DNA from: an uncultured Clostridia bacterium
GTDB lineage: Bacteria > Bacillota > Clostridia > TANB77 > CAG-508
Direction of reading: 5' to 3'
DNA length: 64,000 nucleotides
Assembly (NCBI GenBank): GCA_934167305.1
Contig: CAKPKQ010000003.1
Coordinates: 2,638 to 66,637 of the forward strand
Numbering within the stretch: position 1 is the stretch's first letter; every line of letters starts with the position of its first letter. A model generated the notes under the pieces. That model was not told where the DNA came from. It did not search any database and saw only the letters and a program-made list of their open reading frames with translations. Below are positions 1 through 64,000 of the stretch, piece by piece. The position numbers were made by a program, and so were the translations under genes.

Positions 1-463
1 AGTAAAAACAGACTTGGAAAAAACTATAAAAAATAGAGAATTAGAAGAATTCTTTTTTGATATTGTTGTACCTATGGAGGAACAAATAGAAATTAAAGAA
101 GGACAAAGAAAAACAAATCTAAAAAAAGTTTTCCCTGGATATGTTTTAGTAAAAATGATTGTAACAGAAAAAACATGGTATATAGTAAGAAATACTAGAG
201 GTGTTACAGGCTTTGTAGGTTCAGGTACAGATCCTATTCCTTTAACAGATGATGAAATTAGAAAAATGGGATTTGAGCAAGTAGAAGTTAATGTAGATTA
301 TGGTGTTAATGACACAGTTCGTATAATGGATGGTCCATTAACAGATTTTACAGGAACAGTTACAGAAATCAACAAAGAAAAACATAAAGTTAAAGTATTA
401 GTTTCTATGTTTGGAAGGGAAACGCCGGTTGAGTTGGAGTTTTCTCAAGTCCAAAAAATCTAA
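1..463 (+). CDS. nusG: Transcription antitermination factor NusG (5' end outside window)
   Basis: Frame is open from the window edge (..VKTDLEKTIKNRELEEFFFDIVVP). FPGYVLVKM and a KOW-like VRIMDGPLTDFTGTV segment are present. Lies directly upstream of rplK-rplA. Confidence 0.9.
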   Translation, partial: VKTDLEKTIKNRELEEFFFDIVVPMEEQIEIKEGQRKTNLKKVFPGYVLVKMIVTEKTWYIVRNTRGVTGFVGSGTDPIPLTDDEIRKMGFEQVEVNVDYGVNDTVRIMDGPLTDFTGTVTEINKEKHKVKVLVSMFGRETPVELEFSQVQKI

Positions 464-691
464 TTTTAATTTATAACTTCGTATTACTTTGTTAACCATC
501 ACAAAATTTTCTTCAACATACACACGTATAGTTTCAGAAAATTTTGCTCGGTTGCCTCGTACTACTCGTTCTAAATTAAAATTACAATAATTTGTAATTT
601 AGGTTTTGTTTTATAACATAAATAGTGTGCTATAAATCAAAATTTTAGATTAATATACATATTACAAAACAATAAAGGAGGTGCTATAATA

Positions 692-1120
692 ATGGCAGAG
701 AAAGAAGTTAGTAATATTATAAAATTACAAATTCCTGGAGGTAAAGCATCACCAGCTCCACCAGTTGGACCAGCATTAGGTGGTAGTGGTGTTAACATTA
801 TGGACTTTGTAAAGCAATTCAATGACAGAACAGCACAAATGGCAGGAACTGTAATTCCAGTTGTTATAACTGTTTATAAAGATAAATCATTTGAATTTAT
901 TACTAAAGAACCACCAATGGCAGTTTTAATTAAACAAGCTGCAAAAATTGAAAAAGGTTCTGGAAAACCTAATAGAGATAAAGTTGCAAAATTAAATAAA
1001 GCACAAGTTGAAGAAATCGCTAAAAAGAAAATGCCAGACTTAAATGCAGCATCATTAGAAGCAGCAATGAGTATGGTAGCAGGAACTGCTAGATCTATGG
1101 GTGTAGTTGTAGAAGACTAA
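692..1120 (+). CDS. rplK: 50S ribosomal protein L11
   Basis: 142 aa with [10 protein letters not shown] and [10 protein letters not shown] motifs. AAAGGAGG RBS upstream. Canonical nusG-rplK-rplA order. Confidence 0.97.
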
Positions 1121-1177
1121 AAAATAAATTGGGAGAAAATTAATTAACAATTTTCGTTTGAACCAAAGGAGGTAAAC

Positions 1178-1861
1178 ATGAAAAAAGGAAAGAGATATCA
1201 AGAAGCTGAAAAGTTAGTTGATAGAAAAAAATTGTATACTGCTAAAGAAGCATTAGATACAATTGAAAAAATGCCAAAAACAAAATTTGATGAAACAGTA
1301 GAATTACACATGAAATTAGGTGTGGATTCAAAACAAGCTGATCAACAAGTAAGAGGAACAACAGTACTTCCAAATGGTACTGGTAAAACTCAAAAAGTAT
1401 TAGTATTTGCTAAGGGACCAAAAGCAGACGAAGCTACAAAAGCTGGAGCTGATTTTGTAGGAGCAGAAGAATTAATACCAAAAATTGAAAAAGAAAACTG
1501 GTTTGATTATGATGTTATAGTTGCAACTCCAGACATGATGGGTGTTGTAGGTAGATTAGGTAAAGTATTAGGACCAAAAGGTTTAATGCCAAACCCTAAA
1601 TCAGGAACAGTAACAATGGATGTAGCAAAAGCAATCCAAGAAATTAAATCAGGAAAAGTTGAATACAGACTTGATAAAAACAATATTGTTCACCTAGGTT
1701 TTGGAAAGGTATCATTTGGAGCAGATAAACTATTAGAAAACTATGAAACAGTTGTAAATGCTATTATAAAAGCAAAACCAGCAGCTGCAAAGGGACAATA
1801 CATTAAAAGTGTAGCTATATCTACTACAATGGGACCAAGTATGTATATTGATCAAAAATAA
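1178..1861 (+). CDS. rplA: 50S ribosomal protein L1
   Basis: 227 aa with [12 protein letters not shown] motif. AAGGAGG RBS. Follows rplK. Confidence 0.97.
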
Positions 1862-2023
1862 ATAATATTGCCGAAGAAAGTAAGCATACACTTAAGTCTT
1901 ACCGAGGTAAAGAATGAAACGGAAATATCATCCAATCAATCTTTGTCTTAGTAAGAATAGGCATTATTGATTGGATGTTTTTTAGATTAAATTGCATTCA
2001 TATAAAATTTGGGAGGTGAAAAA
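1862..2023 (+). promoter_or_regulatory. rplJ (L10) leader with attenuator-like hairpin
   Basis: 162-nt untranslated leader before rplJ. Hairpin CATCCAATCAAT (1929-1940) / ATTGATTGGATG (1966-1977) is followed by a T-run (1978-1984). Position matches the L10-L12 autoregulatory leader known in Firmicutes. Confidence 0.55.
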
Positions 2024-2524
2024 ATGGCAAGTGAGAACATTTTAAAACAAAAGGAAGAAGAAGTTAGCAAACTAGCTGAAAAATTAAAAGAAGCAAAAGT
2101 TATTCTTTTAACAGATTACAGAGGAATTAATGTTGCTGATGTAACAAAACTAAGAGCAGATTTAAGAAATACAAATAGTGAATACAAAGTTATTAAAAAC
2201 AACATTATAAAAAGAGCATTAGATGCAAATGGAGAAAGTGGATTAGATGATTTATTAGAAGGACCAACTGCAATTGTAATTGGAACTGAAGATTATTTAG
2301 AACCATCTAAAGTAATATACAATTTCTCAAAAAACAATGAATTCTACAAAATTAAAGGTGGAATTATAGAAGGCAAAGTAATGACAGCTGAAGAAATTAT
2401 AACTTTAGCAAAATTACCATCAAGACAAGAACTTATGGCAAAATTGGCAGGTGCTTTACTTGGCAATATTACAAAATTGGCTGTTGCGCTTGATGCAGTT
2501 AGGGAACAAAAAGCTAACGCCTAA
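2024..2524 (+). CDS. rplJ: 50S ribosomal protein L10
   Basis: L10-like sequence. ATG at 2024 lies just downstream of a GGGAGGTG RBS. The track ORF starts at an upstream TTG (2009) that overlaps that RBS. Confidence 0.95.
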   Translation: MASENILKQKEEEVSKLAEKLKEAKVILLTDYRGINVADVTKLRADLRNTNSEYKVIKNNIIKRALDANGESGLDDLLEGPTAIVIGTEDYLEPSKVIYNFSKNNEFYKIKGGIIEGKVMTAEEIITLAKLPSRQELMAKLAGALLGNITKLAVALDAVREQKANA

Positions 2525-2613
2525 ACAAATTATAAAGTTTAGAATATGATTATTCTAAGTTGATTAAAATAAAAAATTATTAAAAATAAAATAAAGAAGG
2601 AGGTCATTTTAAA

Positions 2614-2979
2614 ATGGCAAAAATTGATGAATTATTAGAAACTATCGACACTTTAACAGTTGTTGAATTAGCAGAATTAGTAAAAGGAATTGAAGAAAAA
2701 TATGGAGTATCTGCAGCAGCAGTTGCAGCACCTGCAGCAGGAGCAACAGCTGGAGCAGCTGAAGAAAAATCTTCATTTAACGTAGTATTAAAAGAAGCTG
2801 GAGCAAACAAAATCCAAGTAATTAAAGTAGTTAGAGATGCTACAGGATTAGGATTAAAAGAAGCTAAAGATTTAGTTGATGGAGCTCCAAAAACAGTTAA
2901 AGAAAACGTAGCTAAAGCAGAAGCTGAAGAATTAAAAGCTAAATTTGAAGAAGTTGGCGCTACAGTAGAATTAGCATAG
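2614..2979 (+). CDS. rplL: 50S ribosomal protein L7/L12
   Basis: 121 aa. Ala-rich hinge [20 protein letters not shown]-terminal domain [19 protein letters not shown]. Confidence 0.97.
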
Positions 2980-3001
2980 TTTTAAACTAAATAAATAATA
3001 C

Positions 3002-3058
3002 AAGAGTACTAAATTGAAGTGAGTTCTTAAATTATTTCAATCAAAGTGCTCTTTTTTT
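3002..3058 (+). terminator. Putative terminator after rplL
   Basis: AAGAGTACT (3002-3010) pairs with AGTGCTCTT (3045-3053) with one mismatch and an inner ATTGAA/TTCAAT stem. Followed by a T-run. Confidence 0.5.
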
Positions 3059-3297
3059 ATTGTATAGAAAAAATTGGTAATATAATAAGAATAAATAACC
3101 TTAAATAGTAGAAGTAACTATGTGAATATTGTGCTATATTGTATAGATAAAATGTTAAATCAGGTATTTCTCACAAAAACTACTCATTGATTAATAATTT
3201 ATAATTGACTTTAATAAATATAAGTTATAAAATAGAAAAGTAAACATATCAATTATTATGCTTACATAGTAAAAACAAAAGGAGAGTAAATTAAATA

Positions 3298-4335
3298 ATG
3301 GTAATATTATTAGATGCTATGGGTGGAGATAATGCACCAGATGCAACAATAAAAGGAGCTGTAAGAGCTATAAATCAGATTGACGCTGAAATTCTATTAA
3401 TAGGAAATAAAGATATAATAAATAAAAAAGTAAAAGAATTATATAATAAAAATGATATATCAGAAATATCATCTAAACTAAAAATATATCATACTACAGA
3501 AACAATAGAAATGGAGGATACTCCAACAGTTGCAATTAAACACAAAAAAGATTCATCGATGGTTGTAGGTTTTAATCTATTAAAAGAAGGCAAAGGAGAT
3601 GTATTTATCTCAGCAGGTAATTCAGGTGCATTACTTACAGGAGCAACATTATTAGTTGGGAGAATAAAAGGTGTAGATAGACCAGCATTAGCAGGAATTT
3701 TACCAGCATATAAGAGTCGATTAGTTCTAATGGACTGTGGTGCAAATACAAATTGCAAACCAATTAACCTTTTACAGTTTGCTCAAATGGCAAGTATATA
3801 CTTAGAAACAACAATTGGTGTAAAAAATCCAAGAGTAGGGTTATTAAACATTGGAACTGAAGAAACAAAAGGCAATGAATTAATGAAAGAGTCATATAAA
3901 TTATTAAAAGAACAAAGCAAAGATCTTGGAGTTAATTTTATTGGAAATGTTGAAGGAAGAGATGCTTTTTCTGGAAATGTTGATATTGTTGTAACAGATG
4001 GATTTACAGGAAATAATTTTTTAAAAGCAGTTGAGGGATTAGGAAAATTTGTAAAAAGAACATTATCAGAAAGTTTAAAGAAAAATTTATTATCTAAAAT
4101 AGCAGCACTTCCAAGTATGCCAGCAATAAAAAGATTTGCAAAAAGTGTAGATTATAAAGAATATGGTGGGGCTTTATTCTTAGGAGTAAAAAAACCAGTA
4201 GTAAAAGCACATGGAAGTAGTGATGAAAAATCATTTGAATTTACCATAAAACAAGCTGAACAATTTGTAAAAAATCAAGCAGTTGAAAAGCTAAAGGAGC
4301 AATTTACAAAGGAAACAGCTGAAAAAAATAATTAA
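3298..4335 (+). CDS. plsX: Phosphate acyltransferase PlsX
   Basis: 345 aa. N-terminal LLDAMGGDNAP motif typical of PlsX. Followed by acpP. Confidence 0.92.
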   Translation: MVILLDAMGGDNAPDATIKGAVRAINQIDAEILLIGNKDIINKKVKELYNKNDISEISSKLKIYHTTETIEMEDTPTVAIKHKKDSSMVVGFNLLKEGKGDVFISAGNSGALLTGATLLVGRIKGVDRPALAGILPAYKSRLVLMDCGANTNCKPINLLQFAQMASIYLETTIGVKNPRVGLLNIGTEETKGNELMKESYKLLKEQSKDLGVNFIGNVEGRDAFSGNVDIVVTDGFTGNNFLKAVEGLGKFVKRTLSESLKKNLLSKIAALPSMPAIKRFAKSVDYKEYGGALFLGVKKPVVKAHGSSDEKSFEFTIKQAEQFVKNQAVEKLKEQFTKETAEKNN

Positions 4336-4444
4336 AATAATAAAAATAAAATATTTGTTTAAATTGCTTGACAATTATGCTGACTTGTATTATCTTTTAG
4401 ATAAAGAATTTAAGCAGAATAATAAAGGAGGTGGCTAAAGTATC

Positions 4445-4687
4445 ATGAGTTCAGAAGAAGTTTTTGAAAAAGTAAAAGAAACTATTATAGAACAAATAGG
4501 TGTAACAGATACAGCAGTTACTATGGAGGCATCTTTTATTGATGATTTAGGAGCTGATTCATTAGACATAGTTGAATTAATTATGGCATTAGAAGAAGAA
4601 TTTGATATGGAAATTCCAGATGCTGATGCAGAAAAAATAGTTACAGTAGGCGATGTTGTTGAATATATTAAAGAACATGTTGCATAA
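4445..4687 (+). CDS. acpP: Acyl carrier protein
   Basis: 80 aa, acidic. Phosphopantetheine attachment site LGADSLD. AAAGGAGG RBS. Confidence 0.95.
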
Positions 4688-4705
4688 GAAAAAATATAAG
4701 GAATG

Positions 4706-4733
4706 GTATAGTTATAGACTATACTATTTTTTT
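4706..4733 (+). terminator. Intrinsic terminator after acpP
   Basis: GTATAGT (4706-4712) / ACTATAC (4718-4724) stem followed by a T-run. Confidence 0.7.
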
Positions 4734-4829
4734 GGTTTAAATTTAAATAGAACTATTGAAAAATAACAAAAATTATATTATTATAATTGCATAACAAATC
4801 AAAAGAAAAGTAATAAAGAGGAACTAAAA

Positions 4830-4949
4830 ATGACAAAAGCTAAAAGCATTGCGAGAGTACACACACATATACGTGATTTATTAGAGAATAAACAAGCTAA
4901 GAGATTAGCTTTATTAGTTGAATATAGAAAACAGACTATTAAAACATAG
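4830..4949 (+). CDS. Small ORF, 39 aa (MTKAKSIARVHTHIRDLLENKQAKRLALLVEYRKQTIKT), unknown function
   Basis: Not in the ORF track (too short). AAAGAGGA RBS about 7 nt upstream of the ATG. Own terminator hairpin CAGACTAT (4932-4939) / ATAGTCTG (4946-4953) plus T-run overlaps the stop codon. Confidence 0.35.
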   Translation: MTKAKSIARVHTHIRDLLENKQAKRLALLVEYRKQTIKT

Positions 4950-5036
4950 TCTGTTTTTATTGTGATTAAAGATTCGGAAGGATGGAATAACATAAACAAA
5001 TAGAAAACTACAGGCAAATGAAAAAAGGAGGAAAAA

Positions 5037-6293
5037 ATGAAATTAAAAGAAAAAAATAATAATTTAAAAGAAAATGGTATTACTTTAATAGCATTGATAG
5101 TAACTATTGTAATACTATTAATTTTAACAGGAGTTACACTAAATGCAGTGTTTAGCGATAATGGAATAATAAAAAGAGCACGAGATGCACAAACCAAAAC
5201 AGACCAAGGGGTACAAAAAGATTTGGAGCCAATGGGGGAACTAGAAGATTTAATAAATAAAAATTCAGGGGAAAATAAAGAAGAAAATGCAGTAAAAATT
5301 TCAACATTAGTAGGAACAGTAGTAGACAAAAACACAAAAGCAGTAGATGCATATGGAAACAAAATAACAATACCAAAAGGATTTAAAGTATTACCACACG
5401 GAACAGAAGCAGGTTCAGCAACTTATACTTATAGTGGAGATAATATTCCAGCAGTACAAGATGGAATAGTAATAGAAAATGAAACAGATGGCAACCAATT
5501 TGTATGGGTACCAGTAGGAACAATAAAAAATAAAGACAATACAACAAATACAATAACACTTGGAAGATATAGTGATTTTACGGCCAAAGATGGGATATAT
5601 ATACCCGCACAAAGTGCAGAAGATTATACACAAGAGGTTTTAATAGATACAACATGTAAAGAATTATGTACATTTAGAGAAGGTGGAGACAAAACAGAAG
5701 GCACTTTAACTGTAAAAAATGCAACAGCAAGAGACTTAGAAGCGTTTGTAAAAACAAGTTTAGCAAATGGTGGGTATTATATAGCAAGATTTGAAGCAAG
5801 TGGAACAAGTACAAGGATAGGTTCAAAATATAATCAAACAGTATTAACTTATATAGAACAGACAAATGCAGCAAAAGCAGCAAGAGAAATGTATGGAGAA
5901 GTAAAAGAAAATAATAAATTGATATATGCATCTGATTTAGTAAATAGCTATGCATGGGATACAGCAATAATATTTATACAAACATATTCAACAAATGTAA
6001 GCGCCAATAATTATGCAAATCAAAATAAAGGTGGGGATGGAGTCGAACAGAAAACTGGATTAACGAATGATAAGTATTGTAATATATGGGATATGTCAGG
6101 AAATATTCATGAATGGACTACAGAAACTACAAATAGAGTATCAAATGGGCATTTTGGTATAGCAAGAGGTGGAGACTATGGATTTTATGATAATGAAATT
6201 TTTGGTACAACTAAAGACCGTAGAAACCATAATTTTGTTGATATTGGAAGTAGTAAATATACAGGATTACGTTCGATTTTATATGTAAATTAA
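5037..6293 (+). CDS. Pseudopilin-like N-terminal anchor fused to an FGE-sulfatase/SUMF1-like domain
   Basis: N-terminus KENG|ITLIALIVTIVILLILTGV resembles a prepilin cleavage/methylation segment but lacks Glu+5. C-terminus has GNIHEWTTE, ARGGDYG and TGLRSILYV, which match my memory of FGE-sulfatase domain motifs. AAAGGAGG RBS. Confidence 0.6.
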   Translation: MKLKEKNNNLKENGITLIALIVTIVILLILTGVTLNAVFSDNGIIKRARDAQTKTDQGVQKDLEPMGELEDLINKNSGENKEENAVKISTLVGTVVDKNTKAVDAYGNKITIPKGFKVLPHGTEAGSATYTYSGDNIPAVQDGIVIENETDGNQFVWVPVGTIKNKDNTTNTITLGRYSDFTAKDGIYIPAQSAEDYTQEVLIDTTCKELCTFREGGDKTEGTLTVKNATARDLEAFVKTSLANGGYYIARFEASGTSTRIGSKYNQTVLTYIEQTNAAKAAREMYGEVKENNKLIYASDLVNSYAWDTAIIFIQTYSTNVSANNYANQNKGGDGVEQKTGLTNDKYCNIWDMSGNIHEWTTETTNRVSNGHFGIARGGDYGFYDNEIFGTTKDRRNHNFVDIGSSKYTGLRSILYVN

Positions 6294-6413
6294 TAGAAAT
6301 AAAATATTTATAAAAAAATACCTCCAGTATAATAAAAACATATTGGAAGTATTTTTCATTCTTGCACAAGAAATATATATTATGATATAATTGCCGAAGA
6401 AAGAGGTGGAAGA

Positions 6414-7706
6414 ATGGATAAAATTTTAATTAAAAATGGAAAAGTGTTACTTTTTAGAAATAATGATGTAATAATTGAAGAAAAAGACGTTTTAATAGAA
6501 AATGGAAAAATAATAAAAATTGAAAAAAGCATACAAGATAAGGTTGATAAAGTAATAGATGCAAAAAATCATATAGTTATGCCAGGTTTAATAAACACAC
6601 ATGCTCATATACCAATGAGCATATTTAGAGAGACCACAGAAGGATGTAAGCTATATGAATGGCTAAATGATAAAATTTGGCCAATAGAAGATAAACTAAC
6701 AAGAGATGATATATATTGGGCTAGTATGTTATCATATATTGAAATGATAAGCACAGGAACAACTTGCGTAAATGACCAATATTTTATGCCAGAGCAAATT
6801 AGAGACGCTGCTGTTAATTCAGGAGTAAGAGCAGTTATTACAAGACCAATTGTTGACATGGGAGGAGATTTACAAACTAGAATAGATGAATTTAGAGCAT
6901 TTTATGAGTTAAGAGATGAAAACAATGACTTAATTACATATTCTGTTGCTCCACATGCCTTATATACATGCTCAGATAAAGCTTTAAAGGCTTGTGCAGA
7001 CTTAGCAAAAGAATATAACTTACCAATACATGTACACTTTTTAGAAAGTATTGATGAAATAGAGGACATAAAAAATAAACATGGTAGATCAGCAATCCAA
7101 GTATTAATGGATTATTTTAAAGATGTACACACAATATTAGCACATTGTGTAAAACTAACAGATGAAGACATAGAAATTTTAAAAACAATGGATTGTGGAA
7201 TTGCACATAATCCTGTATCAAATTTAAGATTAGGATGTAAAATAGCTGACACAACTAAATATTTAAAGCAAGGTTTAAACGTTGCACTTGGCACAGATGG
7301 CCAAGGTTCAGGAAGTAATATGGATATGTTTGAGACTATGAGAGTAGCTTGTTTAGCTCAAGGTGGAATACATGAAAATGAAGAAAGAATTACAGCGAAA
7401 GATGCAGTTAAAATGGCAACAATAAATGGAGCTAAATTATTACAATTAGATAACAAAATAGGTAGTATTGAAGTTGGAAAAGATGCAGATATAATATTAG
7501 TAAATATAGAAGAAAAATTGGATAATATTACAATGCTTCCAAATTTAAATGAAATTGCTAATTTGGTGTATAATACATCTGGAAGATGTGTTGATACTAC
7601 AATTGTAAAAGGCAATATATTAATGGAAAATAGAGTTATAAAACATATAGATGTTAATGAAGTTATAAATAAATGTAATGCAATATTGAAGAGACTAAGT
7701 AAATAA
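6414..7706 (+). CDS. Amidohydrolase-family deaminase (MTA/SAH deaminase or chlorohydrolase-like)
   Basis: 430 aa. PGLINTHAHIPMS metal-binding HxH motif. HVHFLES and GTDG motifs consistent with MtaD-type amidohydrolases. Confidence 0.8.
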   Translation: MDKILIKNGKVLLFRNNDVIIEEKDVLIENGKIIKIEKSIQDKVDKVIDAKNHIVMPGLINTHAHIPMSIFRETTEGCKLYEWLNDKIWPIEDKLTRDDIYWASMLSYIEMISTGTTCVNDQYFMPEQIRDAAVNSGVRAVITRPIVDMGGDLQTRIDEFRAFYELRDENNDLITYSVAPHALYTCSDKALKACADLAKEYNLPIHVHFLESIDEIEDIKNKHGRSAIQVLMDYFKDVHTILAHCVKLTDEDIEILKTMDCGIAHNPVSNLRLGCKIADTTKYLKQGLNVALGTDGQGSGSNMDMFETMRVACLAQGGIHENEERITAKDAVKMATINGAKLLQLDNKIGSIEVGKDADIILVNIEEKLDNITMLPNLNEIANLVYNTSGRCVDTTIVKGNILMENRVIKHIDVNEVINKCNAILKRLSK

Positions 7707-7742
7707 TACAAAATACCTGTCAATACCTGGCAGGTATTTTAC

Positions 7743-7771
7743 TTGTAAATTATGTAAAGTTGTGCTATAAT
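7743..7771 (+). promoter_or_regulatory. Sigma-A-type promoter (TTGTAA-17-TGcTATAAT)
   Basis: -35 TTGTAA at 7743-7748. 17-nt spacer. Extended -10 TGCTATAAT at 7763-7771. Homologous to the block at 20054-20088. Confidence 0.55.
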
Positions 7772-7851
7772 AATAACATGCTGGAAAAACCAGTTTCATA
7801 TATGTTTAGCAGTGCTAGACGTAAATAGTAAAACAAATTGGAGGAAAAAAC

Positions 7852-8964
7852 ATGAAATTATTTGCAACAGTTCGGATTGATGAAGAAAAAAATGCAGGTT
7901 ATCTTGTAAGAGCTTTTTTTAAAGCTTACAAAGCAGAAAACATTCTTTGCTTGAGCGGAGATGAAGCATTCATTCGGATTGATCTTGAAAACACAGAGCA
8001 AGAAAAAATTGACTTCCTCGCTGAGGCAATCGCACATTGCAAAATTATTAATCTTCGTCATGGAGAAGTTCCAGCTGACATGCAGAACGAATCTGATGAA
8101 GAAGAAAACGTAATTGAGGAAAGCAAAGAAGTGACAGAGGCCACAGAGAAAACACCAGAACAGAAAGAATTTGAAGAGAAGCTAGTACAAATAGCTACAT
8201 ATAGTTCCTCATACGAGGAATTTAAGGAAAGGCTTTTAGCAGGAATGCAAATGAGCGCTAACCTTAAACGGATTTTTTCTCATTTAGTTGAGGCTGCAGA
8301 AGAGACAAAAGTTATCAGCTGGAAAAATGTGATGAAAAACTATGAAAGAAACTATAGCGAACCAATTAGCTCTCAAAGGTGTAATCTACAGGCAAAAGTA
8401 AAGTCAATTACTGGATTAAATGTGTTAGAGTGCATTTCGGCGGTAGCTAATCATAAAAATGATTGCTATACAGCAGAAAAAAATGTGGATGATGGAAAAT
8501 CTTCAACTGAGCAAATTAGTAATGAAGATGATAGCCAAGTTGTAAATGGACAAACTAAAAATGAAGAATGTTCAGAGGCAAGTCCACAGGACAAAAAAGA
8601 AATGACACAACAGGGAATTGTTAATGAAAAAAGAGAAAATGGAATAGAATCACTTTTAAGTATCATTGACAAAACACAAAGTCTTTCGGAAAGAGTGGAA
8701 GCGGTAATGTCTGAAATGGAGCTTCCAGAGAATCAACCTCAAAAGGTTGAAATTCAAAAAATGGTTGAAAGATTAATTACACAACCTGTAATTGATTTCT
8801 CACAGGAAAATGTGGAAACAAGAATGATTTTTGCTAATATGGTAAATGTTTTTATGAAAAAACATGGAAGAAAAGCATATATCAAAGCAAAAGAATTTTT
8901 GCAAGAACTACAAGCAATAATTTTGACTGATGAAGAATTGGAGCAGTTCAAAATCGAAATCTAA
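7852..8964 (+). CDS. Hypothetical acidic protein, compositional outlier
   Basis: 370-aa ORF with GGAGG RBS. Visibly higher GC and codons (CGG, CTC, TCG, GCG) rare in neighbouring genes. No family recognised. Confidence 0.75.
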   Translation: MKLFATVRIDEEKNAGYLVRAFFKAYKAENILCLSGDEAFIRIDLENTEQEKIDFLAEAIAHCKIINLRHGEVPADMQNESDEEENVIEESKEVTEATEKTPEQKEFEEKLVQIATYSSSYEEFKERLLAGMQMSANLKRIFSHLVEAAEETKVISWKNVMKNYERNYSEPISSQRCNLQAKVKSITGLNVLECISAVANHKNDCYTAEKNVDDGKSSTEQISNEDDSQVVNGQTKNEECSEASPQDKKEMTQQGIVNEKRENGIESLLSIIDKTQSLSERVEAVMSEMELPENQPQKVEIQKMVERLITQPVIDFSQENVETRMIFANMVNVFMKKHGRKAYIKAKEFLQELQAIILTDEELEQFKIEI

Positions 8965-8976
8965 TTTGAGGTACTA

Positions 8977-9012
8977 GCCCCACTAGAATTTCTAGTGGGG
9001 CTTATTTTTTTT
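8977..9012 (+). terminator. Strong intrinsic terminator
   Basis: GCCCCACTAG (8977-8986) / CTAGTGGGGC (8992-9001) perfect 10-bp stem with a 5-nt loop and a T-run. Confidence 0.85.
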
Positions 9013-9132
9013 CATTAAGAAAAAAACTTAAAACTATTGGAAAATCAATAAATATATGATATAATTACAACGTAAATTTTAACAAAAGATATTAGCTAAA
9101 ATTATAGTATAAAGAAAAAGGATTGAATTTTT

Positions 9133-10284
9133 ATGAGTAGTAATTATGAAGAAGAAATTAAAAAGCTAATAAAAAAAGGTTATAGTTTAGAGTTAATATC
9201 TGAGGAATTTGACATACCAAGAGAACGATTAGTGAGATACAAGAATCAGATTAGTCAAAAGGATAAAAAGCCAAAGGTAGATTCGACACGTAAAAAAATA
9301 GAAGACATGATTTCAAAATATAATATGCTTTTTAAACCAGAAGATAATAAAACGGAGCAAACAAGTAAACAAGATGAATTAAATGAAGAAGAAATAGATC
9401 AGCTCGTACAAAAAATAGAAGGCTTAATAGATAAATTAAATAAAAAAGATAGTAATCAGTTAAAAATTGCAATTAGAACATATATAAGGCGATTGGAAGA
9501 AGCAATTGGGCAAAAAGCTGAAAGGACAAATGATATAGAAGAACTTGAGAAACTTTCTAGAAAAATTACACCTAAAATATGCAAGGAAAGTTTAATGGGT
9601 TCAAGTGGTACAAAAACATTAATTCAAACAAAAATATCAAAAATAAAACAAGAGATATTTATTAGGCAATTAAAAGAAAATGTTCCAAAAGAAATAAAAC
9701 AGGTTGTTAAAGGACTAGCTGATGGGACACTTGACATTGATAAGGCAAATGAAGCAATTAACAATGAGGCAAAAAGAAGAGTTAAAAAATCTCCAAAAGG
9801 TAGTTTTGCATTAACAGAAGAGAGACACAGGAATCAAATTTTAATGCAGATAAATACTGCATTAAAAGAAAAAGGGGAAAAATACCCTATAAAAGACTTA
9901 AAAGCAACAACAGAAAAATTAGTACAATTCGAAAATCTTGACCAATTACAAGTTGCAGAAATAACAGCAAAAAATGCAATTTCTAGAAAAGAATTTGCTA
10001 CAGCAAAAGCGATTTGCAGTATTTTCGCTTCGAGAGTAAGAGCAGATGAGTCAAAACATATAGCTTCATTAAGAAAACAAGTAAAATTAGCAGAACTTGG
10101 AGAAATGGCTAAAAGTATGTTAACAAATTGTAAAACATACAAACAACAAGAAGAATATTATAACTTGTTAGAAGCTACAATGAAAGCAGAAGGTATAAGT
10201 CCAAATCAAATACCAATAGGAAAGAATGATAGTGGAAATACAATATATTTAGGTAAGATTTGGAATGATGAAAAACAACGATAA
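9133..10284 (+). CDS. Hypothetical helical protein, Lys/Glu-rich
   Basis: 383-aa ORF. Possible HTH-like start (KKGYSLELISEEFDIPRERLVRYKN). Remainder looks coiled-coil-like. No family recognised. Confidence 0.7.
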   Translation: MSSNYEEEIKKLIKKGYSLELISEEFDIPRERLVRYKNQISQKDKKPKVDSTRKKIEDMISKYNMLFKPEDNKTEQTSKQDELNEEEIDQLVQKIEGLIDKLNKKDSNQLKIAIRTYIRRLEEAIGQKAERTNDIEELEKLSRKITPKICKESLMGSSGTKTLIQTKISKIKQEIFIRQLKENVPKEIKQVVKGLADGTLDIDKANEAINNEAKRRVKKSPKGSFALTEERHRNQILMQINTALKEKGEKYPIKDLKATTEKLVQFENLDQLQVAEITAKNAISRKEFATAKAICSIFASRVRADESKHIASLRKQVKLAELGEMAKSMLTNCKTYKQQEEYYNLLEATMKAEGISPNQIPIGKNDSGNTIYLGKIWNDEKQR

Positions 10285-10313
10285 ATTAAACTTAAGAAAA
10301 GGTGAAATAACAA

Positions 10314-13300
10314 ATGTATTTAAAAAGAATAGAAATGCAAGGATTTAAGTCTTTTGCAGATAAAACAGTATTAGAATTTAAACCAGGAATTACAACAGTA
10401 ATTGGACCAAATGGTTCTGGAAAAAGTAATATATCAGATGCAATCCGTTGGGTATTAGGAGAGCAAAGCATGAAGTCTTTAAGAGGTGCAAAATCTGAGG
10501 ACATCATTTTTGCAGGAACACAAGCAAGAAAATCATTAGGTTTTGCAGAAGTATCAATTGTAATTGATAACAATGATAACAAACTTCCTATTGAATACTC
10601 AGAGGTAACAGTTACAAGAAAAATATATCGTAGTGGTGAAACAGGTTACTTTATAAATAAAGTACCTTGTCGTTTAAAAGATATTTTAGAACTATTTATG
10701 GACACAGGTATTGGTAAAGACGGGTATAGTATAATAGGGCAAGGTAAAATTGACGAAATTTTAAGTAATAAATCAGAAGATAGAAGACACATTTTTGAAG
10801 AGGCAGCTGGAATAGTTAAATATAGAACTAGAAAGCAAGAATCAGAGAAAAAGTTAGAGCAAACAAAATTAAATTTACTTCGTATAAATGATATATTAGC
10901 AGAAATTGAGGCAAATATTGAGCCTTTGAAATTGCAATCAGATAAAGCAAAACAATTTTTGGATTTAAGAGAAGAACTTAAATCTATTGAGGTGGGGCTA
11001 TTTATATATAACATCAATACATATAAAGAAAAGCTAGAACAACTTGTAAAAGATGAAGATATTATTACTTCTCAAAAAGAAGCGGAAGATAGCAAAATGG
11101 AAGCACTACAAGCTTCTAAAGAAGAATTAAGACAAGTTGTAGATGATATTACAGCTCAAATTGAAAATATGCAAAATATAGGGTTTGAAAGTTCAAATAA
11201 AATAGAAAAAATAAACTCTGAAATAGGAATATCAAATGAAAGAATACAAAATAATAGTGCAAATAAGCAAAGACTTGAAACTGAAATATTAGAAGTAAAA
11301 AGCAGAATAGAGGAACTAAAAGAGGAACAAAAACAAAAATTAGAAAAGAAAACAAATTTAACATCAAATAAAGAAAAATTTGAGAAAGAGTTAGCAGAAA
11401 AAGAGGCAGAACTTGCAGAATTATCAAAAAAATTATCTGATAAAGAGCTAGAAATAGAAGGTAAAAAGCAAATTGTTCAAGATAATATAGATAAGAAATA
11501 TGAATTGGCAGCAGAAATAAATACACAAGATGTTAATTATGATAACTTAGAAAAACGTAAAAAGCAATTAAAAAATGAAATTGACTCAGTTATATCTGAA
11601 TTAGATTCTACAAGATATGGTAAAAATGAAATTTCAAAAGGGTTTTATGATATAGAATCAAAAAGAAATACTGCAGTAGAAAAGCTAGAAAAAAGTGTTA
11701 AAACAAAAGATGAAAACATGCAAAAATTAAAACAATATGAAGAAGAAATTTCAAAACTTGTATATACACAAAGAATGAAACAAGCAAGACATCAATTCTT
11801 AATCGAAACTGAAAAAGAAAAAGAAGGATATAATAAAACAGTTAAATCTTTATTGGTAGCATGTGATAAAGACTCAAGTTTAAATAAGGGAATACATGGA
11901 GTTTTAGCAAACTTAATTTCAGTTGAAAAAGAATATGAAACAGCAATTGAAATGTGTTTAGGGCAAGCATTGCAAAATGTTGTAACATCAACAGAACAAG
12001 ATGCGAAAAAAATGATCGAATATTTAAGAACAAACAGCTTAGGAAGAGCATCATTTTTACCAATAGCTTCTGTTCAAGGCAAAAAACTAGACAAACTAAC
12101 AAGAATGGATGGAGTAATTGGAATTGCATCAGACTTAGTAAAATGCAAAAAAGAATATGAGCAAATAATTTTAAGCTTATTAGGAAGAACAGTAGTTGTT
12201 GAAGATATGGATACAGCTATTGCACTTGCTAAAAAAGATAAATATTCATTTAGAATAGTAACTTTAAAAGGCGACATTATAAGTTCTAGTGGTTCTATTT
12301 CAGGAGGAAGTGTACAAACTAAAACAGTAAATATTTTAGGAAGAAGCAGAGAAATTGAAGACCTAGAAAAAGAACTTGAAAAACTAGAAAAACAAATTGC
12401 AGAAAAAACAGCAGAAAAAGAAGAGTATGCATCATCTATTGGAGATAGCATTGAAGAGACTGCAAAACTTGAAAAAGAATTACAAGAAATTGAAATAGTA
12501 TATGCAACAGAAAAACAAAAAATGGTTGCAGTTGAGGAAAATATTACTCGTTTGGAAAATAGGCTGGCCAAATTAAAAGAAGAAGTTACACAAACAGAAA
12601 AACAAAAAGAAGAAAATAGACTTTTAAAAGAGCAAAAAGAAGCGGAAATACAAACCTTAACACAACAAATAGAAGAGTTAAACAAAGTAATAGAGGAATT
12701 TGCAGTAAACAACAAAGATAATCAAAAATATATTGATGATTTGAATTTTGATATTACTAATTTAAAAATATCTGTTACATCTTTTGACGAAAGTGAAAGC
12801 TCAATTGAAGAAATGGTAGAAAGAATTTCACAAGATATTAAGAATAATGAGCAAAGTATTGAAAACAAAAATCAAAATATATTAGCAATAAATGAAGAAA
12901 ACATTAAATTAGAACAAACTATTACAGAATATAATGCTCAAATAGAACAAATTAAACAAGAAGTAACAAATAGTGGAACTAAAGTTGAAGAACTAAAACA
13001 AGAAAGAATTGCTAAAAATGAAAAGCTAGTAAATACAGAAAATGAAATTCAAAGTCAATTTTCTACATTAGAAAGTTTGAAAGAGCAAATTATAAAACTT
13101 GATGTTAAGAAAACAAAATTAGAGCAAGATTTACAACAAGTAGTTGAAAGTTTATGGAATGAATATGAACTAACACCAAATAGTACAGAAGAATATCAAA
13201 AGCCAAATAATGTAGCAACAGCACAAAAACAAGTAAATAGTTTGCGTAATAAGATAAAAGACTTAGGAAGCATAAATATCGATTCTATTGAAGAATATAA

Positions 13301-13856
13301 AAAGACTAAGGAAAGATATGACTTCATGTCTGAACAACGCTTAGATTTGGAAAATACAGCGTCTAAACTAAGAAAAATTATAGGCGATATGACAACAACA
13401 ATGCAAAATCAATTTAAAGAAAAATTTGAGCTTATAAATAAAAACTTTAATGAAGTATTTACAGAATTGTTTAATGGTGGAAAAGCAGAGCTAATATTAG
13501 AAAATGAAGAGAATATTTTAGAATGTGGAATTGATATTAGAGTTCAACCACCAGGCAAAAAACTTCAAAACATGATGTTATTATCAGGTGGAGAAAAGGC
13601 ATTTACAGCAATAGCATTATTATTTGCAATATTAAAGATAAATCCAGCACCATTCTGTATACTAGACGAAATTGAAGCTGCATTAGATGATGTTAATGTT
13701 TACAGATTTGCAGAATATTTAAAGAAATTCTGCAAACAAACACAATTCTTAGTAATAACACATAGAAAAGGAACAATGGAAGCAGGAGACTCAGTATATG
13801 GTGTAACTATGGAAGAAAACGGAATAAGTAAGCTATTATCAATTAAATTAAAATAA
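10314..13856 (+). CDS. smc: Chromosome segregation protein SMC
   Basis: 1180 aa. Walker A GPNGSGKSN. Long coiled-coil arms and a hinge. Signature LSGGEK. Walker B CILDEIEAALD. Confidence 0.97.
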   Translation: MYLKRIEMQGFKSFADKTVLEFKPGITTVIGPNGSGKSNISDAIRWVLGEQSMKSLRGAKSEDIIFAGTQARKSLGFAEVSIVIDNNDNKLPIEYSEVTVTRKIYRSGETGYFINKVPCRLKDILELFMDTGIGKDGYSIIGQGKIDEILSNKSEDRRHIFEEAAGIVKYRTRKQESEKKLEQTKLNLLRINDILAEIEANIEPLKLQSDKAKQFLDLREELKSIEVGLFIYNINTYKEKLEQLVKDEDIITSQKEAEDSKMEALQASKEELRQVVDDITAQIENMQNIGFESSNKIEKINSEIGISNERIQNNSANKQRLETEILEVKSRIEELKEEQKQKLEKKTNLTSNKEKFEKELAEKEAELAELSKKLSDKELEIEGKKQIVQDNIDKKYELAAEINTQDVNYDNLEKRKKQLKNEIDSVISELDSTRYGKNEISKGFYDIESKRNTAVEKLEKSVKTKDENMQKLKQYEEEISKLVYTQRMKQARHQFLIETEKEKEGYNKTVKSLLVACDKDSSLNKGIHGVLANLISVEKEYETAIEMCLGQALQNVVTSTEQDAKKMIEYLRTNSLGRASFLPIASVQGKKLDKLTRMDGVIGIASDLVKCKKEYEQIILSLLGRTVVVEDMDTAIALAKKDKYSFRIVTLKGDIISSSGSISGGSVQTKTVNILGRSREIEDLEKELEKLEKQIAEKTAEKEEYASSIGDSIEETAKLEKELQEIEIVYATEKQKMVAVEENITRLENRLAKLKEEVTQTEKQKEENRLLKEQKEAEIQTLTQQIEELNKVIEEFAVNNKDNQKYIDDLNFDITNLKISVTSFDESESSIEEMVERISQDIKNNEQSIENKNQNILAINEENIKLEQTITEYNAQIEQIKQEVTNSGTKVEELKQERIAKNEKLVNTENEIQSQFSTLESLKEQIIKLDVKKTKLEQDLQQVVESLWNEYELTPNSTEEYQKPNNVATAQKQVNSLRNKIKDLGSINIDSIEEYKKTKERYDFMSEQRLDLENTASKLRKIIGDMTTTMQNQFKEKFELINKNFNEVFTELFNGGKAELILENEENILECGIDIRVQPPGKKLQNMMLLSGGEKAFTAIALLFAILKINPAPFCILDEIEAALDDVNVYRFAEYLKKFCKQTQFLVITHRKGTMEAGDSVYGVTMEENGISKLLSIKLK

Positions 13857-13860
13857 GAAA

Positions 13861-13895
13861 AAGAATGTCATTTAAATTTAAATGGCATTCTTTTT
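13861..13895. terminator. Bidirectional terminator between convergent genes
   Basis: AAGAATGTCATTT / AAATGGCATTCTT hairpin flanked by A-run and T-run. Confidence 0.75.
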
Positions 13896-13898
13896 AAT

Positions 13899-14708
13899 TT
13901 ATTTTATTTCAGTTCCGCCCCATTCTACAACAGTGTAACCATTACGTGTAACAGGAGTAAGAACCTGTTCTCTTACATCTATTGAGTTATCAAGACTTTT
14001 CCATTCCATCATTATTCTAATCAATGTGTCTGGAGAAGGAGTAAACAATAATGGCATGTTTTCCTCAATTTCATTCATAGTTTGAAATCTAATATATACA
14101 TAATCTTTTTGTTCTAATTTTGGTAACCAGTAAATAATAAATTCTTCAGCTTCTTTATAATTTAAACCAAGAATAGCTAGTTTTTCTTCTAAAAAGTTAG
14201 CAACATTTTCTCTACTTACAACAAAACCTTCTGTTAAATTACCATCATATTTTTTTGTGTTATCAGATTCATAATATAGAGAATAATACTTTTTATTTGT
14301 TTTGGTATCAATCAATGTTCCATCAGGTTGAGCAGTGACATTCCAGCCATTATTATAACTTGGGTATATACATGTTAATTTATCTTCATAACCTAATTTT
14401 ACAGAAACCTCAGTCTCTTGTTCAGGGTAGATATAAATTACAGGTTTGGCATCAATAAGAGGAGAATTAGACATAGGTCGGCTTTGTTGTACATTTTCAG
14501 TACAATTATCATTAGTACTATATGCATATATTATTATTCCTGCTGCAACTGCAAAAATAATGATAATTATAACAATAGTTGAAAGCTTGATTTTTTTGTT
14601 TTTTTCACTTTCTATATGTGTATCTTGTGAATTATTAACATCTTTTTCTGTGGTATTTTCTTTATTTTCATCCATAGTATATCTCTCCTTATCCAATTTT
14701 TTTATCAT
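13899..14708 (-). CDS. Hypothetical membrane-anchored protein
   Basis: 269 aa with a single N-terminal TM (IVIIIIIFAVAAGIIIYAY). Overlaps the murE 3' end by 20 nt, so probably co-transcribed. Confidence 0.75.
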   Translation of the reverse strand: MIKKLDKERYTMDENKENTTEKDVNNSQDTHIESEKNKKIKLSTIVIIIIIFAVAAGIIIYAYSTNDNCTENVQQSRPMSNSPLIDAKPVIYIYPEQETEVSVKLGYEDKLTCIYPSYNNGWNVTAQPDGTLIDTKTNKKYYSLYYESDNTKKYDGNLTEGFVVSRENVANFLEEKLAILGLNYKEAEEFIIYWLPKLEQKDYVYIRFQTMNEIEENMPLLFTPSPDTLIRIMMEWKSLDNSIDVREQVLTPVTRNGYTVVEWGGTEIK

Positions 14709-16209
14709 ATTCTTCTAATGCTTCTAAAGCATATTGGGTATCTGTCAAACAAGGTAAATATTTTTTTCCATACTTTTGTCTTGTTTCATTACCTTTTCCA
14801 GTAATTAAAACAACACTATTAGGATTATCTAAAATAGCTTCTTTTATAGCTTCTCCACGGTCTTCAATAATTTTGTAATTTCCATGTTCTTTAGCAACAT
14901 ATTCAGCAATTTCTTTACAAATATCCACAGTTTCCTCTGGACCAGGATCTTCAGCAGTTAAATAACTAATCTTTGAATGAATACCAGAAAGTGTACCTAA
15001 ATCTCTTCTACGAAGCTGAGCTTTTCCACCAGGGCAACCAAATACTGTAATTATATTTTTATCAGGATATTCTTGCTTAGTAGACTCATATAATTTTTGG
15101 AAACTTAATTTATTATGAGCATAGTCAACAATAACAATAATATTTCCATCTTTGCTAACATGTGCTTCCATTCTACCACTAGCTCTAGCAACTTTTAGTC
15201 CATTGTAGATGTTCTTAAATGGAATGTCTAGAACCATTGCAGTAGCAATTGCAGCTAGTGCATTTTCTACATTAAATAATCCTGGCATTGTTAGTAATAT
15301 TTCTTCATCAAATTTAGATGTTTTAACTCTAAAAGAAATTGATGTGTGAGTTAATTTTTTAATATCATAAGCAAATACATCAGCTTTTTCATTTTTTGTG
15401 CTAAATGTAATAATCTTTTTAGATTTTTGGGCATTTTCTAAAATACGGTCAATATAGTCTGAGTCTAAATTTACACAAGCATTTTCAACTTGATTAAAAA
15501 ACTTTAACTTAGAAGCAAAATAGTCTTCAAAATTAGGGTGCTCAATTGTACTAATATGATCTTCGGAAATATTTAAAAATACACCAACTTTATATAAAAC
15601 ATCATGAACTCTGTCCAATTTTAATGCCTGACTACTAACTTCCATAACTAAATTTTGCATTTTACAATCAACAGCATTTGCAATATGTTCTTGCAAATCA
15701 ATAGATTCAGGGCTAGTGATTAATGATTCTTTACATTCTTTACCATCATAAGTGTCAATTGAAGAAACAATTGCAGTATCTGGTAAGTTATGTTCTTTCA
15801 TATAATCATCTAAAATGCTTTTTATGTAATAAGCAGTTGTTGATTTTCCCTTTGTACCAGTAAGACCAATCATATTTATTTTATCAGCTGGAAAATCATA
15901 ATACATACAAGAAACAGCAGCTAAAGCCTTTCTTATATCATTTACAACAATATGTGGAAAATCTGGATCTGTTACATTTTCAGGTTCTGCAATATATGCA
16001 GTAGCACCCCTTACAATTGCTTCATTTAAATATTCAGGCTTATAATTTAAACCTTTACAAATATACAAAGTGTTATTAGCAACTTCCTTTGAATTATGTT
16101 CTAGTTTTTCAATTGAAGTGTTTAATATACTATCGCATAAACAAATATCTTCTACTAAATTTTCTTTTTTTAAAATATCAATATAATCTTTTAATAAATA
16201 ACATTTCAT
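14689..16209 (-). CDS. murE: Mur ligase family, UDP-MurNAc-tripeptide synthetase (MurE-like)
   Basis: 506 aa. ATP-binding GLTGTKGKSTT. Typical Mur-ligase C-terminal domain (ITGKGNE). Confidence 0.85.
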   Translation of the reverse strand: MKCYLLKDYIDILKKENLVEDICLCDSILNTSIEKLEHNSKEVANNTLYICKGLNYKPEYLNEAIVRGATAYIAEPENVTDPDFPHIVVNDIRKALAAVSCMYYDFPADKINMIGLTGTKGKSTTAYYIKSILDDYMKEHNLPDTAIVSSIDTYDGKECKESLITSPESIDLQEHIANAVDCKMQNLVMEVSSQALKLDRVHDVLYKVGVFLNISEDHISTIEHPNFEDYFASKLKFFNQVENACVNLDSDYIDRILENAQKSKKIITFSTKNEKADVFAYDIKKLTHTSISFRVKTSKFDEEILLTMPGLFNVENALAAIATAMVLDIPFKNIYNGLKVARASGRMEAHVSKDGNIIVIVDYAHNKLSFQKLYESTKQEYPDKNIITVFGCPGGKAQLRRRDLGTLSGIHSKISYLTAEDPGPEETVDICKEIAEYVAKEHGNYKIIEDRGEAIKEAILDNPNSVVLITGKGNETRQKYGKKYLPCLTDTQYALEALEEYDKKIG

Positions 16210-16360
16210 AAGAGCTCCTAATTATATAAATTTGATAATATTTTATATCAAAATATAACAAAATGCAATATAAATATAAATACAAAAGTATAGCAAAAAT
16301 TTTTGTTGAAATTTGTCTAAATACATTATATAATAATAAACGAAAATAGGGAGGAAGTTT

Positions 16361-17212
16361 ATGTTTGGATACAGATCAGACGGAAGAAAGTTGAGGGATA
16401 TTCCGCCATTTTTTAAGATTATTCCACAAGTAATGAGGACAAGGAGTGACTCACAGGTTTATTATACTTATGATATGCCTATAAAAGAAATTGACAATTA
16501 CATAGATAAAAAAGCTCAAGAAAATATAAAAATTACATATATGGACATAGTATATTCAGCTTTGGTTAGACTTATGGCACAAAGACCAAGGCTTAATAGG
16601 TTTGTTATGAATGGGAGAACCTTTGCTAGAAATGAAATATTTATTTCACTAGCTATAAAAAAGAATTTGACTGATGACGGAATAGAAACTACAATAAAAT
16701 TGCCTTTTAAAGGAAATGAAAACATATTTGAAATAAAAGAAAAACTGGAAAGTGTAATTAATGAAAATAAGAACATTAAGAAAAATAACGAAACAGACAT
16801 ACTAGCTACAACATTATCAATAATACCAAATTTTGTTTTGAAATTTGCAATAAGCACTATAATGTTTTTAGATAAACATGGAATGTTACCTAAAGCTATA
16901 ATAAAAGCAAGTCCATTCCATACAAGTGCCTTTTTAACAAATGTAGCTTCACTTGGAATTGATGCAATATATCATCATTTATATGATTTTGGAACAACAG
17001 GTGTATTTTTAGCAATGGGCAAAAAGAAAAAAAGTTATATATATGATGACGACAATTTTAAAGAAGAAAAATGTATATCACTTGCATTTGTGTGTGATGA
17101 AAGAATTTGTGACGGATACTATTTTGCAAGTTCGGTAAAAATGTTCAACAGGTACTTAAAAAAACCTGAATTATTAGAAGAAAATATAGAAAAAGTAGAA
17201 GATTGCAAATAA
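16361..17212 (+). CDS. 2-oxoacid dehydrogenase E2 / CAT-like acyltransferase domain protein
   Basis: 283 aa. C-terminal CDERICDG resembles the DHRxxDG catalytic motif, with Glu in place of His. Confidence 0.55.
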   Translation: MFGYRSDGRKLRDIPPFFKIIPQVMRTRSDSQVYYTYDMPIKEIDNYIDKKAQENIKITYMDIVYSALVRLMAQRPRLNRFVMNGRTFARNEIFISLAIKKNLTDDGIETTIKLPFKGNENIFEIKEKLESVINENKNIKKNNETDILATTLSIIPNFVLKFAISTIMFLDKHGMLPKAIIKASPFHTSAFLTNVASLGIDAIYHHLYDFGTTGVFLAMGKKKKSYIYDDDNFKEEKCISLAFVCDERICDGYYFASSVKMFNRYLKKPELLEENIEKVEDCK

Positions 17213-17252
17213 AATGAATAAATGTAAATACGAAAAGTGTTTACATTTATTT

Positions 17253-17310
17253 TTTTGTAGAATTACTGGAATTTCTAATAGTTTGCACTGAATAGAAATT
17301 CTTGAAATTC
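17253..17310 (+). repeat. Inverted-repeat element copy A (GAATTTCTA-N15-TAGAAATTC)
   Basis: Core 17269-17309 matches 20640-20680 at 36 of 41 nt. Shared upstream TTTTGTAGAA. Conserved loop AGTTTGCACTG. Confidence 0.8.
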
Positions 17311-17377
17311 ATATTTTTTACATAAACCTGGTACAAGCATCATATAATTAACTAACTTAAAACAAAGGAGGATAGTT

Positions 17378-20059
17378 ATGTGGTACACATTATCTACAAA
17401 AGAAGTAGAAAGACAAATGCAAACTAATATGGAGTTTGGATTAGATGAAAAACTGGTAGAGGACAAGCAAAAAAGGTTTGGGTTGAATAAGCTAGAAGAA
17501 AAGAAAAAAGAGAGTATAGTTATAAAATTCATAAAGCAATTTAATGATTTTATGATAATTATATTAATAATTGCCTCAATTATTTCAGCAGTAGTAGCAA
17601 AATTAGAAGGAAGCAATGATTATTTTGATTCAATTATAATAATTGCAATTGTAATATTTAATGCTATTATGGGATTAGTGCAAGAAGCAAAGGCAGAAAA
17701 ATCATTAGAAGCACTTAAAAAAATGACCGCACCAACATGTAAAGTGAAAAGAAATGGCAAAATATGCACCATAAAAAGCGAACAAGTAGTTCCAGGAGAT
17801 ATTGTATTATTAGAAGCGGGAAATTATGTGCCAGCAGATTGTAGATTAATTTCAAGCTCTAACTTAAAAATAGAAGAATCTAGCTTAACAGGTGAAACAG
17901 TACCAGTTTTAAAAGATGCTAATTGCATACTAAAAGAGAAGACAGCCTTAGGAGATATGGTAAATATGGCGTTTTCAACTACAATAGTAGTTAACGGTCA
18001 TGGAGAAGCAATTGTAACAGATACAGGAATGAACACAAAAGTAGGTAAAATTGCAAAAATGATTATTACAAATGAAGCTCCTGAAACACCAATTCAAAAG
18101 AAATTAGGAGAAGTGGGCAAGTCTTTAGGAATAGCATGTTTAGGTATTTGTTTATTAATATTTGTAATTGGACTTTTAAAGAAAATTGAACCAATAGAAA
18201 TGTTTATGACTTCAGTAGGATTAGCTGTAGCGGCAATACCAGAGGGGCTACCAGCAATAGTAACGATTATGTTATCAATTGGTGTAACAAAAATGGCAAA
18301 GAAAAACAGTATAATTAGAAAATTACCAGCAGTTGAAACCTTAGGTAGCAGTAGTGTTATATGTTCTGATAAAACAGGAACATTAACACAAAATAAAATG
18401 CAAGTTACTAAAATAGCAAATATAAATGGAGAAACTAATGATAAAGGGTACACTAAATGGTTGATGGGTATGGCTACAATGTGCACAGATGTGGAAATAT
18501 CAAGAGAAAATGGAAAAATAGAACTAACAGGAGAACCAACTGAAAAGGCAATAGTTAGCAAAGCTTTAGATGAAGGACAAAACAAAAATGAATTATATAA
18601 TGTAATGAAACGTGTAAAAGATATTCCATTTGATTCAAGTAGAAAAATGATGACAACAATTCACAAAATACCAAATGGATATAGAGTTATAACAAAGGGC
18701 GCACCAGATGTATTATTAAAAAGATGTAACAAAGTATATGAAAATGGAAATGTAACTGCATTAGATTATTCAAAAACTAAATTGATAGAAAATCAAAATA
18801 ATAAAATGGCAGATGAAGCTTTAAGAGTATTAGCAATAGCATATTTGGATATACCAAGTTTGCCAAACAAGATAGATAGTGAGAATATAGAAAAAAATCT
18901 AATCTTTATTGGATTAATAGGAATGATAGATCCACCAAGAGAAGGTGTGAAAGAGGCTGTTGCAACTTGCAAGAAAGCAGGAATAAAAACTGTAATGATT
19001 ACAGGAGATCATATAATAACAGCAAAAGCAATTGCGAAAGATTTAGGAATATTAAGAGGCAGTGATTTAGCAATTACAGGTGAAGAACTAGATAAAATAC
19101 CACAAGCTGTATTACAAAGAAACATTATGAATTATTCTGTTTTTGCAAGAGTGACACCAGAACACAAAGTTAGAATAGTTAAAGCATATCAGTCAACAGG
19201 TGCAGTAGTTGCAATGACAGGAGATGGAGTAAATGACGCACCAGCATTAAAAAATGCTGATATTGGAATTGCAATGGGAAAAAATGGCACAGATGTTGCT
19301 AAAAATGCAGCAGACATGGTTTTGACAGATGATAATTTTGTTACAATTGTTGAAGCTGTTAAACAAGGAAGAAATATATTTGATAATATAAAAAAGGCAG
19401 TACATTTTTTAATTGCAACAAATATTGGGGAAATTGTAACAATATTTTTAGGATTGCTATTAGGCTTAAAATCTCCACTTTTAGCTATTCAACTATTGTG
19501 GATAAACTTAGTAACTGATTCACTTCCAGCAATTGCTTTAGGATTAGAAAAACCAGAAGCAGATATAATGAATAAAAAACCTAGAGATAACAAAAAGGGA
19601 ATTTTTGCAGACGGACTATGGCAAAAAATAATTGCAGAGGGAATAATGTTAGGTGCTTTAACATTAGTGGCATTTAGCTTAGGAAATTATTTATATGGAA
19701 TAGAAGTTGCAAGAACAATGGCTTTTGTAAGTTTAGGACTGCTAGAATTAATCCACAGCTTTAATATAAAAAGTGAAGAATCAATATTTAAAGTAGGGTT
19801 ATTTGAAAATAAATATTTGCTAGGAGCATTTATTTTAGGAGCGATATTACAAGTGGTTGTAGTTGTAATTCCATCGGTAGCAGAAGTATTTAAACTTTTA
19901 CCATTAACTAAAGTACAATGGCTATATACATTTGGAATATCAGTATTACCGCTAATAATAATTGAATTGCAAAAAATGTTTGATAAGGTGGAAACAAAAT
20001 TTGAAAGAAAAGAATTCCAACATATTACGCAGAAAAAAAGGGAAGTACATAATACTTGA
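17378..20059 (+). CDS. Calcium-translocating P-type ATPase (SERCA/PMCA-like)
   Basis: 893 aa. Phosphorylation motif CSDKTGTLT. TGES-type TGETVP. Hinge TGDGVNDAPALK. About 10 TM segments. Confidence 0.92.
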   Translation: MWYTLSTKEVERQMQTNMEFGLDEKLVEDKQKRFGLNKLEEKKKESIVIKFIKQFNDFMIIILIIASIISAVVAKLEGSNDYFDSIIIIAIVIFNAIMGLVQEAKAEKSLEALKKMTAPTCKVKRNGKICTIKSEQVVPGDIVLLEAGNYVPADCRLISSSNLKIEESSLTGETVPVLKDANCILKEKTALGDMVNMAFSTTIVVNGHGEAIVTDTGMNTKVGKIAKMIITNEAPETPIQKKLGEVGKSLGIACLGICLLIFVIGLLKKIEPIEMFMTSVGLAVAAIPEGLPAIVTIMLSIGVTKMAKKNSIIRKLPAVETLGSSSVICSDKTGTLTQNKMQVTKIANINGETNDKGYTKWLMGMATMCTDVEISRENGKIELTGEPTEKAIVSKALDEGQNKNELYNVMKRVKDIPFDSSRKMMTTIHKIPNGYRVITKGAPDVLLKRCNKVYENGNVTALDYSKTKLIENQNNKMADEALRVLAIAYLDIPSLPNKIDSENIEKNLIFIGLIGMIDPPREGVKEAVATCKKAGIKTVMITGDHIITAKAIAKDLGILRGSDLAITGEELDKIPQAVLQRNIMNYSVFARVTPEHKVRIVKAYQSTGAVVAMTGDGVNDAPALKNADIGIAMGKNGTDVAKNAADMVLTDDNFVTIVEAVKQGRNIFDNIKKAVHFLIATNIGEIVTIFLGLLLGLKSPLLAIQLLWINLVTDSLPAIALGLEKPEADIMNKKPRDNKKGIFADGLWQKIIAEGIMLGALTLVAFSLGNYLYGIEVARTMAFVSLGLLELIHSFNIKSEESIFKVGLFENKYLLGAFILGAILQVVVVVIPSVAEVFKLLPLTKVQWLYTFGISVLPLIIIELQKMFDKVETKFERKEFQHITQKKREVHNT

Positions 20060-20084
20060 AAATTATGTAAATTTGGTATATAAT
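20056..20084 (+). promoter_or_regulatory. Sigma-A-type promoter (TTGAAA-17-TATAAT)
   Basis: -35 at 20056-20061 overlaps the ATPase stop codon. -10 at 20079-20084. Block homologous to 7741-7775. Confidence 0.55.
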
Positions 20085-20119
20085 TAATATACATCTGTTT
20101 TAGATGAAATTTATAAGGA

Positions 20120-20536
20120 GTGAGCATTGTGAAAAGAATTTACATTATTGGTGAGACCAAACGCGAAGAACAGCGGAAATTCTTGGAAAAGGTTTCGGAA
20201 CACTTTACGAATCATGGCTTTGCAATATACATGCCTCACCAGCATGTAAAAGATGAAGCGGATGTGGATGCCAAAAAATTTTATGCAATTCATATGAGCT
20301 TTTTAAAAAGCTCGTGCATGTTGGTAGCAGATATCTCTTCACCATCTTTGAGACTTGGAATTGAGCTTGAAAAGGCTAATTCCCTCAAAATTCCTATTTG
20401 TGTTTTGCACAAAAAAGAAAGCAGAGTGGACGAACTTGTGAAGGGAATGCCAATGGTGAGAAATATTATTCAGTATTCCTCTGAAGATGTGATGCTGGAA
20501 AATTTCGAGATGTATTTTGAAACATTGGGTCTTTAA
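20120..20536 (+). CDS. Nucleoside 2-deoxyribosyltransferase-like small protein, compositional outlier
   Basis: 138 aa with GTG start after AAGGAG. RIYIIGE beta-strand start and SLRLGIELEKANSLKIPICVL resemble the NDT/Rcl-like fold (inference). GC and codon usage differ from neighbours. Confidence 0.5.
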   Translation: MSIVKRIYIIGETKREEQRKFLEKVSEHFTNHGFAIYMPHQHVKDEADVDAKKFYAIHMSFLKSSCMLVADISSPSLRLGIELEKANSLKIPICVLHKKESRVDELVKGMPMVRNIIQYSSEDVMLENFEMYFETLGL

Positions 20537-20545
20537 ACTCCTTAA

Positions 20546-20577
20546 AGAGTGCCTAAAAAATTGGCACTCTTTTTTTA
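20546..20577 (+). terminator. Intrinsic terminator
   Basis: AGAGTGCC (20546-20553) / GGCACTCT (20563-20570) followed by a T-run. Confidence 0.85.
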
Positions 20578-20610
20578 TATTCTAAGAATTTAATCCTACT
20601 AGGAGTAAAT

Positions 20611-20680
20611 TTTGTAGAAGATAAATATGCGAATCACTAGAATTTCTAGCAGTTTGCACTGCGTAGAAATTCTTGTAATT
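20611..20680 (+). repeat. Inverted-repeat element copy B (GAATTTCTA-N15-TAGAAATTC)
   Basis: See copy A. Here the stem extends by GCAG/CTGC around the loop TTTGCA. Confidence 0.8.
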
Positions 20681-20762
20681 TGTTTTTATGTTATTTTTAT
20701 TGATATTTAGAAGTATATTGTATAAAATATAGATACAAAAATTTGAAAGGGGAAAATCTATA

Positions 20763-22733
20763 ATGAAGAAAACAAAATATTTAATTAAAATTTTTGCTAT
20801 GCTTATAATATTTATTGGGATTATTTTAATAAGCAATAAAGTAAAAGCAGGAAGCATTAATTTAAATAATTTGAATTTTGACATTCAACTAAATGAAGAT
20901 GGCAGTATGGATGTAGTAGAAAATTGGGATGCAAGTATTTCAAATACAAACACTATGTTCAAAGATTTTGATTTAGATAGTACAAAATTTAAAAAAATAA
21001 CTGATGTTGAAGTATATAGAGTTTATGGCGAAAACAATAAGAAAAAACTTACTGAAATTGATGAAGAAATGTACCATGTTACTGAAGATTGCTATTATGG
21101 TTTAAATGTCAGTGGAAACAGATTTGAAATAGCTTGGGGAGTTTCGGTAGATGGAACAGAAACAAGAAGCTATCAAGTTAAATACAAAGTAGTAGATGTA
21201 GTAAAAACTTATGCGGACTGCTCAGAAGTATATTGGAAATTAGTTGGAACAGATAATGAAGTACCTGTTACAAAGCTAACAGCAACAATAAAATTACCAA
21301 AAGAAGTATCTGATAAAAATAATGTTAGAGGCTGGGCGCATGGACCTTATAATGGCAATATATATATATATAATGACAGAGTGTATTTGGAAGTTGATTA
21401 TTTAACTACATCAACGATGGTAGAAGCAAGAATAGCTATTTTGGAAAATTTATTTCCAAGTAATGAAATAGTAGATAAGTCTATGCTTTCAGAAATTTTG
21501 TCAGAAGAACAGGAATGGGCAGAAAAGGCTAATAAAGAGAGAGAAGAATATATAATGCAAATGGAAAATGAGAAACGCATTGAAAAAATAGTAGAAGTTG
21601 TATTTTGTATAGTAGCTATTGCGTTAACTGTTCTTCTTACATATAACTTAATAAAAAACACAATAAAAACAAATAAAACAGTGGCAAGAAAAATGCCAGA
21701 ACTCGAGTATTTTAGAGATATTCCTAATAAAGAGGCATCTGCAGGAGATGCAGCATATTTATATTACCATAGAAATGGAAGTTTTAGAAAAAATATATCG
21801 AAAATATTATCAGCAACTTTATTACAATTATCATTAAAAAAATATATAGCATTTTCAGAAGATAAAACAAAGGCAAAACCACAAGTAAGAATAAATATTT
21901 TGAATAATACAGAACAATTAGAGTCATTAACAAATGATGAAAAAACAGTATTAAGTATACTTAAAAGTGTTACAAGAGAAACAAACAAAACTGGTGAAAT
22001 TGCTACTTTTACAATGAAAGAATTTGAAAAATATGCAAAGAAGAACTGTGAAACTTTTATGAGAAAAATAGATTCAATAGAATCAGAAGTAAAAACACAG
22101 CAAGTAACTTCAAAAAATTATTCGGACGAGAATGAAAAGATAGTTACTCAATATGCTACTAAAGCAATATTATATGTTACATTTGGAATAACTGGAGTAA
22201 TTGTTACAATACCACTTTTTCCATGGCTAACAATACCAGCAATACTTTTAATACTTAATTCTATACCACATTTTAGTATGGCTAAAAAAGTAAATGAACT
22301 AACAGATAAAGGACTAGAAGAAAAGGCAAAATGGGTAGGTCTTAAAAAATATATGGAAGACTTTTCTTTATTAAACGAAAGAGAAGTTCCAGATTTAAAA
22401 CTATGGGAAAAATACTTGGTATTTGCAACAGCCTTTGGAATTGCAGATAAAGTACTAAAACAATTAAAAATTAAATATCCAGAATTACAAAACATGGATG
22501 GATATGATTATGCATATATGCATATACTATATCATGGCTCATTAAATAATTCATTCCTAAATACACTTAATACATCAGTAAATAGAGTATATATGGGAGG
22601 AATGAGTGCAGAAGCTGCAAGAAGTGGTTATGATGGAAGTAACTTCTCATCAGGAGGAGGCTTTGGAGGAGGATTCTCTGGAGGTGGCGGAGGCCGGAGG
22701 TGGCGGAGGCCGGAATGGGCGGAAGATAAATAA
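20763..22733 (+). CDS. DUF2207-type membrane protein
   Basis: 656 aa. Signal/TM N-terminus, extracellular domain, three central TMs and a Gly-rich tail SSGGGFGGGFSGGGGG typical of DUF2207. Confidence 0.8.
   Translation: MKKTKYLIKIFAMLIIFIGIILISNKVKAGSINLNNLNFDIQLNEDGSMDVVENWDASISNTNTMFKDFDLDSTKFKKITDVEVYRVYGENNKKKLTEIDEEMYHVTEDCYYGLNVSGNRFEIAWGVSVDGTETRSYQVKYKVVDVVKTYADCSEVYWKLVGTDNEVPVTKLTATIKLPKEVSDKNNVRGWAHGPYNGNIYIYNDRVYLEVDYLTTSTMVEARIAILENLFPSNEIVDKSMLSEILSEEQEWAEKANKEREEYIMQMENEKRIEKIVEVVFCIVAIALTVLLTYNLIKNTIKTNKTVARKMPELEYFRDIPNKEASAGDAAYLYYHRNGSFRKNISKILSATLLQLSLKKYIAFSEDKTKAKPQVRINILNNTEQLESLTNDEKTVLSILKSVTRETNKTGEIATFTMKEFEKYAKKNCETFMRKIDSIESEVKTQQVTSKNYSDENEKIVTQYATKAILYVTFGITGVIVTIPLFPWLTIPAILLILNSIPHFSMAKKVNELTDKGLEEKAKWVGLKKYMEDFSLLNEREVPDLKLWEKYLVFATAFGIADKVLKQLKIKYPELQNMDGYDYAYMHILYHGSLNNSFLNTLNTSVNRVYMGGMSAEAARSGYDGSNFSSGGGFGGGFSGGGGGRRWRRPEWAEDK
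22681..22712 (+). repeat. Perfect 16-bp tandem duplication (GAGGTGGCGGAGGCCG x2) in the DUF2207 3' end
   Basis: Read directly: 22681-22696 is identical to 22697-22712. GC-rich in an AT-rich context. Length is not a multiple of 3. Confidence 0.9.
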
Positions 22734-22745
22734 TACAATAAAAAA

Positions 22746-22771
22746 AGTAGCCAGTTAATGGCTACTTTTTG
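22746..22771 (+). terminator. Intrinsic terminator after the DUF2207 gene
   Basis: AGTAGCC / GGCTACT stem plus T-run. Confidence 0.75.
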
Positions 22772-23008
22772 AAAATAAAAGGGGATGTTTTACTAATCTA
22801 TAGTCAATAATGGAGTAACTTATTATTGACTACATATATAATATACCAGTAGAATTTGTCCTTTGTGTGAATTCAAAGTGATTAATTTGCAAAATAGAAT
22901 TGTTTTATTGGGGACGAAAAATTGATTACAAATATCATAATAGGGAGCTTTTTTAATAAGCTCCCTATTTATTTCGTGTCAAAATTCTCTGCCACTAATG
23001 GCACATTT

Positions 23009-24046
23009 CTATTTATAAATATAGTTTTGTGGATTTACACTAACACCATTAATTTTAATTTCAAAGTGTAAGTGGTTACCTGTTGAATTACCAGTTGAAC
23101 CAACGGCAGCAATAACGTCACCAGCTTTAACTGTATCTCCAACTTTTGAATATAATTTACTACAGTGACCATAATAAATTTGTACACCATTACCACAGTC
23201 AACAATAATTAAATTACCATAACTTCCATTATCACCAGAAAATGTAACTTTACCATCACAAGCTGCTTTAATTTGTGTACCATATGGTGCAGCAATATCT
23301 AGTCCATTATGAGGGTAACTACGTATACTTTCTCTACTACCAAAACGTGAAGTAATAACACCAGAAATTGGTTTTTGAGCTAGATAAACACCATTTACAG
23401 AAGCATCATCAATTTTTTTAAGCTCTGTATTAACTTCTTTTGAAGCTACTTTAATGTCAACAGTTTCATACTCGTTTGAATCTTGTGTATATAACTCATT
23501 TATACCAATTGTAAATTTTATATCTTCATATTTTTCCTTCATATCTGCAACTAAATCTTCGGCCTCTTCTAATGAATCTACAACTGATTTTTGTTCGCCA
23601 TTTAAAGTTACAGCATAATATTTATATGTTATTTTTGCATTTTCTTCAATTTTTGATAAAACACTATCATTATTTATTTCAGTACCATTATCAACAAAAA
23701 CTAAACTATATTCTGGAGTTGCACAATCCACATATGCAATATTGTTAGTTCCTTCTAATGATAATATACTATTTACTTTATTTTCAATTAATTCTCTATT
23801 TTGAACATATCCAATATGTTCACCAGAAATACTTACTCTACATACAAGTTTATATTTCATAAAAATAACTGTCATGACAATAAATAAAGCAATTGCAATT
23901 AAATTAATTAGTTTAAATCCTTCTTTTGTGTAATATTTAATTTGCTTGTTTAAAATAAGATTCACACTCCTTTTTCTTTGCACGACATCTTCTATTATAC
24001 AACATATTGTGTACAATTTCAAATTAGTTATACTTACAAATACCAT
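23009..24046 (-). CDS. M23 (LytM-type) metallopeptidase with N-terminal TM anchor
   Basis: HNGLDIAAP and GNHLHFEI motifs. Start is uncertain: an AAAGGAG RBS sits just before a GTG near 23965, and the upstream ATG at 24046 lacks an RBS. Confidence 0.85.
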   Translation of the reverse strand: MVFVSITNLKLYTICCIIEDVVQRKRSVNLILNKQIKYYTKEGFKLINLIAIALFIVMTVIFMKYKLVCRVSISGEHIGYVQNRELIENKVNSILSLEGTNNIAYVDCATPEYSLVFVDNGTEINNDSVLSKIEENAKITYKYYAVTLNGEQKSVVDSLEEAEDLVADMKEKYEDIKFTIGINELYTQDSNEYETVDIKVASKEVNTELKKIDDASVNGVYLAQKPISGVITSRFGSRESIRSYPHNGLDIAAPYGTQIKAACDGKVTFSGDNGSYGNLIIVDCGNGVQIYYGHCSKLYSKVGDTVKAGDVIAAVGSTGNSTGNHLHFEIKINGVSVNPQNYIYK

Positions 24047-24216
24047 TCCAAAACAATCTTGGCAAAAATGGCAATCCTTTAATTGCTAAAAACAACTACT
24101 TATCTCGTTATTTTGCAATATTTCTCATTATTTCTTTAATTTTCTACTATTGACAAAAATATGCAAAAATAAACAGCTATTTTATGAAAATAGCTGCTTA
24201 AAACAATATATTGCAG

Positions 24217-25485
24217 TTATGGTTGTTCTTGAAGAGTAACTGTTATATCTTTTTTGTTACCATTACGATAAACTTTAAGTTTAATTGTATCACCAATTTG
24301 TTTTTGACCTTTAATTTCATTTAATTCATTCATTGTTGTAATAGTTTTTCCATCAGCCTCAATAATAACGTCACCAACTTTTAAACCAGCTTTTTCTCCA
24401 GCTGAAAAATCTTCAACTGTTTTGATATATACACCAACAACCAAGTTATTAGCTTTAGCGGTTTTTTCATCTAAATCAATTCCGCCAATTCCAATATAAG
24501 GTCTTTTTACTTTACTATACTGAATAAGTTGTTCATAAATGCTCTTTGTTGAATTAATTGGAATAGCAAAACCAACACCTTCAACACCTGTACCAGAAAG
24601 CTTTAAAGTATTAACACCAATAACTTGTCCTTTACTATTTACTAAGGCACCACCACTGTTACCAGTATTTATTGCAGCATCAGTTTGAATAGTTGTATAT
24701 TTATTTCCATCATCATCTGAAACTTCTCTATTAACAGCACTAACAATACCAGCTGTTACACTATTATCCAATCCTAAAGGGCTACCAATAGCCATTACAA
24801 ACTCTCCAACTTGAACTGAGCTAGAATCACCAAGTTCTGCAACAGCCAAACCATCTTTATCAATTTTTATAACAGCCAAATCAGTTTGTGAATCAGTTCC
24901 AACAATAGTTCCTGTATATTCTGTATCATCATTATACAATTTTACAGTAACTTTATTAGCTTTTTCGATTTCATAAAAAGAACCAGAACTAGAGCCAGTA
25001 GAATTTACAACGTGATTGTTAGTTAAAATATAACCATCTTCACTTATAATAATTCCAGAGCCTTTAGCAGTTACAGTTCCAGTAGAACGATTAAAAATAG
25101 AATTAACCGAATATTCCACACTAATTGCAACAATAGATGGTTGTACCTTTCTAGCAACTCCAATAGCTGTATCTGAATATCCTTGAAGCGAAATAAGTTG
25201 TGTATTTACAGAAGTGGTATTTTCAGAAGATTTGTTATCATTTGTTACATTTGTAACAACTAATTTTTCTAAAAATGCCTGTTTGATACTAGGAACACTA
25301 ACACATGCACCAATAGTGATGGCAGCGCCAAGTATACCACACATAAAAGGTAGAACTACCACTTTACCAAAACCAGCACCTCCTGATTTCTTTTTCTTTT
25401 CTGAATTATTAAAAGCTCTATAATTTACCTCAGTCGTAGTTGGGTTTACGCTTTTAAATTCTTGATCATTATTTTCGTCATTCAT
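24217..25485 (-). CDS. htrA: HtrA/DegP-family serine protease with PDZ domain
   Basis: 422 aa. N-terminal TM. TNNHVV (His), GNSGGAL (Ser). C-terminal PDZ (GLKVGDVIIEADG). Confidence 0.9.
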   Translation of the reverse strand: MNDENNDQEFKSVNPTTTEVNYRAFNNSEKKKKSGGAGFGKVVVLPFMCGILGAAITIGACVSVPSIKQAFLEKLVVTNVTNDNKSSENTTSVNTQLISLQGYSDTAIGVARKVQPSIVAISVEYSVNSIFNRSTGTVTAKGSGIIISEDGYILTNNHVVNSTGSSSGSFYEIEKANKVTVKLYNDDTEYTGTIVGTDSQTDLAVIKIDKDGLAVAELGDSSSVQVGEFVMAIGSPLGLDNSVTAGIVSAVNREVSDDDGNKYTTIQTDAAINTGNSGGALVNSKGQVIGVNTLKLSGTGVEGVGFAIPINSTKSIYEQLIQYSKVKRPYIGIGGIDLDEKTAKANNLVVGVYIKTVEDFSAGEKAGLKVGDVIIEADGKTITTMNELNEIKGQKQIGDTIKLKVYRNGNKKDITVTLQEQP

Positions 25486-25617
25486 TGAAAATTACCTCCA
25501 AACTTATATGAATATATTTTATCTTAAAACATAATTATCATACAATACATTTGTGAAAAAAATGTGAAAAAATTGTATTTTTTATTTGGCAATAAGAGTT
25601 TATTTGTCAAAATACAT

Positions 25618-25645
25618 TTGCAATTTCATTAAAATAATGTATAAT
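25618..25645 (+). promoter_or_regulatory. Candidate rnc promoter (TTGCAA-16-TATAAT)
   Basis: -35 at 25618-25623 and -10 at 25640-25645. This places the 47-nt repeat in the rnc 5' UTR. Confidence 0.45.
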
Positions 25646-25674
25646 AAAAAAGTAAAAAGAAAATAGTAAGATAG

Positions 25675-25721
25675 TGTTAAGCAGTCTATGAAAAATTGTA
25701 GCGGAGCACAATGTGCTCCAT
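25675..25721 (+). repeat. 47-nt repeat copy 1 with GGAGCAC-AAT-GTGCTCC hairpin
   Basis: 42 of 47 nt identical to 35122-35168. Hairpin at 25703-25719. Confidence 0.85.
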
Positions 25722-25764
25722 AAAAATAAAACTATCTAAATAATAAAATGAAGGGAGTGAAAAA

Positions 25765-26478
25765 ATGGAAAGTTTAGAAAAAAGTATTGGTTATACATTT
25801 AAAAATAAGGAATTATTAAAAAAGGCTCTAACACACACATCTTATGCATATGAGCATCATGTAGAAAGCAATGAAAAGTTAGAGTTTTTAGGGGATAGTA
25901 TTTTAGAGTTTTTATCAAGCAAATATATATATAATAACTATCCAAAACTAAAAGAAGGAGAAATGACTAAAGTGAGAGCCGAAGTCGTATGCGAAGACAG
26001 TTTATACTTAGTTGCACAAAGACATCATTTTAGTGATTTCTTATACTTAGGAAAAAGCGAAGCAGTAAGTCATGGAGACGCTAAACCAGCTATATTAGCT
26101 GATAGTGTTGAAGCAGTTATAGCAGCAATATATTTTGATGGAGGCCTAGAAGAAGCTGAAAAATTTATTATAACAAATTTAGCAGAGGCAGTAAAACATT
26201 CTAGTGCAAATGTAGGAATGAAAGATCATAAAACGGTATTACAAGAAAAACTACAAGAAAATGGTAGTGTTCATATAAGCTATAAGGTAATAAAAACAAG
26301 TGGACCAGACCATGATAAAACATTTACAGTAGAAGTATATTGTGAAGATAAACCATTAGCTGTTGGAGAAGGAAAAACAAAAAAACAAGCGGAAATGAAA
26401 GCCGCAGAAAAAGCACTATGTCAGTTTGGGGACGTTTCTTTAACTGACAAAAGTGTCACTTCGGGGACAGATCTTTAA
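25765..26478 (+). CDS. rnc: Ribonuclease III
   Basis: 237 aa. Signature EKLEFLGDSILEF. C-terminal dsRBD (GPDHDKTFTVEV..GEGKTKKQAEMKAAEKAL). The last 19 codons lie in the palindromic repeat. Confidence 0.93.
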   Translation: MESLEKSIGYTFKNKELLKKALTHTSYAYEHHVESNEKLEFLGDSILEFLSSKYIYNNYPKLKEGEMTKVRAEVVCEDSLYLVAQRHHFSDFLYLGKSEAVSHGDAKPAILADSVEAVIAAIYFDGGLEEAEKFIITNLAEAVKHSSANVGMKDHKTVLQEKLQENGSVHISYKVIKTSGPDHDKTFTVEVYCEDKPLAVGEGKTKKQAEMKAAEKALCQFGDVSLTDKSVTSGTDL

Positions 26479-26556
26479 AGAAAAAGATGGATGTGAGGGA
26501 AGATGTGTCCCTCAACTGACAAAAATGTCAGTTAGAGAAACGTCCCCAAACTGACA
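26419..26556. repeat. Compound-palindrome element, copy A (138 bp)
   Basis: TGTCAGTTTGGGGACGTTTCTTTAACTGACA...TGTCAGTTAGAGAAACGTCCCCAAACTGACA. Homologous to 62025-62159 and 63762-63900. Confidence 0.9.
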
Positions 26557-26567
26557 AGGAGGAGAAT

Positions 26568-27638
26568 ATGAAGAAGGAGTATATTATACCAATTTTTGTT
26601 CCACATTTAGGTTGTCCTCATCAATGTACATTTTGCAATCAAAAGGAGATTAGTGGACAAACAAAACAGGTAACTGCAAAAGATGTAAAAGATACAATAG
26701 AGTTTTATTTGAAAAATTTTAAAGATGATTCTAAATATGTAGAAGTGGCTTTTTATGGTGGTAGTTTTACTGCTATTGAGGAGAATAAACAAAATGAATT
26801 ATTAGAAGCTGCCAATGAATTTATAAAAGATGGCAAAGTAAAAAGTATTAGAATTTCTACAAGACCGGATTATATTGACAAATCGATTTTAAAGAGATTA
26901 AAAAAATATCATGTTCAAACAATTGAATTAGGGGTTCAATCTACTAATGATTATATTCTTGCAAAATGTCAAAGAGGTCATACTTTTGAGGATGTTAAAA
27001 AAGCTTCGAAACTTATTAGATTTCATGGTTTTACATTAGGACATCAAATGATGATTGGATTACCTGAAAGTACAAAATTAGATGAGATTAATACAGCTAA
27101 AGAATTAATAAAATTGAAACCAAAAATTGTTAGAATTTACCCTGTACTTGTAATTAAAAATACCCCATTAGCTAAAGAGTATGAAACAGGGGATTACATA
27201 CCTTTAACAGTTGAGCAGGCTGTCGAGCGTTCTGAAGAAATAATGAAATTATTTAACAATGCTAAAATTGATGTTATAAGAATTGGACTTCAAAATACAG
27301 AGGAAATTACAGATCCAAAAGAAAAAAATAGTCAGGTAATTGCAGGTCCATATCATCCAGCTTTTAGACAACTTGTGGAATCTAGAATGTGGTATGATGA
27401 AATTGTACAAAAAATAAAGAAAATAAATACAAAGGTTATGCAAGTAACAATTAAAGCAAACCCGGAAAATGTGAATAATATTATAGGACATAAAAAAGAA
27501 AATATTTTAAAGTTAAAAGAATTTTATGATGTTGATGTGGTAATTGAGCCAGATGACAACATAAAAAAGGGAAAATTTGAAGTTATAATAGACAAAACCT
27601 ATGAAGATATTTTAGAAGAAATTAATAATAAAAAATAA
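26568..27638 (+). CDS. Radical SAM protein (ELP3-like)
   Basis: 356 aa. N-terminal CxxxCxxC cluster CPHQCTFC. AGGAGG RBS abuts the repeat. Confidence 0.8.
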   Translation: MKKEYIIPIFVPHLGCPHQCTFCNQKEISGQTKQVTAKDVKDTIEFYLKNFKDDSKYVEVAFYGGSFTAIEENKQNELLEAANEFIKDGKVKSIRISTRPDYIDKSILKRLKKYHVQTIELGVQSTNDYILAKCQRGHTFEDVKKASKLIRFHGFTLGHQMMIGLPESTKLDEINTAKELIKLKPKIVRIYPVLVIKNTPLAKEYETGDYIPLTVEQAVERSEEIMKLFNNAKIDVIRIGLQNTEEITDPKEKNSQVIAGPYHPAFRQLVESRMWYDEIVQKIKKINTKVMQVTIKANPENVNNIIGHKKENILKLKEFYDVDVVIEPDDNIKKGKFEVIIDKTYEDILEEINNKK

Positions 27639-27688
27639 AGAATAAAATCACTTGTTAATGCTAATAATTAGTAATAACAGGTGATTTT

Positions 27689-28558
27689 ATGAATTATAGT
27701 AAAACAAAGAAAGTTTTAAAAGTTAAAGAGTTTGGTATAGAAATGATTTACTTAACTCTTGGTTGTGCAATAATGGCTGTAGGAACAGCATTATTTTTAC
27801 TGCCAAATCAGTTATCATCAGGTGGTTTTACTGGTATCGCCACAATATTTTATTATTTATTTCACTTTCCAGTAGGAACCGTAATTTTTGTACTAAACAT
27901 TCCGTTTTTTATATTGGCTTTTTTTAAGATAGGAAAAAAGTTAATAATAAAATCAATTATAGGAACGAGTTTACTTTCTATTTTTATAGATTTATTTGAA
28001 AAGATACCAACACTTACGGATGATAGATTTTTAGCATGTATTTATGGTGGAATTTTTATTGGGTTTGGGTTAGGATTGGTTCTAAAGGCAAATGCGTCTA
28101 CGGGAGGAACCGATTTAATAACATATATAGCAAAAGCATATAAACCATATATTAGTACCAGTGGTTTAATTGTAGCAGTTGATGTAATTATAATTGGACT
28201 AAATGTAATATTTTTTAAAAAAATTGAAATAGGTTTATATTCTGCAATTAGTATTTATCTTATGGGAAAGATGATTGATATTGTATTTGAAGGTGTGAAT
28301 TTTACAAAGGTTGTATATATTATTTCGCAAAAATATGATGAAATTGCACAGGAAATAGATAACCAACTAAAAAGAGGATGTACAGGTATATATGCAAAAG
28401 GAATGTACACAAATACAGAAAAAATGATGCTATTTTGCGTTGGATCAAGAAATGAAGCAGCAAGAATAAAGCAAATAGCTACAAAAATTGATCCAAAATC
28501 ATTTATAGTTATAAGCAATGCTAGGGAAACATGGGGCAAAGGCTTCAAAGGAAACTAG
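27689..28558 (+). CDS. YitT-family membrane protein (DUF2179 C-terminal domain)
   Basis: 289 aa. Five TMs plus a soluble C-terminal domain ending ..ETWGKGFKG, typical of YitT. Confidence 0.8.
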   Translation: MNYSKTKKVLKVKEFGIEMIYLTLGCAIMAVGTALFLLPNQLSSGGFTGIATIFYYLFHFPVGTVIFVLNIPFFILAFFKIGKKLIIKSIIGTSLLSIFIDLFEKIPTLTDDRFLACIYGGIFIGFGLGLVLKANASTGGTDLITYIAKAYKPYISTSGLIVAVDVIIIGLNVIFFKKIEIGLYSAISIYLMGKMIDIVFEGVNFTKVVYIISQKYDEIAQEIDNQLKRGCTGIYAKGMYTNTEKMMLFCVGSRNEAARIKQIATKIDPKSFIVISNARETWGKGFKGN

Positions 28559-28728
28559 AAGCCCTTTTTGTCGATTTATGTCATACGAAAATTCTTTACA
28601 AAATTCTACACATAATGTAAAATAAAAATATAATTTTTAAAATCATGATTTTTAAAGTTTATTCAAAAAATTTTATTCTAAAAAATTTCACAAATTTAAT
28701 TTCATAGATAAAGGCAGGTGTAAAATAT

Positions 28729-29391
28729 GTGGTTACATATACTAAAAGAGAAATAAAATTATTAGCACTATCTTTAGCTTTATTTGTACTACTAATATAC
28801 AATTTGGTGTTATTTCCTTTACTTAGTATCAATAAACAAATTTATTCAGGTAAAGTTTATTCTAAAACTATTTCAATAAATCCTAATATTCCTATATATT
28901 CACAAAACGATCAAGAACAAATAAAAAGCAAATTAGTTGAGAAAACAAATGAGCAAGAAAATATAAAAACACAGAGAGCAGTTATAAATGAAAATAAAAA
29001 TATTAAATGGAGAATACAAATTCCAAAAATAAATTTAGATGTACATATTATGGAAGGAACATCAGCAGATATCTTACTAAAAGCAGTTGGACATTTTGAA
29101 GAAACTAGTAAATGGCAAGGAAATGTTGGATTGGCAGGACATAATAGAGGCTATAATTGTAACTTTTTTGAAAAAATAAAAAATTTAAAGATAGGAGACG
29201 AAATAATTTATACAACGACAAATGGAAAAAAGGTTTATAAGGTACAAACTAATAAAATTATAAAAGATACTGACTGGAGTTATTTAAAAGAAACTAATGA
29301 TAATAGAATTACATTAATTACATGTGAAGAAAACAGAGAAGAATATAGAAGATGTATTCAGGCTGTAGAAATAGTTAATTATAAAACATAG
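28729..29391 (+). CDS. Sortase-family transpeptidase
   Basis: 220 aa. N-terminal TM. Catalytic His (GLAGHNRG), TLITC Cys motif, downstream Arg. GTG start. Confidence 0.85.
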   Translation: MVTYTKREIKLLALSLALFVLLIYNLVLFPLLSINKQIYSGKVYSKTISINPNIPIYSQNDQEQIKSKLVEKTNEQENIKTQRAVINENKNIKWRIQIPKINLDVHIMEGTSADILLKAVGHFEETSKWQGNVGLAGHNRGYNCNFFEKIKNLKIGDEIIYTTTNGKKVYKVQTNKIIKDTDWSYLKETNDNRITLITCEENREEYRRCIQAVEIVNYKT

Positions 29392-29406
29392 AAAGGAACA
29401 TTAAAA

Positions 29407-30687
29407 ATGAAAAAACATAAAATATTAAAAATGCTAATAATAGCTTTAGTATGTATAACTAACATTAGTGGAATATTTAGTAAAAATACAGTAAAAGCAG
29501 TAACAGCACCAATAAAAAGTGCAGAACCATATTCAAAAGGAGAAGTGGTTTTATTTAGATATAATGGATTAGGGATTGGTGTGGAAATACAAGTATATAA
29601 AAAGGATGGCATAGAATACCCGGTATACTGTTTGGACAAAGGAAAAAGAGGAATAGAAACCAATTTTACATACACTGTTGAAGTGAGTGAAATGTTAAGT
29701 AATCAAAAAATATGGAGAGCAATAACAAATGGATATCCATTTAAAACACCACAAGAATTAGGCTGTAATAATATGGAAGAGGCATATGCAGCAACTAAAA
29801 TGGCTGTATATGATGCAATGTATAACTATGATTTAAGTAAATTTACAACTTACAGTGATTTGGATTCAAACAGAAGAACAATAAATGCAATAAAACAAAT
29901 AATTACATCTGCAAGAAATTCTGAGGAAACTAAAATTACTGCAAGTTTAAATGTAAAACCAGAAGAAGATAAATGGAAAATTGACACATTAGAAGAGCAA
30001 TATGTAAGTAAAATATATACTGTTAAATCACCTGTTGAAAATAAAAAATATACAATTGATTTGACAAATAATACAGATGCCAGAATTAAAGTTACTAGTG
30101 TTTTGAATCAAGAAAAACTAGAATTTGAAGCGGATGAAAAGTTTAAAGTTTTAATACCAATATCAGATTTAGAAAGTGATGGAGAATTCTCAATAACAGT
30201 GAACTCAGAATTAAAAACTATGCCAATATTTTATGGTAAAAGTCCAAATAAAGAGTGGCAAAATTATGCAGTAACTGTTGGAGAATATGAACTAACAGGA
30301 ACTACACTAAAGCAAAGCTATCAAGAAAACAAAACTCAAATTGAAGTTCAAAAACAAGATGGAAATACTAAGTTACCATTAAAAAATGCTAAATTTAATT
30401 TATTAGACGAGAATAAACAGATATTATATTCTGAATTAACTACAAATGAACAGGGAATAATTGAATTGCAACATTTATTACCAGGCAACTATTACCTAGA
30501 AGAAACTGAGGCACCAGTAGGTTATTATGGATATGAGGGTTTGATAAAAGTAGAGGTAAAGCTAAATGAAAAGACATTAGTTAAAGTAGATAACTATGAA
30601 GAGCAAGAAGAAAAACCAAGTGAAGATCCACAAGAAGAAAAAGAAATATCTGTTGGAGAAAAGAAACTTCCTAAAACTGGTTTTTAA
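29407..30687 (+). CDS. Surface adhesin: thioester(TQXA)-like domain plus Cna-B/SpaA-type domain, truncated LPKTG signal
   Basis: Signal peptide. YPVYCLDKG, ITNGYP and ATKMAVY segments resemble thioester domains. C-terminal LPGNYYLEETEAPVGY is Cna-B-like. Ends LPKTGF then stop. Confidence 0.7.
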   Translation: MKKHKILKMLIIALVCITNISGIFSKNTVKAVTAPIKSAEPYSKGEVVLFRYNGLGIGVEIQVYKKDGIEYPVYCLDKGKRGIETNFTYTVEVSEMLSNQKIWRAITNGYPFKTPQELGCNNMEEAYAATKMAVYDAMYNYDLSKFTTYSDLDSNRRTINAIKQIITSARNSEETKITASLNVKPEEDKWKIDTLEEQYVSKIYTVKSPVENKKYTIDLTNNTDARIKVTSVLNQEKLEFEADEKFKVLIPISDLESDGEFSITVNSELKTMPIFYGKSPNKEWQNYAVTVGEYELTGTTLKQSYQENKTQIEVQKQDGNTKLPLKNAKFNLLDENKQILYSELTTNEQGIIELQHLLPGNYYLEETEAPVGYYGYEGLIKVEVKLNEKTLVKVDNYEEQEEKPSEDPQEEKEISVGEKKLPKTGF

Positions 30688-30796
30688 AACTAACCGTTAA
30701 ATCAATTGGAAATTATAACCTATTTTATTGACAGAAGTACATATAGAATATATAATTATTTAGGAAAACTACACATTAATTTGGAAGGAATATTTT

Positions 30797-32113
30797 ATGA
30801 TTTCACAATTGATTTTTTTATTTATTTTAATTCTACTGAATGCATATTTTGCAGCTACTGAAATTGCTTTTATTTCATTAAATGATGCTAAGGTTGAAAA
30901 ACAGGCTAAAGATGGAAATAAAAAAGCAAAACAAATTCAAAAAATGCTTAAAAATCCAAGTAAATTTTTAGCAACAATACAAATTGGAATTACTTTAGCA
31001 GGTTTTTTATCAAGTGCTTTTGCATCTGATGCATTTGCTGGTATGTTAGCACCAAAGTTAAATGAATGGATGCCATTTATTAGCATAGCAGTATGGCAAA
31101 ATATATCTATTGTTATAATAACAATAATTTTATCATTCTTTACTCTAGTATTTGGAGAACTTGTCCCAAAAAGATTAGCAATGAAATATTATGAAAAAAT
31201 ATCTTTTGCGACTATAGGTGTAATAAAGGCCATATCAGTTATAACAGCTCCATTTGTTAAATTATTAACATGGTCAACCAATATAGTATCTAAAATTTTT
31301 GGAGTTAGTGAACAAGAAGAAGAAATAGTTACAGAAGAAGAAATAAAGATGATGGTAGATCAAGGTGAAGAAAAAGGTTCAATTTAAGAAAATGAAAAAG
31401 AGTTAATAAATAATGTTTTTGAATTTAATGATATTGTGGCGTCTGAAATAATGACACACAGAACAGATATGTATGCAATTGAAATAAATCAAGATTTATA
31501 TGAGCTTTTAGATGAAATTGATGAATATAAATATAGCAGAATACCAGTATATAGTGAAAGTATTGATAATATAGAAGGCATTTTATTTTTAAAAGACATA
31601 TTAAAATTAGTTAGTACAAGAAAAGAAATAAAAATAGCAGACATAATGAGAGAAGCATACTTTGTTCCTGAAACAAAGCCAATAGATGAAATATTTGAAG
31701 AACTACAAGCAAACAAAATGCAAATGGCTATTGTAGTTGACGAATATGGAGGTACAGCTGGGGTATTAACAATGGAAGATATTTTAGAAGAACTAGTTGG
31801 AAACATATTTGATGAATATGATGACATTGAATTTGAATATAAAAAATTAGATGATAATACTTACTTAATTGATGGAAGTGTAAGTTTATATGAACTAAAA
31901 AAAATTTTAGATGTAGAAATTCCAGAAGGAGATTATGAAACATTATCTGGATATTTAATAGAAAAATTAGGAAGACTTCCAGAAGAAGGAGAATACCCTA
32001 TTATTGAAGATGATAAATTAACCTACAAGATTCAAGAGTTTGAGGACAAAAGAATTAGATGGGTAAAAGTATGTAAAAATAAACAAGAAATAAATGAAAA
32101 TAATGAAAATTAA
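30797..32113 (+). pseudogene. CNNM/CorC/TlyC-family protein (DUF21-CBS-CorC_HlyC) interrupted by an in-frame TAA
   Basis: Track ORFs 30797-31387 and 31436-32113 share one frame. Translation across the gap reads GEEKGSI*ENEKELINNVFEFNDIVASEIMTHRTDM, a contiguous family-typical segment. Single TAA at 31385-31387. Confidence 0.8.
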
Positions 32114-32125
32114 GAGGTGAAAAAT

Positions 32126-33874
32126 ATGAACAAAAGAGTTAAATGGATCATAATAGCAATATTAGCAATAGTAATAGTTACAATAGCTATAATATCAATA
32201 AGAAACGAAATGTTATTACACTATAAAATTGAAGAAATAAGTGAATATAATTACTTTGTATTAGAGCAAAATAAAAAATATGGAGTAATTGACAAAAAAG
32301 GTAATGTAGTAATTGAAGCAAATTATGAAACAGTTCAAATTCCAAATCCATCAAAACCAGTATTTGTTTGTATTAAAGAATATGATCAAGATAAAAAAGA
32401 ATATACTACTATAGTATATAATGAAAAAAAAGAAGAACTATTTTCAAACTATAACAATGTACAAGCAATAGCAATTTTTACAAATATTAATTCTACACCA
32501 TATGAAAAAAATGTATTAGCATACAAAGAAAATGAAAAATATGGCTTAATTGACTTAAATGGAAAAGTAATAACAAAACCAATTTATGACGAAATTTCTA
32601 GTGTGAATTATAAAGAAGGAACATTTGTGGTAAAACAAAATGGACTAGAAGGAGTAATAAATTTAAAAGGCAAAGTAATTATAAAATGCGAATATGAAAG
32701 TGTAACATCTGATAATTATTATAGTGAAAAAAATAACAATGAAAAAGCGGGATTTATAGTAAGTAAAAAAACAGAAGATGGTTATAGATATGGCTATATA
32801 AACTATAGAGGCACAAAAATCTTAAATGAAGAATTTACTCAATTAGAAAGAGTAACAGAAATAAATGACGACAACAATATGTATTTTGTTGCTTTTAAAG
32901 ATGGACAAGCAGGCCTACTAAAAAACAAAAAAATAGTGTTGAATTATGAATATCAAGATGTTCAATATGATGTATTAGGTGATTTCTTTGTTATACAAAG
33001 AAATGGAAAATTTGGTGCAGTAACAAGAACAGGTGAGTCAATTTTATATCCAAAATATACTACAATATATACTGCGGGAATGTACTTAAATGCATTAGAA
33101 GGCAAAAAAATAAAAGTATTTGATTTTAAAGGAAATGAAATAGATACAAACATAAGGAGTAAAATAAAAACAGATAACCCTAACTATTGTATAACTGTTG
33201 ATAAAAAAGGAATTTATAAAGTAGTAAATGAAAAAGAATATGTTATAATTGACAGTAATTACAATTATGCTGAATACCTACCGGGAGATAAATTTATTGT
33301 ATCAAAAGATTCTAAAAGTGGAGTTGTTAATATAGAAGGAAGATCAATTTTAGAAATTAGATATGATAGCGTTTCAAGAATAAATGACACAGACATAATA
33401 CAAGCAGAAATAGATGATACAATAGAATTATATGATATGAATTTAAATAAAATAGCAAGTATGGAAAAATCAACTGTAAAAGAAGTGAAAGGTGAAAAGC
33501 CATATATCTTATTATATTCTGCAACAGATTTTAAATATATTGACAAAACAGGTAAAATAGTAGAACCACAAAATATTTTTGAAGACCATACTTTATTTAG
33601 CAAAAACATAAATGGCAAATGGGGATTTGTTGATAAAAATGGTAATGTAAAAGTACAAAATGAATATGAAATGGTTACAGAATTTAACCAATATGGGTTT
33701 GCAGGAATAAAAAAAGACGGCAAGTGGGGAGTAATAGATCAAGAAGGAAATGTAGTACAAGAACCAATTTATGAATTAAGCTTAATTATGCCAGATTTTA
33801 TAGGAAAATATTATAAAACTAATGAATCATATGGAGACGCTAGATATAGTGACACAATACAAGGAGAAAAATAA
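32126..33874 (+). CDS. WG-repeat (KWG) membrane-anchored protein
   Basis: N-terminal TM. Repeated KYGVIDKKGNVV, KWGFVDKNGNV and KWGVIDQEGNVV units. ATG 32126 lies 8 nt after AAGAGG; the track starts at GTG 32117. Confidence 0.8.
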   Translation: MNKRVKWIIIAILAIVIVTIAIISIRNEMLLHYKIEEISEYNYFVLEQNKKYGVIDKKGNVVIEANYETVQIPNPSKPVFVCIKEYDQDKKEYTTIVYNEKKEELFSNYNNVQAIAIFTNINSTPYEKNVLAYKENEKYGLIDLNGKVITKPIYDEISSVNYKEGTFVVKQNGLEGVINLKGKVIIKCEYESVTSDNYYSEKNNNEKAGFIVSKKTEDGYRYGYINYRGTKILNEEFTQLERVTEINDDNNMYFVAFKDGQAGLLKNKKIVLNYEYQDVQYDVLGDFFVIQRNGKFGAVTRTGESILYPKYTTIYTAGMYLNALEGKKIKVFDFKGNEIDTNIRSKIKTDNPNYCITVDKKGIYKVVNEKEYVIIDSNYNYAEYLPGDKFIVSKDSKSGVVNIEGRSILEIRYDSVSRINDTDIIQAEIDDTIELYDMNLNKIASMEKSTVKEVKGEKPYILLYSATDFKYIDKTGKIVEPQNIFEDHTLFSKNINGKWGFVDKNGNVKVQNEYEMVTEFNQYGFAGIKKDGKWGVIDQEGNVVQEPIYELSLIMPDFIGKYYKTNESYGDARYSDTIQGEK

Positions 33875-35127
33875 TGTATAAACAATTTGGAATAAGTGAT
33901 GAACTATTAGAATTATCAAAAAAAACAGAGTTAGAAGTGCAAGAACAATTTAAAAAAATAGATGAAGTATGTGAATATAATAGCCTAAAGGTGTTATCAG
34001 CATTTCAAAAATATAATGTATCAGAAATGCACTTTAATAGCACAACAGGTTATGGATATTCAGATGTGGGAAGAGATACAATTGAAAAAATATTTGCTGA
34101 AATTTTACACACTGAAGATAGCTTAGTAAGAGGACAGTTTATATCTGGAACACATGCTTTAACAGTAGCACTATTTGCTTTTTTAAGACCAAATGACATA
34201 TTTTTAAGTATAAGTGGAAAACCATATGATACTTTAGACGAAGTAATAGGAATAGTAAATAATAAAAGTTCATTAAAATCATATGGCGTAAAATATGAGC
34301 AAATTGACATGATTGAAAATGATTTTGATTATGAGCAAATAAAAAATAGAGTATTAAAAAATGATATAAAATTAATTGAAATACAGCGATCTAGAGGGTA
34401 TAGTTTACGTGATAGTATTACATTAGATAAAATTCAAAAAGTTATAAAAACAATACGTGAAGTAAATAACAAAGTTATAATAATGGTAGACAATTGCTAT
34501 GGTGAATTGGTAGAAAAAATAGAACCAACAGATTTAGGTGCTGATGTTATAGTAGGTTCACTAATAAAGAACTTAGGAGGCGGAATAGCACCAAATGGAG
34601 CATATATAGCAGGTAAAAAAGAATTAGTAGAATTAGCTGCTGAAAGATTAACCTCACCAGGATTAGGTAAAGAAGTTGGACCATCTTTAGGAATGAATAA
34701 ACAAATATTACAAGGGCTTTATTTTGCACCACATGTTGTGGCAAGTAGTTTAAAAACAGCAGTATTTGCAAGTAAATTATTAGAAAATTTAGGTTATATA
34801 GCAAATCCAAAATTTGATCAAAAAAGAACTGATATAGTGCAAACAATTACATTTGGCGACAAGAAAAAATTAATAAAATTTTGTCAAGGCATACAAATGG
34901 GTTCACCAATAGATAGTAATTCTATACCAGAGCCATGGGACATGCCTGGCTATACTGATCAGGTAATTATGGCTGCTGGAGCATTTACACAAGGTTCATC
35001 AATTGAATTATCATGTGATGCACCAATTAGAGAGCCATATATGGCATTTATGCAAGGTGGCCTTACATACGAATATGGTAAACTTGGTGTACTTAAAGCA
35101 GTAGCTTATATGTTGAGAGACTGTTAA
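33874..35127 (+). CDS. Methionine gamma-lyase-family (YnbB / aluminium-resistance-type) PLP enzyme
   Basis: 417 aa. Resembles YnbB-type Cys/Met-metabolism PLP proteins. Start overlaps the upstream stop (TAATG). Confidence 0.8.
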   Translation: MYKQFGISDELLELSKKTELEVQEQFKKIDEVCEYNSLKVLSAFQKYNVSEMHFNSTTGYGYSDVGRDTIEKIFAEILHTEDSLVRGQFISGTHALTVALFAFLRPNDIFLSISGKPYDTLDEVIGIVNNKSSLKSYGVKYEQIDMIENDFDYEQIKNRVLKNDIKLIEIQRSRGYSLRDSITLDKIQKVIKTIREVNNKVIIMVDNCYGELVEKIEPTDLGADVIVGSLIKNLGGGIAPNGAYIAGKKELVELAAERLTSPGLGKEVGPSLGMNKQILQGLYFAPHVVASSLKTAVFASKLLENLGYIANPKFDQKRTDIVQTITFGDKKKLIKFCQGIQMGSPIDSNSIPEPWDMPGYTDQVIMAAGAFTQGSSIELSCDAPIREPYMAFMQGGLTYEYGKLGVLKAVAYMLRDC

Positions 35128-35168
35128 GTAGTCTACGAAAAATTGTAGTGGAGCACAGTGTGCTACAT
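35122..35168 (+). repeat. 47-nt repeat copy 2
   Basis: TGTTAAGTAGTCTACGAAAAATTGTAGTGGAGCACAGTGTGCTACAT. Overlaps the ynbB-like stop codon (35125-35127). Confidence 0.85.
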
Positions 35169-35186
35169 GTTGAAAGAGGAATAAAA

Positions 35187-36486
35187 ATGAAAACAGTTGT
35201 AATAGGTGGTGGACCAGCTGGAATGATGTCAGCCATTAAAGCAAGTAATATGCGGAAATGATGTTCTTCTGTTAGAAAAAATGGAGTCCTTAGGGAAAAA
35301 GCTTTTAATAACAGGAAAAGGTAGATGTAATATTACAAGCTCACTTCCAATTGAAGAGTTTATACAAAACGTACCAGGAAATGGTATGTTTTTGTATAGT
35401 AGCTTTAATAACTTTACTAACCAAGATATAATTAATTTATTAAAAAAAGAAGGATTAAGTGTAAAAGAAGAAAGAGGACACAGAGTATTTCCTTCAACAG
35501 ATAGTGCAAAAGATGTGTTAAATGCCCTTTTAAAAATATTAAAGAAGCAAAATGTACAAATAAAAACAAATGCAAAAGTTGAAAAAATATTAGTAAAAGA
35601 TGAAAAAGTTATAGGTGTACAAGCAATTATAAATGGTACAAAACAAACTATAAATGCAAATAAAGTTATTTTAGCAACAGGAGGAAAAAGCTACCCAGTA
35701 ACAGGTTCAACAGGGGATGGATACGAACTTGCTAAAGAATTAGGGCATACTATAACAAAAATAAAACCATCTTTAATACCATTAACAGCTAAAAAAGAAG
35801 ATTTAGAATTATGTAAGGAATTACAAGGACTAAGTTTAATAAATGTATCTATAAAATTAATAGACACACAAAAAAATAAAACAATATATGAAGATTTTGG
35901 AGAAATGTTATTCACACATTGGGGAGTTTCCGGTCCAATAATTTTAAGCGGTTCTGCACATTTATTAAGATATAAAAATGTAGAAGATTTGCTAAATAAA
36001 GGGCAAATAGAATTAAGCATAAATTTAAAACCTGCTCTTACAGCTGAAAAATTAGAAAATCGTATAATGCGAGATTTTAATGAACAAAAAAATAAAGAAT
36101 TTAAAAATAGTTTAAATGATTTACTACCAAAAAAATTAATAGAACCTGTAATTAGATTATCTGGAATAGATAAAAACAAACAAGTAAACTCAATAACTAA
36201 ACAAGAAAGAAAAAATTTAGTAAATTTACTACAAAATTTTAAAATTAAAATAAGTGGTTTTAGACCAATAGAAGAGGCAATTGTAACATCTGGTGGAATA
36301 TGTATAAAAGAAATAAACCCAAAAACAATGGAATCAAAAATAGTACAAGGACTATATTTTGCAGGAGAAGTAATAGATGTTGATGCATATACAGGTGGAT
36401 TTAATTTGCAAATTGCATGGTCTACAGGGTATACGGCAGGAATAGCAGAAAGGAACGAAAGTAATAATGAAAACTATTACGAGTAA
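35187..36486 (+). pseudogene. HI0933/YhiN-family FAD flavoprotein with a +1 frameshift near 35250
   Basis: ATG 35187 gives MKTVVIGGGPAGMMSAIKASNMRK*. The next frame continues GNDVLLLEKMESLGKKLLITGKGRCNIT. Together these form the canonical N-terminus, so one extra base lies around 35250-35253. Confidence 0.8.
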
Positions 36487-37093
36487 TACAGAAGCTGAGA
36501 TAGTTGAAAAACGATCAAAATTTATAGGTAATTTGTATTATGTTGAAACAGTAGAACAAGCTGAAAATAAACTAAAAGAAATAAAAAAGAAATATAATGA
36601 TGCTAGACATAATTGTTTTGCATATAGAGTTTATGATAAAAATACAGTTATAGAAAGAGCAAATGATGATGGAGAACCGAGTGGTACAGCAGGTGCACCA
36701 ATGTTAAACTTGCTTTCAAAATCAGATCTTGTAAATTGCATTATTATTGTGACAAGATACTTTGGCGGAATTTTACTAGGAACAGGTGGACTAGTAAGAG
36801 CATATACAGAATCAGCTAAACAAACATTAAACAAAGCGCAAATAATTGAAATTGAGCCAGGCAAAGAAGTACAAGTACAACTACCATATGATAAATTAGG
36901 CGAATTTCAGCATTATTGTCAAAAAAATAATATATCAATACAAAATGTTGAATATAATCAAAATATAGTTTGTAAAATACATATAAATAACGAAAATATA
37001 GAAAAAGCATTAAATGACACAATAAAAAGACAATATAATTTGCAAAACGTAAAAATTTTGAATGATATTTATTTGAAAACAAAAAATATGTAA
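36467..37093 (+). CDS. YigZ/IMPACT-family protein (UPF0029)
   Basis: 208 aa. ARHNCFAYR and DDGEPSGTAG motifs typical of YigZ. Confidence 0.85.
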   Translation: MKTITSNTEAEIVEKRSKFIGNLYYVETVEQAENKLKEIKKKYNDARHNCFAYRVYDKNTVIERANDDGEPSGTAGAPMLNLLSKSDLVNCIIIVTRYFGGILLGTGGLVRAYTESAKQTLNKAQIIEIEPGKEVQVQLPYDKLGEFQHYCQKNNISIQNVEYNQNIVCKIHINNENIEKALNDTIKRQYNLQNVKILNDIYLKTKNM

Positions 37094-37258
37094 TTTATTC
37101 TAGTATAAACTTAATATATGTGTAAAAAAGAATAACAAAATACATACTTTTACAAAAAAATGGAAGAATTTTCCAAAAACCTATTGCAAATTTTTTATAT
37201 TAATAATATAATTATGACTGTAAAAAATTTACAAATATAAAAATAGGGGGAAAAAATT

Positions 37259-38077
37259 GTGAGTGAGAAAATAACAGTGCTTGTAGCAGATGACAACAAA
37301 GATTTTACTATGACATTATCAAGTTATTTAGAAAAAGAGGAGCAAATAGAAATTGTTGGGATTGCTAAAGATGGAAATGAAGCATATGAAATGACAGTAA
37401 AACTACAACCAGACATTTTATTATTAGACATTATTATGCCACATTTAGATGGTCTAGGAGTATTAGAAAAGTTAGGAGAAACAGAGCTAGCAAAAAGACC
37501 ATTAGCAATTATTTTATCTGCTGTAGGGCAAGACAAAATAACACAAAAAGCAATATCATTAGGAGCTCAATACTATATTGTAAAGCCTTTTGACATAAAT
37601 GTTTTAATAAAAAGAATGAAAGAACTAAAAAATTATCAACCTTCACAACTAAGAGGAGGAATAATTACAAGAGAAATAAAGGCTCAATATATTGATATAG
37701 CACCTGAGAAAAAGAAAGATCAGGATAGTCTTGAAGCACTTGTAACTAACCTTATTCATGAAGTTGGAGTACCAGCTCATATAAAAGGGTACCAATATTT
37801 AAGAGAAGCAATAATGATGGTAGTTAAAGATACAGATGTTATAAACCAAATAACAAAACAACTTTACCCAGAAATTGCATCTAAGTACCATACAACCCCA
37901 AGCAGAGTAGAAAGAGCAATTCGTCATGCAATAGAAGTTGCATGGGGAAGAGGAGAGCAAGGAGCTGTTGAAAACATATTTGGCTATACAATTTCTGCAG
38001 CCAAAGGAAAGCCAACAAATAGCGAATTTATAGCGATGATTAGCGACAAATTAAGGCTTGAATTAAAGTCTGCATAA
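37259..38077 (+). CDS. spo0A: Sporulation master regulator Spo0A
   Basis: 272 aa. Receiver domain ([11 protein letters not shown]). C-terminal Spo0A signature [22 protein letters not shown] start after GGGGGA. Confidence 0.95.
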
Positions 38078-38127
38078 AACCATGAAGTTTTTATTGGTTG
38101 ATTTATAAGTGAAAATAACCAAATTAC

Positions 38128-38247
38128 TTGAAAACAATAGAATAAATGAGTATAATAAATATAGAAATAAGGAGCCACAAAAAGTGGTTGCCGATATTTG
38201 TGTTAAAAAATGCACACTCTAATTACAAGTAGAGTGTGTATTTTTTT
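38128..38247 (+). other. Mini transcription unit: promoter, 12-codon ORF (VVADICVKKCTL) and terminator
   Basis: TTGAAA (38128-38133), 17-nt spacer, TATAAT (38151-38156). AAGGAG RBS. GTG at 38184 to TAA at 38222. Hairpin ACACACTCT / AGAGTGTGT plus T-run to about 38247. Confidence 0.35.
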
Positions 38248-38394
38248 CTTAATATATGCAATTTTACAATATTTATGAAATATAAATATTGCCTGCCTAT
38301 TAAATATTCAAAATATTAATTAAAAATATGTTTAAAATATTGAAAAAAAAATTGCAATTTGTTATACTAATTGTATATACATAAGGAGGAAAAA

Positions 38395-40968
38395 ATGAAA
38401 AGTAATGCTATAAAAATAATTGTAGTTTTTATATTAATAACTATAACATTAATGAGTCCGATAACTGTTGTGTATGCAGGTTTTATTGATAGTGCTAGAG
38501 GTGAATCAGGTCCAGCACCAGAATTTACACCACCAGATACACCACCATCAACACCATCAGAACCATCAAAACCATCAGAACCATCAGAGCCAAAACCATC
38601 AGAGCCATCAGAAAGACCAAAAATAGTATATGTTGATGTGTATTGCAAGGATACAATAGAAGGAAATGTATATGAGGACTTAGGACAAATAAAACCACCA
38701 TCTGCTGGAAATGACAGTTTGAGAAGTGGTTTTAGTCTTGAAGGTATAACAGTAAATTTATACAGAGGAGATGTAGGAGGAGAGCTAGTAGCTTCTACCG
38801 TAACTAAGGAAGATGGAAGCTATTCTATTTCACCTGGTTCAGATGGTACATATACCACTGAATTTGTATTTGGAAAAGTAAGTGATGGCATGTTAAATAG
38901 TACTGCACTTGTTAAGAGTGCTTTAAGATATAATGGGCAAGATTATTATGCTGAAAGACTTAATCTTAAAGAGAAGAATGATGAAGGTAAGGATGTGGTA
39001 ATTCCTGGGGGAGAAGAAAAAGACACTCCTAAAACACCTGAGGAAATTGACATAAAAGAAGCAGGAAAAGGATGTGCTCAAGTGTTTATAGCCCTTGACT
39101 GTTCAAATAGTATGAGATCTGAAGAAAATAAAATGACATTACCAAATGGAGACAAAGTAACTAGACTTCAAGTTGCTGTAGATGCTACAAAAGAATTAAT
39201 TAATTCATTATTAAACAATGGACAAAATATATATATTGGTTTAGTATTCTTTTCTGGGACATGTTATAGAGCAGCATCACTTACAAAAGATATTGATTTA
39301 CTAAATGCATGTTTAGATGATATTAATTCTAATGGCTGGTGGACACATAATACCAATATAAAAGGAGCATTAGATAAAGTAGATGAATCTTTTTATTATG
39401 ATAAAGAAAATGGCGAATGGGGACAAAACAGATATGCAGTAATAGTTTCTGATGGTGTACCAACATCAGATGGAAACACTAATGTATATAATAATGATTC
39501 TGCTGAAGAAATAAGAAGAAAAATTAAAGGACCAATAGCAGAAAGTACAAGAAAAAGATTACAGGAATTAAGACAATATAATGAAACAACAGGAGAGGTA
39601 AATGGTGCAAAAGTTGCAGCAATATTCGTAAAATCAGATGATCCAGAAGAAAATGAAATTGTAGATTCAATATTTAATTTACCATCTGTTTCAGATATAT
39701 TTAAAAGTGCAGATGAGGCTCAAGATGTAATAGATGCTATATCAGATGACATTGAAGAGGATATTGAAAAAAAATCTGAAGAAAAAGAATATACTGTAGA
39801 TACAGGTAAAGCTACTTTTTATGGATATGAAGATGAAGCAAGAAGACAAGAAGTATATAATAATTTTAAAAAATGTACTTATGGAAGCACTACTCCGGGT
39901 GATGCAAATACTATTCTATTTGATTTGATAGATAAATATGACGGAAGCAAAGAAGCTAGAGATAAGGCTAGAGAATTAAGTGATAAAACATGGATGAAAG
40001 TCAAGGGGGGTACATATGCTATTGAAACAATTCCAAGTCCAAATCCACAATCTTACACTGATTCTGAAGGATATACTACAGTAACAACGTATCACTCAGA
40101 CCCATATAAAAATCAAGACTTATATTTGGCTAGAATACCTGAGTTTTCACTTATTACTAAAACAACAATTACAGCATTAAAAATAACATTATCAGATGGA
40201 CAAATGTTATATACAGATACTAAAGAAGTTGGAAGTGATTTACCAATTATTGATTATATAGATGCTGAAATTGCACATGGTGCAACAGTTGAAGTAGAAT
40301 ATAGCATAAATGTAAAAAATAATTCATCAACACAATGTAATTATTTAGAAGTTATTAATCATTTACCTAGTGAATTCATGTTTAATGGAAATACAAAACT
40401 AATTACTGAAAACAAAACCAATAGCGAAGTTGGTTGGAAAGTCGTATCACTGCAAGAGCTATATAATACAGGCTATGTATCTGAAGAAACAAAAAATATA
40501 CATGGAAATAAAATAAGCCTAAAAGCTGTTTTAGACAATGATGGAAAGGGAGAAAATGGATTTTATATACCACCAAATGGTGAATATACATTAAAGCTTG
40601 TTACCTCAAAAGTTGCAAGTGTAAATACTATATATGAGCTCGACTGGAAGGATGATGCTGAAATATTAGTATACACTAACCATGCACATAGAAGAATGGC
40701 ATACTTAAGTGACACCTCGCTAGGTTATACTACACCTGACTTGAGAAACTATAAAGTAAAAAGACTTGTAGGTGTTTACCCAGGCGATAGTAAAGATTTT
40801 GACTGTTCTGCATTAACAAATTCACTTACTATAATACCACCAACAGGAGTAGAAAAAGAAAATCTATTAATTACATTATTAGAAAACAATAAATTAACAA
40901 TAACAACATCAATAGCATTTATGCTTGTTATAGCATATATACTAAAAAAGATTATAAAAAGAAAATAA
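38395..40968 (+). CDS. Cell-wall-anchored vWA-domain surface protein (IPPTG sorting signal)
   Basis: ATG 38395 follows AAGGAGG. Signal peptide, PSEPS linker, Cna-B-like segment, MIDAS DCSNSM. C-terminal IPPTG plus hydrophobic stretch plus KKIIKRK. Confidence 0.8.
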   Translation: MKSNAIKIIVVFILITITLMSPITVVYAGFIDSARGESGPAPEFTPPDTPPSTPSEPSKPSEPSEPKPSEPSERPKIVYVDVYCKDTIEGNVYEDLGQIKPPSAGNDSLRSGFSLEGITVNLYRGDVGGELVASTVTKEDGSYSISPGSDGTYTTEFVFGKVSDGMLNSTALVKSALRYNGQDYYAERLNLKEKNDEGKDVVIPGGEEKDTPKTPEEIDIKEAGKGCAQVFIALDCSNSMRSEENKMTLPNGDKVTRLQVAVDATKELINSLLNNGQNIYIGLVFFSGTCYRAASLTKDIDLLNACLDDINSNGWWTHNTNIKGALDKVDESFYYDKENGEWGQNRYAVIVSDGVPTSDGNTNVYNNDSAEEIRRKIKGPIAESTRKRLQELRQYNETTGEVNGAKVAAIFVKSDDPEENEIVDSIFNLPSVSDIFKSADEAQDVIDAISDDIEEDIEKKSEEKEYTVDTGKATFYGYEDEARRQEVYNNFKKCTYGSTTPGDANTILFDLIDKYDGSKEARDKARELSDKTWMKVKGGTYAIETIPSPNPQSYTDSEGYTTVTTYHSDPYKNQDLYLARIPEFSLITKTTITALKITLSDGQMLYTDTKEVGSDLPIIDYIDAEIAHGATVEVEYSINVKNNSSTQCNYLEVINHLPSEFMFNGNTKLITENKTNSEVGWKVVSLQELYNTGYVSEETKNIHGNKISLKAVLDNDGKGENGFYIPPNGEYTLKLVTSKVASVNTIYELDWKDDAEILVYTNHAHRRMAYLSDTSLGYTTPDLRNYKVKRLVGVYPGDSKDFDCSALTNSLTIIPPTGVEKENLLITLLENNKLTITTSIAFMLVIAYILKKIIKRK
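38554..38613 (+). repeat. 9-nt tandem repeat CCATCAGA(A/G) encoding (PSE/PSK)n linker
   Basis: Six near-identical 9-nt units plus one 6-nt unit, read directly. Confidence 0.85.
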
Positions 40969-41074
40969 ACTAAAAATAAATCTCAAGTTTTAACTAACTT
41001 GAGGTTTGTTTTTGTTGACTAATAAACTTGGTGAATATATAATAAACGTAGCAAAAAAATAAGGAGGACTAATA

Positions 41075-43246
41075 ATGTTAATTGAAGTTCCAGAAAAAGT
41101 TGCTAAAAAAATAGTAGTAAAAAGAGATGGAAAAAAGGTTGAGTTTGACGGAGCAAAAATTGCACTTGCAATTCAAAAAGGATTTGGAGATATTGTAGGA
41201 AATGAAAACCCTAAAACCGCTAAATATAATGAAACAGATGTAAATAAAGTATATAGTAAGGTATTAGTCAGAATAGAAAAATTAGATTCTGACAAAATAA
41301 AAATAGAAGAAATTCAAGACTTGATAGAAGAAGAACTAAAAAATGCAGGCTATCATGATGTATATGGAGCTTTTGCAAGTTATCGTGAAAAAAGAGCACA
41401 ATCAAGGCAGTTATTTTTTGATGAAAAAAAACAACATAAATTTTTAAAAGCACTAGAAAATCTGGGTTTAAAATCTGCCAATGTTGAAGAAAATAAGAAA
41501 GAAAAAAATAATGATAGCGAAACAACTATGGGAAATATGTTTCAATATGCAAGTACAATTTCAAGGCAATTTGCAATAACATATTTAATGAAAAAGAAAT
41601 TTTCAGAAGCACATGAAAATGGAGACATATATATTCATGGAATGAATTTTATTCCTACAGGCACCACAAGTTCATGCCAAATAGATATAAGTAAATTATA
41701 TGATGATGGATTTTATGTAGGAAATAATTACATAAAAGAACCAAATGGAATAATTGCATATTCAAATTTGGCAACTGTTGCAATACAGGCAAATCAAAAT
41801 GACCAATATGGTGAGCAAAGTATACCTGCATTTGACTATTATATGGCACCAGGAGTTCTTAAAACATTTAAAAAACAATTAAAACAACTTATTTTTGACT
41901 ACTTAGAGCTAACTGACTTTGATAAATTTATAGCCATAAATGGAATTGAAAGAGAAATAGATAAAATAAATACTATTGAATTTGAGCCAAGTATATTTGA
42001 TAAATATTGTAGAGAATCAGAAGAATTAAAAAGAATGTTTAAAATTGCATATAATAAGGCAATTGAAAAAACTAAAAAGTTAACAGAACAAGCAATGGAA
42101 TCATTTATATATGACTTAAATACAATTCATTCAAGAGCAGGAAATAGACTACCATTTTCATGTATTAATTTTGGAACAGACACAACACCAGAAGGCAGAA
42201 TGGTGACAAAATCAATACTAAATGCAATAAATAACGGACTAGGACATGGAGAAGAATGTACTTTTCCAGTGGCAATTTTTAAAATAAAAAATGGTACAAA
42301 TTATAATGAAAAAGATACAAATTATGACTTACTTGAATTGGCATGTTCAGTTGCAGTGAAAAGAAAAAATATTAACTTTTCATTTTTAGATGCAGAATTT
42401 AATTTGGATAACTATAAACAAGGAGATTATGACACAGAAGTAGCATACACTGGAATAGGTAATAGAGTATTAGAGAATATGGTTGACTCAAATAAATCAA
42501 TATCAGTAGGTAGAGGAATATTATCTACAACATCAATAAATTTACCAAGAATAGGAATAAAACATGGAATTATTTCAAGTGATAAAGCTGATATAAATGG
42601 ATTTTTTACTGACCTAGAAGAAAAATTAGATTTAGTAAAAGATCAACTGCTAGAAAGATATGAAATACAATGCAAGAAAAATGTATATAATTTTCCATTT
42701 TTATTAGGGCAAAATGTTTGGATAGATAGTGAAAGATTAAAGGATAATGATAATTTAAAAAAGGCACTAAAACATGGAATTTTAAATATTGGTTTTAGTG
42801 GATTAGCAGAATGTTTAAAGGCTTTAACAGGAGAACATCAAGGAGAATCTGAAAATGCTCAAAAATTAGGACTTAAAATAATAGAATTTATGAGAAAAAA
42901 ATGTGATGAGTATTCTGAAAAATATAATTTGAATTTTAATTTAGTTGCAACACCTAAAGAAGAAATATCAAATAAATTCATAAAATTAGACCAAGCTATT
43001 TATGGAAAACTAAAAGGAATAACAGATAAAAGTCGTTATACAAATTCTTTTCATATTCCAGAAGGATGTAAAATATCTACTGTAGATAAAATTAAACTAG
43101 AATCAAAATATCATAGTTTAACAAATGGAGGACATATTGCAATAGTACAAATAAAAAATGGAAGCGCAAAAGATATTATGAATGTTATAAAGACTATGCA
43201 GGAAAATGGAATTGGGTATGCAAAAATAGTTAATATGGAGAAGTAA
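41075..43246 (+). CDS. nrdD: Anaerobic ribonucleoside-triphosphate reductase NrdD, lacking the C-terminal Zn-ribbon/glycyl-radical domain
   Basis: N-terminal ATP-cone (VVKRDGKKVEFDGAKI). GITDKSRYTNSFH and LTNGGHI match NrdD. The ORF stops about where CxxC..CxxC..RVxGY should follow. Confidence 0.8.
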   Translation: MLIEVPEKVAKKIVVKRDGKKVEFDGAKIALAIQKGFGDIVGNENPKTAKYNETDVNKVYSKVLVRIEKLDSDKIKIEEIQDLIEEELKNAGYHDVYGAFASYREKRAQSRQLFFDEKKQHKFLKALENLGLKSANVEENKKEKNNDSETTMGNMFQYASTISRQFAITYLMKKKFSEAHENGDIYIHGMNFIPTGTTSSCQIDISKLYDDGFYVGNNYIKEPNGIIAYSNLATVAIQANQNDQYGEQSIPAFDYYMAPGVLKTFKKQLKQLIFDYLELTDFDKFIAINGIEREIDKINTIEFEPSIFDKYCRESEELKRMFKIAYNKAIEKTKKLTEQAMESFIYDLNTIHSRAGNRLPFSCINFGTDTTPEGRMVTKSILNAINNGLGHGEECTFPVAIFKIKNGTNYNEKDTNYDLLELACSVAVKRKNINFSFLDAEFNLDNYKQGDYDTEVAYTGIGNRVLENMVDSNKSISVGRGILSTTSINLPRIGIKHGIISSDKADINGFFTDLEEKLDLVKDQLLERYEIQCKKNVYNFPFLLGQNVWIDSERLKDNDNLKKALKHGILNIGFSGLAECLKALTGEHQGESENAQKLGLKIIEFMRKKCDEYSEKYNLNFNLVATPKEEISNKFIKLDQAIYGKLKGITDKSRYTNSFHIPEGCKISTVDKIKLESKYHSLTNGGHIAIVQIKNGSAKDIMNVIKTMQENGIGYAKIVNMEK

Positions 43247-43248
43247 AA

Positions 43249-43776
43249 ATGGACGAATTTGATGTAAAACAAGCAGATAGCAAAGAATACGTTTTAAATA
43301 TGGTAAAGCAAGATGGGAAACTATTAGACTTGGCTTCACAAAGGCTACAAGATGATGAAGAAGTTGTAATGGAGGCAGTTAAACAAAATCCAATATCTTT
43401 GGAGTTTGCAAGTAATAGATTGAAAAATAATGAACAAATAGTAATGGAATCAGTTTCGAGAGTTGGATGGACAGCTTGTTATGCAAGCGAAAAACTAAGA
43501 GCCAATAAAGAAATTATGCTACCAGGATTAAAAATAGATGGTCAAATATTATATTATGTATCAAAAGAATTAAGAGATGACAAAGAAGCTGTTTTAGCAG
43601 CTGTAACAAATAAAGGGTTAATATTAAAATATGCAAGTAATAGATTAAGAAGAGATAAAGAAATTGTGTTAGCGGCAATAAAACAAGATAAAAGGGCAAA
43701 GGAATATATTGCATCAGAAGAACTAAAAAATGATGAAGATATACAATTGATATTAAATCCACCTCAAGAAAATTAG
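43249..43776 (+). CDS. DUF4116 repeat protein
   Basis: 175 aa of repeated (V/I)(M/L)xAVKQNxxxLxYASxxLRxDKE units. Starts 2 nt after the nrdD stop. Confidence 0.75.
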   Translation: MDEFDVKQADSKEYVLNMVKQDGKLLDLASQRLQDDEEVVMEAVKQNPISLEFASNRLKNNEQIVMESVSRVGWTACYASEKLRANKEIMLPGLKIDGQILYYVSKELRDDKEAVLAAVTNKGLILKYASNRLRRDKEIVLAAIKQDKRAKEYIASEELKNDEDIQLILNPPQEN

Positions 43777-43914
43777 TCATTATTATTTAAATCCTCCATT
43801 AGTGTTTTTATATCTGTATAACCATCATATACACAAATGCAACACAAAAATAAAATTCAAAGAAAATAGAATATTTTAAATAAAAACATCAAACAATAAG
43901 TAATGGTGATTTAA

Positions 43915-44160
43915 ATGAAAATATCGTGGCTTAAATATGAACAAGATAAGAGAAGTTTTCGATTACCAGAAACTTTAGGGTTTGATGTTTTTTATTTATC
44001 AGATTTAGAACAAACAGATAATAAAATGAAAGAGTTAATAAAAAATAATTATGACACAATTGTTATTTCAAATGAAGTTGCTGGGTTTTCAGAAGATATT
44101 ATAAAAAAATATCAAAAAAGTAAAGATATAAAAATAGTAATTTCTTTAGACAAAGACTAA
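43915..44160 (+). CDS. Hypothetical 81-aa protein (weak V-ATPase subunit F-like pattern)
   Basis: ORF precedes yyaC. Resemblance is by eye only. Confidence 0.45.
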   Translation: MKISWLKYEQDKRSFRLPETLGFDVFYLSDLEQTDNKMKELIKNNYDTIVISNEVAGFSEDIIKKYQKSKDIKIVISLDKD

Positions 44161-44172
44161 TAAAAATAGAGT

Positions 44173-44613
44173 ATGAAAAAAATGAGCTATACTTTTGTAT
44201 GTATTGGGACAAATAAAATAATATCAGATTCATTTGGACCTAGAGTTGGTAATAAACTTAAAAAGGTCTTTTACTTAAGCCCAGAAATAAATGTTTATGG
44301 AACAATGAAAAATCCAATACATTTAAAAAATGCTATGTTATTTTTAGATGAAATAAAAAATGAAAAACAAATTATTTTAATAGATTCAGCTATTGGAAAA
44401 AAAGAAGAAATTGGAAATACTTATGTTAATAGAGGTGGCACAGAAATAGGAAAGGCTTTTAATAAAAGTATATATTTTCCGGCTAATTTAAATATAAAAA
44501 CTGTAATTGGATCAAAAGAATATATGCCCAATTATTCAATTAATCAAATAGAAAAAATAGCAGATGATATTGCAATTAAAATTGCTAATATTGTTTTAAA
44601 TTTACCTGTATAA
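44173..44613 (+). CDS. yyaC: YyaC-family sporulation protein (DUF1256, GPR/HybD-like protease fold)
   Basis: FVCIGTNKIISDSFGPRVG matches the YyaC CIGTDRSTGDSLGPLVG region. Confidence 0.75.
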   Translation: MKKMSYTFVCIGTNKIISDSFGPRVGNKLKKVFYLSPEINVYGTMKNPIHLKNAMLFLDEIKNEKQIILIDSAIGKKEEIGNTYVNRGGTEIGKAFNKSIYFPANLNIKTVIGSKEYMPNYSINQIEKIADDIAIKIANIVLNLPV

Positions 44614-44667
44614 AAAAATATAATTTGGAAAAAATTGAGTTATAAACATAAGAAAGGAAAGAGAAAG

Positions 44668-45015
44668 ATGAATACAGGTAATTTAAAAAATATTGTGGTG
44701 TTAAAGGACTTGCCATCTAATTTAATTGAAGAGGCAATAGTTGTGTTAAAGGAAAATCAAAAAATACCCAAATTAGAGCCTGCATCAAAAGATAAAAAAG
44801 AAAATGAATCTGATATGAAAAAAAATTCAAAAGATTATATAGTAAAAGAAGCGCAAATGTTAATTGCAGATTATATTTCAAGGGTTGAAAATAAAAATAA
44901 AAAAGAAAATCAATCAATACAAAAACTAAATAAAAAATGCAAATGGTTAAAATCTGTAAATCAAGCATTGTTGGTTAGTTTAGTAATTAGTATTTTAATA
45001 AATTTTATATTTTAA
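44668..45015 (+). CDS. Hypothetical protein with C-terminal TM
   Basis: ATG 44668 follows AAAGGAAAGAGAAAG. The track ORF starts at an upstream TTG. No family recognised. Confidence 0.5.
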   Translation: MNTGNLKNIVVLKDLPSNLIEEAIVVLKENQKIPKLEPASKDKKENESDMKKNSKDYIVKEAQMLIADYISRVENKNKKENQSIQKLNKKCKWLKSVNQALLVSLVISILINFIF

Positions 45016-45080
45016 GAATAAAACATTTCTTCCTCACATATAAATGAAACATAAAACTACAAAGGAAGAGGTGTATTTTT

Positions 45081-46037
45081 TTGGAAAGAGTTTTATCACA
45101 AGAAGAAAGAATAAGAAGAGCTGAAGAAATATATTACCGCAGAAAATTAAATAATAGTGATGTAAGAATGCCTAGTTCTCAGGTAAGAGATCAAACTGAA
45201 AAAAGGCAGTTTTCATTATATAGGAAAATGGCTATACAGGTACTTTTATGTATATTAATTTATTTGGGTTTTTCATTAATTAAAGAAGCAAATTATTTAT
45301 TTTCTGAAAGTATTATAAATAAAACGAAAGAATTTTTAAATTATGATATTAATTTTGAAGTAATATCTTCAAATATAAATGAATTTTGGAAAAATAATAA
45401 AGATAAATTTAATATTTTTGTTAATGATGAACAACCAAATACAGAAAATACAAATAATCAAGAAACAAATACTGAAACTACTAATGAAGAAACGCAAAAT
45501 AACGAAAGTGAGCAAAATACTAATGCAGAAAATAATACAAATGAGAATAATGAAACTACAGGAATAGGTGGGTCAAGCACTACAGAAGATGATCAAGCTG
45601 ATGAATCAACTAAGAAAAGCCAAATGGAGTTGGATGCAGAATACATAAAAAATAATTTTAGTATGCAACTACCAGTGAAAGCAAAAGTTACATCAGGTTA
45701 TGGAAAAAGAGAAGCTGATAAAATTGTTTCTGCAGATCATTATGGTATAGATTTAGGAGTAGTTGTAGGTACAACTGTATTAGCAGCAATGGAAGGAACT
45801 GTTACATTAGTATCAGATGAGGGAGAATATGGAACTCATGTGAAAATTGTGAATAAAGATGTAACTACAATTTATGCTCATTGCAGTAAGATTTTAGTAA
45901 AAAAAGGTGAGAAAGTAACAAAAGGGCAAAAGATTGCTTTATCAGGAAATACAGGAAAGACTACAGGTCCTCATTTACATTTTGAAATTAGAAGAGGTGA
46001 AAGGTCGGTTGATCCAGCATTAGTACTAAATTTTTAA
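45081..46037 (+). CDS. M23 peptidase-domain membrane protein (SpoIVFA-like position)
   Basis: TM segment, N/T/E-rich low-complexity linker, DHYGIDL and GPHLHFEI motifs. Lies upstream of an M50 protease gene, as in spoIVFA-spoIVFB. Confidence 0.75.
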   Translation: MERVLSQEERIRRAEEIYYRRKLNNSDVRMPSSQVRDQTEKRQFSLYRKMAIQVLLCILIYLGFSLIKEANYLFSESIINKTKEFLNYDINFEVISSNINEFWKNNKDKFNIFVNDEQPNTENTNNQETNTETTNEETQNNESEQNTNAENNTNENNETTGIGGSSTTEDDQADESTKKSQMELDAEYIKNNFSMQLPVKAKVTSGYGKREADKIVSADHYGIDLGVVVGTTVLAAMEGTVTLVSDEGEYGTHVKIVNKDVTTIYAHCSKILVKKGEKVTKGQKIALSGNTGKTTGPHLHFEIRRGERSVDPALVLNF

Positions 46038-46092
46038 AATAATCAGCATCTTACGTTGTCAAAACTTGCATTAAAAATCTAAAAGTTGGACT

Positions 46093-46249
46093 GATGAAAT
46101 ATAATACTTTTTGTAGTGACGGCTGTGGGGACCAGCGAATTAGAAGGCGTTACTAAATTTTTTCAAATCATTAGAAATGTTTGCAAAAAATTGTTGTTAC
46201 GCCTTCTTATGAAGTAGGGATGGAACGGAAAAAAGTATTATATCTCATC
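46093..46249 (+). ncRNA. Candidate structured RNA or palindromic insert (20-bp closing stem, large asymmetric bubble, long apical helix)
   Basis: 46093-46112 pairs with 46230-46249 (19 of 20). Bubble of 29 nt versus 22 nt. Inner stem AGAAGGCGT (46142-46150) / ACGCCTTCT (46199-46207), then AATTTTTT/AAAAAATT and CAAA-CAT/ATG-TTTG. Confidence 0.3.
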
Positions 46250-46278
46250 AATAAAAATTTAATATAAAGAGGAAAAAG

Positions 46279-46948
46279 ATGAGTATAAAAGTTGATTTAA
46301 AAATTTTTTTATTTGCAATTGTATTTTGGTTTACTAAGCAAATAAAAATATATGCAATATTAATGATATTAGGGTTAATACATGAACTTGGGCACATGAT
46401 ATGTGGAATATGTTTAGGACTAAAACCAAGTAGTATAAAAATAACACCAGTAGGTTTTCAAATATTGTTTAAAAATTGTGTACAAGACTATAATAAAAAA
46501 ATAAAAAAAGGTAATGAAGTATGCATAAAAAAAATAGCAATTGCATTTGCAGGACCATTAGTTAATATGTTTATTGCAATAATTGCTTTTTTTATGCCAA
46601 AAAACATATTAATACAAAAAGAACTATTGGTATATGCAAACTTATTACTTGCAATATTTAATTTACTTCCAATATATCCTTTAGATGGAGGAAGAATTTT
46701 AAAAGAAATAATAACAATTAAAAGACGGAAGAAAAAATGCTTATGAGGAAATTAATTATATTTCTAAGATAACAGTGGTAGTACTTACAATAATTACGTC
46801 AATTATAATTTTAAAAATACATAACATTGCTATTTTAATTATACTAGCATATTTGTGGTACCTAACCATAAAAAATGAAAAAGAATATAAAATAAAAAGA
46901 AGAATTATAAATGTAATGGAAAAGTGCCGTAATGTTAAAAGTAGTTGA
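46279..46948 (+). pseudogene. M50 site-2 protease (SpoIVFB-like) with a frameshift at an A6 tract
   Basis: HELGHM and NLLPIYPLDGGRIL motifs. The ORF ends at TGA 46744-46746. The +1 frame continues ..NAYEEINYISKITVVVLTIITSIIILK.. to TGA 46946-46948. The shift maps to AAAAAA at 46732-46737. Confidence 0.75.
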
Positions 46949-47028
46949 CAAAATTCCAATTAAAGTTGCTAGACTTTTTGAAGAAAATATTGTATCATAA
47001 AATCGTAAAAATATTTGGAGGATTAAAT

Positions 47029-47562
47029 ATGAAATTTGAAGAAAAATTAATTAAATTAAGAAAAGAAAATTTACTATCACAAGAAGAACTAGCAGAAAAA
47101 TTGAATGTTACAAGACAAACAATATCTAAATGGGAACTTGGACAATCAAAACCTGATATTGAAAAACTTAAAGAGATTAGCTCACTTTTTAAAGTAAGTA
47201 TAGAACAATTAACAGATGATAATAATACTGAAATAAATAAAAAGATTAAAGAAAAAGATAATTCAAAAGTTGCAAAAATTATTATAACAATAACTGTAAT
47301 TGCTGTTGTTATTATAATAACATTAATAGTGGCTTTCGTTTATCAAAGAATTTTTAAAACATTTGATGGCTTTATAGATGATACAAAAGATATTATGAAT
47401 TCTACAATACAAACACAAAAAGACATGATGAATACATTTAATGATATGAGAGAAAATGTTTTAGAACAACAAAATAATACTAAAAGTAATATGGATGATC
47501 AGATGGAAGAAATGATGGAACGATATAAAAATATGCAAAACAAAATGAATGAATTACTATAA
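47029..47562 (+). CDS. XRE-family HTH protein with central TM segment
   Basis: ATG 47029 follows GGAGG. LSQEELAEKLNVTRQTISKWELGQSKP is a Cro/C1 HTH. TM segment IIITITVIAVVIIITLIVAFV. Confidence 0.8.
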   Translation: MKFEEKLIKLRKENLLSQEELAEKLNVTRQTISKWELGQSKPDIEKLKEISSLFKVSIEQLTDDNNTEINKKIKEKDNSKVAKIIITITVIAVVIIITLIVAFVYQRIFKTFDGFIDDTKDIMNSTIQTQKDMMNTFNDMRENVLEQQNNTKSNMDDQMEEMMERYKNMQNKMNELL

Positions 47563-47643
47563 ATAAAGAATAAAAGGTATTGAAAATGTAAAAAAAGAAA
47601 TGTAAAATTATATAAATAGAATTCAATCAAAAGGGGAATAAAT

Positions 47644-48186
47644 ATGGAAATAATAGTCATTTTATTTATAGTTTTAGTAATATTATTGTCTGTTTTAAAA
47701 ATGTATAATGATTTTATAAAACTAAAAAACAAAATAAAGCAATCTGAATCTGGAATAGATGTATATTTAAACCAGAGATTTGACTTAATACCAAATTTAG
47801 TTGAATGTGTAAAATCATATACAAAATATGAAACAGAAACATTAGATAAAATTGTAGAACTAAGAAATTCATATAATCAAAATAATGGTTTGGATTTGGA
47901 AAAGGCAACAGAACTTAACAACAATATTAATAAGATTTTAGTTGTTGCAGAAAATTACCCAGAGCTTAAATCAAGTGAACAATATTTGAATTTACAAAAA
48001 AACTTAAGTAAAGTTGAAAGCCAACTTCAAGCTGCAAGAAGAATTTATAATAATGATGTAACAAATTATAATACAAAAATAGACACTGTTCCAGCAAATA
48101 TAATTGCGGCAATATTTGGATTTAAAAAGGCAGACCTATTTCAAATTGAAGAATATAAAAAAGAAAATATTAATATAGAATTATAG
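47644..48186 (+). CDS. LemA-family protein
   Basis: 180 aa. N-terminal TM. LemA-typical RFDLIPNLVE and AENYPELK segments. Confidence 0.88.
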   Translation: MEIIVILFIVLVILLSVLKMYNDFIKLKNKIKQSESGIDVYLNQRFDLIPNLVECVKSYTKYETETLDKIVELRNSYNQNNGLDLEKATELNNNINKILVVAENYPELKSSEQYLNLQKNLSKVESQLQAARRIYNNDVTNYNTKIDTVPANIIAAIFGFKKADLFQIEEYKKENINIEL

Positions 48187-48195
48187 GACAATAAT

Positions 48196-49149
48196 ATGAA
48201 AGATTTTGAAGATTTATATAATGAATTAATAAATAAAAATGAGAGTGAACTATCAAAATTATGGGAAGAAACTAAAAAAGAAAAAATAAAAAGAATAACA
48301 TTAATATTAGTATTAATTGCTATAGTTGATATAGCAATTATATTTGTTATGAGTAGCCAAATTCATAGTGTTGAAAATACTGAATTTTGCATTATGGTTA
48401 TATCACCGATAATATTTTGTGATGTGATTATAGCTACAATTATAAGCATTCTTATGAGAGGTAAAGCAGTAAATTATAACTCTGCATATAAAGAAAATAT
48501 ATTGGAGAAATTGATAAAAAATTTTTTTGATGAAGTTGATTATATTCCTAAAAAGGGAATGCCAGCAGGTATATATGATGAAGGGAAATATAATGAATAT
48601 TACAATAGATATTACTCAGACGATTATGTAGATGCCAAGCTGGATAATAAATATGATATGAAAATGGCAGAAGTACATACAGTTTATGAATCTACACATA
48701 CTGATAGTGATGGACACACTCATACAGATAGGGTAACTAAATTCCATGGATTATTTGTAAAAATAAAAATGGACAAGTCAATAAAAAATAATTTGATTAT
48801 AAAACAAGATAAATCAATTAGAAAAAAAGAAAAACTAGAAATGGACTCAACAGAATTTGAAAAACTTTTTGATGTAAGCTCAGAAGACAACATAATTGGA
48901 ATGCAAATATTAACTCATGATGTTATGGAACTTTTAATAGATTATAGAAAATATCTAAAACGTCCTTTTGATATTTGTATTTATGAAGATACAATTTATA
49001 TAAGAATACACTGTGGAACCATGTTTGAGGCAAAAATAAATTCAAAAACATTTGTTGATAAAGAACAGACAGAACAATATTATAATATGCTAAGATTTGT
49101 ATATAAATTAGCAAAAGAAGTTATTAAAATGAGTGATGGGGATTTTTAA
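48196..49149 (+). CDS. DUF3137-like membrane protein (LemA partner)
   Basis: 317 aa with two TMs. Immediately downstream of lemA, as is common for DUF3137. Confidence 0.65.
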   Translation: MKDFEDLYNELINKNESELSKLWEETKKEKIKRITLILVLIAIVDIAIIFVMSSQIHSVENTEFCIMVISPIIFCDVIIATIISILMRGKAVNYNSAYKENILEKLIKNFFDEVDYIPKKGMPAGIYDEGKYNEYYNRYYSDDYVDAKLDNKYDMKMAEVHTVYESTHTDSDGHTHTDRVTKFHGLFVKIKMDKSIKNNLIIKQDKSIRKKEKLEMDSTEFEKLFDVSSEDNIIGMQILTHDVMELLIDYRKYLKRPFDICIYEDTIYIRIHCGTMFEAKINSKTFVDKEQTEQYYNMLRFVYKLAKEVIKMSDGDF

Positions 49150-49173
49150 AGTGAACATTTTTTGACAAAACCC

Positions 49174-49276
49174 TTGAAATTAATGGAAAATAATAGTATA
49201 ATAATAACGTTAAAAAGGAAAATATTCCTTACTTACAATTTAGTTGTAGGTTTTAATCCATGAGGAGGTGAATATA
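49174..49276 (+). promoter_or_regulatory. rpsF promoter (TTGAAA-17-TATAAT) and structured leader
   Basis: -35 at 49174-49179 and -10 at 49197-49202. The leader contains an AAGGAA..TTCCTT hairpin. Firmicute rpsF operons carry an S6:S18-binding leader. Confidence 0.5.
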
Positions 49277-49558
49277 ATGAACAAATACGAAAGTGTTGTC
49301 ATTATTGATCCAGCTGTAGAAGAAGATAAAGTAAAAGAATTATCTCAAAAATTTACAGACATAATCAATAATGATGGTAAAGTAGAAAAAGTTGAAGAAC
49401 TTGGTAAGAAAAAATTAGCTTATGAAGTAAAGAAAAACAAAGAAGGTTACTATGTTGTTATCAACTTTGAAGCAAATCCAAACTTAATTTCTGAACTAGA
49501 AAGAAATTACAGAATTATGGATGAAGTAATTAAATTTATTACAGTAAAAGCAGAATAA
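49277..49558 (+). CDS. rpsF: 30S ribosomal protein S6
   Basis: MNKYESVVIIDP start follows GGAGGTG. Canonical rpsF-ssb-rpsR order. Confidence 0.95.
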   Translation: MNKYESVVIIDPAVEEDKVKELSQKFTDIINNDGKVEKVEELGKKKLAYEVKKNKEGYYVVINFEANPNLISELERNYRIMDEVIKFITVKAE

Positions 49559-49591
49559 TTTATTGCAAAAAACAAAATGTGAGGTGTAAAA

Positions 49592-50020
49592 ATGAACAAA
49601 GTAATTTTAATGGGGCGCTTAACAAGAGATCCAGAGGTAAGATATACACAAACAAACAACACATTAGTAGCTTCTTTCAGTTTAGCTGTAAATCGTAGAT
49701 TTACTAGACCAGGGGAAGAAAGACAAGCAGATTTCATTAATATAGTAGCATGGAGCAAACTAGGTGAATTCTGTAGTAAATATTTTAAAAAAGGTCAACA
49801 AGTTGGAATAATAGGAAGAATACAAACAAGAACTTGGGATGATGAACAAGGACAAAAACGTTATATAACAGAAGTTATAGCAGAAGAAGCATATTTTGCA
49901 GATAGCAAAAGAGAAGGAGATGGAGCAAATAATAACTTTGACTCAACCTTCGGTACAATGCCTTCTACAGACTCTAGTTCTGATTTTGAAATTTCTTCAG
50001 GAGATGACCTACCATTTTAA
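49592..50020 (+). CDS. ssb: Single-stranded DNA-binding protein
   Basis: OB fold (MNKVILMGRLTRDPEVRYT). Acidic tail ending DDLPF. Confidence 0.96.
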   Translation: MNKVILMGRLTRDPEVRYTQTNNTLVASFSLAVNRRFTRPGEERQADFINIVAWSKLGEFCSKYFKKGQQVGIIGRIQTRTWDDEQGQKRYITEVIAEEAYFADSKREGDGANNNFDSTFGTMPSTDSSSDFEISSGDDLPF

Positions 50021-50041
50021 TTAGAATAGGGGGGAAAGAAA

Positions 50042-50320
50042 ATGGCAGACAAAAAGAATAATAAAAGAAATATGAGAAACAATGATGAAGATTATAATCC
50101 TAAATTTAGAAAAGTTAGAAAAAAGGTATGTCCATTATGTGCTGATAAAAACTTAAAATTAGATTATAAAAATGCTGATCAGTTAAGAAAATTCATTAAT
50201 GAAAAAGGAAAAATACTTCCAAGAAGAGCAACTGGAGCATGTGCAATTCATCAAAGAGATATTACATTAGCTGTTAAAAGAGCTAGACAAATAGCTATAT
50301 TACCATATACAGCAGAATAA
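50042..50320 (+). CDS. rpsR: 30S ribosomal protein S18
   Basis: 92 aa with S18 motifs ([22 protein letters not shown]). Confidence 0.95.
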
Positions 50321-50447
50321 TTAATAAAAATACACCTGAGAGGGTGTATTTTTTTGTGACTTGAAAATTAAATGTTAAAAATTGTTTAAAAAAGTAGCAG
50401 ATAGGGAATAATTTCAATAAAATAATATAGAAATATAGGAGAAATTT

Positions 50448-51305
50448 ATGAAAATTGGAATTGCTTTATCTGGTGGCGGAATACGTGGAATTGCACATGC
50501 TGGTGTTTTAAAAGCACTTGAAGAAAATAACATTAAAATTGATATAATAGGTGGAACAAGTGCTGGGGGAATGGTGGCAAGTTTATATGCAATGGGAATT
50601 GAACCTGAAATGATACATACTTTGTTTAAAAAATATGCAAAAGAAATAATTGGTGCAAACAAAATGCCGTTTTTATCAAAATTATTAAAGTATTCATTTA
50701 GTAAAAAAGTTACACTGACAGGTTTTAATAATGGAGAATCAATAGAAAAAATATATAATAAAATAGCAAAAGAACAAGATATAGAAAAAATCAATCAAAT
50801 ACAAATGCCTTTAGTAATTACTACTGTGGATATTATGAAGCCAAAGGAATATATATTTACTAACAATATTCCAAAAGATGAAGAAGATAAGTCAAAATAC
50901 ATTAAAGATATTACAGTTGGAAAAGCTGTTAGAGCAAGTAGTAGTTTTCCAGCAGTATTTATGCCGTGTAAAGTTGATGAATATGCATTTATGGATGGAG
51001 GTGTCTTAGATAATGTACCAGTTGAAGAAGTAAGAAAACAGGGGGCTGACAAGGTATTAGCTGTTAAATTTGATGCAGACAAAATTGAAAAAGATAGCAA
51101 TTTAATGGATATAGCAATGAAAACAATTGACATTATGGGAAATAAAATATCAGAAGAAGGTTTGAAAAAAAGTGATTATGTATTAAATGTATATACAGAT
51201 AAAGTGGGTTTGTTAGATATACAAAAACTAGATAAATGCTATGAATATGGTTATCAAAGTGTAATAAAAAATTTAGATGAAATAAAAAAAGCGATGCAAC
51301 TTTGA
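50448..51305 (+). CDS. Patatin-like phospholipase
   Basis: GGGIRG oxyanion motif, GTSAG (GxSxG) nucleophile, DGG catalytic Asp region. Confidence 0.9.
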   Translation: MKIGIALSGGGIRGIAHAGVLKALEENNIKIDIIGGTSAGGMVASLYAMGIEPEMIHTLFKKYAKEIIGANKMPFLSKLLKYSFSKKVTLTGFNNGESIEKIYNKIAKEQDIEKINQIQMPLVITTVDIMKPKEYIFTNNIPKDEEDKSKYIKDITVGKAVRASSSFPAVFMPCKVDEYAFMDGGVLDNVPVEEVRKQGADKVLAVKFDADKIEKDSNLMDIAMKTIDIMGNKISEEGLKKSDYVLNVYTDKVGLLDIQKLDKCYEYGYQSVIKNLDEIKKAMQL

Positions 51306-51329
51306 TTGAGTTGTATCGCTTTTTTTTTA

Positions 51330-52475
51330 TTATTTTTCTTCAACTTTTTCAATAGTCTCTTTTTTTACGAATAATGAATATATAAATATTCCTAAACCGT
51401 AAACAATAGTGAAAATTGAAATATAATTACCTACATATGGTATTTGTTGAGCTAACCATAATACGGCAACTGAAGCAATAGAAAGTAAAATTGTTTTAGC
51501 TCTTGTTTTATTTTTTAATTTATTTGCAAAATTGTTTCCAATTGTAATTCCTAAAATAGAAATAGTTATTGAAAGTATTAAAAGGTATACAGTGATTAAA
51601 GCAAAGCTTACATATGATAAAATACCTGTTATAAGTAAAAATATTGATATAAAAGGTGTAAGTACAAATGCTAAAACACCAATTAATATTGCAATAAAAG
51701 ATTTTTTACTTGTAGTATAAGTTGCTTTTTCTGCAAAACCAGGTGTAATAAAAGTTGCAAGTAAAATAGTTACTACTGCATATAATATTACTGATATAAA
51801 ACTTGTAATATATTTTTTAATTATGTCAGTAGTTGATGGTTCTGAAATTTTAACTTCAGAAAAATTAATTTTTCTAGCAACAATACCTTCAGGAATTTCT
51901 ACCTCTTTTTGAGCACTATAATAAAAATCTCTAGCAACAACATTTTCGGCATTATTAGCAAATGAGAAAGGACCACTTACATAAAGGTCTCTTCCGATTC
52001 TGCCATCAAATGATGAACTTGCAGAAGAAATTTTTAAATCTCTTATAATGTTGGCACTTTTTTCTAAGGTGAATGATTTGGCAATTATATAAGCATCACT
52101 TGCAATTCCTTTAAATGTAATTTGTTGAGCTACAGCAAATATATTTCCTTCTATAATTGCATTTTCCTCAATTACTAAAGAATTTGCTAATACAAATAAA
52201 TCGCCATCAATTCTACCTGTAATTTTAACTTCTGATCCAAATATAAATGAGTTTCCGTTTATATTTCCATTTATTAAAACAGAGTTACCACCCTCATAAA
52301 TATCACCATCAGTATTTGGAACTGTAATGTCTTGATTTTCTGTAGTTTGAGCAGAGTCAAGCAAAGCAGTAACCATACCATCTTCTACTGATGTTACATT
52401 TTCAGCAAAACATACAGAAGAAAAAGTTAATAATAAAATAAAACATAGTATTAAAACTTTACATGTTTTCTTCAT
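51330..52475 (-). CDS. Secreted/membrane protein with bactofilin-like beta-helical repeats and a C-terminal multi-TM region
   Basis: Signal peptide. Repetitive GxIxGDLxV-type region. Four to five C-terminal TMs. Family assignment tentative. Confidence 0.6.
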   Translation of the reverse strand: MKKTCKVLILCFILLLTFSSVCFAENVTSVEDGMVTALLDSAQTTENQDITVPNTDGDIYEGGNSVLINGNINGNSFIFGSEVKITGRIDGDLFVLANSLVIEENAIIEGNIFAVAQQITFKGIASDAYIIAKSFTLEKSANIIRDLKISSASSSFDGRIGRDLYVSGPFSFANNAENVVARDFYYSAQKEVEIPEGIVARKINFSEVKISEPSTTDIIKKYITSFISVILYAVVTILLATFITPGFAEKATYTTSKKSFIAILIGVLAFVLTPFISIFLLITGILSYVSFALITVYLLILSITISILGITIGNNFANKLKNKTRAKTILLSIASVAVLWLAQQIPYVGNYISIFTIVYGLGIFIYSLFVKKETIEKVEEK

Positions 52476-52533
52476 AAAAAAACCTCCTTTTAAATGATAA
52501 TATAAATATATATCATTTAAAGGAGAAAGTCAA

Positions 52534-53160
52534 TTACTTAAATGATTTGCACAAGCTATTAATACAACAATTTTTGCAATTTGGTTTTTGAGCCTTACAT
52601 ATATTTCTGCCATGCAAAATTAAAATATGATTTGCATCTGAATAGTATTTTTTAGGTAAAATTTTTAATAGATCTTTTTCTATTTTTTCTGGATCTTTTT
52701 CATTTGAAAAGCCAATGCGATTTGATAACCTTTTAACATGAGTATCAACAGCAATTCCTTGAGGGTTATTAAAGGCTTCAAGCATAATTACATTTGCACT
52801 TTTTCTACCAACCCCTGGAATAGTCATTAATTCTTCCATTGTATTAGGAACATCACCATTAAAATCTTTCAATATTTTTTGTGAAGCAAGCTTTAAATTT
52901 TTAGCTTTATTTCTGTAAAAACCACAAGAATGAATCATTTTTTCAATATCTTCTAATGGTAAATTTGCAAAATCTTCAGGAGTATTGTACTTTGGAAAAA
53001 TTTCTGCGGTTACTTTATTTACTCTTTCATCAGTACATTGGGCTGATAAGGCAACAGCAACAAGTATTTCAAATGGAGTGGTAAAATTTAAGCTACATTT
53101 TGCATCTGGGTATTCTTTTTTTAATATTTCAAAAATTTTTATAAACTTTTCTTTTTTCAT
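52534..53160 (-). CDS. nth: Endonuclease III
   Basis: HhH-GPD (PGVGRKSANV). 4Fe-4S cluster C-x6-C-x2-C-x5-C (CKAQKPNCKNCCINSLC). ATG 53160 has an AAGGA RBS; the track ORF extends to 53178. Confidence 0.92.
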   Translation of the reverse strand: MKKEKFIKIFEILKKEYPDAKCSLNFTTPFEILVAVALSAQCTDERVNKVTAEIFPKYNTPEDFANLPLEDIEKMIHSCGFYRNKAKNLKLASQKILKDFNGDVPNTMEELMTIPGVGRKSANVIMLEAFNNPQGIAVDTHVKRLSNRIGFSNEKDPEKIEKDLLKILPKKYYSDANHILILHGRNICKAQKPNCKNCCINSLCKSFK

Positions 53161-53297
53161 AATAGAGTCCTTCTTCATATTTTACATATATTAAAGCACA
53201 AAGCTAACAAAAAAGCAATTAATGTGAAAACATAAAATGGTAACAAAAATGGAAGATAATAATATAATATACAAAAGAGAAAGGAGGTAATTTACAA

Positions 53298-53447
53298 ATG
53301 TTTTGTGCACTGAAAAAAACAATAGGTGTATGTCTTATAGGGTTAGGATTGGGCATATTACTTGTATTATTACTTCCAATATCAGGATGGTTATTTACAA
53401 TTGGTTTATTAATTGTAATAGTTGGGCTAATGTGGTTATCTTGCTAA
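53298..53447 (+). CDS. Small membrane protein, 49 aa (two TM)
   Basis: Not in the track. AAGGAGG RBS 8 nt before the ATG. Sequence MFCALKKTIGVCLIGLGLGILLVLLLPISGWLFTIGLLIVIVGLMWLSC. Confidence 0.45.
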   Translation: MFCALKKTIGVCLIGLGLGILLVLLLPISGWLFTIGLLIVIVGLMWLSC

Positions 53448-53468
53448 AAAAAGGAGAGTGAATAATAA

Positions 53469-53546
53469 ATGACGATTGTTGTTAAAAAAGTTCCAAAATG
53501 CTTGAGGGGTATTGTTAAATTATTATTTGGAATAAAAGAAAAATGA
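53469..53546 (+). CDS. Small ORF, 25 aa (MTIVVKKVPKCLRGIVKLLFGIKEK)
   Basis: AAAGGAGAG RBS about 9 nt upstream. Followed by the terminator hairpin AAGGCTAT..ATAGCCTT. Confidence 0.25.
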   Translation: MTIVVKKVPKCLRGIVKLLFGIKEK

Positions 53547-53602
53547 TACTCAAAAAAAGGCTATTTACATAGCCTTAATTTTTTGCATATAAAATTTAAA
53601 AA

Positions 53603-53800
53603 CTAAGCTCTTGCAACTTTCCCAGAACGTAAGCATTTTGCACAAGCATGAATTGTTTGAGTTTCACCATTAACAACAGCTTTAACTCTTCTTAAGTTTG
53701 GTCTAAAAGCTCTAGTTGTTCTTCTACTAATATGAGAACGAGCTATACTAAGCTTGTTTCCATGAGCTAATGATTTTCCACAAATATCACATTTTGCCAT
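53603..53800 (-). CDS. rpmB: 50S ribosomal protein L28
   Basis: 65 aa. MAKCDICGK start. Zn-ribbon-type CxxC..CxxC form. Confidence 0.95.
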   Translation of the reverse strand: MAKCDICGKSLAHGNKLSIARSHISRRTTRAFRPNLRRVKAVVNGETQTIHACAKCLRSGKVARA

Positions 53801-53899
53801 TGAACTGCACCTCCTATGTGAAATCTAAAATTGACTAAGTATAAGTTTAACACATATTACAACAAAATACAAGTGTTTTACGAAAATTCGTAATAAAAG

Positions 53900-54592
53900 T
53901 TATTTATTAATTATGTCTTTAATAACTTCTCCAGCTAAAATTAAACCTGCAACAGATGGAACAAAGCTAATACTAGCAGGAGTTCTTTTATTAGTTTCAT
54001 CAAAACGTTTTGGTTCTTCTTTAGAGTAAACTACCTTTAAATGTTTAATTCCACGTTTGCTAAGCTCTTTTCTCATAACTTTAGCTAATGGACATACTGA
54101 AGTTTTTGTAATATCAGATACTTCAAATTTGGTAGGGTCTAATTTATTTCCAGTACCCATAGAGCAAATAATTGGAATTTCACGTTTATGACATTCTTCT
54201 ACCAAATTAATTTTAGAAGTAACACAATCAATTGCATCAACCACATAATCAAAATGAGTACTTAAAATTTCATCTGCACGTGAAGCATCATAAAACATTT
54301 GATATGTAGTTATATTTAGATTAGGGTTGATTTTAAGCAATCTTTCTTTTTCAACATCAACTTTAGGCATTCCAATAGTAGTAGTATCTGCAATAAGTTG
54401 ACGATTTATATTTGTAATATCTACAACATCTTTATCAACTAATGTAAGGTTGCCGATTCCACTACGTGCTAAAGCTTCAATTGCATAAGAACCAACGCCT
54501 CCACAGCCAAATACTGCAACATGAGAATTTTTTAATTTATTAATATTATCTATTCCGATTAAATATTCAGTTCTATTAAGCCAATTGTTCAT
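53900..54592 (-). CDS. tcdA: tRNA threonylcarbamoyladenosine dehydratase (ThiF/MoeB-family, TcdA-like)
   Basis: 230 aa. Rossmann GCGGVGS. TcdA/YrvM-like length and motifs. Confidence 0.82.
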   Translation of the reverse strand: MNNWLNRTEYLIGIDNINKLKNSHVAVFGCGGVGSYAIEALARSGIGNLTLVDKDVVDITNINRQLIADTTTIGMPKVDVEKERLLKINPNLNITTYQMFYDASRADEILSTHFDYVVDAIDCVTSKINLVEECHKREIPIICSMGTGNKLDPTKFEVSDITKTSVCPLAKVMRKELSKRGIKHLKVVYSKEEPKRFDETNKRTPASISFVPSVAGLILAGEVIKDIINK

Positions 54593-54726
54593 TTTTTAAT
54601 ACCTCGAACCATATTATAGCATTTTTTAAAATTAGGTGTCAATATATTCCGAACAAAAATTTGCAAAAGCACTTGCAATTTTTTTATTTTATGATAAAAT
54701 GTGTGTGATAAAAAAGGAGAATGAAA

Positions 54727-55344
54727 ATGTTAGCATATATTAAAGGAATTTTAGAAATTAAAACAAAAGGTTATATAGTGGTAGAAGTAGGTGGATTAGG
54801 GTATAAAATTTTTATGCCAGAATCTACAATAGCAAAAGCCGGCAATATTGGAGATAAAGTACAAATACATACATTTATGAGGGTTAGAGAAGATGATGTT
54901 AGCTTATATGGTTTTTTAACAAATGAAGAATTACGTATGTTTGAGCTATTATTAAGTGTTAGTGGAATAGGAGCAAAAGGAGCATTAGGAATATTATCTA
55001 ATATTACACCATCTCAATTTGCGTTAGCAGTTATATCAAATGATGTGGCAATATTAAAAAAGGTACCAGGGATTGGACCTAAAACAGCTCAAAGAGCCAT
55101 ATTAGAGTTAAAAGATAAATTGAAAAAAGATCAAGAAATAGCAGTTACAGAAGGAGAAGAGGCTTCAAGTATTGAAAAAGTTATTAAAGAAGATGAAAAA
55201 GTATCAGAAGCTATTAGTGCATTACAGGTACTTGGTTATAGCAGACGTGAAATAGTAGAAGCATTACAAAATGTAGAGTTAACTTCATTATCTGTAGAGG
55301 ATATTATAAGAAAAGGACTTGCTAATTTAGCTAAGAAATTATAA
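54727..55344 (+). CDS. ruvA: Holliday junction DNA helicase RuvA
   Basis: MLAYIKG start. HhH motifs (VSGIGAKGA, VPGIGPKTAQR). C-terminal domain III. Confidence 0.93.
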   Translation: MLAYIKGILEIKTKGYIVVEVGGLGYKIFMPESTIAKAGNIGDKVQIHTFMRVREDDVSLYGFLTNEELRMFELLLSVSGIGAKGALGILSNITPSQFALAVISNDVAILKKVPGIGPKTAQRAILELKDKLKKDQEIAVTEGEEASSIEKVIKEDEKVSEAISALQVLGYSRREIVEALQNVELTSLSVEDIIRKGLANLAKKL

Positions 55345-55355
55345 TATTTAGAGTA

Positions 55356-55431
55356 GGCACAGCGACTTTGATATATATTTTTTCGTGCTTTAGCCTAAGA
55401 AAAAATATATTCAAAGTGCAAGCGACGTGCC
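55356..55431. repeat. 76-nt imperfect palindrome between ruvA and rarA
   Basis: GGCAC..CTTTGATATATATTTTTT / AAAAAATATATTCAAAG..GTGCC. No trailing T-run. Confidence 0.7.
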
Positions 55432-55468
55432 GGAGAGATCAAAATAGAGATAAAAGGAGCTTTGAATA

Positions 55469-56713
55469 ATGGACATGAGTAAACCACTTGCATACAGAAT
55501 GAGTCCCAAAACATTAGATGACTATGTAGGGCAAGAACACATATTAGGAAAAGATAAAATTTTATACCGTACAATAAAAGCAGATAGACTATCTAGCATT
55601 ATACTTTGGGGGCCACCTGGATGTGGTAAAACTTCGCTTGCTAGAGTTATTAGTAATACAACAAAATGTAAGTTTTTGAAAATAAATGCAGTAACATCAG
55701 GAATATCAGACATAAAAAATGCGGTTGAAACAGCACAAAATGTTTTGTTAAACCCATCTGGAAAATGTATTTTATTTATAGACGAAATTCATCGTTTTAA
55801 TAAATTACAACAAGACGCATTACTTCCTTATGTGGAAAATGGAACTATAATTTTAATAGGAGCTACTACAGAAAATCCATATTTTGAAGTAAATAAAGCT
55901 TTAATATCAAGATCAATGGTATTTCATTTACAACCACTAACAGATGAAGATATATTTAAAGTGTTAAAAAAATCTTTAACATCTGAGGATGGATTAGGAA
56001 ATTACAATATAAAAATAGAAGATAGCACATTAAAAAAACTTGCAATAACATCTGGGGGAGATGTAAGAACAGCTTTAAATGGGCTAGAAGTTGCAGTTTT
56101 GACAACACAAATGGATTCAAATGGAATAATAAATATTACAGATGAAATATTAAAAGAGTGTGTACAAACAAGAAAAGCGGTGTTTGATAAAAAAGGAGAC
56201 AGCCATTATGATAATATTAGTGCATTTATAAAATCGATGCGTGGCAGTGATGTAGATGCTGCATTGTTTTACTTGGCAAGAGCACTAAATGCAGGTGAAG
56301 ACCCTGTGTTTATGGCAAGAAGAATTGTTATAGCAGCTGCAGAAGATGTTGGAATGGCAAATCCAAATGCTTTAGTAGTTGCAACATCAGCTATGCAAGC
56401 TGTAACTATGGTAGGAATGCCAGAAGCCAGAATTATTTTAGCAGAGGCAACAGTTTATGTTGCAACTTCCAAAAAATCAAATGCTGCATATTTAGGAATA
56501 GATAAGGCACTAGCAGATGTAGCTAATAAAGATACAGGAACGATACCAATGCACATTAGAAATGCACCAGCAGAAGGAATGTCAAAAGAAGGTTATGGAG
56601 TAGGTTACAAATACCCACATGATTATCCAAATCATTGGGTAGAACAACAATATTTACCTGATAAAATGTTAGGAACAAAATATTATACAAAAGATGATAC
56701 AGTGGAAGATTAA
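55469..56713 (+). CDS. rarA: Replication-associated recombination protein A (RarA/MgsA AAA+ ATPase)
   Basis: Walker A GPPGCGKTS, Walker B FIDEIHRFNK. C-terminal MgsA domain (FYLARAL..GEDP). Confidence 0.93.
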   Translation: MDMSKPLAYRMSPKTLDDYVGQEHILGKDKILYRTIKADRLSSIILWGPPGCGKTSLARVISNTTKCKFLKINAVTSGISDIKNAVETAQNVLLNPSGKCILFIDEIHRFNKLQQDALLPYVENGTIILIGATTENPYFEVNKALISRSMVFHLQPLTDEDIFKVLKKSLTSEDGLGNYNIKIEDSTLKKLAITSGGDVRTALNGLEVAVLTTQMDSNGIINITDEILKECVQTRKAVFDKKGDSHYDNISAFIKSMRGSDVDAALFYLARALNAGEDPVFMARRIVIAAAEDVGMANPNALVVATSAMQAVTMVGMPEARIILAEATVYVATSKKSNAAYLGIDKALADVANKDTGTIPMHIRNAPAEGMSKEGYGVGYKYPHDYPNHWVEQQYLPDKMLGTKYYTKDDTVED

Positions 56714-56716
56714 ATT

Positions 56717-56748
56717 GAAAATCCCCGGCTAAAACAGTCCGGGATTTT
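56717..56748. terminator. Bidirectional terminator
   Basis: AAAATCCCCGG / CCGGGATTTT hairpin between convergent genes. Confidence 0.8.
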
Positions 56749-56754
56749 CTGTGA

Positions 56755-57864
56755 TTATAATGTTGTTACTAGTAATAATACAACTAAAAATAAAGTATTA
56801 AATATTGTATACATTATTAAATATTTCCAAAAGTTTTTAGGCTGGTGTTTTAAAAATTCTTTTAAAGTAATTAAACTAGCTAGTGAAGATATCAATATTC
56901 CTAAAGAACCTATATTTACAGAAACTAATAATTCTTTATAATTTGTAGTAAATTTAGATAAGAATATTGCAGTAGGAACATTGCTTATAAATTGACAAGA
57001 CATTATTCCAGCTAACAATGTATTTTTTACAACAATTTCTGATATAAACTCTTTTATAGCAGATATTCTAGCAATATTTCCTGAAAAGACAAAGAAAACA
57101 AAGAATGTTGCTATAAGAGCATAGTCTATTTGCTTAAACCTTTTTCTATCCATTATAAGGATTGTTAAAACTACAATTGCTAATGTTATCAAATAAGGAA
57201 TAACCCTAAAAATACTAAGTATTACGAAAATAAATAAAATTGAATATATACATAGCTCTTTCTTACTTATGATTATCTTTGAATTTTTTCTTAGCTTTAA
57301 AGTTTCATTATGAACAAAAGCACAGCATATCCATAATAACACTGCAACAGTTATGGACGGAACAAGCAATATACTAAAAAACTCTGTTGTGTTTATATTA
57401 TAATAAGAATAAAGATATAAATTTTGTGGATTACCATAAGGAGTAATCATACCACCCATATTAGCAGCTATAGTTTGCATTATAAATGTAAAAGCTAGAT
57501 ATTTATCATTTTTGGTTGAATGCAAAACAATATATGTAAGCGGAAGAAATGTTATTAAAGACATATCATTTGCTACTATCATATCAAAGAAAAAGGTACC
57601 AAATACAAGTGCATATATAACAGCTCTTCGGGTATGAAATAAACCTATAAGTTTTCTAGAAATCAACTCAAATACATTTGTGCTTTTAAGTCCAGCAACT
57701 ACAGCAAGCATACAGAATAAGCAAATTAATGTACTATAATCAAAATAACCTAAATATTCTTTATCTGGTGGCACAAAAAAACATGTAATAATTGCTAAAA
57801 CGATTGCAACAGATAAAACTACTTCACTTTTTATAAAATTAATTATTTTTTCTTTTGTCTTCAT
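56755..57864 (-). CDS. ArsB/NhaD/CitMHS-superfamily anion permease
   Basis: About 10-TM hydrophobic protein. ATG 57864 follows GGAGA. Family assigned by overall pattern only. Confidence 0.6.
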   Translation of the reverse strand: MKTKEKIINFIKSEVVLSVAIVLAIITCFFVPPDKEYLGYFDYSTLICLFCMLAVVAGLKSTNVFELISRKLIGLFHTRRAVIYALVFGTFFFDMIVANDMSLITFLPLTYIVLHSTKNDKYLAFTFIMQTIAANMGGMITPYGNPQNLYLYSYYNINTTEFFSILLVPSITVAVLLWICCAFVHNETLKLRKNSKIIISKKELCIYSILFIFVILSIFRVIPYLITLAIVVLTILIMDRKRFKQIDYALIATFFVFFVFSGNIARISAIKEFISEIVVKNTLLAGIMSCQFISNVPTAIFLSKFTTNYKELLVSVNIGSLGILISSLASLITLKEFLKHQPKNFWKYLIMYTIFNTLFLVVLLLVTTL

Positions 57865-57961
57865 AATTATCTCCATATAATACTTATATAAATATTATAA
57901 CAATATAAAATAAAAAATACAATAAAAAAGATACCTTATTTCTAAGATATCTTTTTTAAAT

Positions 57962-58864
57962 TTATTTTTTATCTTTAATAACTTCTGTAATAGCACCTAA
58001 ACTACTTAAAGTATTTGTTGCTTCAAATGGAATAAATACTTTATTAGCTTCTCCATTAGCAACTTCTTTTAAAGTCTCTAAAGATTTTAATTGAACTAAT
58101 TTTTCATCAGGTTTAGCTTTCATCATTGCATCATAAACCATATGAATTTCTTGAGCTTTTGCTTCAGCAACTTGTTTTATAGCTTCGGCCTCACCAATTG
58201 CTCTTCTTATTTTAGCTTCTTTATCAGCTTCAGCCTCTAAAATAGCAGCTTCTTTTTTACCTTCTGCTAAAGTAATAGCAGATTGTCTTTCACCTTCAGC
58301 TTGTAAAATTAAAGCTCTTTTATTTCTCTCAGCATTCATTTGTTTTTCCATTGCATCTCTAATGTCTGCTGGAGGAGTAATATCTTTAATTTCAACTCTA
58401 TCGACTTTACAACCCCATTGATCTGTTGCTTCATCAAGAATAACTCTTAATCTATCATTGATAGCATCTCTAGAACTAAATGTATCATCTAAGTCCATTT
58501 TACCAACAATATCACGAATTGTTGTAATTGCTAAGTATTCAATACCTTTCTTTAAGTTTTGAATTTCATAAACAGCTCTTGCTGGATCTGTAATTTTGTA
58601 AAACACAACAGTATCAATAGTAATAGTAACATTATCTTGAGTAATAACACCTTGAGGTGGAATGTCCATTGTTTGTTGTTTTAAACTAACAACACTACGT
58701 ACATGATCTACAAAAGGAATAATAACTGTAAGACCTGCATCAGCTACTTTGTGAAATTTACCAAGTCTTTCAATAATGTAAACTTCAGATTGTTTTACTA
58801 TTTTAATTGTATTAAATGCAATAATTAAAATAATAACTAATAATGCGATTAAAACCCACATCAT
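57962..58864 (-). CDS. SPFH/Band-7 (stomatin-like) protein
   Basis: 300 aa. N-terminal TM, SPFH core, Ala/Glu-rich coiled tail. Paired with NfeD upstream. Confidence 0.9.
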   Translation of the reverse strand: MMWVLIALLVIILIIAFNTIKIVKQSEVYIIERLGKFHKVADAGLTVIIPFVDHVRSVVSLKQQTMDIPPQGVITQDNVTITIDTVVFYKITDPARAVYEIQNLKKGIEYLAITTIRDIVGKMDLDDTFSSRDAINDRLRVILDEATDQWGCKVDRVEIKDITPPADIRDAMEKQMNAERNKRALILQAEGERQSAITLAEGKKEAAILEAEADKEAKIRRAIGEAEAIKQVAEAKAQEIHMVYDAMMKAKPDEKLVQLKSLETLKEVANGEANKVFIPFEATNTLSSLGAITEVIKDKK

Positions 58865-58913
58865 AATAAAAATCCTCCTTAAAATATATATAATAAATAA
58901 TAAATATTAATGC

Positions 58914-59369
58914 CTAAACTTTTTGCTCAACTTTTGAATTATTGAGATCTGTTGAAACTACGGCTTTTACACCATCAATACTTAAAATTAAGACTTCAGT
59001 TCCTTCACTAATAAATTCTTCATTAGTTGATTTTGCAGTCCACACCTGACCATCTATTTTAATTTGACCAACTCCTTGATTAGGATTTATTTCTTTAATT
59101 ACAATAGCTCTTTTTCCAATAATAGAAAAAGCATTAGTAACTAAAGGGTTATCAGTTTTATCAAGCTTTTTTGCCAAAGGTCTTGTAAAAAAAATAAAAA
59201 GTGCAGAGGTAACTACAAATACAGCAGTTTGAATAATTATATTATCAGTAAAAAAACTGGTTATCATAGCACATAAGCTACCTAAACTTAACCAAAAGAT
59301 TAAAAAGCCTACAGTTGCTATTTCAGCAATAACAAAAATACCTGCTAAAATTAACCAAATATACCACAT
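58914..59369 (-). CDS. NfeD-family membrane protein
   Basis: 151 aa. Three TMs plus a C-terminal OB-like domain. Classic NfeD-stomatin operon. Confidence 0.85.
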   Translation of the reverse strand: MWYIWLILAGIFVIAEIATVGFLIFWLSLGSLCAMITSFFTDNIIIQTAVFVVTSALFIFFTRPLAKKLDKTDNPLVTNAFSIIGKRAIVIKEINPNQGVGQIKIDGQVWTAKSTNEEFISEGTEVLILSIDGVKAVVSTDLNNSKVEQKV

Positions 59370-59527
59370 AAAATAATCTCCTTTACGCTTGTAACATTTA
59401 TATTATACTATATTCTGGACAAAAATGGAATATGTTTTTGAAAAAAATGCAATATCTTGCCAACTTTTGCAATTTGTGATATAACAGTAAGCGAATGAAT
59501 AATATAATCATATAAAGGTGGGATATA

Positions 59528-60754
59528 ATGAAAGAGGAAACTATTTCAATTTTAAAGAAATATCATCAAGAACATATATTAGAATATAACTTAACTGAAA
59601 AGCAACAACAAGAACTAGAAAAGCAAATATTAAGCATAGATTTTGAACAATTGCAAAAATTATATGAAAGTACAAAACAAGAAAAAAATATAGAAGAAAA
59701 AAAGATTGAGCACATTGCATATACAGACAAGGCAAAAATGTCAAAGGAACTAGAGCAAGAACTTACAAACATTGGAACAGAGGTTATAAAACAAGGGCAT
59801 TATGCAGTTATAACAATGGCAGGTGGCCAAGGAACTAGATTAGGGCATCAAGGACCAAAAGGAACATATGCATTAGATACAATAAAAGGAAAAAAATACA
59901 TATTTGAAATAATTATTGATAAACTAAAAAAAGCAAAAGAAGAATATGGAGTTGCAATACCTTGGTATGTAATGACAAGCAAAGACAATCACGAGGAAAC
60001 GGTATGGTTTTTAGAAAAAAATAAATATTTTGGATATGAAAAAGAAAAGGTTAAATTTTTTAAACAAGGGGAATTACCTTTAATAGATACTCAAGGAAGA
60101 GTAATATTAGATGAAAATGCTACAATAAAAGAAGCAGCAAATGGAAATGGCGGACTGTTTGAAGCTATTTATAAAAATCAAATTTTAGAAGATTTAAAAA
60201 AGCATCAAATTGAATGGATATTTGTTAGCAACATAGATAATATATTATCAAACTTTGTGGATCCACTTCTAGTAGGCCTTACAATTAAAGAAAAAAATGT
60301 TATTGCTTCAAAGTCAGTGGCAAAAGCAAATCCGCAAGAAAAAATTGGAGTTTTCTGCAAAATCAATGGAAAACCAGAGATAATTGAATATATTGATTTA
60401 CCACAAGAAATGGCAGAAAAAGTTGATGAAAAAGGTGAGTTGCTATATGGAGATGGAAACTTTGGCACATACTTATTTAATCAAAAAGTATTTGAAAAAC
60501 TATCAACAGCTAAACTACCATATCATGCAGCATTTAAAAAATCAGGTTATTTAGATATAAATGGAAAATTTATAGAACCAGATGAACCAAATGTATATAA
60601 ATTTGAAACATTTATATTTGATGCTTTCTCACAATATAATGATATGACAATAATGAGAGTAAAAAGAGAAGACGAATTTGCACCTGTAAAAAATCGTACA
60701 GGAAATGACAGCCCAGAAACAGCTGTTAAATTATATAATGAAAAAAATAAATAA
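59528..60754 (+). CDS. UDPGP-family (UAP1-like) UDP-N-acetylhexosamine pyrophosphorylase
   Basis: MAGGQGTRLGHQGPKGT motif typical of the eukaryote-type UTP-sugar-1-P uridylyltransferase family. Confidence 0.85.
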   Translation: MKEETISILKKYHQEHILEYNLTEKQQQELEKQILSIDFEQLQKLYESTKQEKNIEEKKIEHIAYTDKAKMSKELEQELTNIGTEVIKQGHYAVITMAGGQGTRLGHQGPKGTYALDTIKGKKYIFEIIIDKLKKAKEEYGVAIPWYVMTSKDNHEETVWFLEKNKYFGYEKEKVKFFKQGELPLIDTQGRVILDENATIKEAANGNGGLFEAIYKNQILEDLKKHQIEWIFVSNIDNILSNFVDPLLVGLTIKEKNVIASKSVAKANPQEKIGVFCKINGKPEIIEYIDLPQEMAEKVDEKGELLYGDGNFGTYLFNQKVFEKLSTAKLPYHAAFKKSGYLDINGKFIEPDEPNVYKFETFIFDAFSQYNDMTIMRVKREDEFAPVKNRTGNDSPETAVKLYNEKNK

Positions 60755-60768
60755 AGGAGAATTTTATC

Positions 60769-62025
60769 ATGGAAAATGTAATAGGTTTAGTAATGGCAGC
60801 AGGAACAGATAACAGAATGAAATCTAAGAAATCAAAACTAGCACAAGAATTATATGGAAAGGCTGTTATAAAAAGAGTTGTTGACAGCATGAAAAAAGCT
60901 GGAATAGAAGAAGTTGCAGTTATTGTTGGAGACAACAAAGAAGAGATAGAAGGCATTTTAAAAGATGAAGTAACATATTTAGAACAAAAAGGTTGCTTAG
61001 GAACAGGCCATGCAATAATGCAAGCAACAAGTTACTTAGAAAGTAAAAAAGGAAGAGTAGTAATTGCAAATGGAAACATACCATTAATTACACCAGAAAC
61101 CATTAAAGAATTGGTAGAAAAATCAGAAAAAGAAAATGAGGCAGTTACAATACTTACAGGAATTATAAGTGAACCAACAGGTTATGGAAGAGTTATTAGA
61201 GAGAATAATAGAATTACAGAAGTCATAGAAGAAAAAGAACTAACAGAAGCAGGAAAGAAAATATTAGAAGTAAATGCAGGAGTATACTGTTATGAAATTT
61301 CTGAATTAACAAAAATAATTGGAACATTAAGAAAAAACAGCATGGGACTATATTATTTAACAGATACTGTTAAAATGCTAGTTGCATCAGGAAAAAATGT
61401 TGGAGGAGTCTTAGTAGAAGACAACACAGAAATATTGAGTCTTAATACAAAACTTCAACTAGAAATGTTAACAAGAATTTTAAGAATAAAAATCAACACA
61501 ATGCATATGAACAATGGTGTAACAATAGAAGACATCAACACAACATATATATATGAAGATGTAGAAATTGGAATGGACACAGTAATTCATCCAAACACAA
61601 CAATCAAATCTGGAGTAGTAATAGGAGAAGACTGCAACATTGGACCAAATGCATATATTCGTGAAGGATGTAAACTAGCAGACAAAGTAAAAGTAGGAAG
61701 CTTTGTAGAAATTAAAAAAGCAATTATTGCAGAAGGCTCTAAAGTACCACACTTATCATATATGGGCGACTGTGAAATAGGAACAAAATGCAATATTGGA
61801 TGTGGAACAATCACATGTAATTACGACGGAAAAAATAAACACAAAACTAAAATTGGAGATAACTGCTTCATAGGCTCAAATGTAAACTTAGTAGCACCAG
61901 TAACATTAGGCGACCATGTATTAGTAGCAGCAGGATCAACAATCACACAAGATGTACCATCAGAAGCACTAAGCATAGCAAGAGAAAGACAAACAAACAA
62001 AGAAGAATGGAACAAAAATAAATAA
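60769..62025 (+). CDS. glmU: GlmU-like nucleotidyltransferase / left-handed beta-helix acetyltransferase (atypical N-terminal motif)
   Basis: 418 aa. N-terminal MAAGTDNRMKS (canonical is LAAGKGTRM). C-terminal hexapeptide repeats. Confidence 0.75.
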   Translation: MENVIGLVMAAGTDNRMKSKKSKLAQELYGKAVIKRVVDSMKKAGIEEVAVIVGDNKEEIEGILKDEVTYLEQKGCLGTGHAIMQATSYLESKKGRVVIANGNIPLITPETIKELVEKSEKENEAVTILTGIISEPTGYGRVIRENNRITEVIEEKELTEAGKKILEVNAGVYCYEISELTKIIGTLRKNSMGLYYLTDTVKMLVASGKNVGGVLVEDNTEILSLNTKLQLEMLTRILRIKINTMHMNNGVTIEDINTTYIYEDVEIGMDTVIHPNTTIKSGVVIGEDCNIGPNAYIREGCKLADKVKVGSFVEIKKAIIAEGSKVPHLSYMGDCEIGTKCNIGCGTITCNYDGKNKHKTKIGDNCFIGSNVNLVAPVTLGDHVLVAAGSTITQDVPSEALSIARERQTNKEEWNKNK

Positions 62026-62159
62026 TGTCAGTTTGGGGACGTTTCTTTAACTGACAAAAATGTCACTTAGGGGACAGATCTTAAAAAGTTAAAACACTTA
62101 AAAGATCTGTCCCCCAACTGTCAAAAGCGTCAGTTAAAGAAACGTCCCCAAACTGACAT
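62025..62159. repeat. Compound-palindrome element, copy B (135 bp)
   Basis: Shares its first base with the glmU-like TAA and its last base with the stop of the convergent holin-like gene. Confidence 0.92.
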
Positions 62160-62530
62160 TATTGTTGGTCGCCAGGTATAAAGTAATCTACAACACCGTA
62201 AACTATTGCGCCAACTATTGCAGCCATCCAAGAAACTGTATACCCTGCAACAAAATATTGAGTTACATACAATACAACTGCAGATAGAACAAAACCGACA
62301 AAACCTTTACCAAAAGAACTAGCATGTAATCCAGTAAACTTAGTAATTAAGTAATCAATAACAGTAAGAACGATTGCAGCCATAGCTAAAGCCCAAAAGT
62401 TACTTATTCTAAATCCAGGTGTAAAAAATGCTGTAATACCAAGAACAATTGCAGCTGTGACCAATCTACCAATAATTTGCCATGCTGTACTTTTAGTATT
62501 AGATTGTGTATTAGTATTTGCGTTTGACAT
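62159..62530 (-). CDS. Phage-holin-4_2 (DUF360)-family small membrane protein
   Basis: 123 aa. Four TMs with the GRLVTAAIVLGITAFFTPGF pattern. Confidence 0.7.
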   Translation of the reverse strand: MSNANTNTQSNTKSTAWQIIGRLVTAAIVLGITAFFTPGFRISNFWALAMAAIVLTVIDYLITKFTGLHASSFGKGFVGFVLSAVVLYVTQYFVAGYTVSWMAAIVGAIVYGVVDYFIPGDQQ

Positions 62531-62684
62531 GTCTAAAACCTCCTTAATTTAAGAATTTCTAAAAATGAATTTACATGGTTTTCTAATTTTATTATTTACT
62601 TAAAAACAAAAATTATTCAGATAATGAATAATTTTTTTATTTTAGATCAAAATTATATTAAAAATTTATGAAAGGAACAAAAAG

Positions 62685-63359
62685 ATGATTATAACTTTAA
62701 TAAGAACTATTGTATTATACATATTAGTTTTGGTTGTTATGAGACTAATGGGAAAGAGAGAAATTGGGCAATTACAACCTTTTGAACTTGCAATTTCAAT
62801 TATGATTGCTGACTTAGCATCAATACCTATGACAGATGTTGGAATACCAATTACAAACGGAATTATACCAATTTTAGGACTTTTAGTAATGCATTTAGTT
62901 ATTTCTATTATAAATATTAAAAGCATAAGAGGAAGAGAAATTTTATGTGGAAGACCAACAATATTAATATATAGGGGGAAAATAGACGAAAAAGCCTTGA
63001 AAAAAGAAAGATTTACAATAAATGAATTAGAAGAACGACTTAGAGGAAATAATGTAGTAAATTTAGGAGATGTTGAATATGCAATATTAGAAACAAGTGG
63101 ACAAGTTACAGTTATTCAAAAACCAAATAAGCGTACAACTACGCCAGAAGACTTTAATATAGAGCCAGACTATGAAGGATTACCTTATGATTTAGTAATA
63201 GACGGAAAAATATTAAATGAAAATTTAAGAAAAATTGGTAAAAACGAAGCATGGCTAAAAAAGCAAGTAGAAAAATTTAAAATGACACCTCAAGAAGCGC
63301 TAATAGTGACTTTTGATGGTAAGGAACAAATCTTTTGCCAGAAAAAAGAAAATAATTAA
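62685..63359 (+). CDS. DUF421 (YetF-like) membrane protein
   Basis: 224 aa. MRLMGKREIGQLQPFEL motif typical of DUF421. Confidence 0.85.
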   Translation: MIITLIRTIVLYILVLVVMRLMGKREIGQLQPFELAISIMIADLASIPMTDVGIPITNGIIPILGLLVMHLVISIINIKSIRGREILCGRPTILIYRGKIDEKALKKERFTINELEERLRGNNVVNLGDVEYAILETSGQVTVIQKPNKRTTTPEDFNIEPDYEGLPYDLVIDGKILNENLRKIGKNEAWLKKQVEKFKMTPQEALIVTFDGKEQIFCQKKENN

Positions 63360-63372
63360 ATAGGGGAGAAAT

Positions 63373-63762
63373 ATGTATAAAGAATTAATTATTATAATTA
63401 TAATAATAGCATTGGTTATAGTAGGAAATATTATAACCCAAAATAATACAAATAAATCGGTAGAGGCTATAAATGATGAACTCAAAATATTCAGAGAGGA
63501 AATTTTAAAACAAACTATCAGCAAAACAGAAATAGAAGAACATATAAAAAAAATAAATAATACATGGGAAGAAAAGTTTGAGAAATTAGCATATTATATT
63601 GAACATGATGAATTAGAAAAAGCAAGTTCAGAACTAACAAAATTAAAAGCAGATGTTGAAACAGAAAACTATGACTTTGCAATAGAAAATTTAGACAACT
63701 GTGTATTTATATTAGAACACATAAAAGACAAATCAGCCTTAAAAATAGTAAACATATTTTAA
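63373..63762 (+). CDS. DUF4363-like protein
   Basis: 129 aa with an N-terminal TM. Usual partner downstream of DUF421. Confidence 0.65.
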   Translation: MYKELIIIIIIIALVIVGNIITQNNTNKSVEAINDELKIFREEILKQTISKTEIEEHIKKINNTWEEKFEKLAYYIEHDELEKASSELTKLKADVETENYDFAIENLDNCVFILEHIKDKSALKIVNIF

Positions 63763-63900
63763 TGTCAGTTCGGGGACGTTTCTTTAACTGACAAAAATGT
63801 CACTTGGGGGACACATCTTAAAAATATAAATTAAAAAAATGAAAGATGTGTCCCCTGACTGACAAAAATGTCAGTTAAAGAAACGTCCCCGAACTGACAT
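63762..63900. repeat. Compound-palindrome element, copy C (139 bp)
   Basis: Starts on the last A of the DUF4363 TAA. Its right arm supplies the last ~8 codons and the stop of dapB. Confidence 0.92.
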
Positions 63901-64000
63901 AATAACCTGCGGGTTGGGATACTATGAACTCTGCTGCTTTTAATGCTCCTTCAGCAAAGATACTACGAGAATATGCAGTGTGCTTTACTTCAAAGCTTTC
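63875..64000 (-). CDS. dapB: 4-hydroxy-tetrahydrodipicolinate reductase DapB, C-terminal fragment (5' end outside window)
   Basis: Not in the track. The minus strand reads ESFEVKHTAYSRSIFAEGALKAAEFIVSQPAGYYVSSGTFL*. HxAxSRxxFAxGALxAA is the DapB C-terminal signature. Confidence 0.7.
   Translation of the reverse strand, partial: ESFEVKHTAYSRSIFAEGALKAAEFIVSQPAGYYVSSGTFL

Follow-up and report, generated by a model that had tools for sequence, protein, structure and literature searches.

REPINs and their RAYT transposases, as described in Pseudomonas and the Enterobacteria, comprise dispersed palindromic singlets and inverted doublets able to form long hairpins; they show no target duplications, and the Y1/HUH transposase gene lies between inverted units at a chromosomal locus that is conserved among related species, each species having its own repeat variant (PMC3116915, PMC5581495; 4ER8). 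REPIN populations that reach high copy numbers have chiefly been associated with two groups of gammaproteobacterial RAYTs, and RAYTs have also been noted in Clostridia (PMC5581495). The repeat that we describe here, one copy of which forms the 3′ end of a gene for RNase III, resembles these systems in all the features of the first sentence, but differs from them in others. Its host belongs to an uncultured, low-GC gut lineage of Clostridia; its unit is ~57 nt long, with 35-nt modules (TGTCAGTT-N15-AACTGACA plus a linker), and it lacks a GTAG-type 5′ motif; each doublet consistently pairs arms of two types; the 262-aa transposase carries a C-terminal helical/HTH extension; and about one-third of the copies extend over the last codons of genes, whereas REPINs are strictly extragenic.

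The REP and BIME elements of E. coli are also comparable, in that they place repeat hairpins at stop codons or shortly beyond them, inside operons as well as between convergent genes. The stems of E. coli REPs measure ~12–15 bp and lie outside the ORF, whereas the helix considered here is ~51 bp long and the ORF crosses one whole arm. Newbury et al. are said to have reported in 1987 that REPs stabilise upstream mRNA, and Liang, Rudd and Deutscher reportedly found in 2015 that E. coli REPs lying ≤ ~15 nt from a stop codon depress translation, with ribosome stalling and recourse to tmRNA.

Bacterial RNase III cleaves helices of about two turns. The enzyme regulates its own synthesis by cutting its own mRNA in several bacteria: in the 5′ UTR in E. 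coli (rncO), at a site inside the coding sequence in S. aureus, and likewise in S. coelicolor (absB) (PMC3386247, PMC3867540). Like these sites, the structure at the present locus would be a double-stranded part of the mRNA for the enzyme itself that, if cut, would lower its synthesis; unlike them, it is predicted at the extreme 3′ end, and it is a recent mobile-repeat insertion that is absent from related species. Repeats have been seen in this role as well: the Correia elements of Neisseria are palindromic repeats of ~100–150 nt that occur in transcripts, some copies disrupting or altering coding ends, and the hairpins formed by their inverted ends are bound, and cleaved or protected, by RNase III, with changes in the expression of neighbouring genes (PMC2649163). 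Correia elements also duplicate a TA target, are regarded as DDE-type MITEs, and can create promoters and bind IHF, none of which was seen here.

The initial annotation of this DNA, made from the sequence alone, raised the possibility that the palindrome at the end of rnc is an autoregulatory device through which RNase III would remove the stop codon of its own mRNA. We find that the palindrome belongs to an apparently undescribed population of the REP/REPIN type, with a RAYT-like transposase, in an uncultured human-gut lineage of Clostridia. To our knowledge, no high-copy REPIN–RAYT system has been described in this lineage.

Anatomy of the repeat at the 3′ end of rnc

The window, by which we mean the whole 64-kb stretch of DNA that was analysed, has a G+C content of 28.4%. 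The repeat in question, copy A, spans the 3′ end of rnc and the entire spacer between rnc and a radical-SAM gene, with the following features:

25765..26478, + strand: rnc, encoding RNase III (237 aa), with the dsRBD at residues 156-219 (Pfam)
26419..26556, + strand: copy A, a REPIN-like doublet; two REP arms of ~57 nt in inverted orientation, centre of 24 nt
26419..26475, + strand: left arm of copy A, 'A-linker' type, read as rnc codons 219-237
26419-26449: outer module of the left arm, TGTCAGTT-N15-AACTGACA
26450-26453: linker of the left arm, AAAG
26454-26475: inner module of the left arm
26476..26499, + strand: central loop of copy A, opening with the rnc stop TAA (26476-26478)
26500..26556, + strand: right arm of copy A, the reverse complement of a 'T-linker' arm
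26500-26521: inner module of the right arm
26522-26525: linker of the right arm, AAAA
26526-26556: outer module of the right arm
26557..26570, + strand: SD AGGAGG (26557-26562) and ATG (26568), the start of the radical-SAM gene
26568-27638, + strand: radical-SAM gene, downstream of copy A

The two 57-nt arms (26419-26475 and 26500-26556) form an inverted repeat that is 84% complementary and 138 nt long overall. The boundaries given in the initial annotation were confirmed at both ends. On the left, the element begins at rnc codon 219 (TGT at 26419), so that residues 1–218 of the enzyme are native and residues 219–237, together with the stop, come from the element; we looked for orthologues carrying the same tail with no palindrome, and found that the orthologues end 2–9 residues past ...AEKAL, without the tail. 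On the right, copy A ends ...CCCCAAACTGACA at 26556, and the very next base (26557) opens the AGGAGG of the radical-SAM gene, five bases before its ATG. The description of copy A as chimeric was also correct, because its left ACAGATCT matches copy B, and its right AGATGTGT matches copy C (see below); this chimerism amounts to one G·G mismatch at a single stem position, and the same combination occurs in contig L023. A further difference, the G at 26535 in the window in place of the A found in other strains, creates a G·U pair.

The long double-stranded RNA that had been proposed for the rnc mRNA is likewise borne out by folding. The predicted structure of copy A consists of a 31-bp outer helix (21 Watson–Crick pairs, one G·U pair and nine more pairs), a 4 × 4 internal loop and then ~20 further pairs, giving ~51 pairs overall, well above the length needed for cleavage by RNase III. 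The minimum free energy was −79.3 kcal/mol, compared with −32 ± 3.9 kcal/mol for dinucleotide shuffles (z = −12.3), and none of 200 shuffles was as stable. When the flanks were included in the fold, the pairing of copy A reached two bases into the SD.

A family of dispersed repeats

The 16-mer end motif of copy A has 12 matches in the 64-kb window, where 0.05 would be expected, a recurrence far above chance. These matches make up three doublets, namely copy A and the two copies below, one of which receives the end of a further gene:

62026..62158, + strand: copy B, a doublet between a GlmU-like TAA and a convergent Phage_holin_4_2-family stop
63763..63899, + strand: copy C, a doublet that begins immediately past the stop of a DUF4363 gene (TAA, 63760-63762)
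63875..64000, − strand: 3′ end of a dapB-like gene, which reads into copy C; stop 63875-63877

Copy B fills the gap between its neighbours exactly, the GlmU-like stop lying at 62023-62025 and the Phage_holin_4_2-family stop at 62159-62161. Among human-gut metagenome contigs, the exact arm 22-mer gave 20 matches, several of which are the window's own loci in other samples. With same-locus duplicates removed, these contigs added 16 independent sites in ~140 kb, or at least 19 sites with those of the window, in a collection that is biased towards intact units because its loci were picked by the exact 22-mer. Judged by shared loci and exact repeat matches, contigs L013-L032 appear to come from the same species as the window.

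The basic unit of the family is an arm of ~57 nt, in which a 4-nt linker of the A or T type joins the outer module, TGTCAGTT-yGGGGACGTTTCTTT-AACTGACA, to the inner module, TGTCAsTy-nGGGGACAsATCTT. Some arms stand alone, others form inverted doublets with a centre of 20–24 nt, and L024 and L031 have longer composites. In all six independent doublets that we aligned, one 'A-linker' arm is combined with one 'T-linker' arm; across these doublets, pairing extends to 96.6% of the stem cells. The solo arms are almost all of the T type, in which an 8-bp stem is followed by TTTTT. No consistent target-site duplication was found, either in the flanks of all doublets or by comparison with the empty orthologous sites of copies B and C. 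The GTAG-type 5′ tetranucleotide is not conserved at this repeat, whose ends are TGTCAGTT and AACTGACA; since that feature is lineage-specific, its absence points to a different sub-family rather than away from the REP/REPIN class.

The exact arm 22-mer was found once in 185,579 representative genomes, a set that includes neither the exact repeat variant nor the window's own genome, and the single match, in a 65%-GC Pirellulales contig, was read as chance (~0.3 expected by our own arithmetic). The repeat was found neither by blastn in plasmid and phage collections nor in viral contigs, and a phage or plasmid origin was set aside on these grounds. A scan of the window with Rfam gave nothing at the gathering threshold; a permissive scan returned only miRNA-precursor models, at 26–34 bits against thresholds of 104–211, and we do not regard the element as a known RNA family. 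An integron attC site, suggested by an imperfect palindrome after stop codons and by AAC/GTT motifs, was also rejected, as the copies lie dispersed among housekeeping genes rather than in a cassette array. A literature search for the repeat sequence found no paper.

A transposase gene enclosed by the repeat

The only genes that we found enclosed by arms are one for a DUF6774 mini-protein and one for a Y1 transposase, located on contig L027 as follows:

L027 2699-3484, − strand: Y1/HUH transposase gene, 262 aa, between inverted arms at 2641-2697 and 3575-3630

Read along the coding strand, the order is an A-type arm, the promoter region, the gene and the reverse complement of a T-type arm. The flanking arms are therefore of the same two types as those of the doublets, and, judged from this order, the locus is itself a doublet whose centre is the gene.

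The protein scores 52.8 bits against the Pfam model Y1_Tnp (PF01797; cut-off 23), and among the NCBIfam models it best matches NF047646 ('REP-associated tyrosine transposase'), with a score of 67.1 bits, which is below the 80-bit equivalog cut-off; the IS200 model of NCBIfam gave 28.8 bits. It has the HUH motif (NHIHML) and the motif YIHFNP. Using phmmer, no match was obtained among PDB sequences. An AlphaFold model (pLDDT 85.9, built on 28 homologues) had as its top Foldseek match 4ER8, the E. coli RAYT with its REP hairpin (E 3e-7, TM on target 0.71), which ranked above all IS608, ISDra2 and IS200 transposases. The C-terminal extension, ~110 aa of helical/HTH character, is absent from the E. 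coli RAYT.

The homologues in two other species (L043, L045) are flanked by their own variants of the repeat unit. One that is 65% identical occupies the same slot in another species, GH15-transposase-radA, with a species-specific repeat variant, TGTCAGTTTTGGGGACGTTCCTTCAACTGACA..., alongside; a second, of 59% identity and at another locus, has small doublets of the form TGTCAGTTTrGGGAC...GTCCCCAAACTGACA on both sides. Proteins with this ~260-aa architecture occur commonly among metagenomic Clostridia, where 663 clusters matched at E ≤ 1e-30. A tblastn search of the available contigs of the species found one transposase locus, and none in the 64-kb window.

Replacement of native sequence at the insertion sites

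In order to see what the element had replaced, we used orthologous loci from related species (81–86% nucleotide identity) for the native states. In the more distant relatives L033 and L034, rnc ends ...KALEDLK* or ...KALQKIK* and is followed by a plain, AT-rich spacer of 58–61 nt, and in 'Clostridium sp. CAG:567'-like genomes (L011) it ends ...KALLQIEKNTKE*, followed by 49 nt. These native ends indicate that the element displaced about four codons, the stop and a spacer of ~60 nt. In all relatives, rnc and the radical-SAM gene are adjacent and on the same strand. At site B, the relatives have a terminator-like hairpin of 36–51 nt, and at site C a short terminator-like hairpin or abutting stops; the native hairpins at both sites are of the GC-stem/T-run type between convergent genes, and the element substitutes for them flush to the stop codons. 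Such flush replacement without target duplication hints at a hairpin-for-hairpin mode that lies outside the known 'peel-and-paste' transposition of Y1 enzymes, and we know of no described transposition mechanism that accounts for the flush replacement of spacers up to stops or SDs.

The last seven codons (VSSGTFL) and the stop of the dapB-like gene are also encoded by the element, the protein ending GYY+VSSGTFL* where relatives have GYYTNFQ* or GYYNNI*. At six of the 19 sites, rnc and the dapB-like gene included, a gene ends inside the element, with VSLGTFL* and SFRGRFFN* as recurrent tails. At seven independent sites of the species, the outer end of the element lies 0–4 nt from an SD, and the same holds in two further species for the copies at radA and dnaE. 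Copies inside gene strings occur in both orientations. The family rewrites C-termini, stop codons, terminators and the sequence just 5′ of SDs in a compact genome. No pair of filled and empty sites was found within one species, so mobility itself is inferred.

Variation at the rnc site

The 237-aa, tailed form of RNase III is present on > 130 contigs, and the insertion is, by this count, fixed in the species. There is, however, no sign that its helix is protected. In strain L036, the right outer module, and hence the 31-bp helix, has been lost by deletion between AACTGACA direct repeats, and the remaining fold is irregular (−37 kcal/mol). The left-arm changes in L037 (ACT>AAT) and L038 (TGT>TTT) have no compensating change in the right arm, and we saw no compensation at the rnc copy at the population level. 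Covariation and pairing across the six independent doublets were not above shuffles; the copies are too similar for covariation to be informative, and it was dropped as a sign of maintained RNA structure.

In related species, the long hairpin is absent from the rnc site of L011, L033 and L034. Contigs L002-L007, from one related species, have at this site a putative 51-nt derivative of the form TGTCAGTT-N15-AACTGACA-AAAG-TATCAGTT-AACTGACA, which in L002 gives rnc a CQLEDV* tail and folds only weakly (−13.9 kcal/mol, z −1.4). This species is no closer to the window than is the element-free L011, the species being about equidistant. A separate observation is that, in its interior, the L002 module is similar to the native rnc tail of L033.

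Origin and possible effects of the rnc copy

We have shown that copy A belongs to a repeat family, that this family is linked to a transposase, that native sequence was replaced and that the element is not specific to rnc. It seems most likely, with a probability that we put at about 0.8, that copy A is a REPIN-type repeat of a RAYT-mobilised family that is incidental at rnc and replaced the native end of the gene. The family is most likely mobilised in the form of single-stranded DNA hairpins by the chromosomal REP-associated Y1/HUH transposase, and one copy would have come to occupy the junction between rnc and the radical-SAM gene in place of the codons, stop and spacer found in relatives. 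RNase III presumably tolerates the new tail, because residues after the dsRBD vary freely among orthologues.

Once transcribed, copy A would form the ~51-bp hairpin, with its left arm translated and the stop codon at its apex; because the left arm is translated, the hairpin would exist only when codons 219–237 are free of ribosomes. When formed, it would be a good candidate substrate for RNase III, and cleavage of the outer helix would give a non-stop rnc mRNA and a downstream RNA with a 5′-monophosphate, lowering both products. Any resulting negative feedback would be accidental, following from the place at which a selfish or domesticated repeat happened to insert, and would not be what accounts for the presence of the element. 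We give about even odds to some cleavage by RNase III in vivo, and consider effects independent of RNase III, acting through an exonuclease barrier, slowing of ribosomes or access to the SD, to be equally possible.

Two other accounts of the element itself have to be weighed against a RAYT-mobilised repeat. As a conventional MITE, copy A would be a deletion derivative of an IS with a DDE transposase, moved by cut-and-paste at its terminal inverted repeats in the way proposed for Correia elements, and both its size (~135 nt is typical of MITEs) and its long terminal inverted repeats, TG...CA, with repeated sub-terminal motifs, would fit; this origin is nonetheless highly improbable, because the doublets lack target-site duplications, solo arms are abundant, the only transposase gene found between arms is of the Y1/HUH and not the DDE type, and the plasmid and phage collections hold no match. 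The same ends and sub-terminal motifs had suggested an IS21/Tn7-like MITE in particular, which was rejected on account of the missing target duplications and the enclosed Y1 transposase. The element might alternatively be a terminator or attenuator that now stands in for the native hairpins between genes, as suggested by the positions of copies B and C, exactly where relatives have such hairpins between convergent genes, and by the stem and T-run of the T-type arms. At rnc, however, no U-tract follows the hairpin on the sense strand, where the next sequence is AGGAGGAGAAUAUG; a terminator scan of 25400-27000 found nothing, and no promoter was found inside copy A; the flanking genes are adjacent and on the same strand in all relatives; and copies stand in either orientation within gene strings. 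We consider a terminator role quite unlikely.

The remaining alternatives concern what the hairpin does. Under the reading of the initial annotation, it would be a selected 3′-end operator, at which RNase III removes its own stop and 3′ end, uncouples or unmasks the downstream cistron and so sets the level of the enzyme. The near-perfect outer helix with the stop at its apex speaks for this, as does the fixation of the insertion, which a beneficial autoregulatory role would also predict; in addition, autoregulation of RNase III is widespread, at sites that vary from one species to another (PMC3386247, PMC3867540), and repeat hairpins in Neisseria mRNAs are proven substrates of the enzyme (PMC2649163). 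Against it, the same transposase-associated element lies at many unrelated gene ends, and the dapB-like gene of the window also ends in one; related species have either no conserved long hairpin at rnc or only the weak 51-nt remnant; and the loss of the outer helix in L036 and the uncompensated changes in L037 and L038 are not what a maintained operator would lead one to expect. At about one copy per 21 kb (three in 64 kb), moreover, a copy beside any given gene, rnc included, would not be rare by chance. A dedicated operator is thus improbable, and the self-targeting reading is weaker than first thought, the hairpin being a mobile repeat that landed here as it did at many genes. That the main effect on the RNA is instead independent of RNase III and REP-like, by blocking 3′–5′ exonucleases and thereby stabilising the rnc segment upstream, by slowing ribosomes that have to melt the 51-bp helix before the stop and/or by making translation of the radical-SAM gene hinge on ribosomes that open the helix next to its SD, we hold to be rather doubtful, if less so than an operator. 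Such an effect would fit a stop inside the structure, an SD that starts at the first base after it with pairing that extends two bases into it, the many copies 0–4 nt from SDs in this and related species, and the effects reported for REPs, namely stabilisation of upstream mRNA and, for E. coli REPs near stops, depressed translation. The sequence suits this effect and RNase III cleavage alike, however, and the two are not exclusive, while the solo arms beside SDs are unable to form the long helix.

A variant of our preferred reading, a RAYT-mobilised repeat that reached rnc incidentally, is that the copy was afterwards co-opted: the hairpins of the family, which lie within or directly against the ends and ribosome-binding sites of many genes, would make up an RNase III-sensitive regulon, and the copy at rnc would tie the level of the enzyme to that load. 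We think this improbable; if true, it would amount to a stop-codon-removing feedback at a 3′ end made by a mobile repeat. Should RNase III cut these hairpins, the rnc copy would offer a simple natural test of RNase feedback made by insertion.

The repeat also has practical consequences: metagenome assemblies break at it, and at 3′ ends it can lead gene callers astray. Of the three reading frames that enter an arm, two meet a stop within nine codons, and the frame used by rnc is the open one.

Sites at which the repeat meets genes

Copy B, a palindromic doublet (window 62026-62158), occupies the exact place at which related species carry a short hairpin, AAAAGGGCTTTTGCAAA/TTTGCAAAAGTCCTTTT, that resembles a bidirectional terminator (L039:2873-2923 and L041:2876-2911); it stands in place of this hairpin, and its junctions are flush with both stop codons. 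The L039 spacer at this site terminates in TGACA, as does the repeat element. Copy C supplies the final seven codons (VSSGTFL) and the stop of a dapB-like gene (window 63875-63899, minus strand), which extends past the window end; the C-terminal ends of the protein in relatives are GYYTNFQ or GYYNNI, each followed by the stop.

A 51-nt short version of the repeat was found at the rnc site of one related species (L002:3655-3705, and also L003-L007). The 15-nt interior of its module, with TT before it, reads TTAGAAGATGTTTGAA and is closely similar to the tail with which the native rnc of a different species ends, TTAGAAGATTTGAAATAG (L033). The short version may be what is left of a decayed element, but it may equally be a hybrid or have been inserted independently.

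For copy A, at the 3' end of rnc in the window, the only matches in a permissive Rfam scan (window 26415-26560) were to models of miRNA precursors from plants and animals, far under threshold (33.6 bits, compared with a gathering score of 139.7), and we attribute these matches to the generic long-hairpin shape. Two features were noted upstream of rnc:

window 25617-25645, promoter-like site TTTGCA-17-TATAAT
window 25703-25719, short 5'-UTR hairpin GGAGCAC-AAT-GTGCTCC

The length of this hairpin is insufficient for RNase III.

RAYT-like transposase locus

The locus of the RAYT-like transposase was found on three contigs:

L027:2641-3630, RAYT-like transposase locus
L043:2924-4169, RAYT-like transposase locus
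L045:5481-6854, RAYT-like transposase locus

The gene order GH15-transposase-radA is common to two species, the flanking repeat is a separate variant in each species, and the Shine-Dalgarno sequence of radA (or dnaE) begins directly at the outer end of the repeat. Many homologues of the RAYT-like protein matched in the protein search lie on contigs only ~1 kb long, as would be the case if metagenome assemblies were interrupted at the flanking repeats.

Other arrangements of the repeat

On L031 (5909-6312), two inverted arm clusters enclose not a short spacer but the gene of a 58-aa DUF6774 mini-protein; together with an arm of three modules in L024, these clusters indicate that modules can be iterated, as they are in BIME-like clusters. 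The doublet at L014:1400-1611 lies between the Shine-Dalgarno sequence of an 879-aa gene and a putative terminator of a T-box leader (GGTGGTACCGTGAG...CCTCGCCC-loop-GGGCGAGGATTTTT), a position that would place the repeat inside a riboswitch-controlled leader. A solo arm (L020:12487-12560) adjoins, at its inner end, the putative 3' end of a tRNA gene that lies on the other strand (tggcggagcaggtgggattcgaaccc).

Follow-up and report, generated by a model that had tools for sequence, protein, structure and literature searches.

TIRYT/TIRtron repeats, the described repeats closest to the family presented here, are defined by the motif GGGGWSAS (Di Nocera et al. 2013, PMC3733652). The TIRYT enzymes have been equated with subclass 2.1 of the TnpA-Y1 transposases (Quentin et al. 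2018, PMC6006769) and with RAYT Group 1 (Bertels et al. 2017, PMC5581495), and their published mark is a C-terminal HTH of the Bac_DnaA_C, HTH_23 or HTH_28 type (PMC3733652, PMC6006769). Subclass 2.1 is reported to be the second largest class of Y1 HUH enzymes, and its DNA substrates are poorly defined; no REP-like hairpins were described beside subclass 2.1 genes (Quentin et al. 2018, PMC6006769). RAYT Group 1 has been reported in Clostridia, which are also the hosts of the present family, and no Firmicute repeat family of the TIRtron/TIRYT type is described in the class literature searched. The family described below adds a new member to a class of bacterial repeat that is already known; it does not represent a novel kind of system.

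The window analysed here, a stretch of 64 kb, contains a hairpin-repeat family of three copies of 133-138 nt each, referred to as copies A, B and C (Table 1). Their conserved cores lie where the first-pass annotation had placed three near-identical elements, and its reading of them as a dispersed, compound-palindromic family that is not CRISPR-like was upheld. The arms of these unlinked copies are 88-96% identical. A motif of the TGTCA(G/C)TT(N)GGGGAC type had been proposed to occur four times per element, and TGTCASTTNGGGGAC, with up to two mismatches, was indeed found 12 times, four times per copy, compared with 0.14 occurrences expected. Likewise, TGTCAGTT occurs 12 times (2.4 expected), every time within the copies. 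A search of the window with nhmmer at maximum sensitivity recovered exactly the six arms and no further remnant of the repeat outside the three copies. Copy B folds very stably, both as RNA (-80.9 kcal/mol, z = -16.7) and as DNA (-49.4 kcal/mol, z = -15.5), and its palindrome gains one further pair from A62025 and T62159. Additional copies, empty sites in relatives (see below) and a stable fold were thus all found.

Table 1. Positions of the three repeat copies, of the parts of copy B and of adjoining gene features in the window.
Feature	Position	Strand	Details
Copy A	26419-26556	+	138 nt; full doublet: left arm, 24-nt variable centre, right arm; A-linkers on + strand
Copy B (focal)	62026-62158	+	133 nt
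Copy C	63763-63899	+	137 nt
Copy B, outer-left unit	62026-62056	+	8-mer TGTCAGTT (62026-33); 15-nt segment (62034-48); complementary 8-mer AACTGACA (62049-56)
Copy B, box within the outer-left 15-nt segment	62035-47	+	GGGGACGTTTCTT
Copy B, left A-linker	62057-62060	+	AAAA
Copy B, inner-left unit	62061-62082	+	TGTCACTT-A-GGGGACAGATCTT
Copy B, variable centre	62083-62101	.	19 nt
Copy B, inner-right unit	62102-62123	-	reverse complement TGACAGTT-G-GGGGACAGATCTT; pairs with inner-left unit
Copy B, right linker and outer-right unit	62124-62158	+	linker AAAG; CGTCAGTT-N15-AACTGACA
glmU stop	62023-62025	+	TAA; ORF end 62025
Holin-like gene stop	62159-62161	-	TTA, convergent; ORF end 62159
RNase III gene	25765-26478	+	from ORF list; TIGR02191, 246.7 bits
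SD and radical-SAM gene	26557-27638	+	SD AGGAGG 26557-26562; ATG 26568
dapB stop codon	63875-63877	-	inside right arm of copy C

Each copy consists of two units of ~35 nt on each side of a variable centre, which is the sole part that differs freely in an alignment of the three copies. The order within a unit is an 8-mer, a GGGGAC box, a complementary 8-mer and an A-linker, and the three-part description of the arms given earlier was correct. As single-stranded DNA, the outer-left unit of copy B folds into a hairpin whose 8-bp stem encloses a loop of 15 nt (-4.8 kcal/mol). An alternative hairpin at the junction between the units spans 62049-62068 (AACTGACA-AAAA-TGTCACTT). The terminal hairpin and this junction hairpin, with its loop of 3-4 nt, share one 8-mer and are mutually exclusive; one lineage (L061) keeps both candidates, and in another (L047) a slight preference for the junction hairpin shows in just one arm out of three. 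The 8-mer pairs covary (CTGACA/TGTCAG, TGGTTGA/TCAACCA, TGCCA/TGGCA).

The two arms are not equivalent: the left one combines the AAAA linker with the inner 8-mer TGTCACTT, and the right one has TGTCAGTY as its inner 8-mer. The first-pass annotation was right to place A-runs on the + strand as the short spacers of both arms, and the linkers are likewise A-runs on the same strand in all nine full doublets found elsewhere. The element therefore has a polarity, as do the ends of IS200/IS605-type elements. The right linker together with the outer-right unit corresponds to the 35-nt unit that varies in number among strains elsewhere. The GGGGAC-containing motif forms the best-conserved columns across lineages, and the suggestion that it is a protein-recognition site is plausible; the MAFFT alignment sets the lineages out of register. 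Every inner unit carries GGGGACAG or GGGGACAC, the former being located at 62070-62077 in the inner-left unit of copy B, and this inner box, GGGGACA[C/G], fits GGGGWSAS.

The copies are tightly fitted to genes. Copy B fills the entire interval between the convergent stops of glmU and the holin-like gene; as had been stated, these 133 nt are wholly element and leave no free intergenic base. The broader claim that the family occupies gene-end gaps holds for copy B but needs refining for the other two, and copy A is not located in a gap. The RNase III ORF runs 60 nt into copy A and ends on the element's own TAA (26476-26478), its last 20 codons and its stop being derived from the element; in relatives with an empty site, the native RNase III C-terminus reads ...EKLA*. 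On the other side, the SD of the radical-SAM gene begins at the first base beyond the right terminus of copy A. Copy C, located between a DUF4363 gene (stop TAA at 63760-63762) and convergent dapB (identified from Pfam), holds the dapB stop, and the element supplies the last seven codons of dapB (VSSGTFL).

The same arms, inverted, flank a single gene in related uncultured gut Clostridia, which encodes a Y1_Tnp protein of 256-266 aa. In L032, a unit at 2641-3630 encloses a 262-aa ORF between arms whose outer termini both point inward. The arms also flank the gene in inverted orientation in L043, L044, L047 and L066-L073, and they are found on its downstream side only in L045. The L032 ORF matches Pfam Y1_Tnp with 52.8 bits (cut-off 23), and its best NCBIfam model is that of the REP-associated tyrosine transposase, with 67.1 bits, below the model cut-off of 80. 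Homologs of this transposase were found in a number of 238. The HUH and Y---NP motifs are intact: H68, H70 and Y127 (RYIHxNP) do not vary among 34 homologs, and a C-terminal HTH segment (QLARILG..R.IYRA) is conserved. All 34 match Y1_Tnp, 12 match HTH_23, 8 match HTH_29 and 4 match HTH_28; in member 1, all HTH matches fall below the Pfam cut-off. The AF2 model of the enzyme (pLDDT 87) has helices at 201-261, and its best PDB fold is 4ER8, E. coli TnpA_REP in complex with a REP hairpin (E = 5.9e-7, TM 0.72). A single-sequence search against solved structures gave no match for the transposase, and the profile-to-PDB match to 4ER8 was weak (E = 0.54); the comparison of folds decided the matter.

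The transposase gene occupies a conserved slot, GH15 - transposase - radA - disA, an order shared by three lineages and by 8/8 strains of one species. Transposase identities of 67, 58 and 52% track those of RadA (92, 79 and 78%), and the sequence of the flanking arms changes along with the enzyme across lineages. Judged from this shared slot and from divergence that tracks the neighbours, the transposase is a single-copy, vertically inherited gene. No tnpB was found beside it. As the first-pass annotation had noted, no transposase lies nearby: the window and ~8 kb beyond it hold no Y1 gene, RadA, DisA and GH15 are absent from the window, and we infer the existence of a cognate enzyme in the window's organism.

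No described family, whether of repeats or of MITEs, was found to have the sequence of this repeat. The Rfam search proposed earlier matched no family (Rfam 15, gathering threshold, 0 matches in the window), and permissive thresholds gave only sub-threshold long-hairpin look-alikes of miRNA precursors. The repeat had no match in viral contigs, phage records or plasmid records, and a literature search for its sequence found no paper. The first-pass remark that it is of no named repeat type therefore stands at the level of the family but not at that of the class, since its arms flank a RAYT-like Y1 gene and carry a GGGGWSAS box. On the combination of this motif with the HTH, the best reading of the enzyme is that it belongs to the RAYT Group 1 / subclass 2.1 / TIRYT type. 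As in TIRtron/TIRYT systems, long inverted repeats with GGGGWSAS border a gene for a RAYT-like Y1 enzyme that has the HUH and Y---NP motifs and, at its C-terminus, an HTH like HTH_23/HTH_28; the repeats overlap the ends of neighbouring genes and are dispersed in moderate numbers as singles, dimers and clusters. By contrast with subclass 2.1 as presented by Quentin et al., the arms are clearly built of units whose 8-mer stems covary; their left and right ends differ, their A-linkers lie on the same strand, and the number of units varies. The family thus offers this class a structured candidate substrate, in which the stems covary around an unvarying GGGGAC box, together with distinct ends that give it a strand polarity and natural variation (empty sites, decayed copies, whole-unit indels) in abundant human-gut Clostridia, which makes binding and cleavage directly testable.

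Several likenesses extend to the REPIN-RAYT systems and to the REP/BIME repeats of E. coli (Bertels & Rainey 2011, PMC3116915): inverted doublets able to form one long hairpin, a Y1 gene that is single-copy, inherited vertically and bordered by the same repeats, an extragenic location at gene ends and retention at orthologous sites. The mosaic, variable-number arrangement resembles that of BIMEs, and the enzyme is closest in structure to TnpA_REP. However, the GTAG or CGTC head of REP/REPIN is absent, a GGGGAC box between complementary 8-mers being found instead. Whereas REP is a tight palindrome of 20-40 nt, the present unit has two possible forms, a stem of 8 bp with the box in a 15-nt loop, or a stem of 5-8 bp closed by a loop of 3-4 nt. 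In addition, the enzyme has an HTH domain that TnpA_REP does not have, and the host, unlike those of REPIN-RAYT systems, is a low-GC Firmicute. With IS200/IS605 elements and their gene-less derivatives (PATEs), the family shares HUH/Y1 chemistry, the absence of target duplication and distinct left and right hairpin ends on the same strand. It differs from them in having one gene copy at a conserved chromosomal slot rather than many copies, no tnpB, an enzyme that scores only 28.8 bits against NCBIfam IS200 (cut-off 55), and short derivatives that greatly outnumber the gene. Finally, BOX, RUP and Correia/NEMIS elements are also small, modular, hairpin-forming and intergenic and at times extend ORFs, but they show no sequence similarity to the present family, which has neither their duplications nor their link to a DDE transposase.

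The family was found at 32 metagenome loci and at 4 loci of MAG CALXQF01, as doublets, solo arms and larger compounds, and the contigs of sample ERZ827512, which represent one metagenomic genome, carry at least 17 sites. Site A is empty in three relatives (L049-L055); at this position 22 nt present in the relatives have given way to the element, and there is no clean insertion. A 97% relative (L065) has site A without the outermost 35-nt unit on the right. Three lineages have a copy at site B, with stems still able to pair: a sister species (L056) has a decayed copy, and L061, whose DUF421 protein is 85% identical, has a lineage-specific variant. At site C, the sister species keeps only a degenerate single unit of 31 nt, and L061 has no copy. 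On the right flank of the transposase gene, 0, 1 or 2 units are present depending on the strain. No target-site duplication was detected at the flanks of ~50 unique termini, and no consensus target among them. A match of L026 to positions 46099-46248 of the window was considered as synteny, which would have supplied an extra empty site, and was rejected, being an isolated conserved non-coding stretch.

We consider it probable, at roughly three chances in four, that the copies are REPIN-like non-autonomous doublets that owe their mobility or maintenance to a RAYT Group 1 / TIRYT enzyme acting in trans. A doublet would correspond to the left and right ends of a Y1 (HUH) transposase unit placed head to head, with the gene missing. 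The Y1 enzyme would recognise the hairpins on one strand while this is single-stranded, for instance at replication forks, and the GGGGAC box may guide the enzyme or help to determine its binding, perhaps through the C-terminal HTH. Cleavage and rejoining by the enzyme would then disperse, maintain or trim units in trans. Copies would survive only where they are harmless, in the few bases between a stop and an SD or between convergent stops; at gene 3' ends, they would be tolerated because they carry stops in all three frames within 60 nt. Any activity as a terminator, RNA stabiliser or RNase III site would be a by-product. Several points temper this reading, among them the lack of a Y1 gene in the window and ~8 kb beyond it, the replacement of 22 nt at site A, the RAYT model score below its cut-off, the weak profile match to 4ER8 and the published absence of REP-like hairpins beside subclass 2.1 genes. 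The gain and loss of units could be due to enzyme-free replication slippage between 8-mer repeats. The lack of target-site duplications and of a consensus target fits Y1 chemistry, yet it is no positive footprint of transposition. Finally, the occupancy of site B in three lineages could equally reflect long persistence, a hotspot or activity.

A host-integrated variant, which we regard as unlikely, would be a vertically inherited system in which the Y1 enzyme adds or removes 35-nt units on one strand at operon junctions, the arrays that end at SDs and stops serving to tune termination, RNase III processing or translation. If true, it would give RAYT Group 1 / subclass 2.1 a functional role beyond that of a tolerated parasite.

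Also of low probability is a host-selected RNA element, whether a terminator, a stabiliser of 3' or 5' ends or an RNase III site, that punctuates operons and has a merely secondary link to the Y1 enzyme. Besides the very stable RNA fold and the retention of pairing stems at site B in three lineages, this idea draws on the location of the copies at gene 3' ends and just upstream of SDs. An SD with its start codon lies 0-5 nt from 13/51 unique termini, compared with 1.5% of control positions, and a TAA precedes 9/51; in line with the preferred idea of doublets served in trans, we take this adjacency to mean that copies have survived in very short spacers at gene ends, and do not regard it as proof of a target. 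The A-linkers also lie on the purine-rich, mostly sense strand at 30 of 37 junctions. Strict polarity relative to transcription was nevertheless rejected, solo arms being found in both orientations, and the ~80% bias towards the purine-rich strand that remains is inseparable from replication direction on short contigs. Also against an RNA element are the lack of an Rfam family, the dispensability of sites A and C in close relatives and the absence of any terminator-like call at the three copies, most strands having no T-tract after the hairpin (the scan, limited to ≤20 pairs and loops of 3-8, is weak for so long a hairpin). Moreover, an RNA function leaves unexplained why the same two ends flank a Y1 gene and diverge with it.

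Of similarly low probability is the view that the copies are inert relics, whose units spread or shrink only by slippage or recombination between the 8-mers, and that the Y1 protein has been domesticated for another task and has ceased to act on the copies. The whole-unit indels of 35 nt do end in direct repeats, the sister-species copies are decayed, and the single-copy Y1 gene keeps its synteny and its vertical inheritance. However, slippage cannot seed unlinked loci, of which a single metagenomic genome has at least 17, and this view is also opposed by the 88-96% identity between unlinked arms of the window and by a catalytic HUH and tyrosine that are invariant in 34 homologs.

If each element were an array of sites that a host protein, for example a nucleoid or a regulatory factor, binds on double-stranded DNA, this would account for four GGGGAC boxes per element at a fixed spacing of 35 nt and for their being the most conserved columns across lineages, but it is very improbable: no candidate host factor was found, and the sites are dispensable between close relatives. 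The best candidate binder would be the C-terminal HTH of the transposase itself, and the idea thereby folds into the preferred one of doublets served in trans by the Y1 enzyme. A classical MITE of DDE-type insertion-sequence origin, moved by cut-and-paste, which the long inverted arms, small size, intergenic location and presence/absence polymorphism might suggest, is hardly credible given ~50 termini without target-site duplication, ends that are not true inverted repeats (same-strand linkers, differing inner 8-mers) and a Y1 HUH enzyme as the only gene found between such arms.

The family also accounts for several oddities of annotation and assembly in these genomes. These include unusual C-terminal extensions of RNase III, DapB and GH15, 'free' intergenic spaces of zero length, and assembly breaks, many of the transposase homologs being located on contigs of ~1 kb.

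The three hairpin-repeat elements of the window (copies A, B, and C) are best explained as REPIN-like doublets that combine both ends of a RAYT Group 1/TIRYT unit. The repeat family is real and lies where the first-pass annotation had placed it (see the table), and the 15-nt motif TGTCASTTNGGGGAC, which had been counted four times per element, does occur four times in each copy, giving 12 occurrences in the window against 0.14 expected. All 12 occurrences of TGTCAGTT in the window (2.4 expected) also fall inside the copies, and a sensitive nhmmer scan of the window returned six arms in total and no further arm remnants. Copy B folds far more stably than its shuffles, both as RNA (-80.9 kcal/mol, z = -16.7) and as DNA (-49.4 kcal/mol, z = -15.5).

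Coordinates of the repeat copies and of a strain-variable gene, with the arm types by lineage
Feature	Position	Remark
Copy A	window 26419-26556	
Copy B	window 62026-62158	A62025 and T62159 form one further pair
Copy C	window 63763-63899	
Band_7 change	L002 7090-8053; L004 4525-5603	orthologous to window ~56755-58864
Arm type, window		GGGGACGTTTCTT with CTGACA/TGTCAG stems
Arm type, L043		GGGGACGTTCCTT
Arm type, L047		TGCCA/TGGCA
Arm type, L061		TGGTTGA/TCAACCA

Each arm consists of two direct units of ~35 nt. In the outer unit, an 8-mer is followed by a 15-nt segment with the box GGGGACGTTTCTT, then by the complementary 8-mer, and last by a 4-nt linker. The inner unit opens likewise (TGTCACTT-n-GGGGACAsATCTT), and the opposite arm provides its closing 8-mer. 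With this layout, a strand can fold as a single long hairpin, as three tandem hairpins with linkers between them, or as small junction hairpins (AACTGACA-AAAA-TGTCAsTT). The element falls short of a true palindrome: the linkers are A-runs, both on the same strand, in 9/9 distinct doublets, and the inner 8-mer is TGTCACTT in the left arm and TGTCAGTY in the right arm, which gives it distinct left and right ends as well as a strand polarity. With respect to the surrounding genes, polarity is only a bias, since 30 of 37 junctions have the A-linker on the purine-rich strand and solo arms are found in both orientations; either replication or transcription may be its cause.

In relatives, such arms flank a transposase gene. 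At L032, one of the related loci, two arms facing each other (outer termini 2641 and 3630) enclose a 262-aa ORF that matches Pfam Y1_Tnp with 52.8 bits (cut-off 23); its best NCBIfam model is 'REP-associated tyrosine transposase' (67.1 bits, under the cut-off of 80), and the NCBIfam IS200 model gives only 28.8 bits. Its 238 homologs (250-290 aa) are all from uncultured Clostridia, many of them on ~1-kb contigs, as expected if the repeats break assemblies on either side. An alignment of 34 diverse members shows conservation of the HUH histidines, of the RYIHxNP tyrosine, and of a C-terminal HTH; all 34 match Y1_Tnp, with 12 matching HTH_23, 8 HTH_29, and 4 HTH_28. An AlphaFold model (pLDDT 87) is closest to 4ER8, the E. 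coli TnpA_REP-REP hairpin complex (E = 5.9e-7, TM 0.72), followed by IS608 and ISDra2 TnpA. The Y1 enzyme would act in trans on hairpins in single-stranded DNA, and the window's own genome probably encodes such a transposase.

The transposase gene occupies a fixed locus, with a GH15 gene on one side and radA-disA on the other, in three lineages (L032, L043, and L047) and in 8/8 strains of one species, including contig NODE_6 of sample ERZ827512 and NCBI MAG GCA_902495695.1; in another lineage it lies between an S4-domain gene and dnaE. The reading frame of the GH15 gene continues into the left arm, the stop codon of the transposase and the right inner box overlap, and the radA Shine-Dalgarno sequence (SD) stands directly at the right terminus in every lineage. 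The right flank carries 0, 1, or 2 outer units depending on the strain and always ends in ACTGACA followed directly by AAGGAG. Pairwise identities of the transposase (67, 58, and 52%) follow the order of those of RadA (92, 79, and 78%) and DisA (95, 84, and 83%), as vertical descent would predict. Arm sequence varies along with the enzyme across lineages, with the GGGAC core invariant in all four tabulated arm types. About 5 kb downstream of this locus, a block begins in the ERZ827512 strain (L072 15783-20771) that stands in place of the genes carried there by seven other strains. Its first genes encode a phage-type integrase, a repressor-like Peptidase_S24 protein, and small HTH proteins, and it resembles a prophage or integrative element specific to that strain.

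RAYT-like genes with long inverted repeats on either side have been described as 'TIRtrons' and their enzyme as 'TIRYT'; many of these repeats have GGGGWSAS in common, and their families, of moderate abundance, include singles, dimers, and clusters (Di Nocera et al. PMC3733652). TIRYT enzymes are equated with TnpA-Y1 subclass 2.1, which corresponds to RAYT Group 1 and is characterized by a C-terminal Bac_DnaA_C/HTH_23/HTH_28 domain and a Y---NP motif, and no REP-like hairpins were found adjoining subclass 2.1 genes (Quentin et al. PMC6006769). Group 1 is reported to occur in Clostridia, where the 16-mers that flank it are low in abundance (Bertels et al. PMC5581495). The inner box of the window copies, GGGGACA(C/G), fits GGGGWSAS exactly, and the relatives' enzyme has the architecture expected of TIRYT/subclass 2.1. 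In the literature searched, the term TIRYT appears only in PMC3733652 and PMC6006769, and no paper was found to contain the repeat sequence. The hairpins, the structure of the units, and the occurrence in a Clostridial host provide useful detail on this under-studied class.

The insertion sites are polymorphic. Site A, between rnc and a radical SAM gene, is vacant in three relatives (radical SAM protein 89, 84, and 81% identical), in which rnc ends in ...EKLA and a stop, with 7 nt between this stop and the SD; these 22 nt of the relatives are replaced by the element in the window. A 97% relative (L065) has the site A element minus exactly the right outer unit. At site C, a sister species (DUF421 96% identity) has one degenerate 31-nt unit, and an 85% relative has none there. 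Site B is occupied in all three lineages compared: the sister copy is decayed (76% identity versus 88-92% for the flanking genes), and that of L061 is the lineage's own variant. Empty sites, raised by the first-pass annotation, were thus found. No target-site duplication, and no target consensus, is visible at the element termini.

The earlier view that the copies fill gaps at gene ends to the nucleotide holds for copy B, where the last base of glmU is 62025 and the convergent holin-like ORF ends at 62159, so that the intergenic interval is element throughout. It needs refining for copy A, into which the RNase III ORF (25765-26478) extends 60 nt to stop at a TAA of the element, and for copy C, whose right arm contains the dapB stop (63875-63877, minus strand). 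The SD of the gene after copy A (AGGAGG) begins at the first base past the element. The native dapB C-terminus in relatives (...GYYVS or ...GYYTS) already codes for TATGTCAG-like sequence (L056 11078-11108 versus window 63763-63909), which resembles the terminal TGTCAG of the element; the right boundary of copy C may therefore sit in pre-existing similar sequence, which hints at microhomology or a terminus-like target. An SD with start codon begins 0-5 nt from 13 of 51 unique outer termini, versus 1.5% of non-ORF control positions, the control being crude and some sites orthologous, and TAA precedes 9 of the 51. We read this as persistence of copies in very short spacers at gene ends, where they are harmless partly because translation in any frame reaches a stop codon no more than 60 nt from the terminus.

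The window has a GC content of 29%, and its glmU protein is present in human-gut metagenome contigs (Hadza and others); these same-species strains have both copy B and copy C, each at its window site. Among species-representative genomes, the motif was found only in MAG CALXQF01, an 'uncultured Clostridia bacterium', with the same units in another arrangement. A metagenome scan yielded 32 loci, nearly all from human gut, of which only L016 belongs to the window's species. They comprise doublets, 236- and 404-nt compounds, and numerous solo arms (57-63 nt), nearly all of which are right ends. A more distant variant of the family occurs in another related species (L064 7038-7336), with units TTGCCAYYGGGGACGGACCTTTT direct and inverted; its 8-mers are very unlike TGTCAGTT, and the GGGGAC box is again the conserved part.

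Other features of the window were also noted. No Rfam family reaches its gathering score in positions 1-64000, and ARAGORN finds no tRNA or tmRNA in the whole 64 kb; an L10 leader might be expected at the ribosomal-protein cluster near the window start (L11, L1, L10, L7/L12), yet none matches at gathering score. The non-coding segment 46099-46248, between two + strand ORFs, shares 86.7% identity over 150 nt with L026 6681-6829, which belongs to a different species and whose flanks show no synteny. A long, imperfect inverted repeat (AGAAGGCGTTAC ... GTTACGCCTTCT) lies within the segment. Rfam gives no match to it even at E = 1, and it is not a tRNA; it could be a small RNA or a regulatory element not yet described. 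The Band_7 (SPFH) gene beside nfeD is split or shortened in two same-species strains (L002 and L004) compared with the window and L001. About 7 kb past the window end, L001 encodes a YefM/YoeB-type toxin-antitoxin pair (18582-19096), after which some strains have a WG-repeat gene and another ORF inserted that are missing from others (L001 versus L002).
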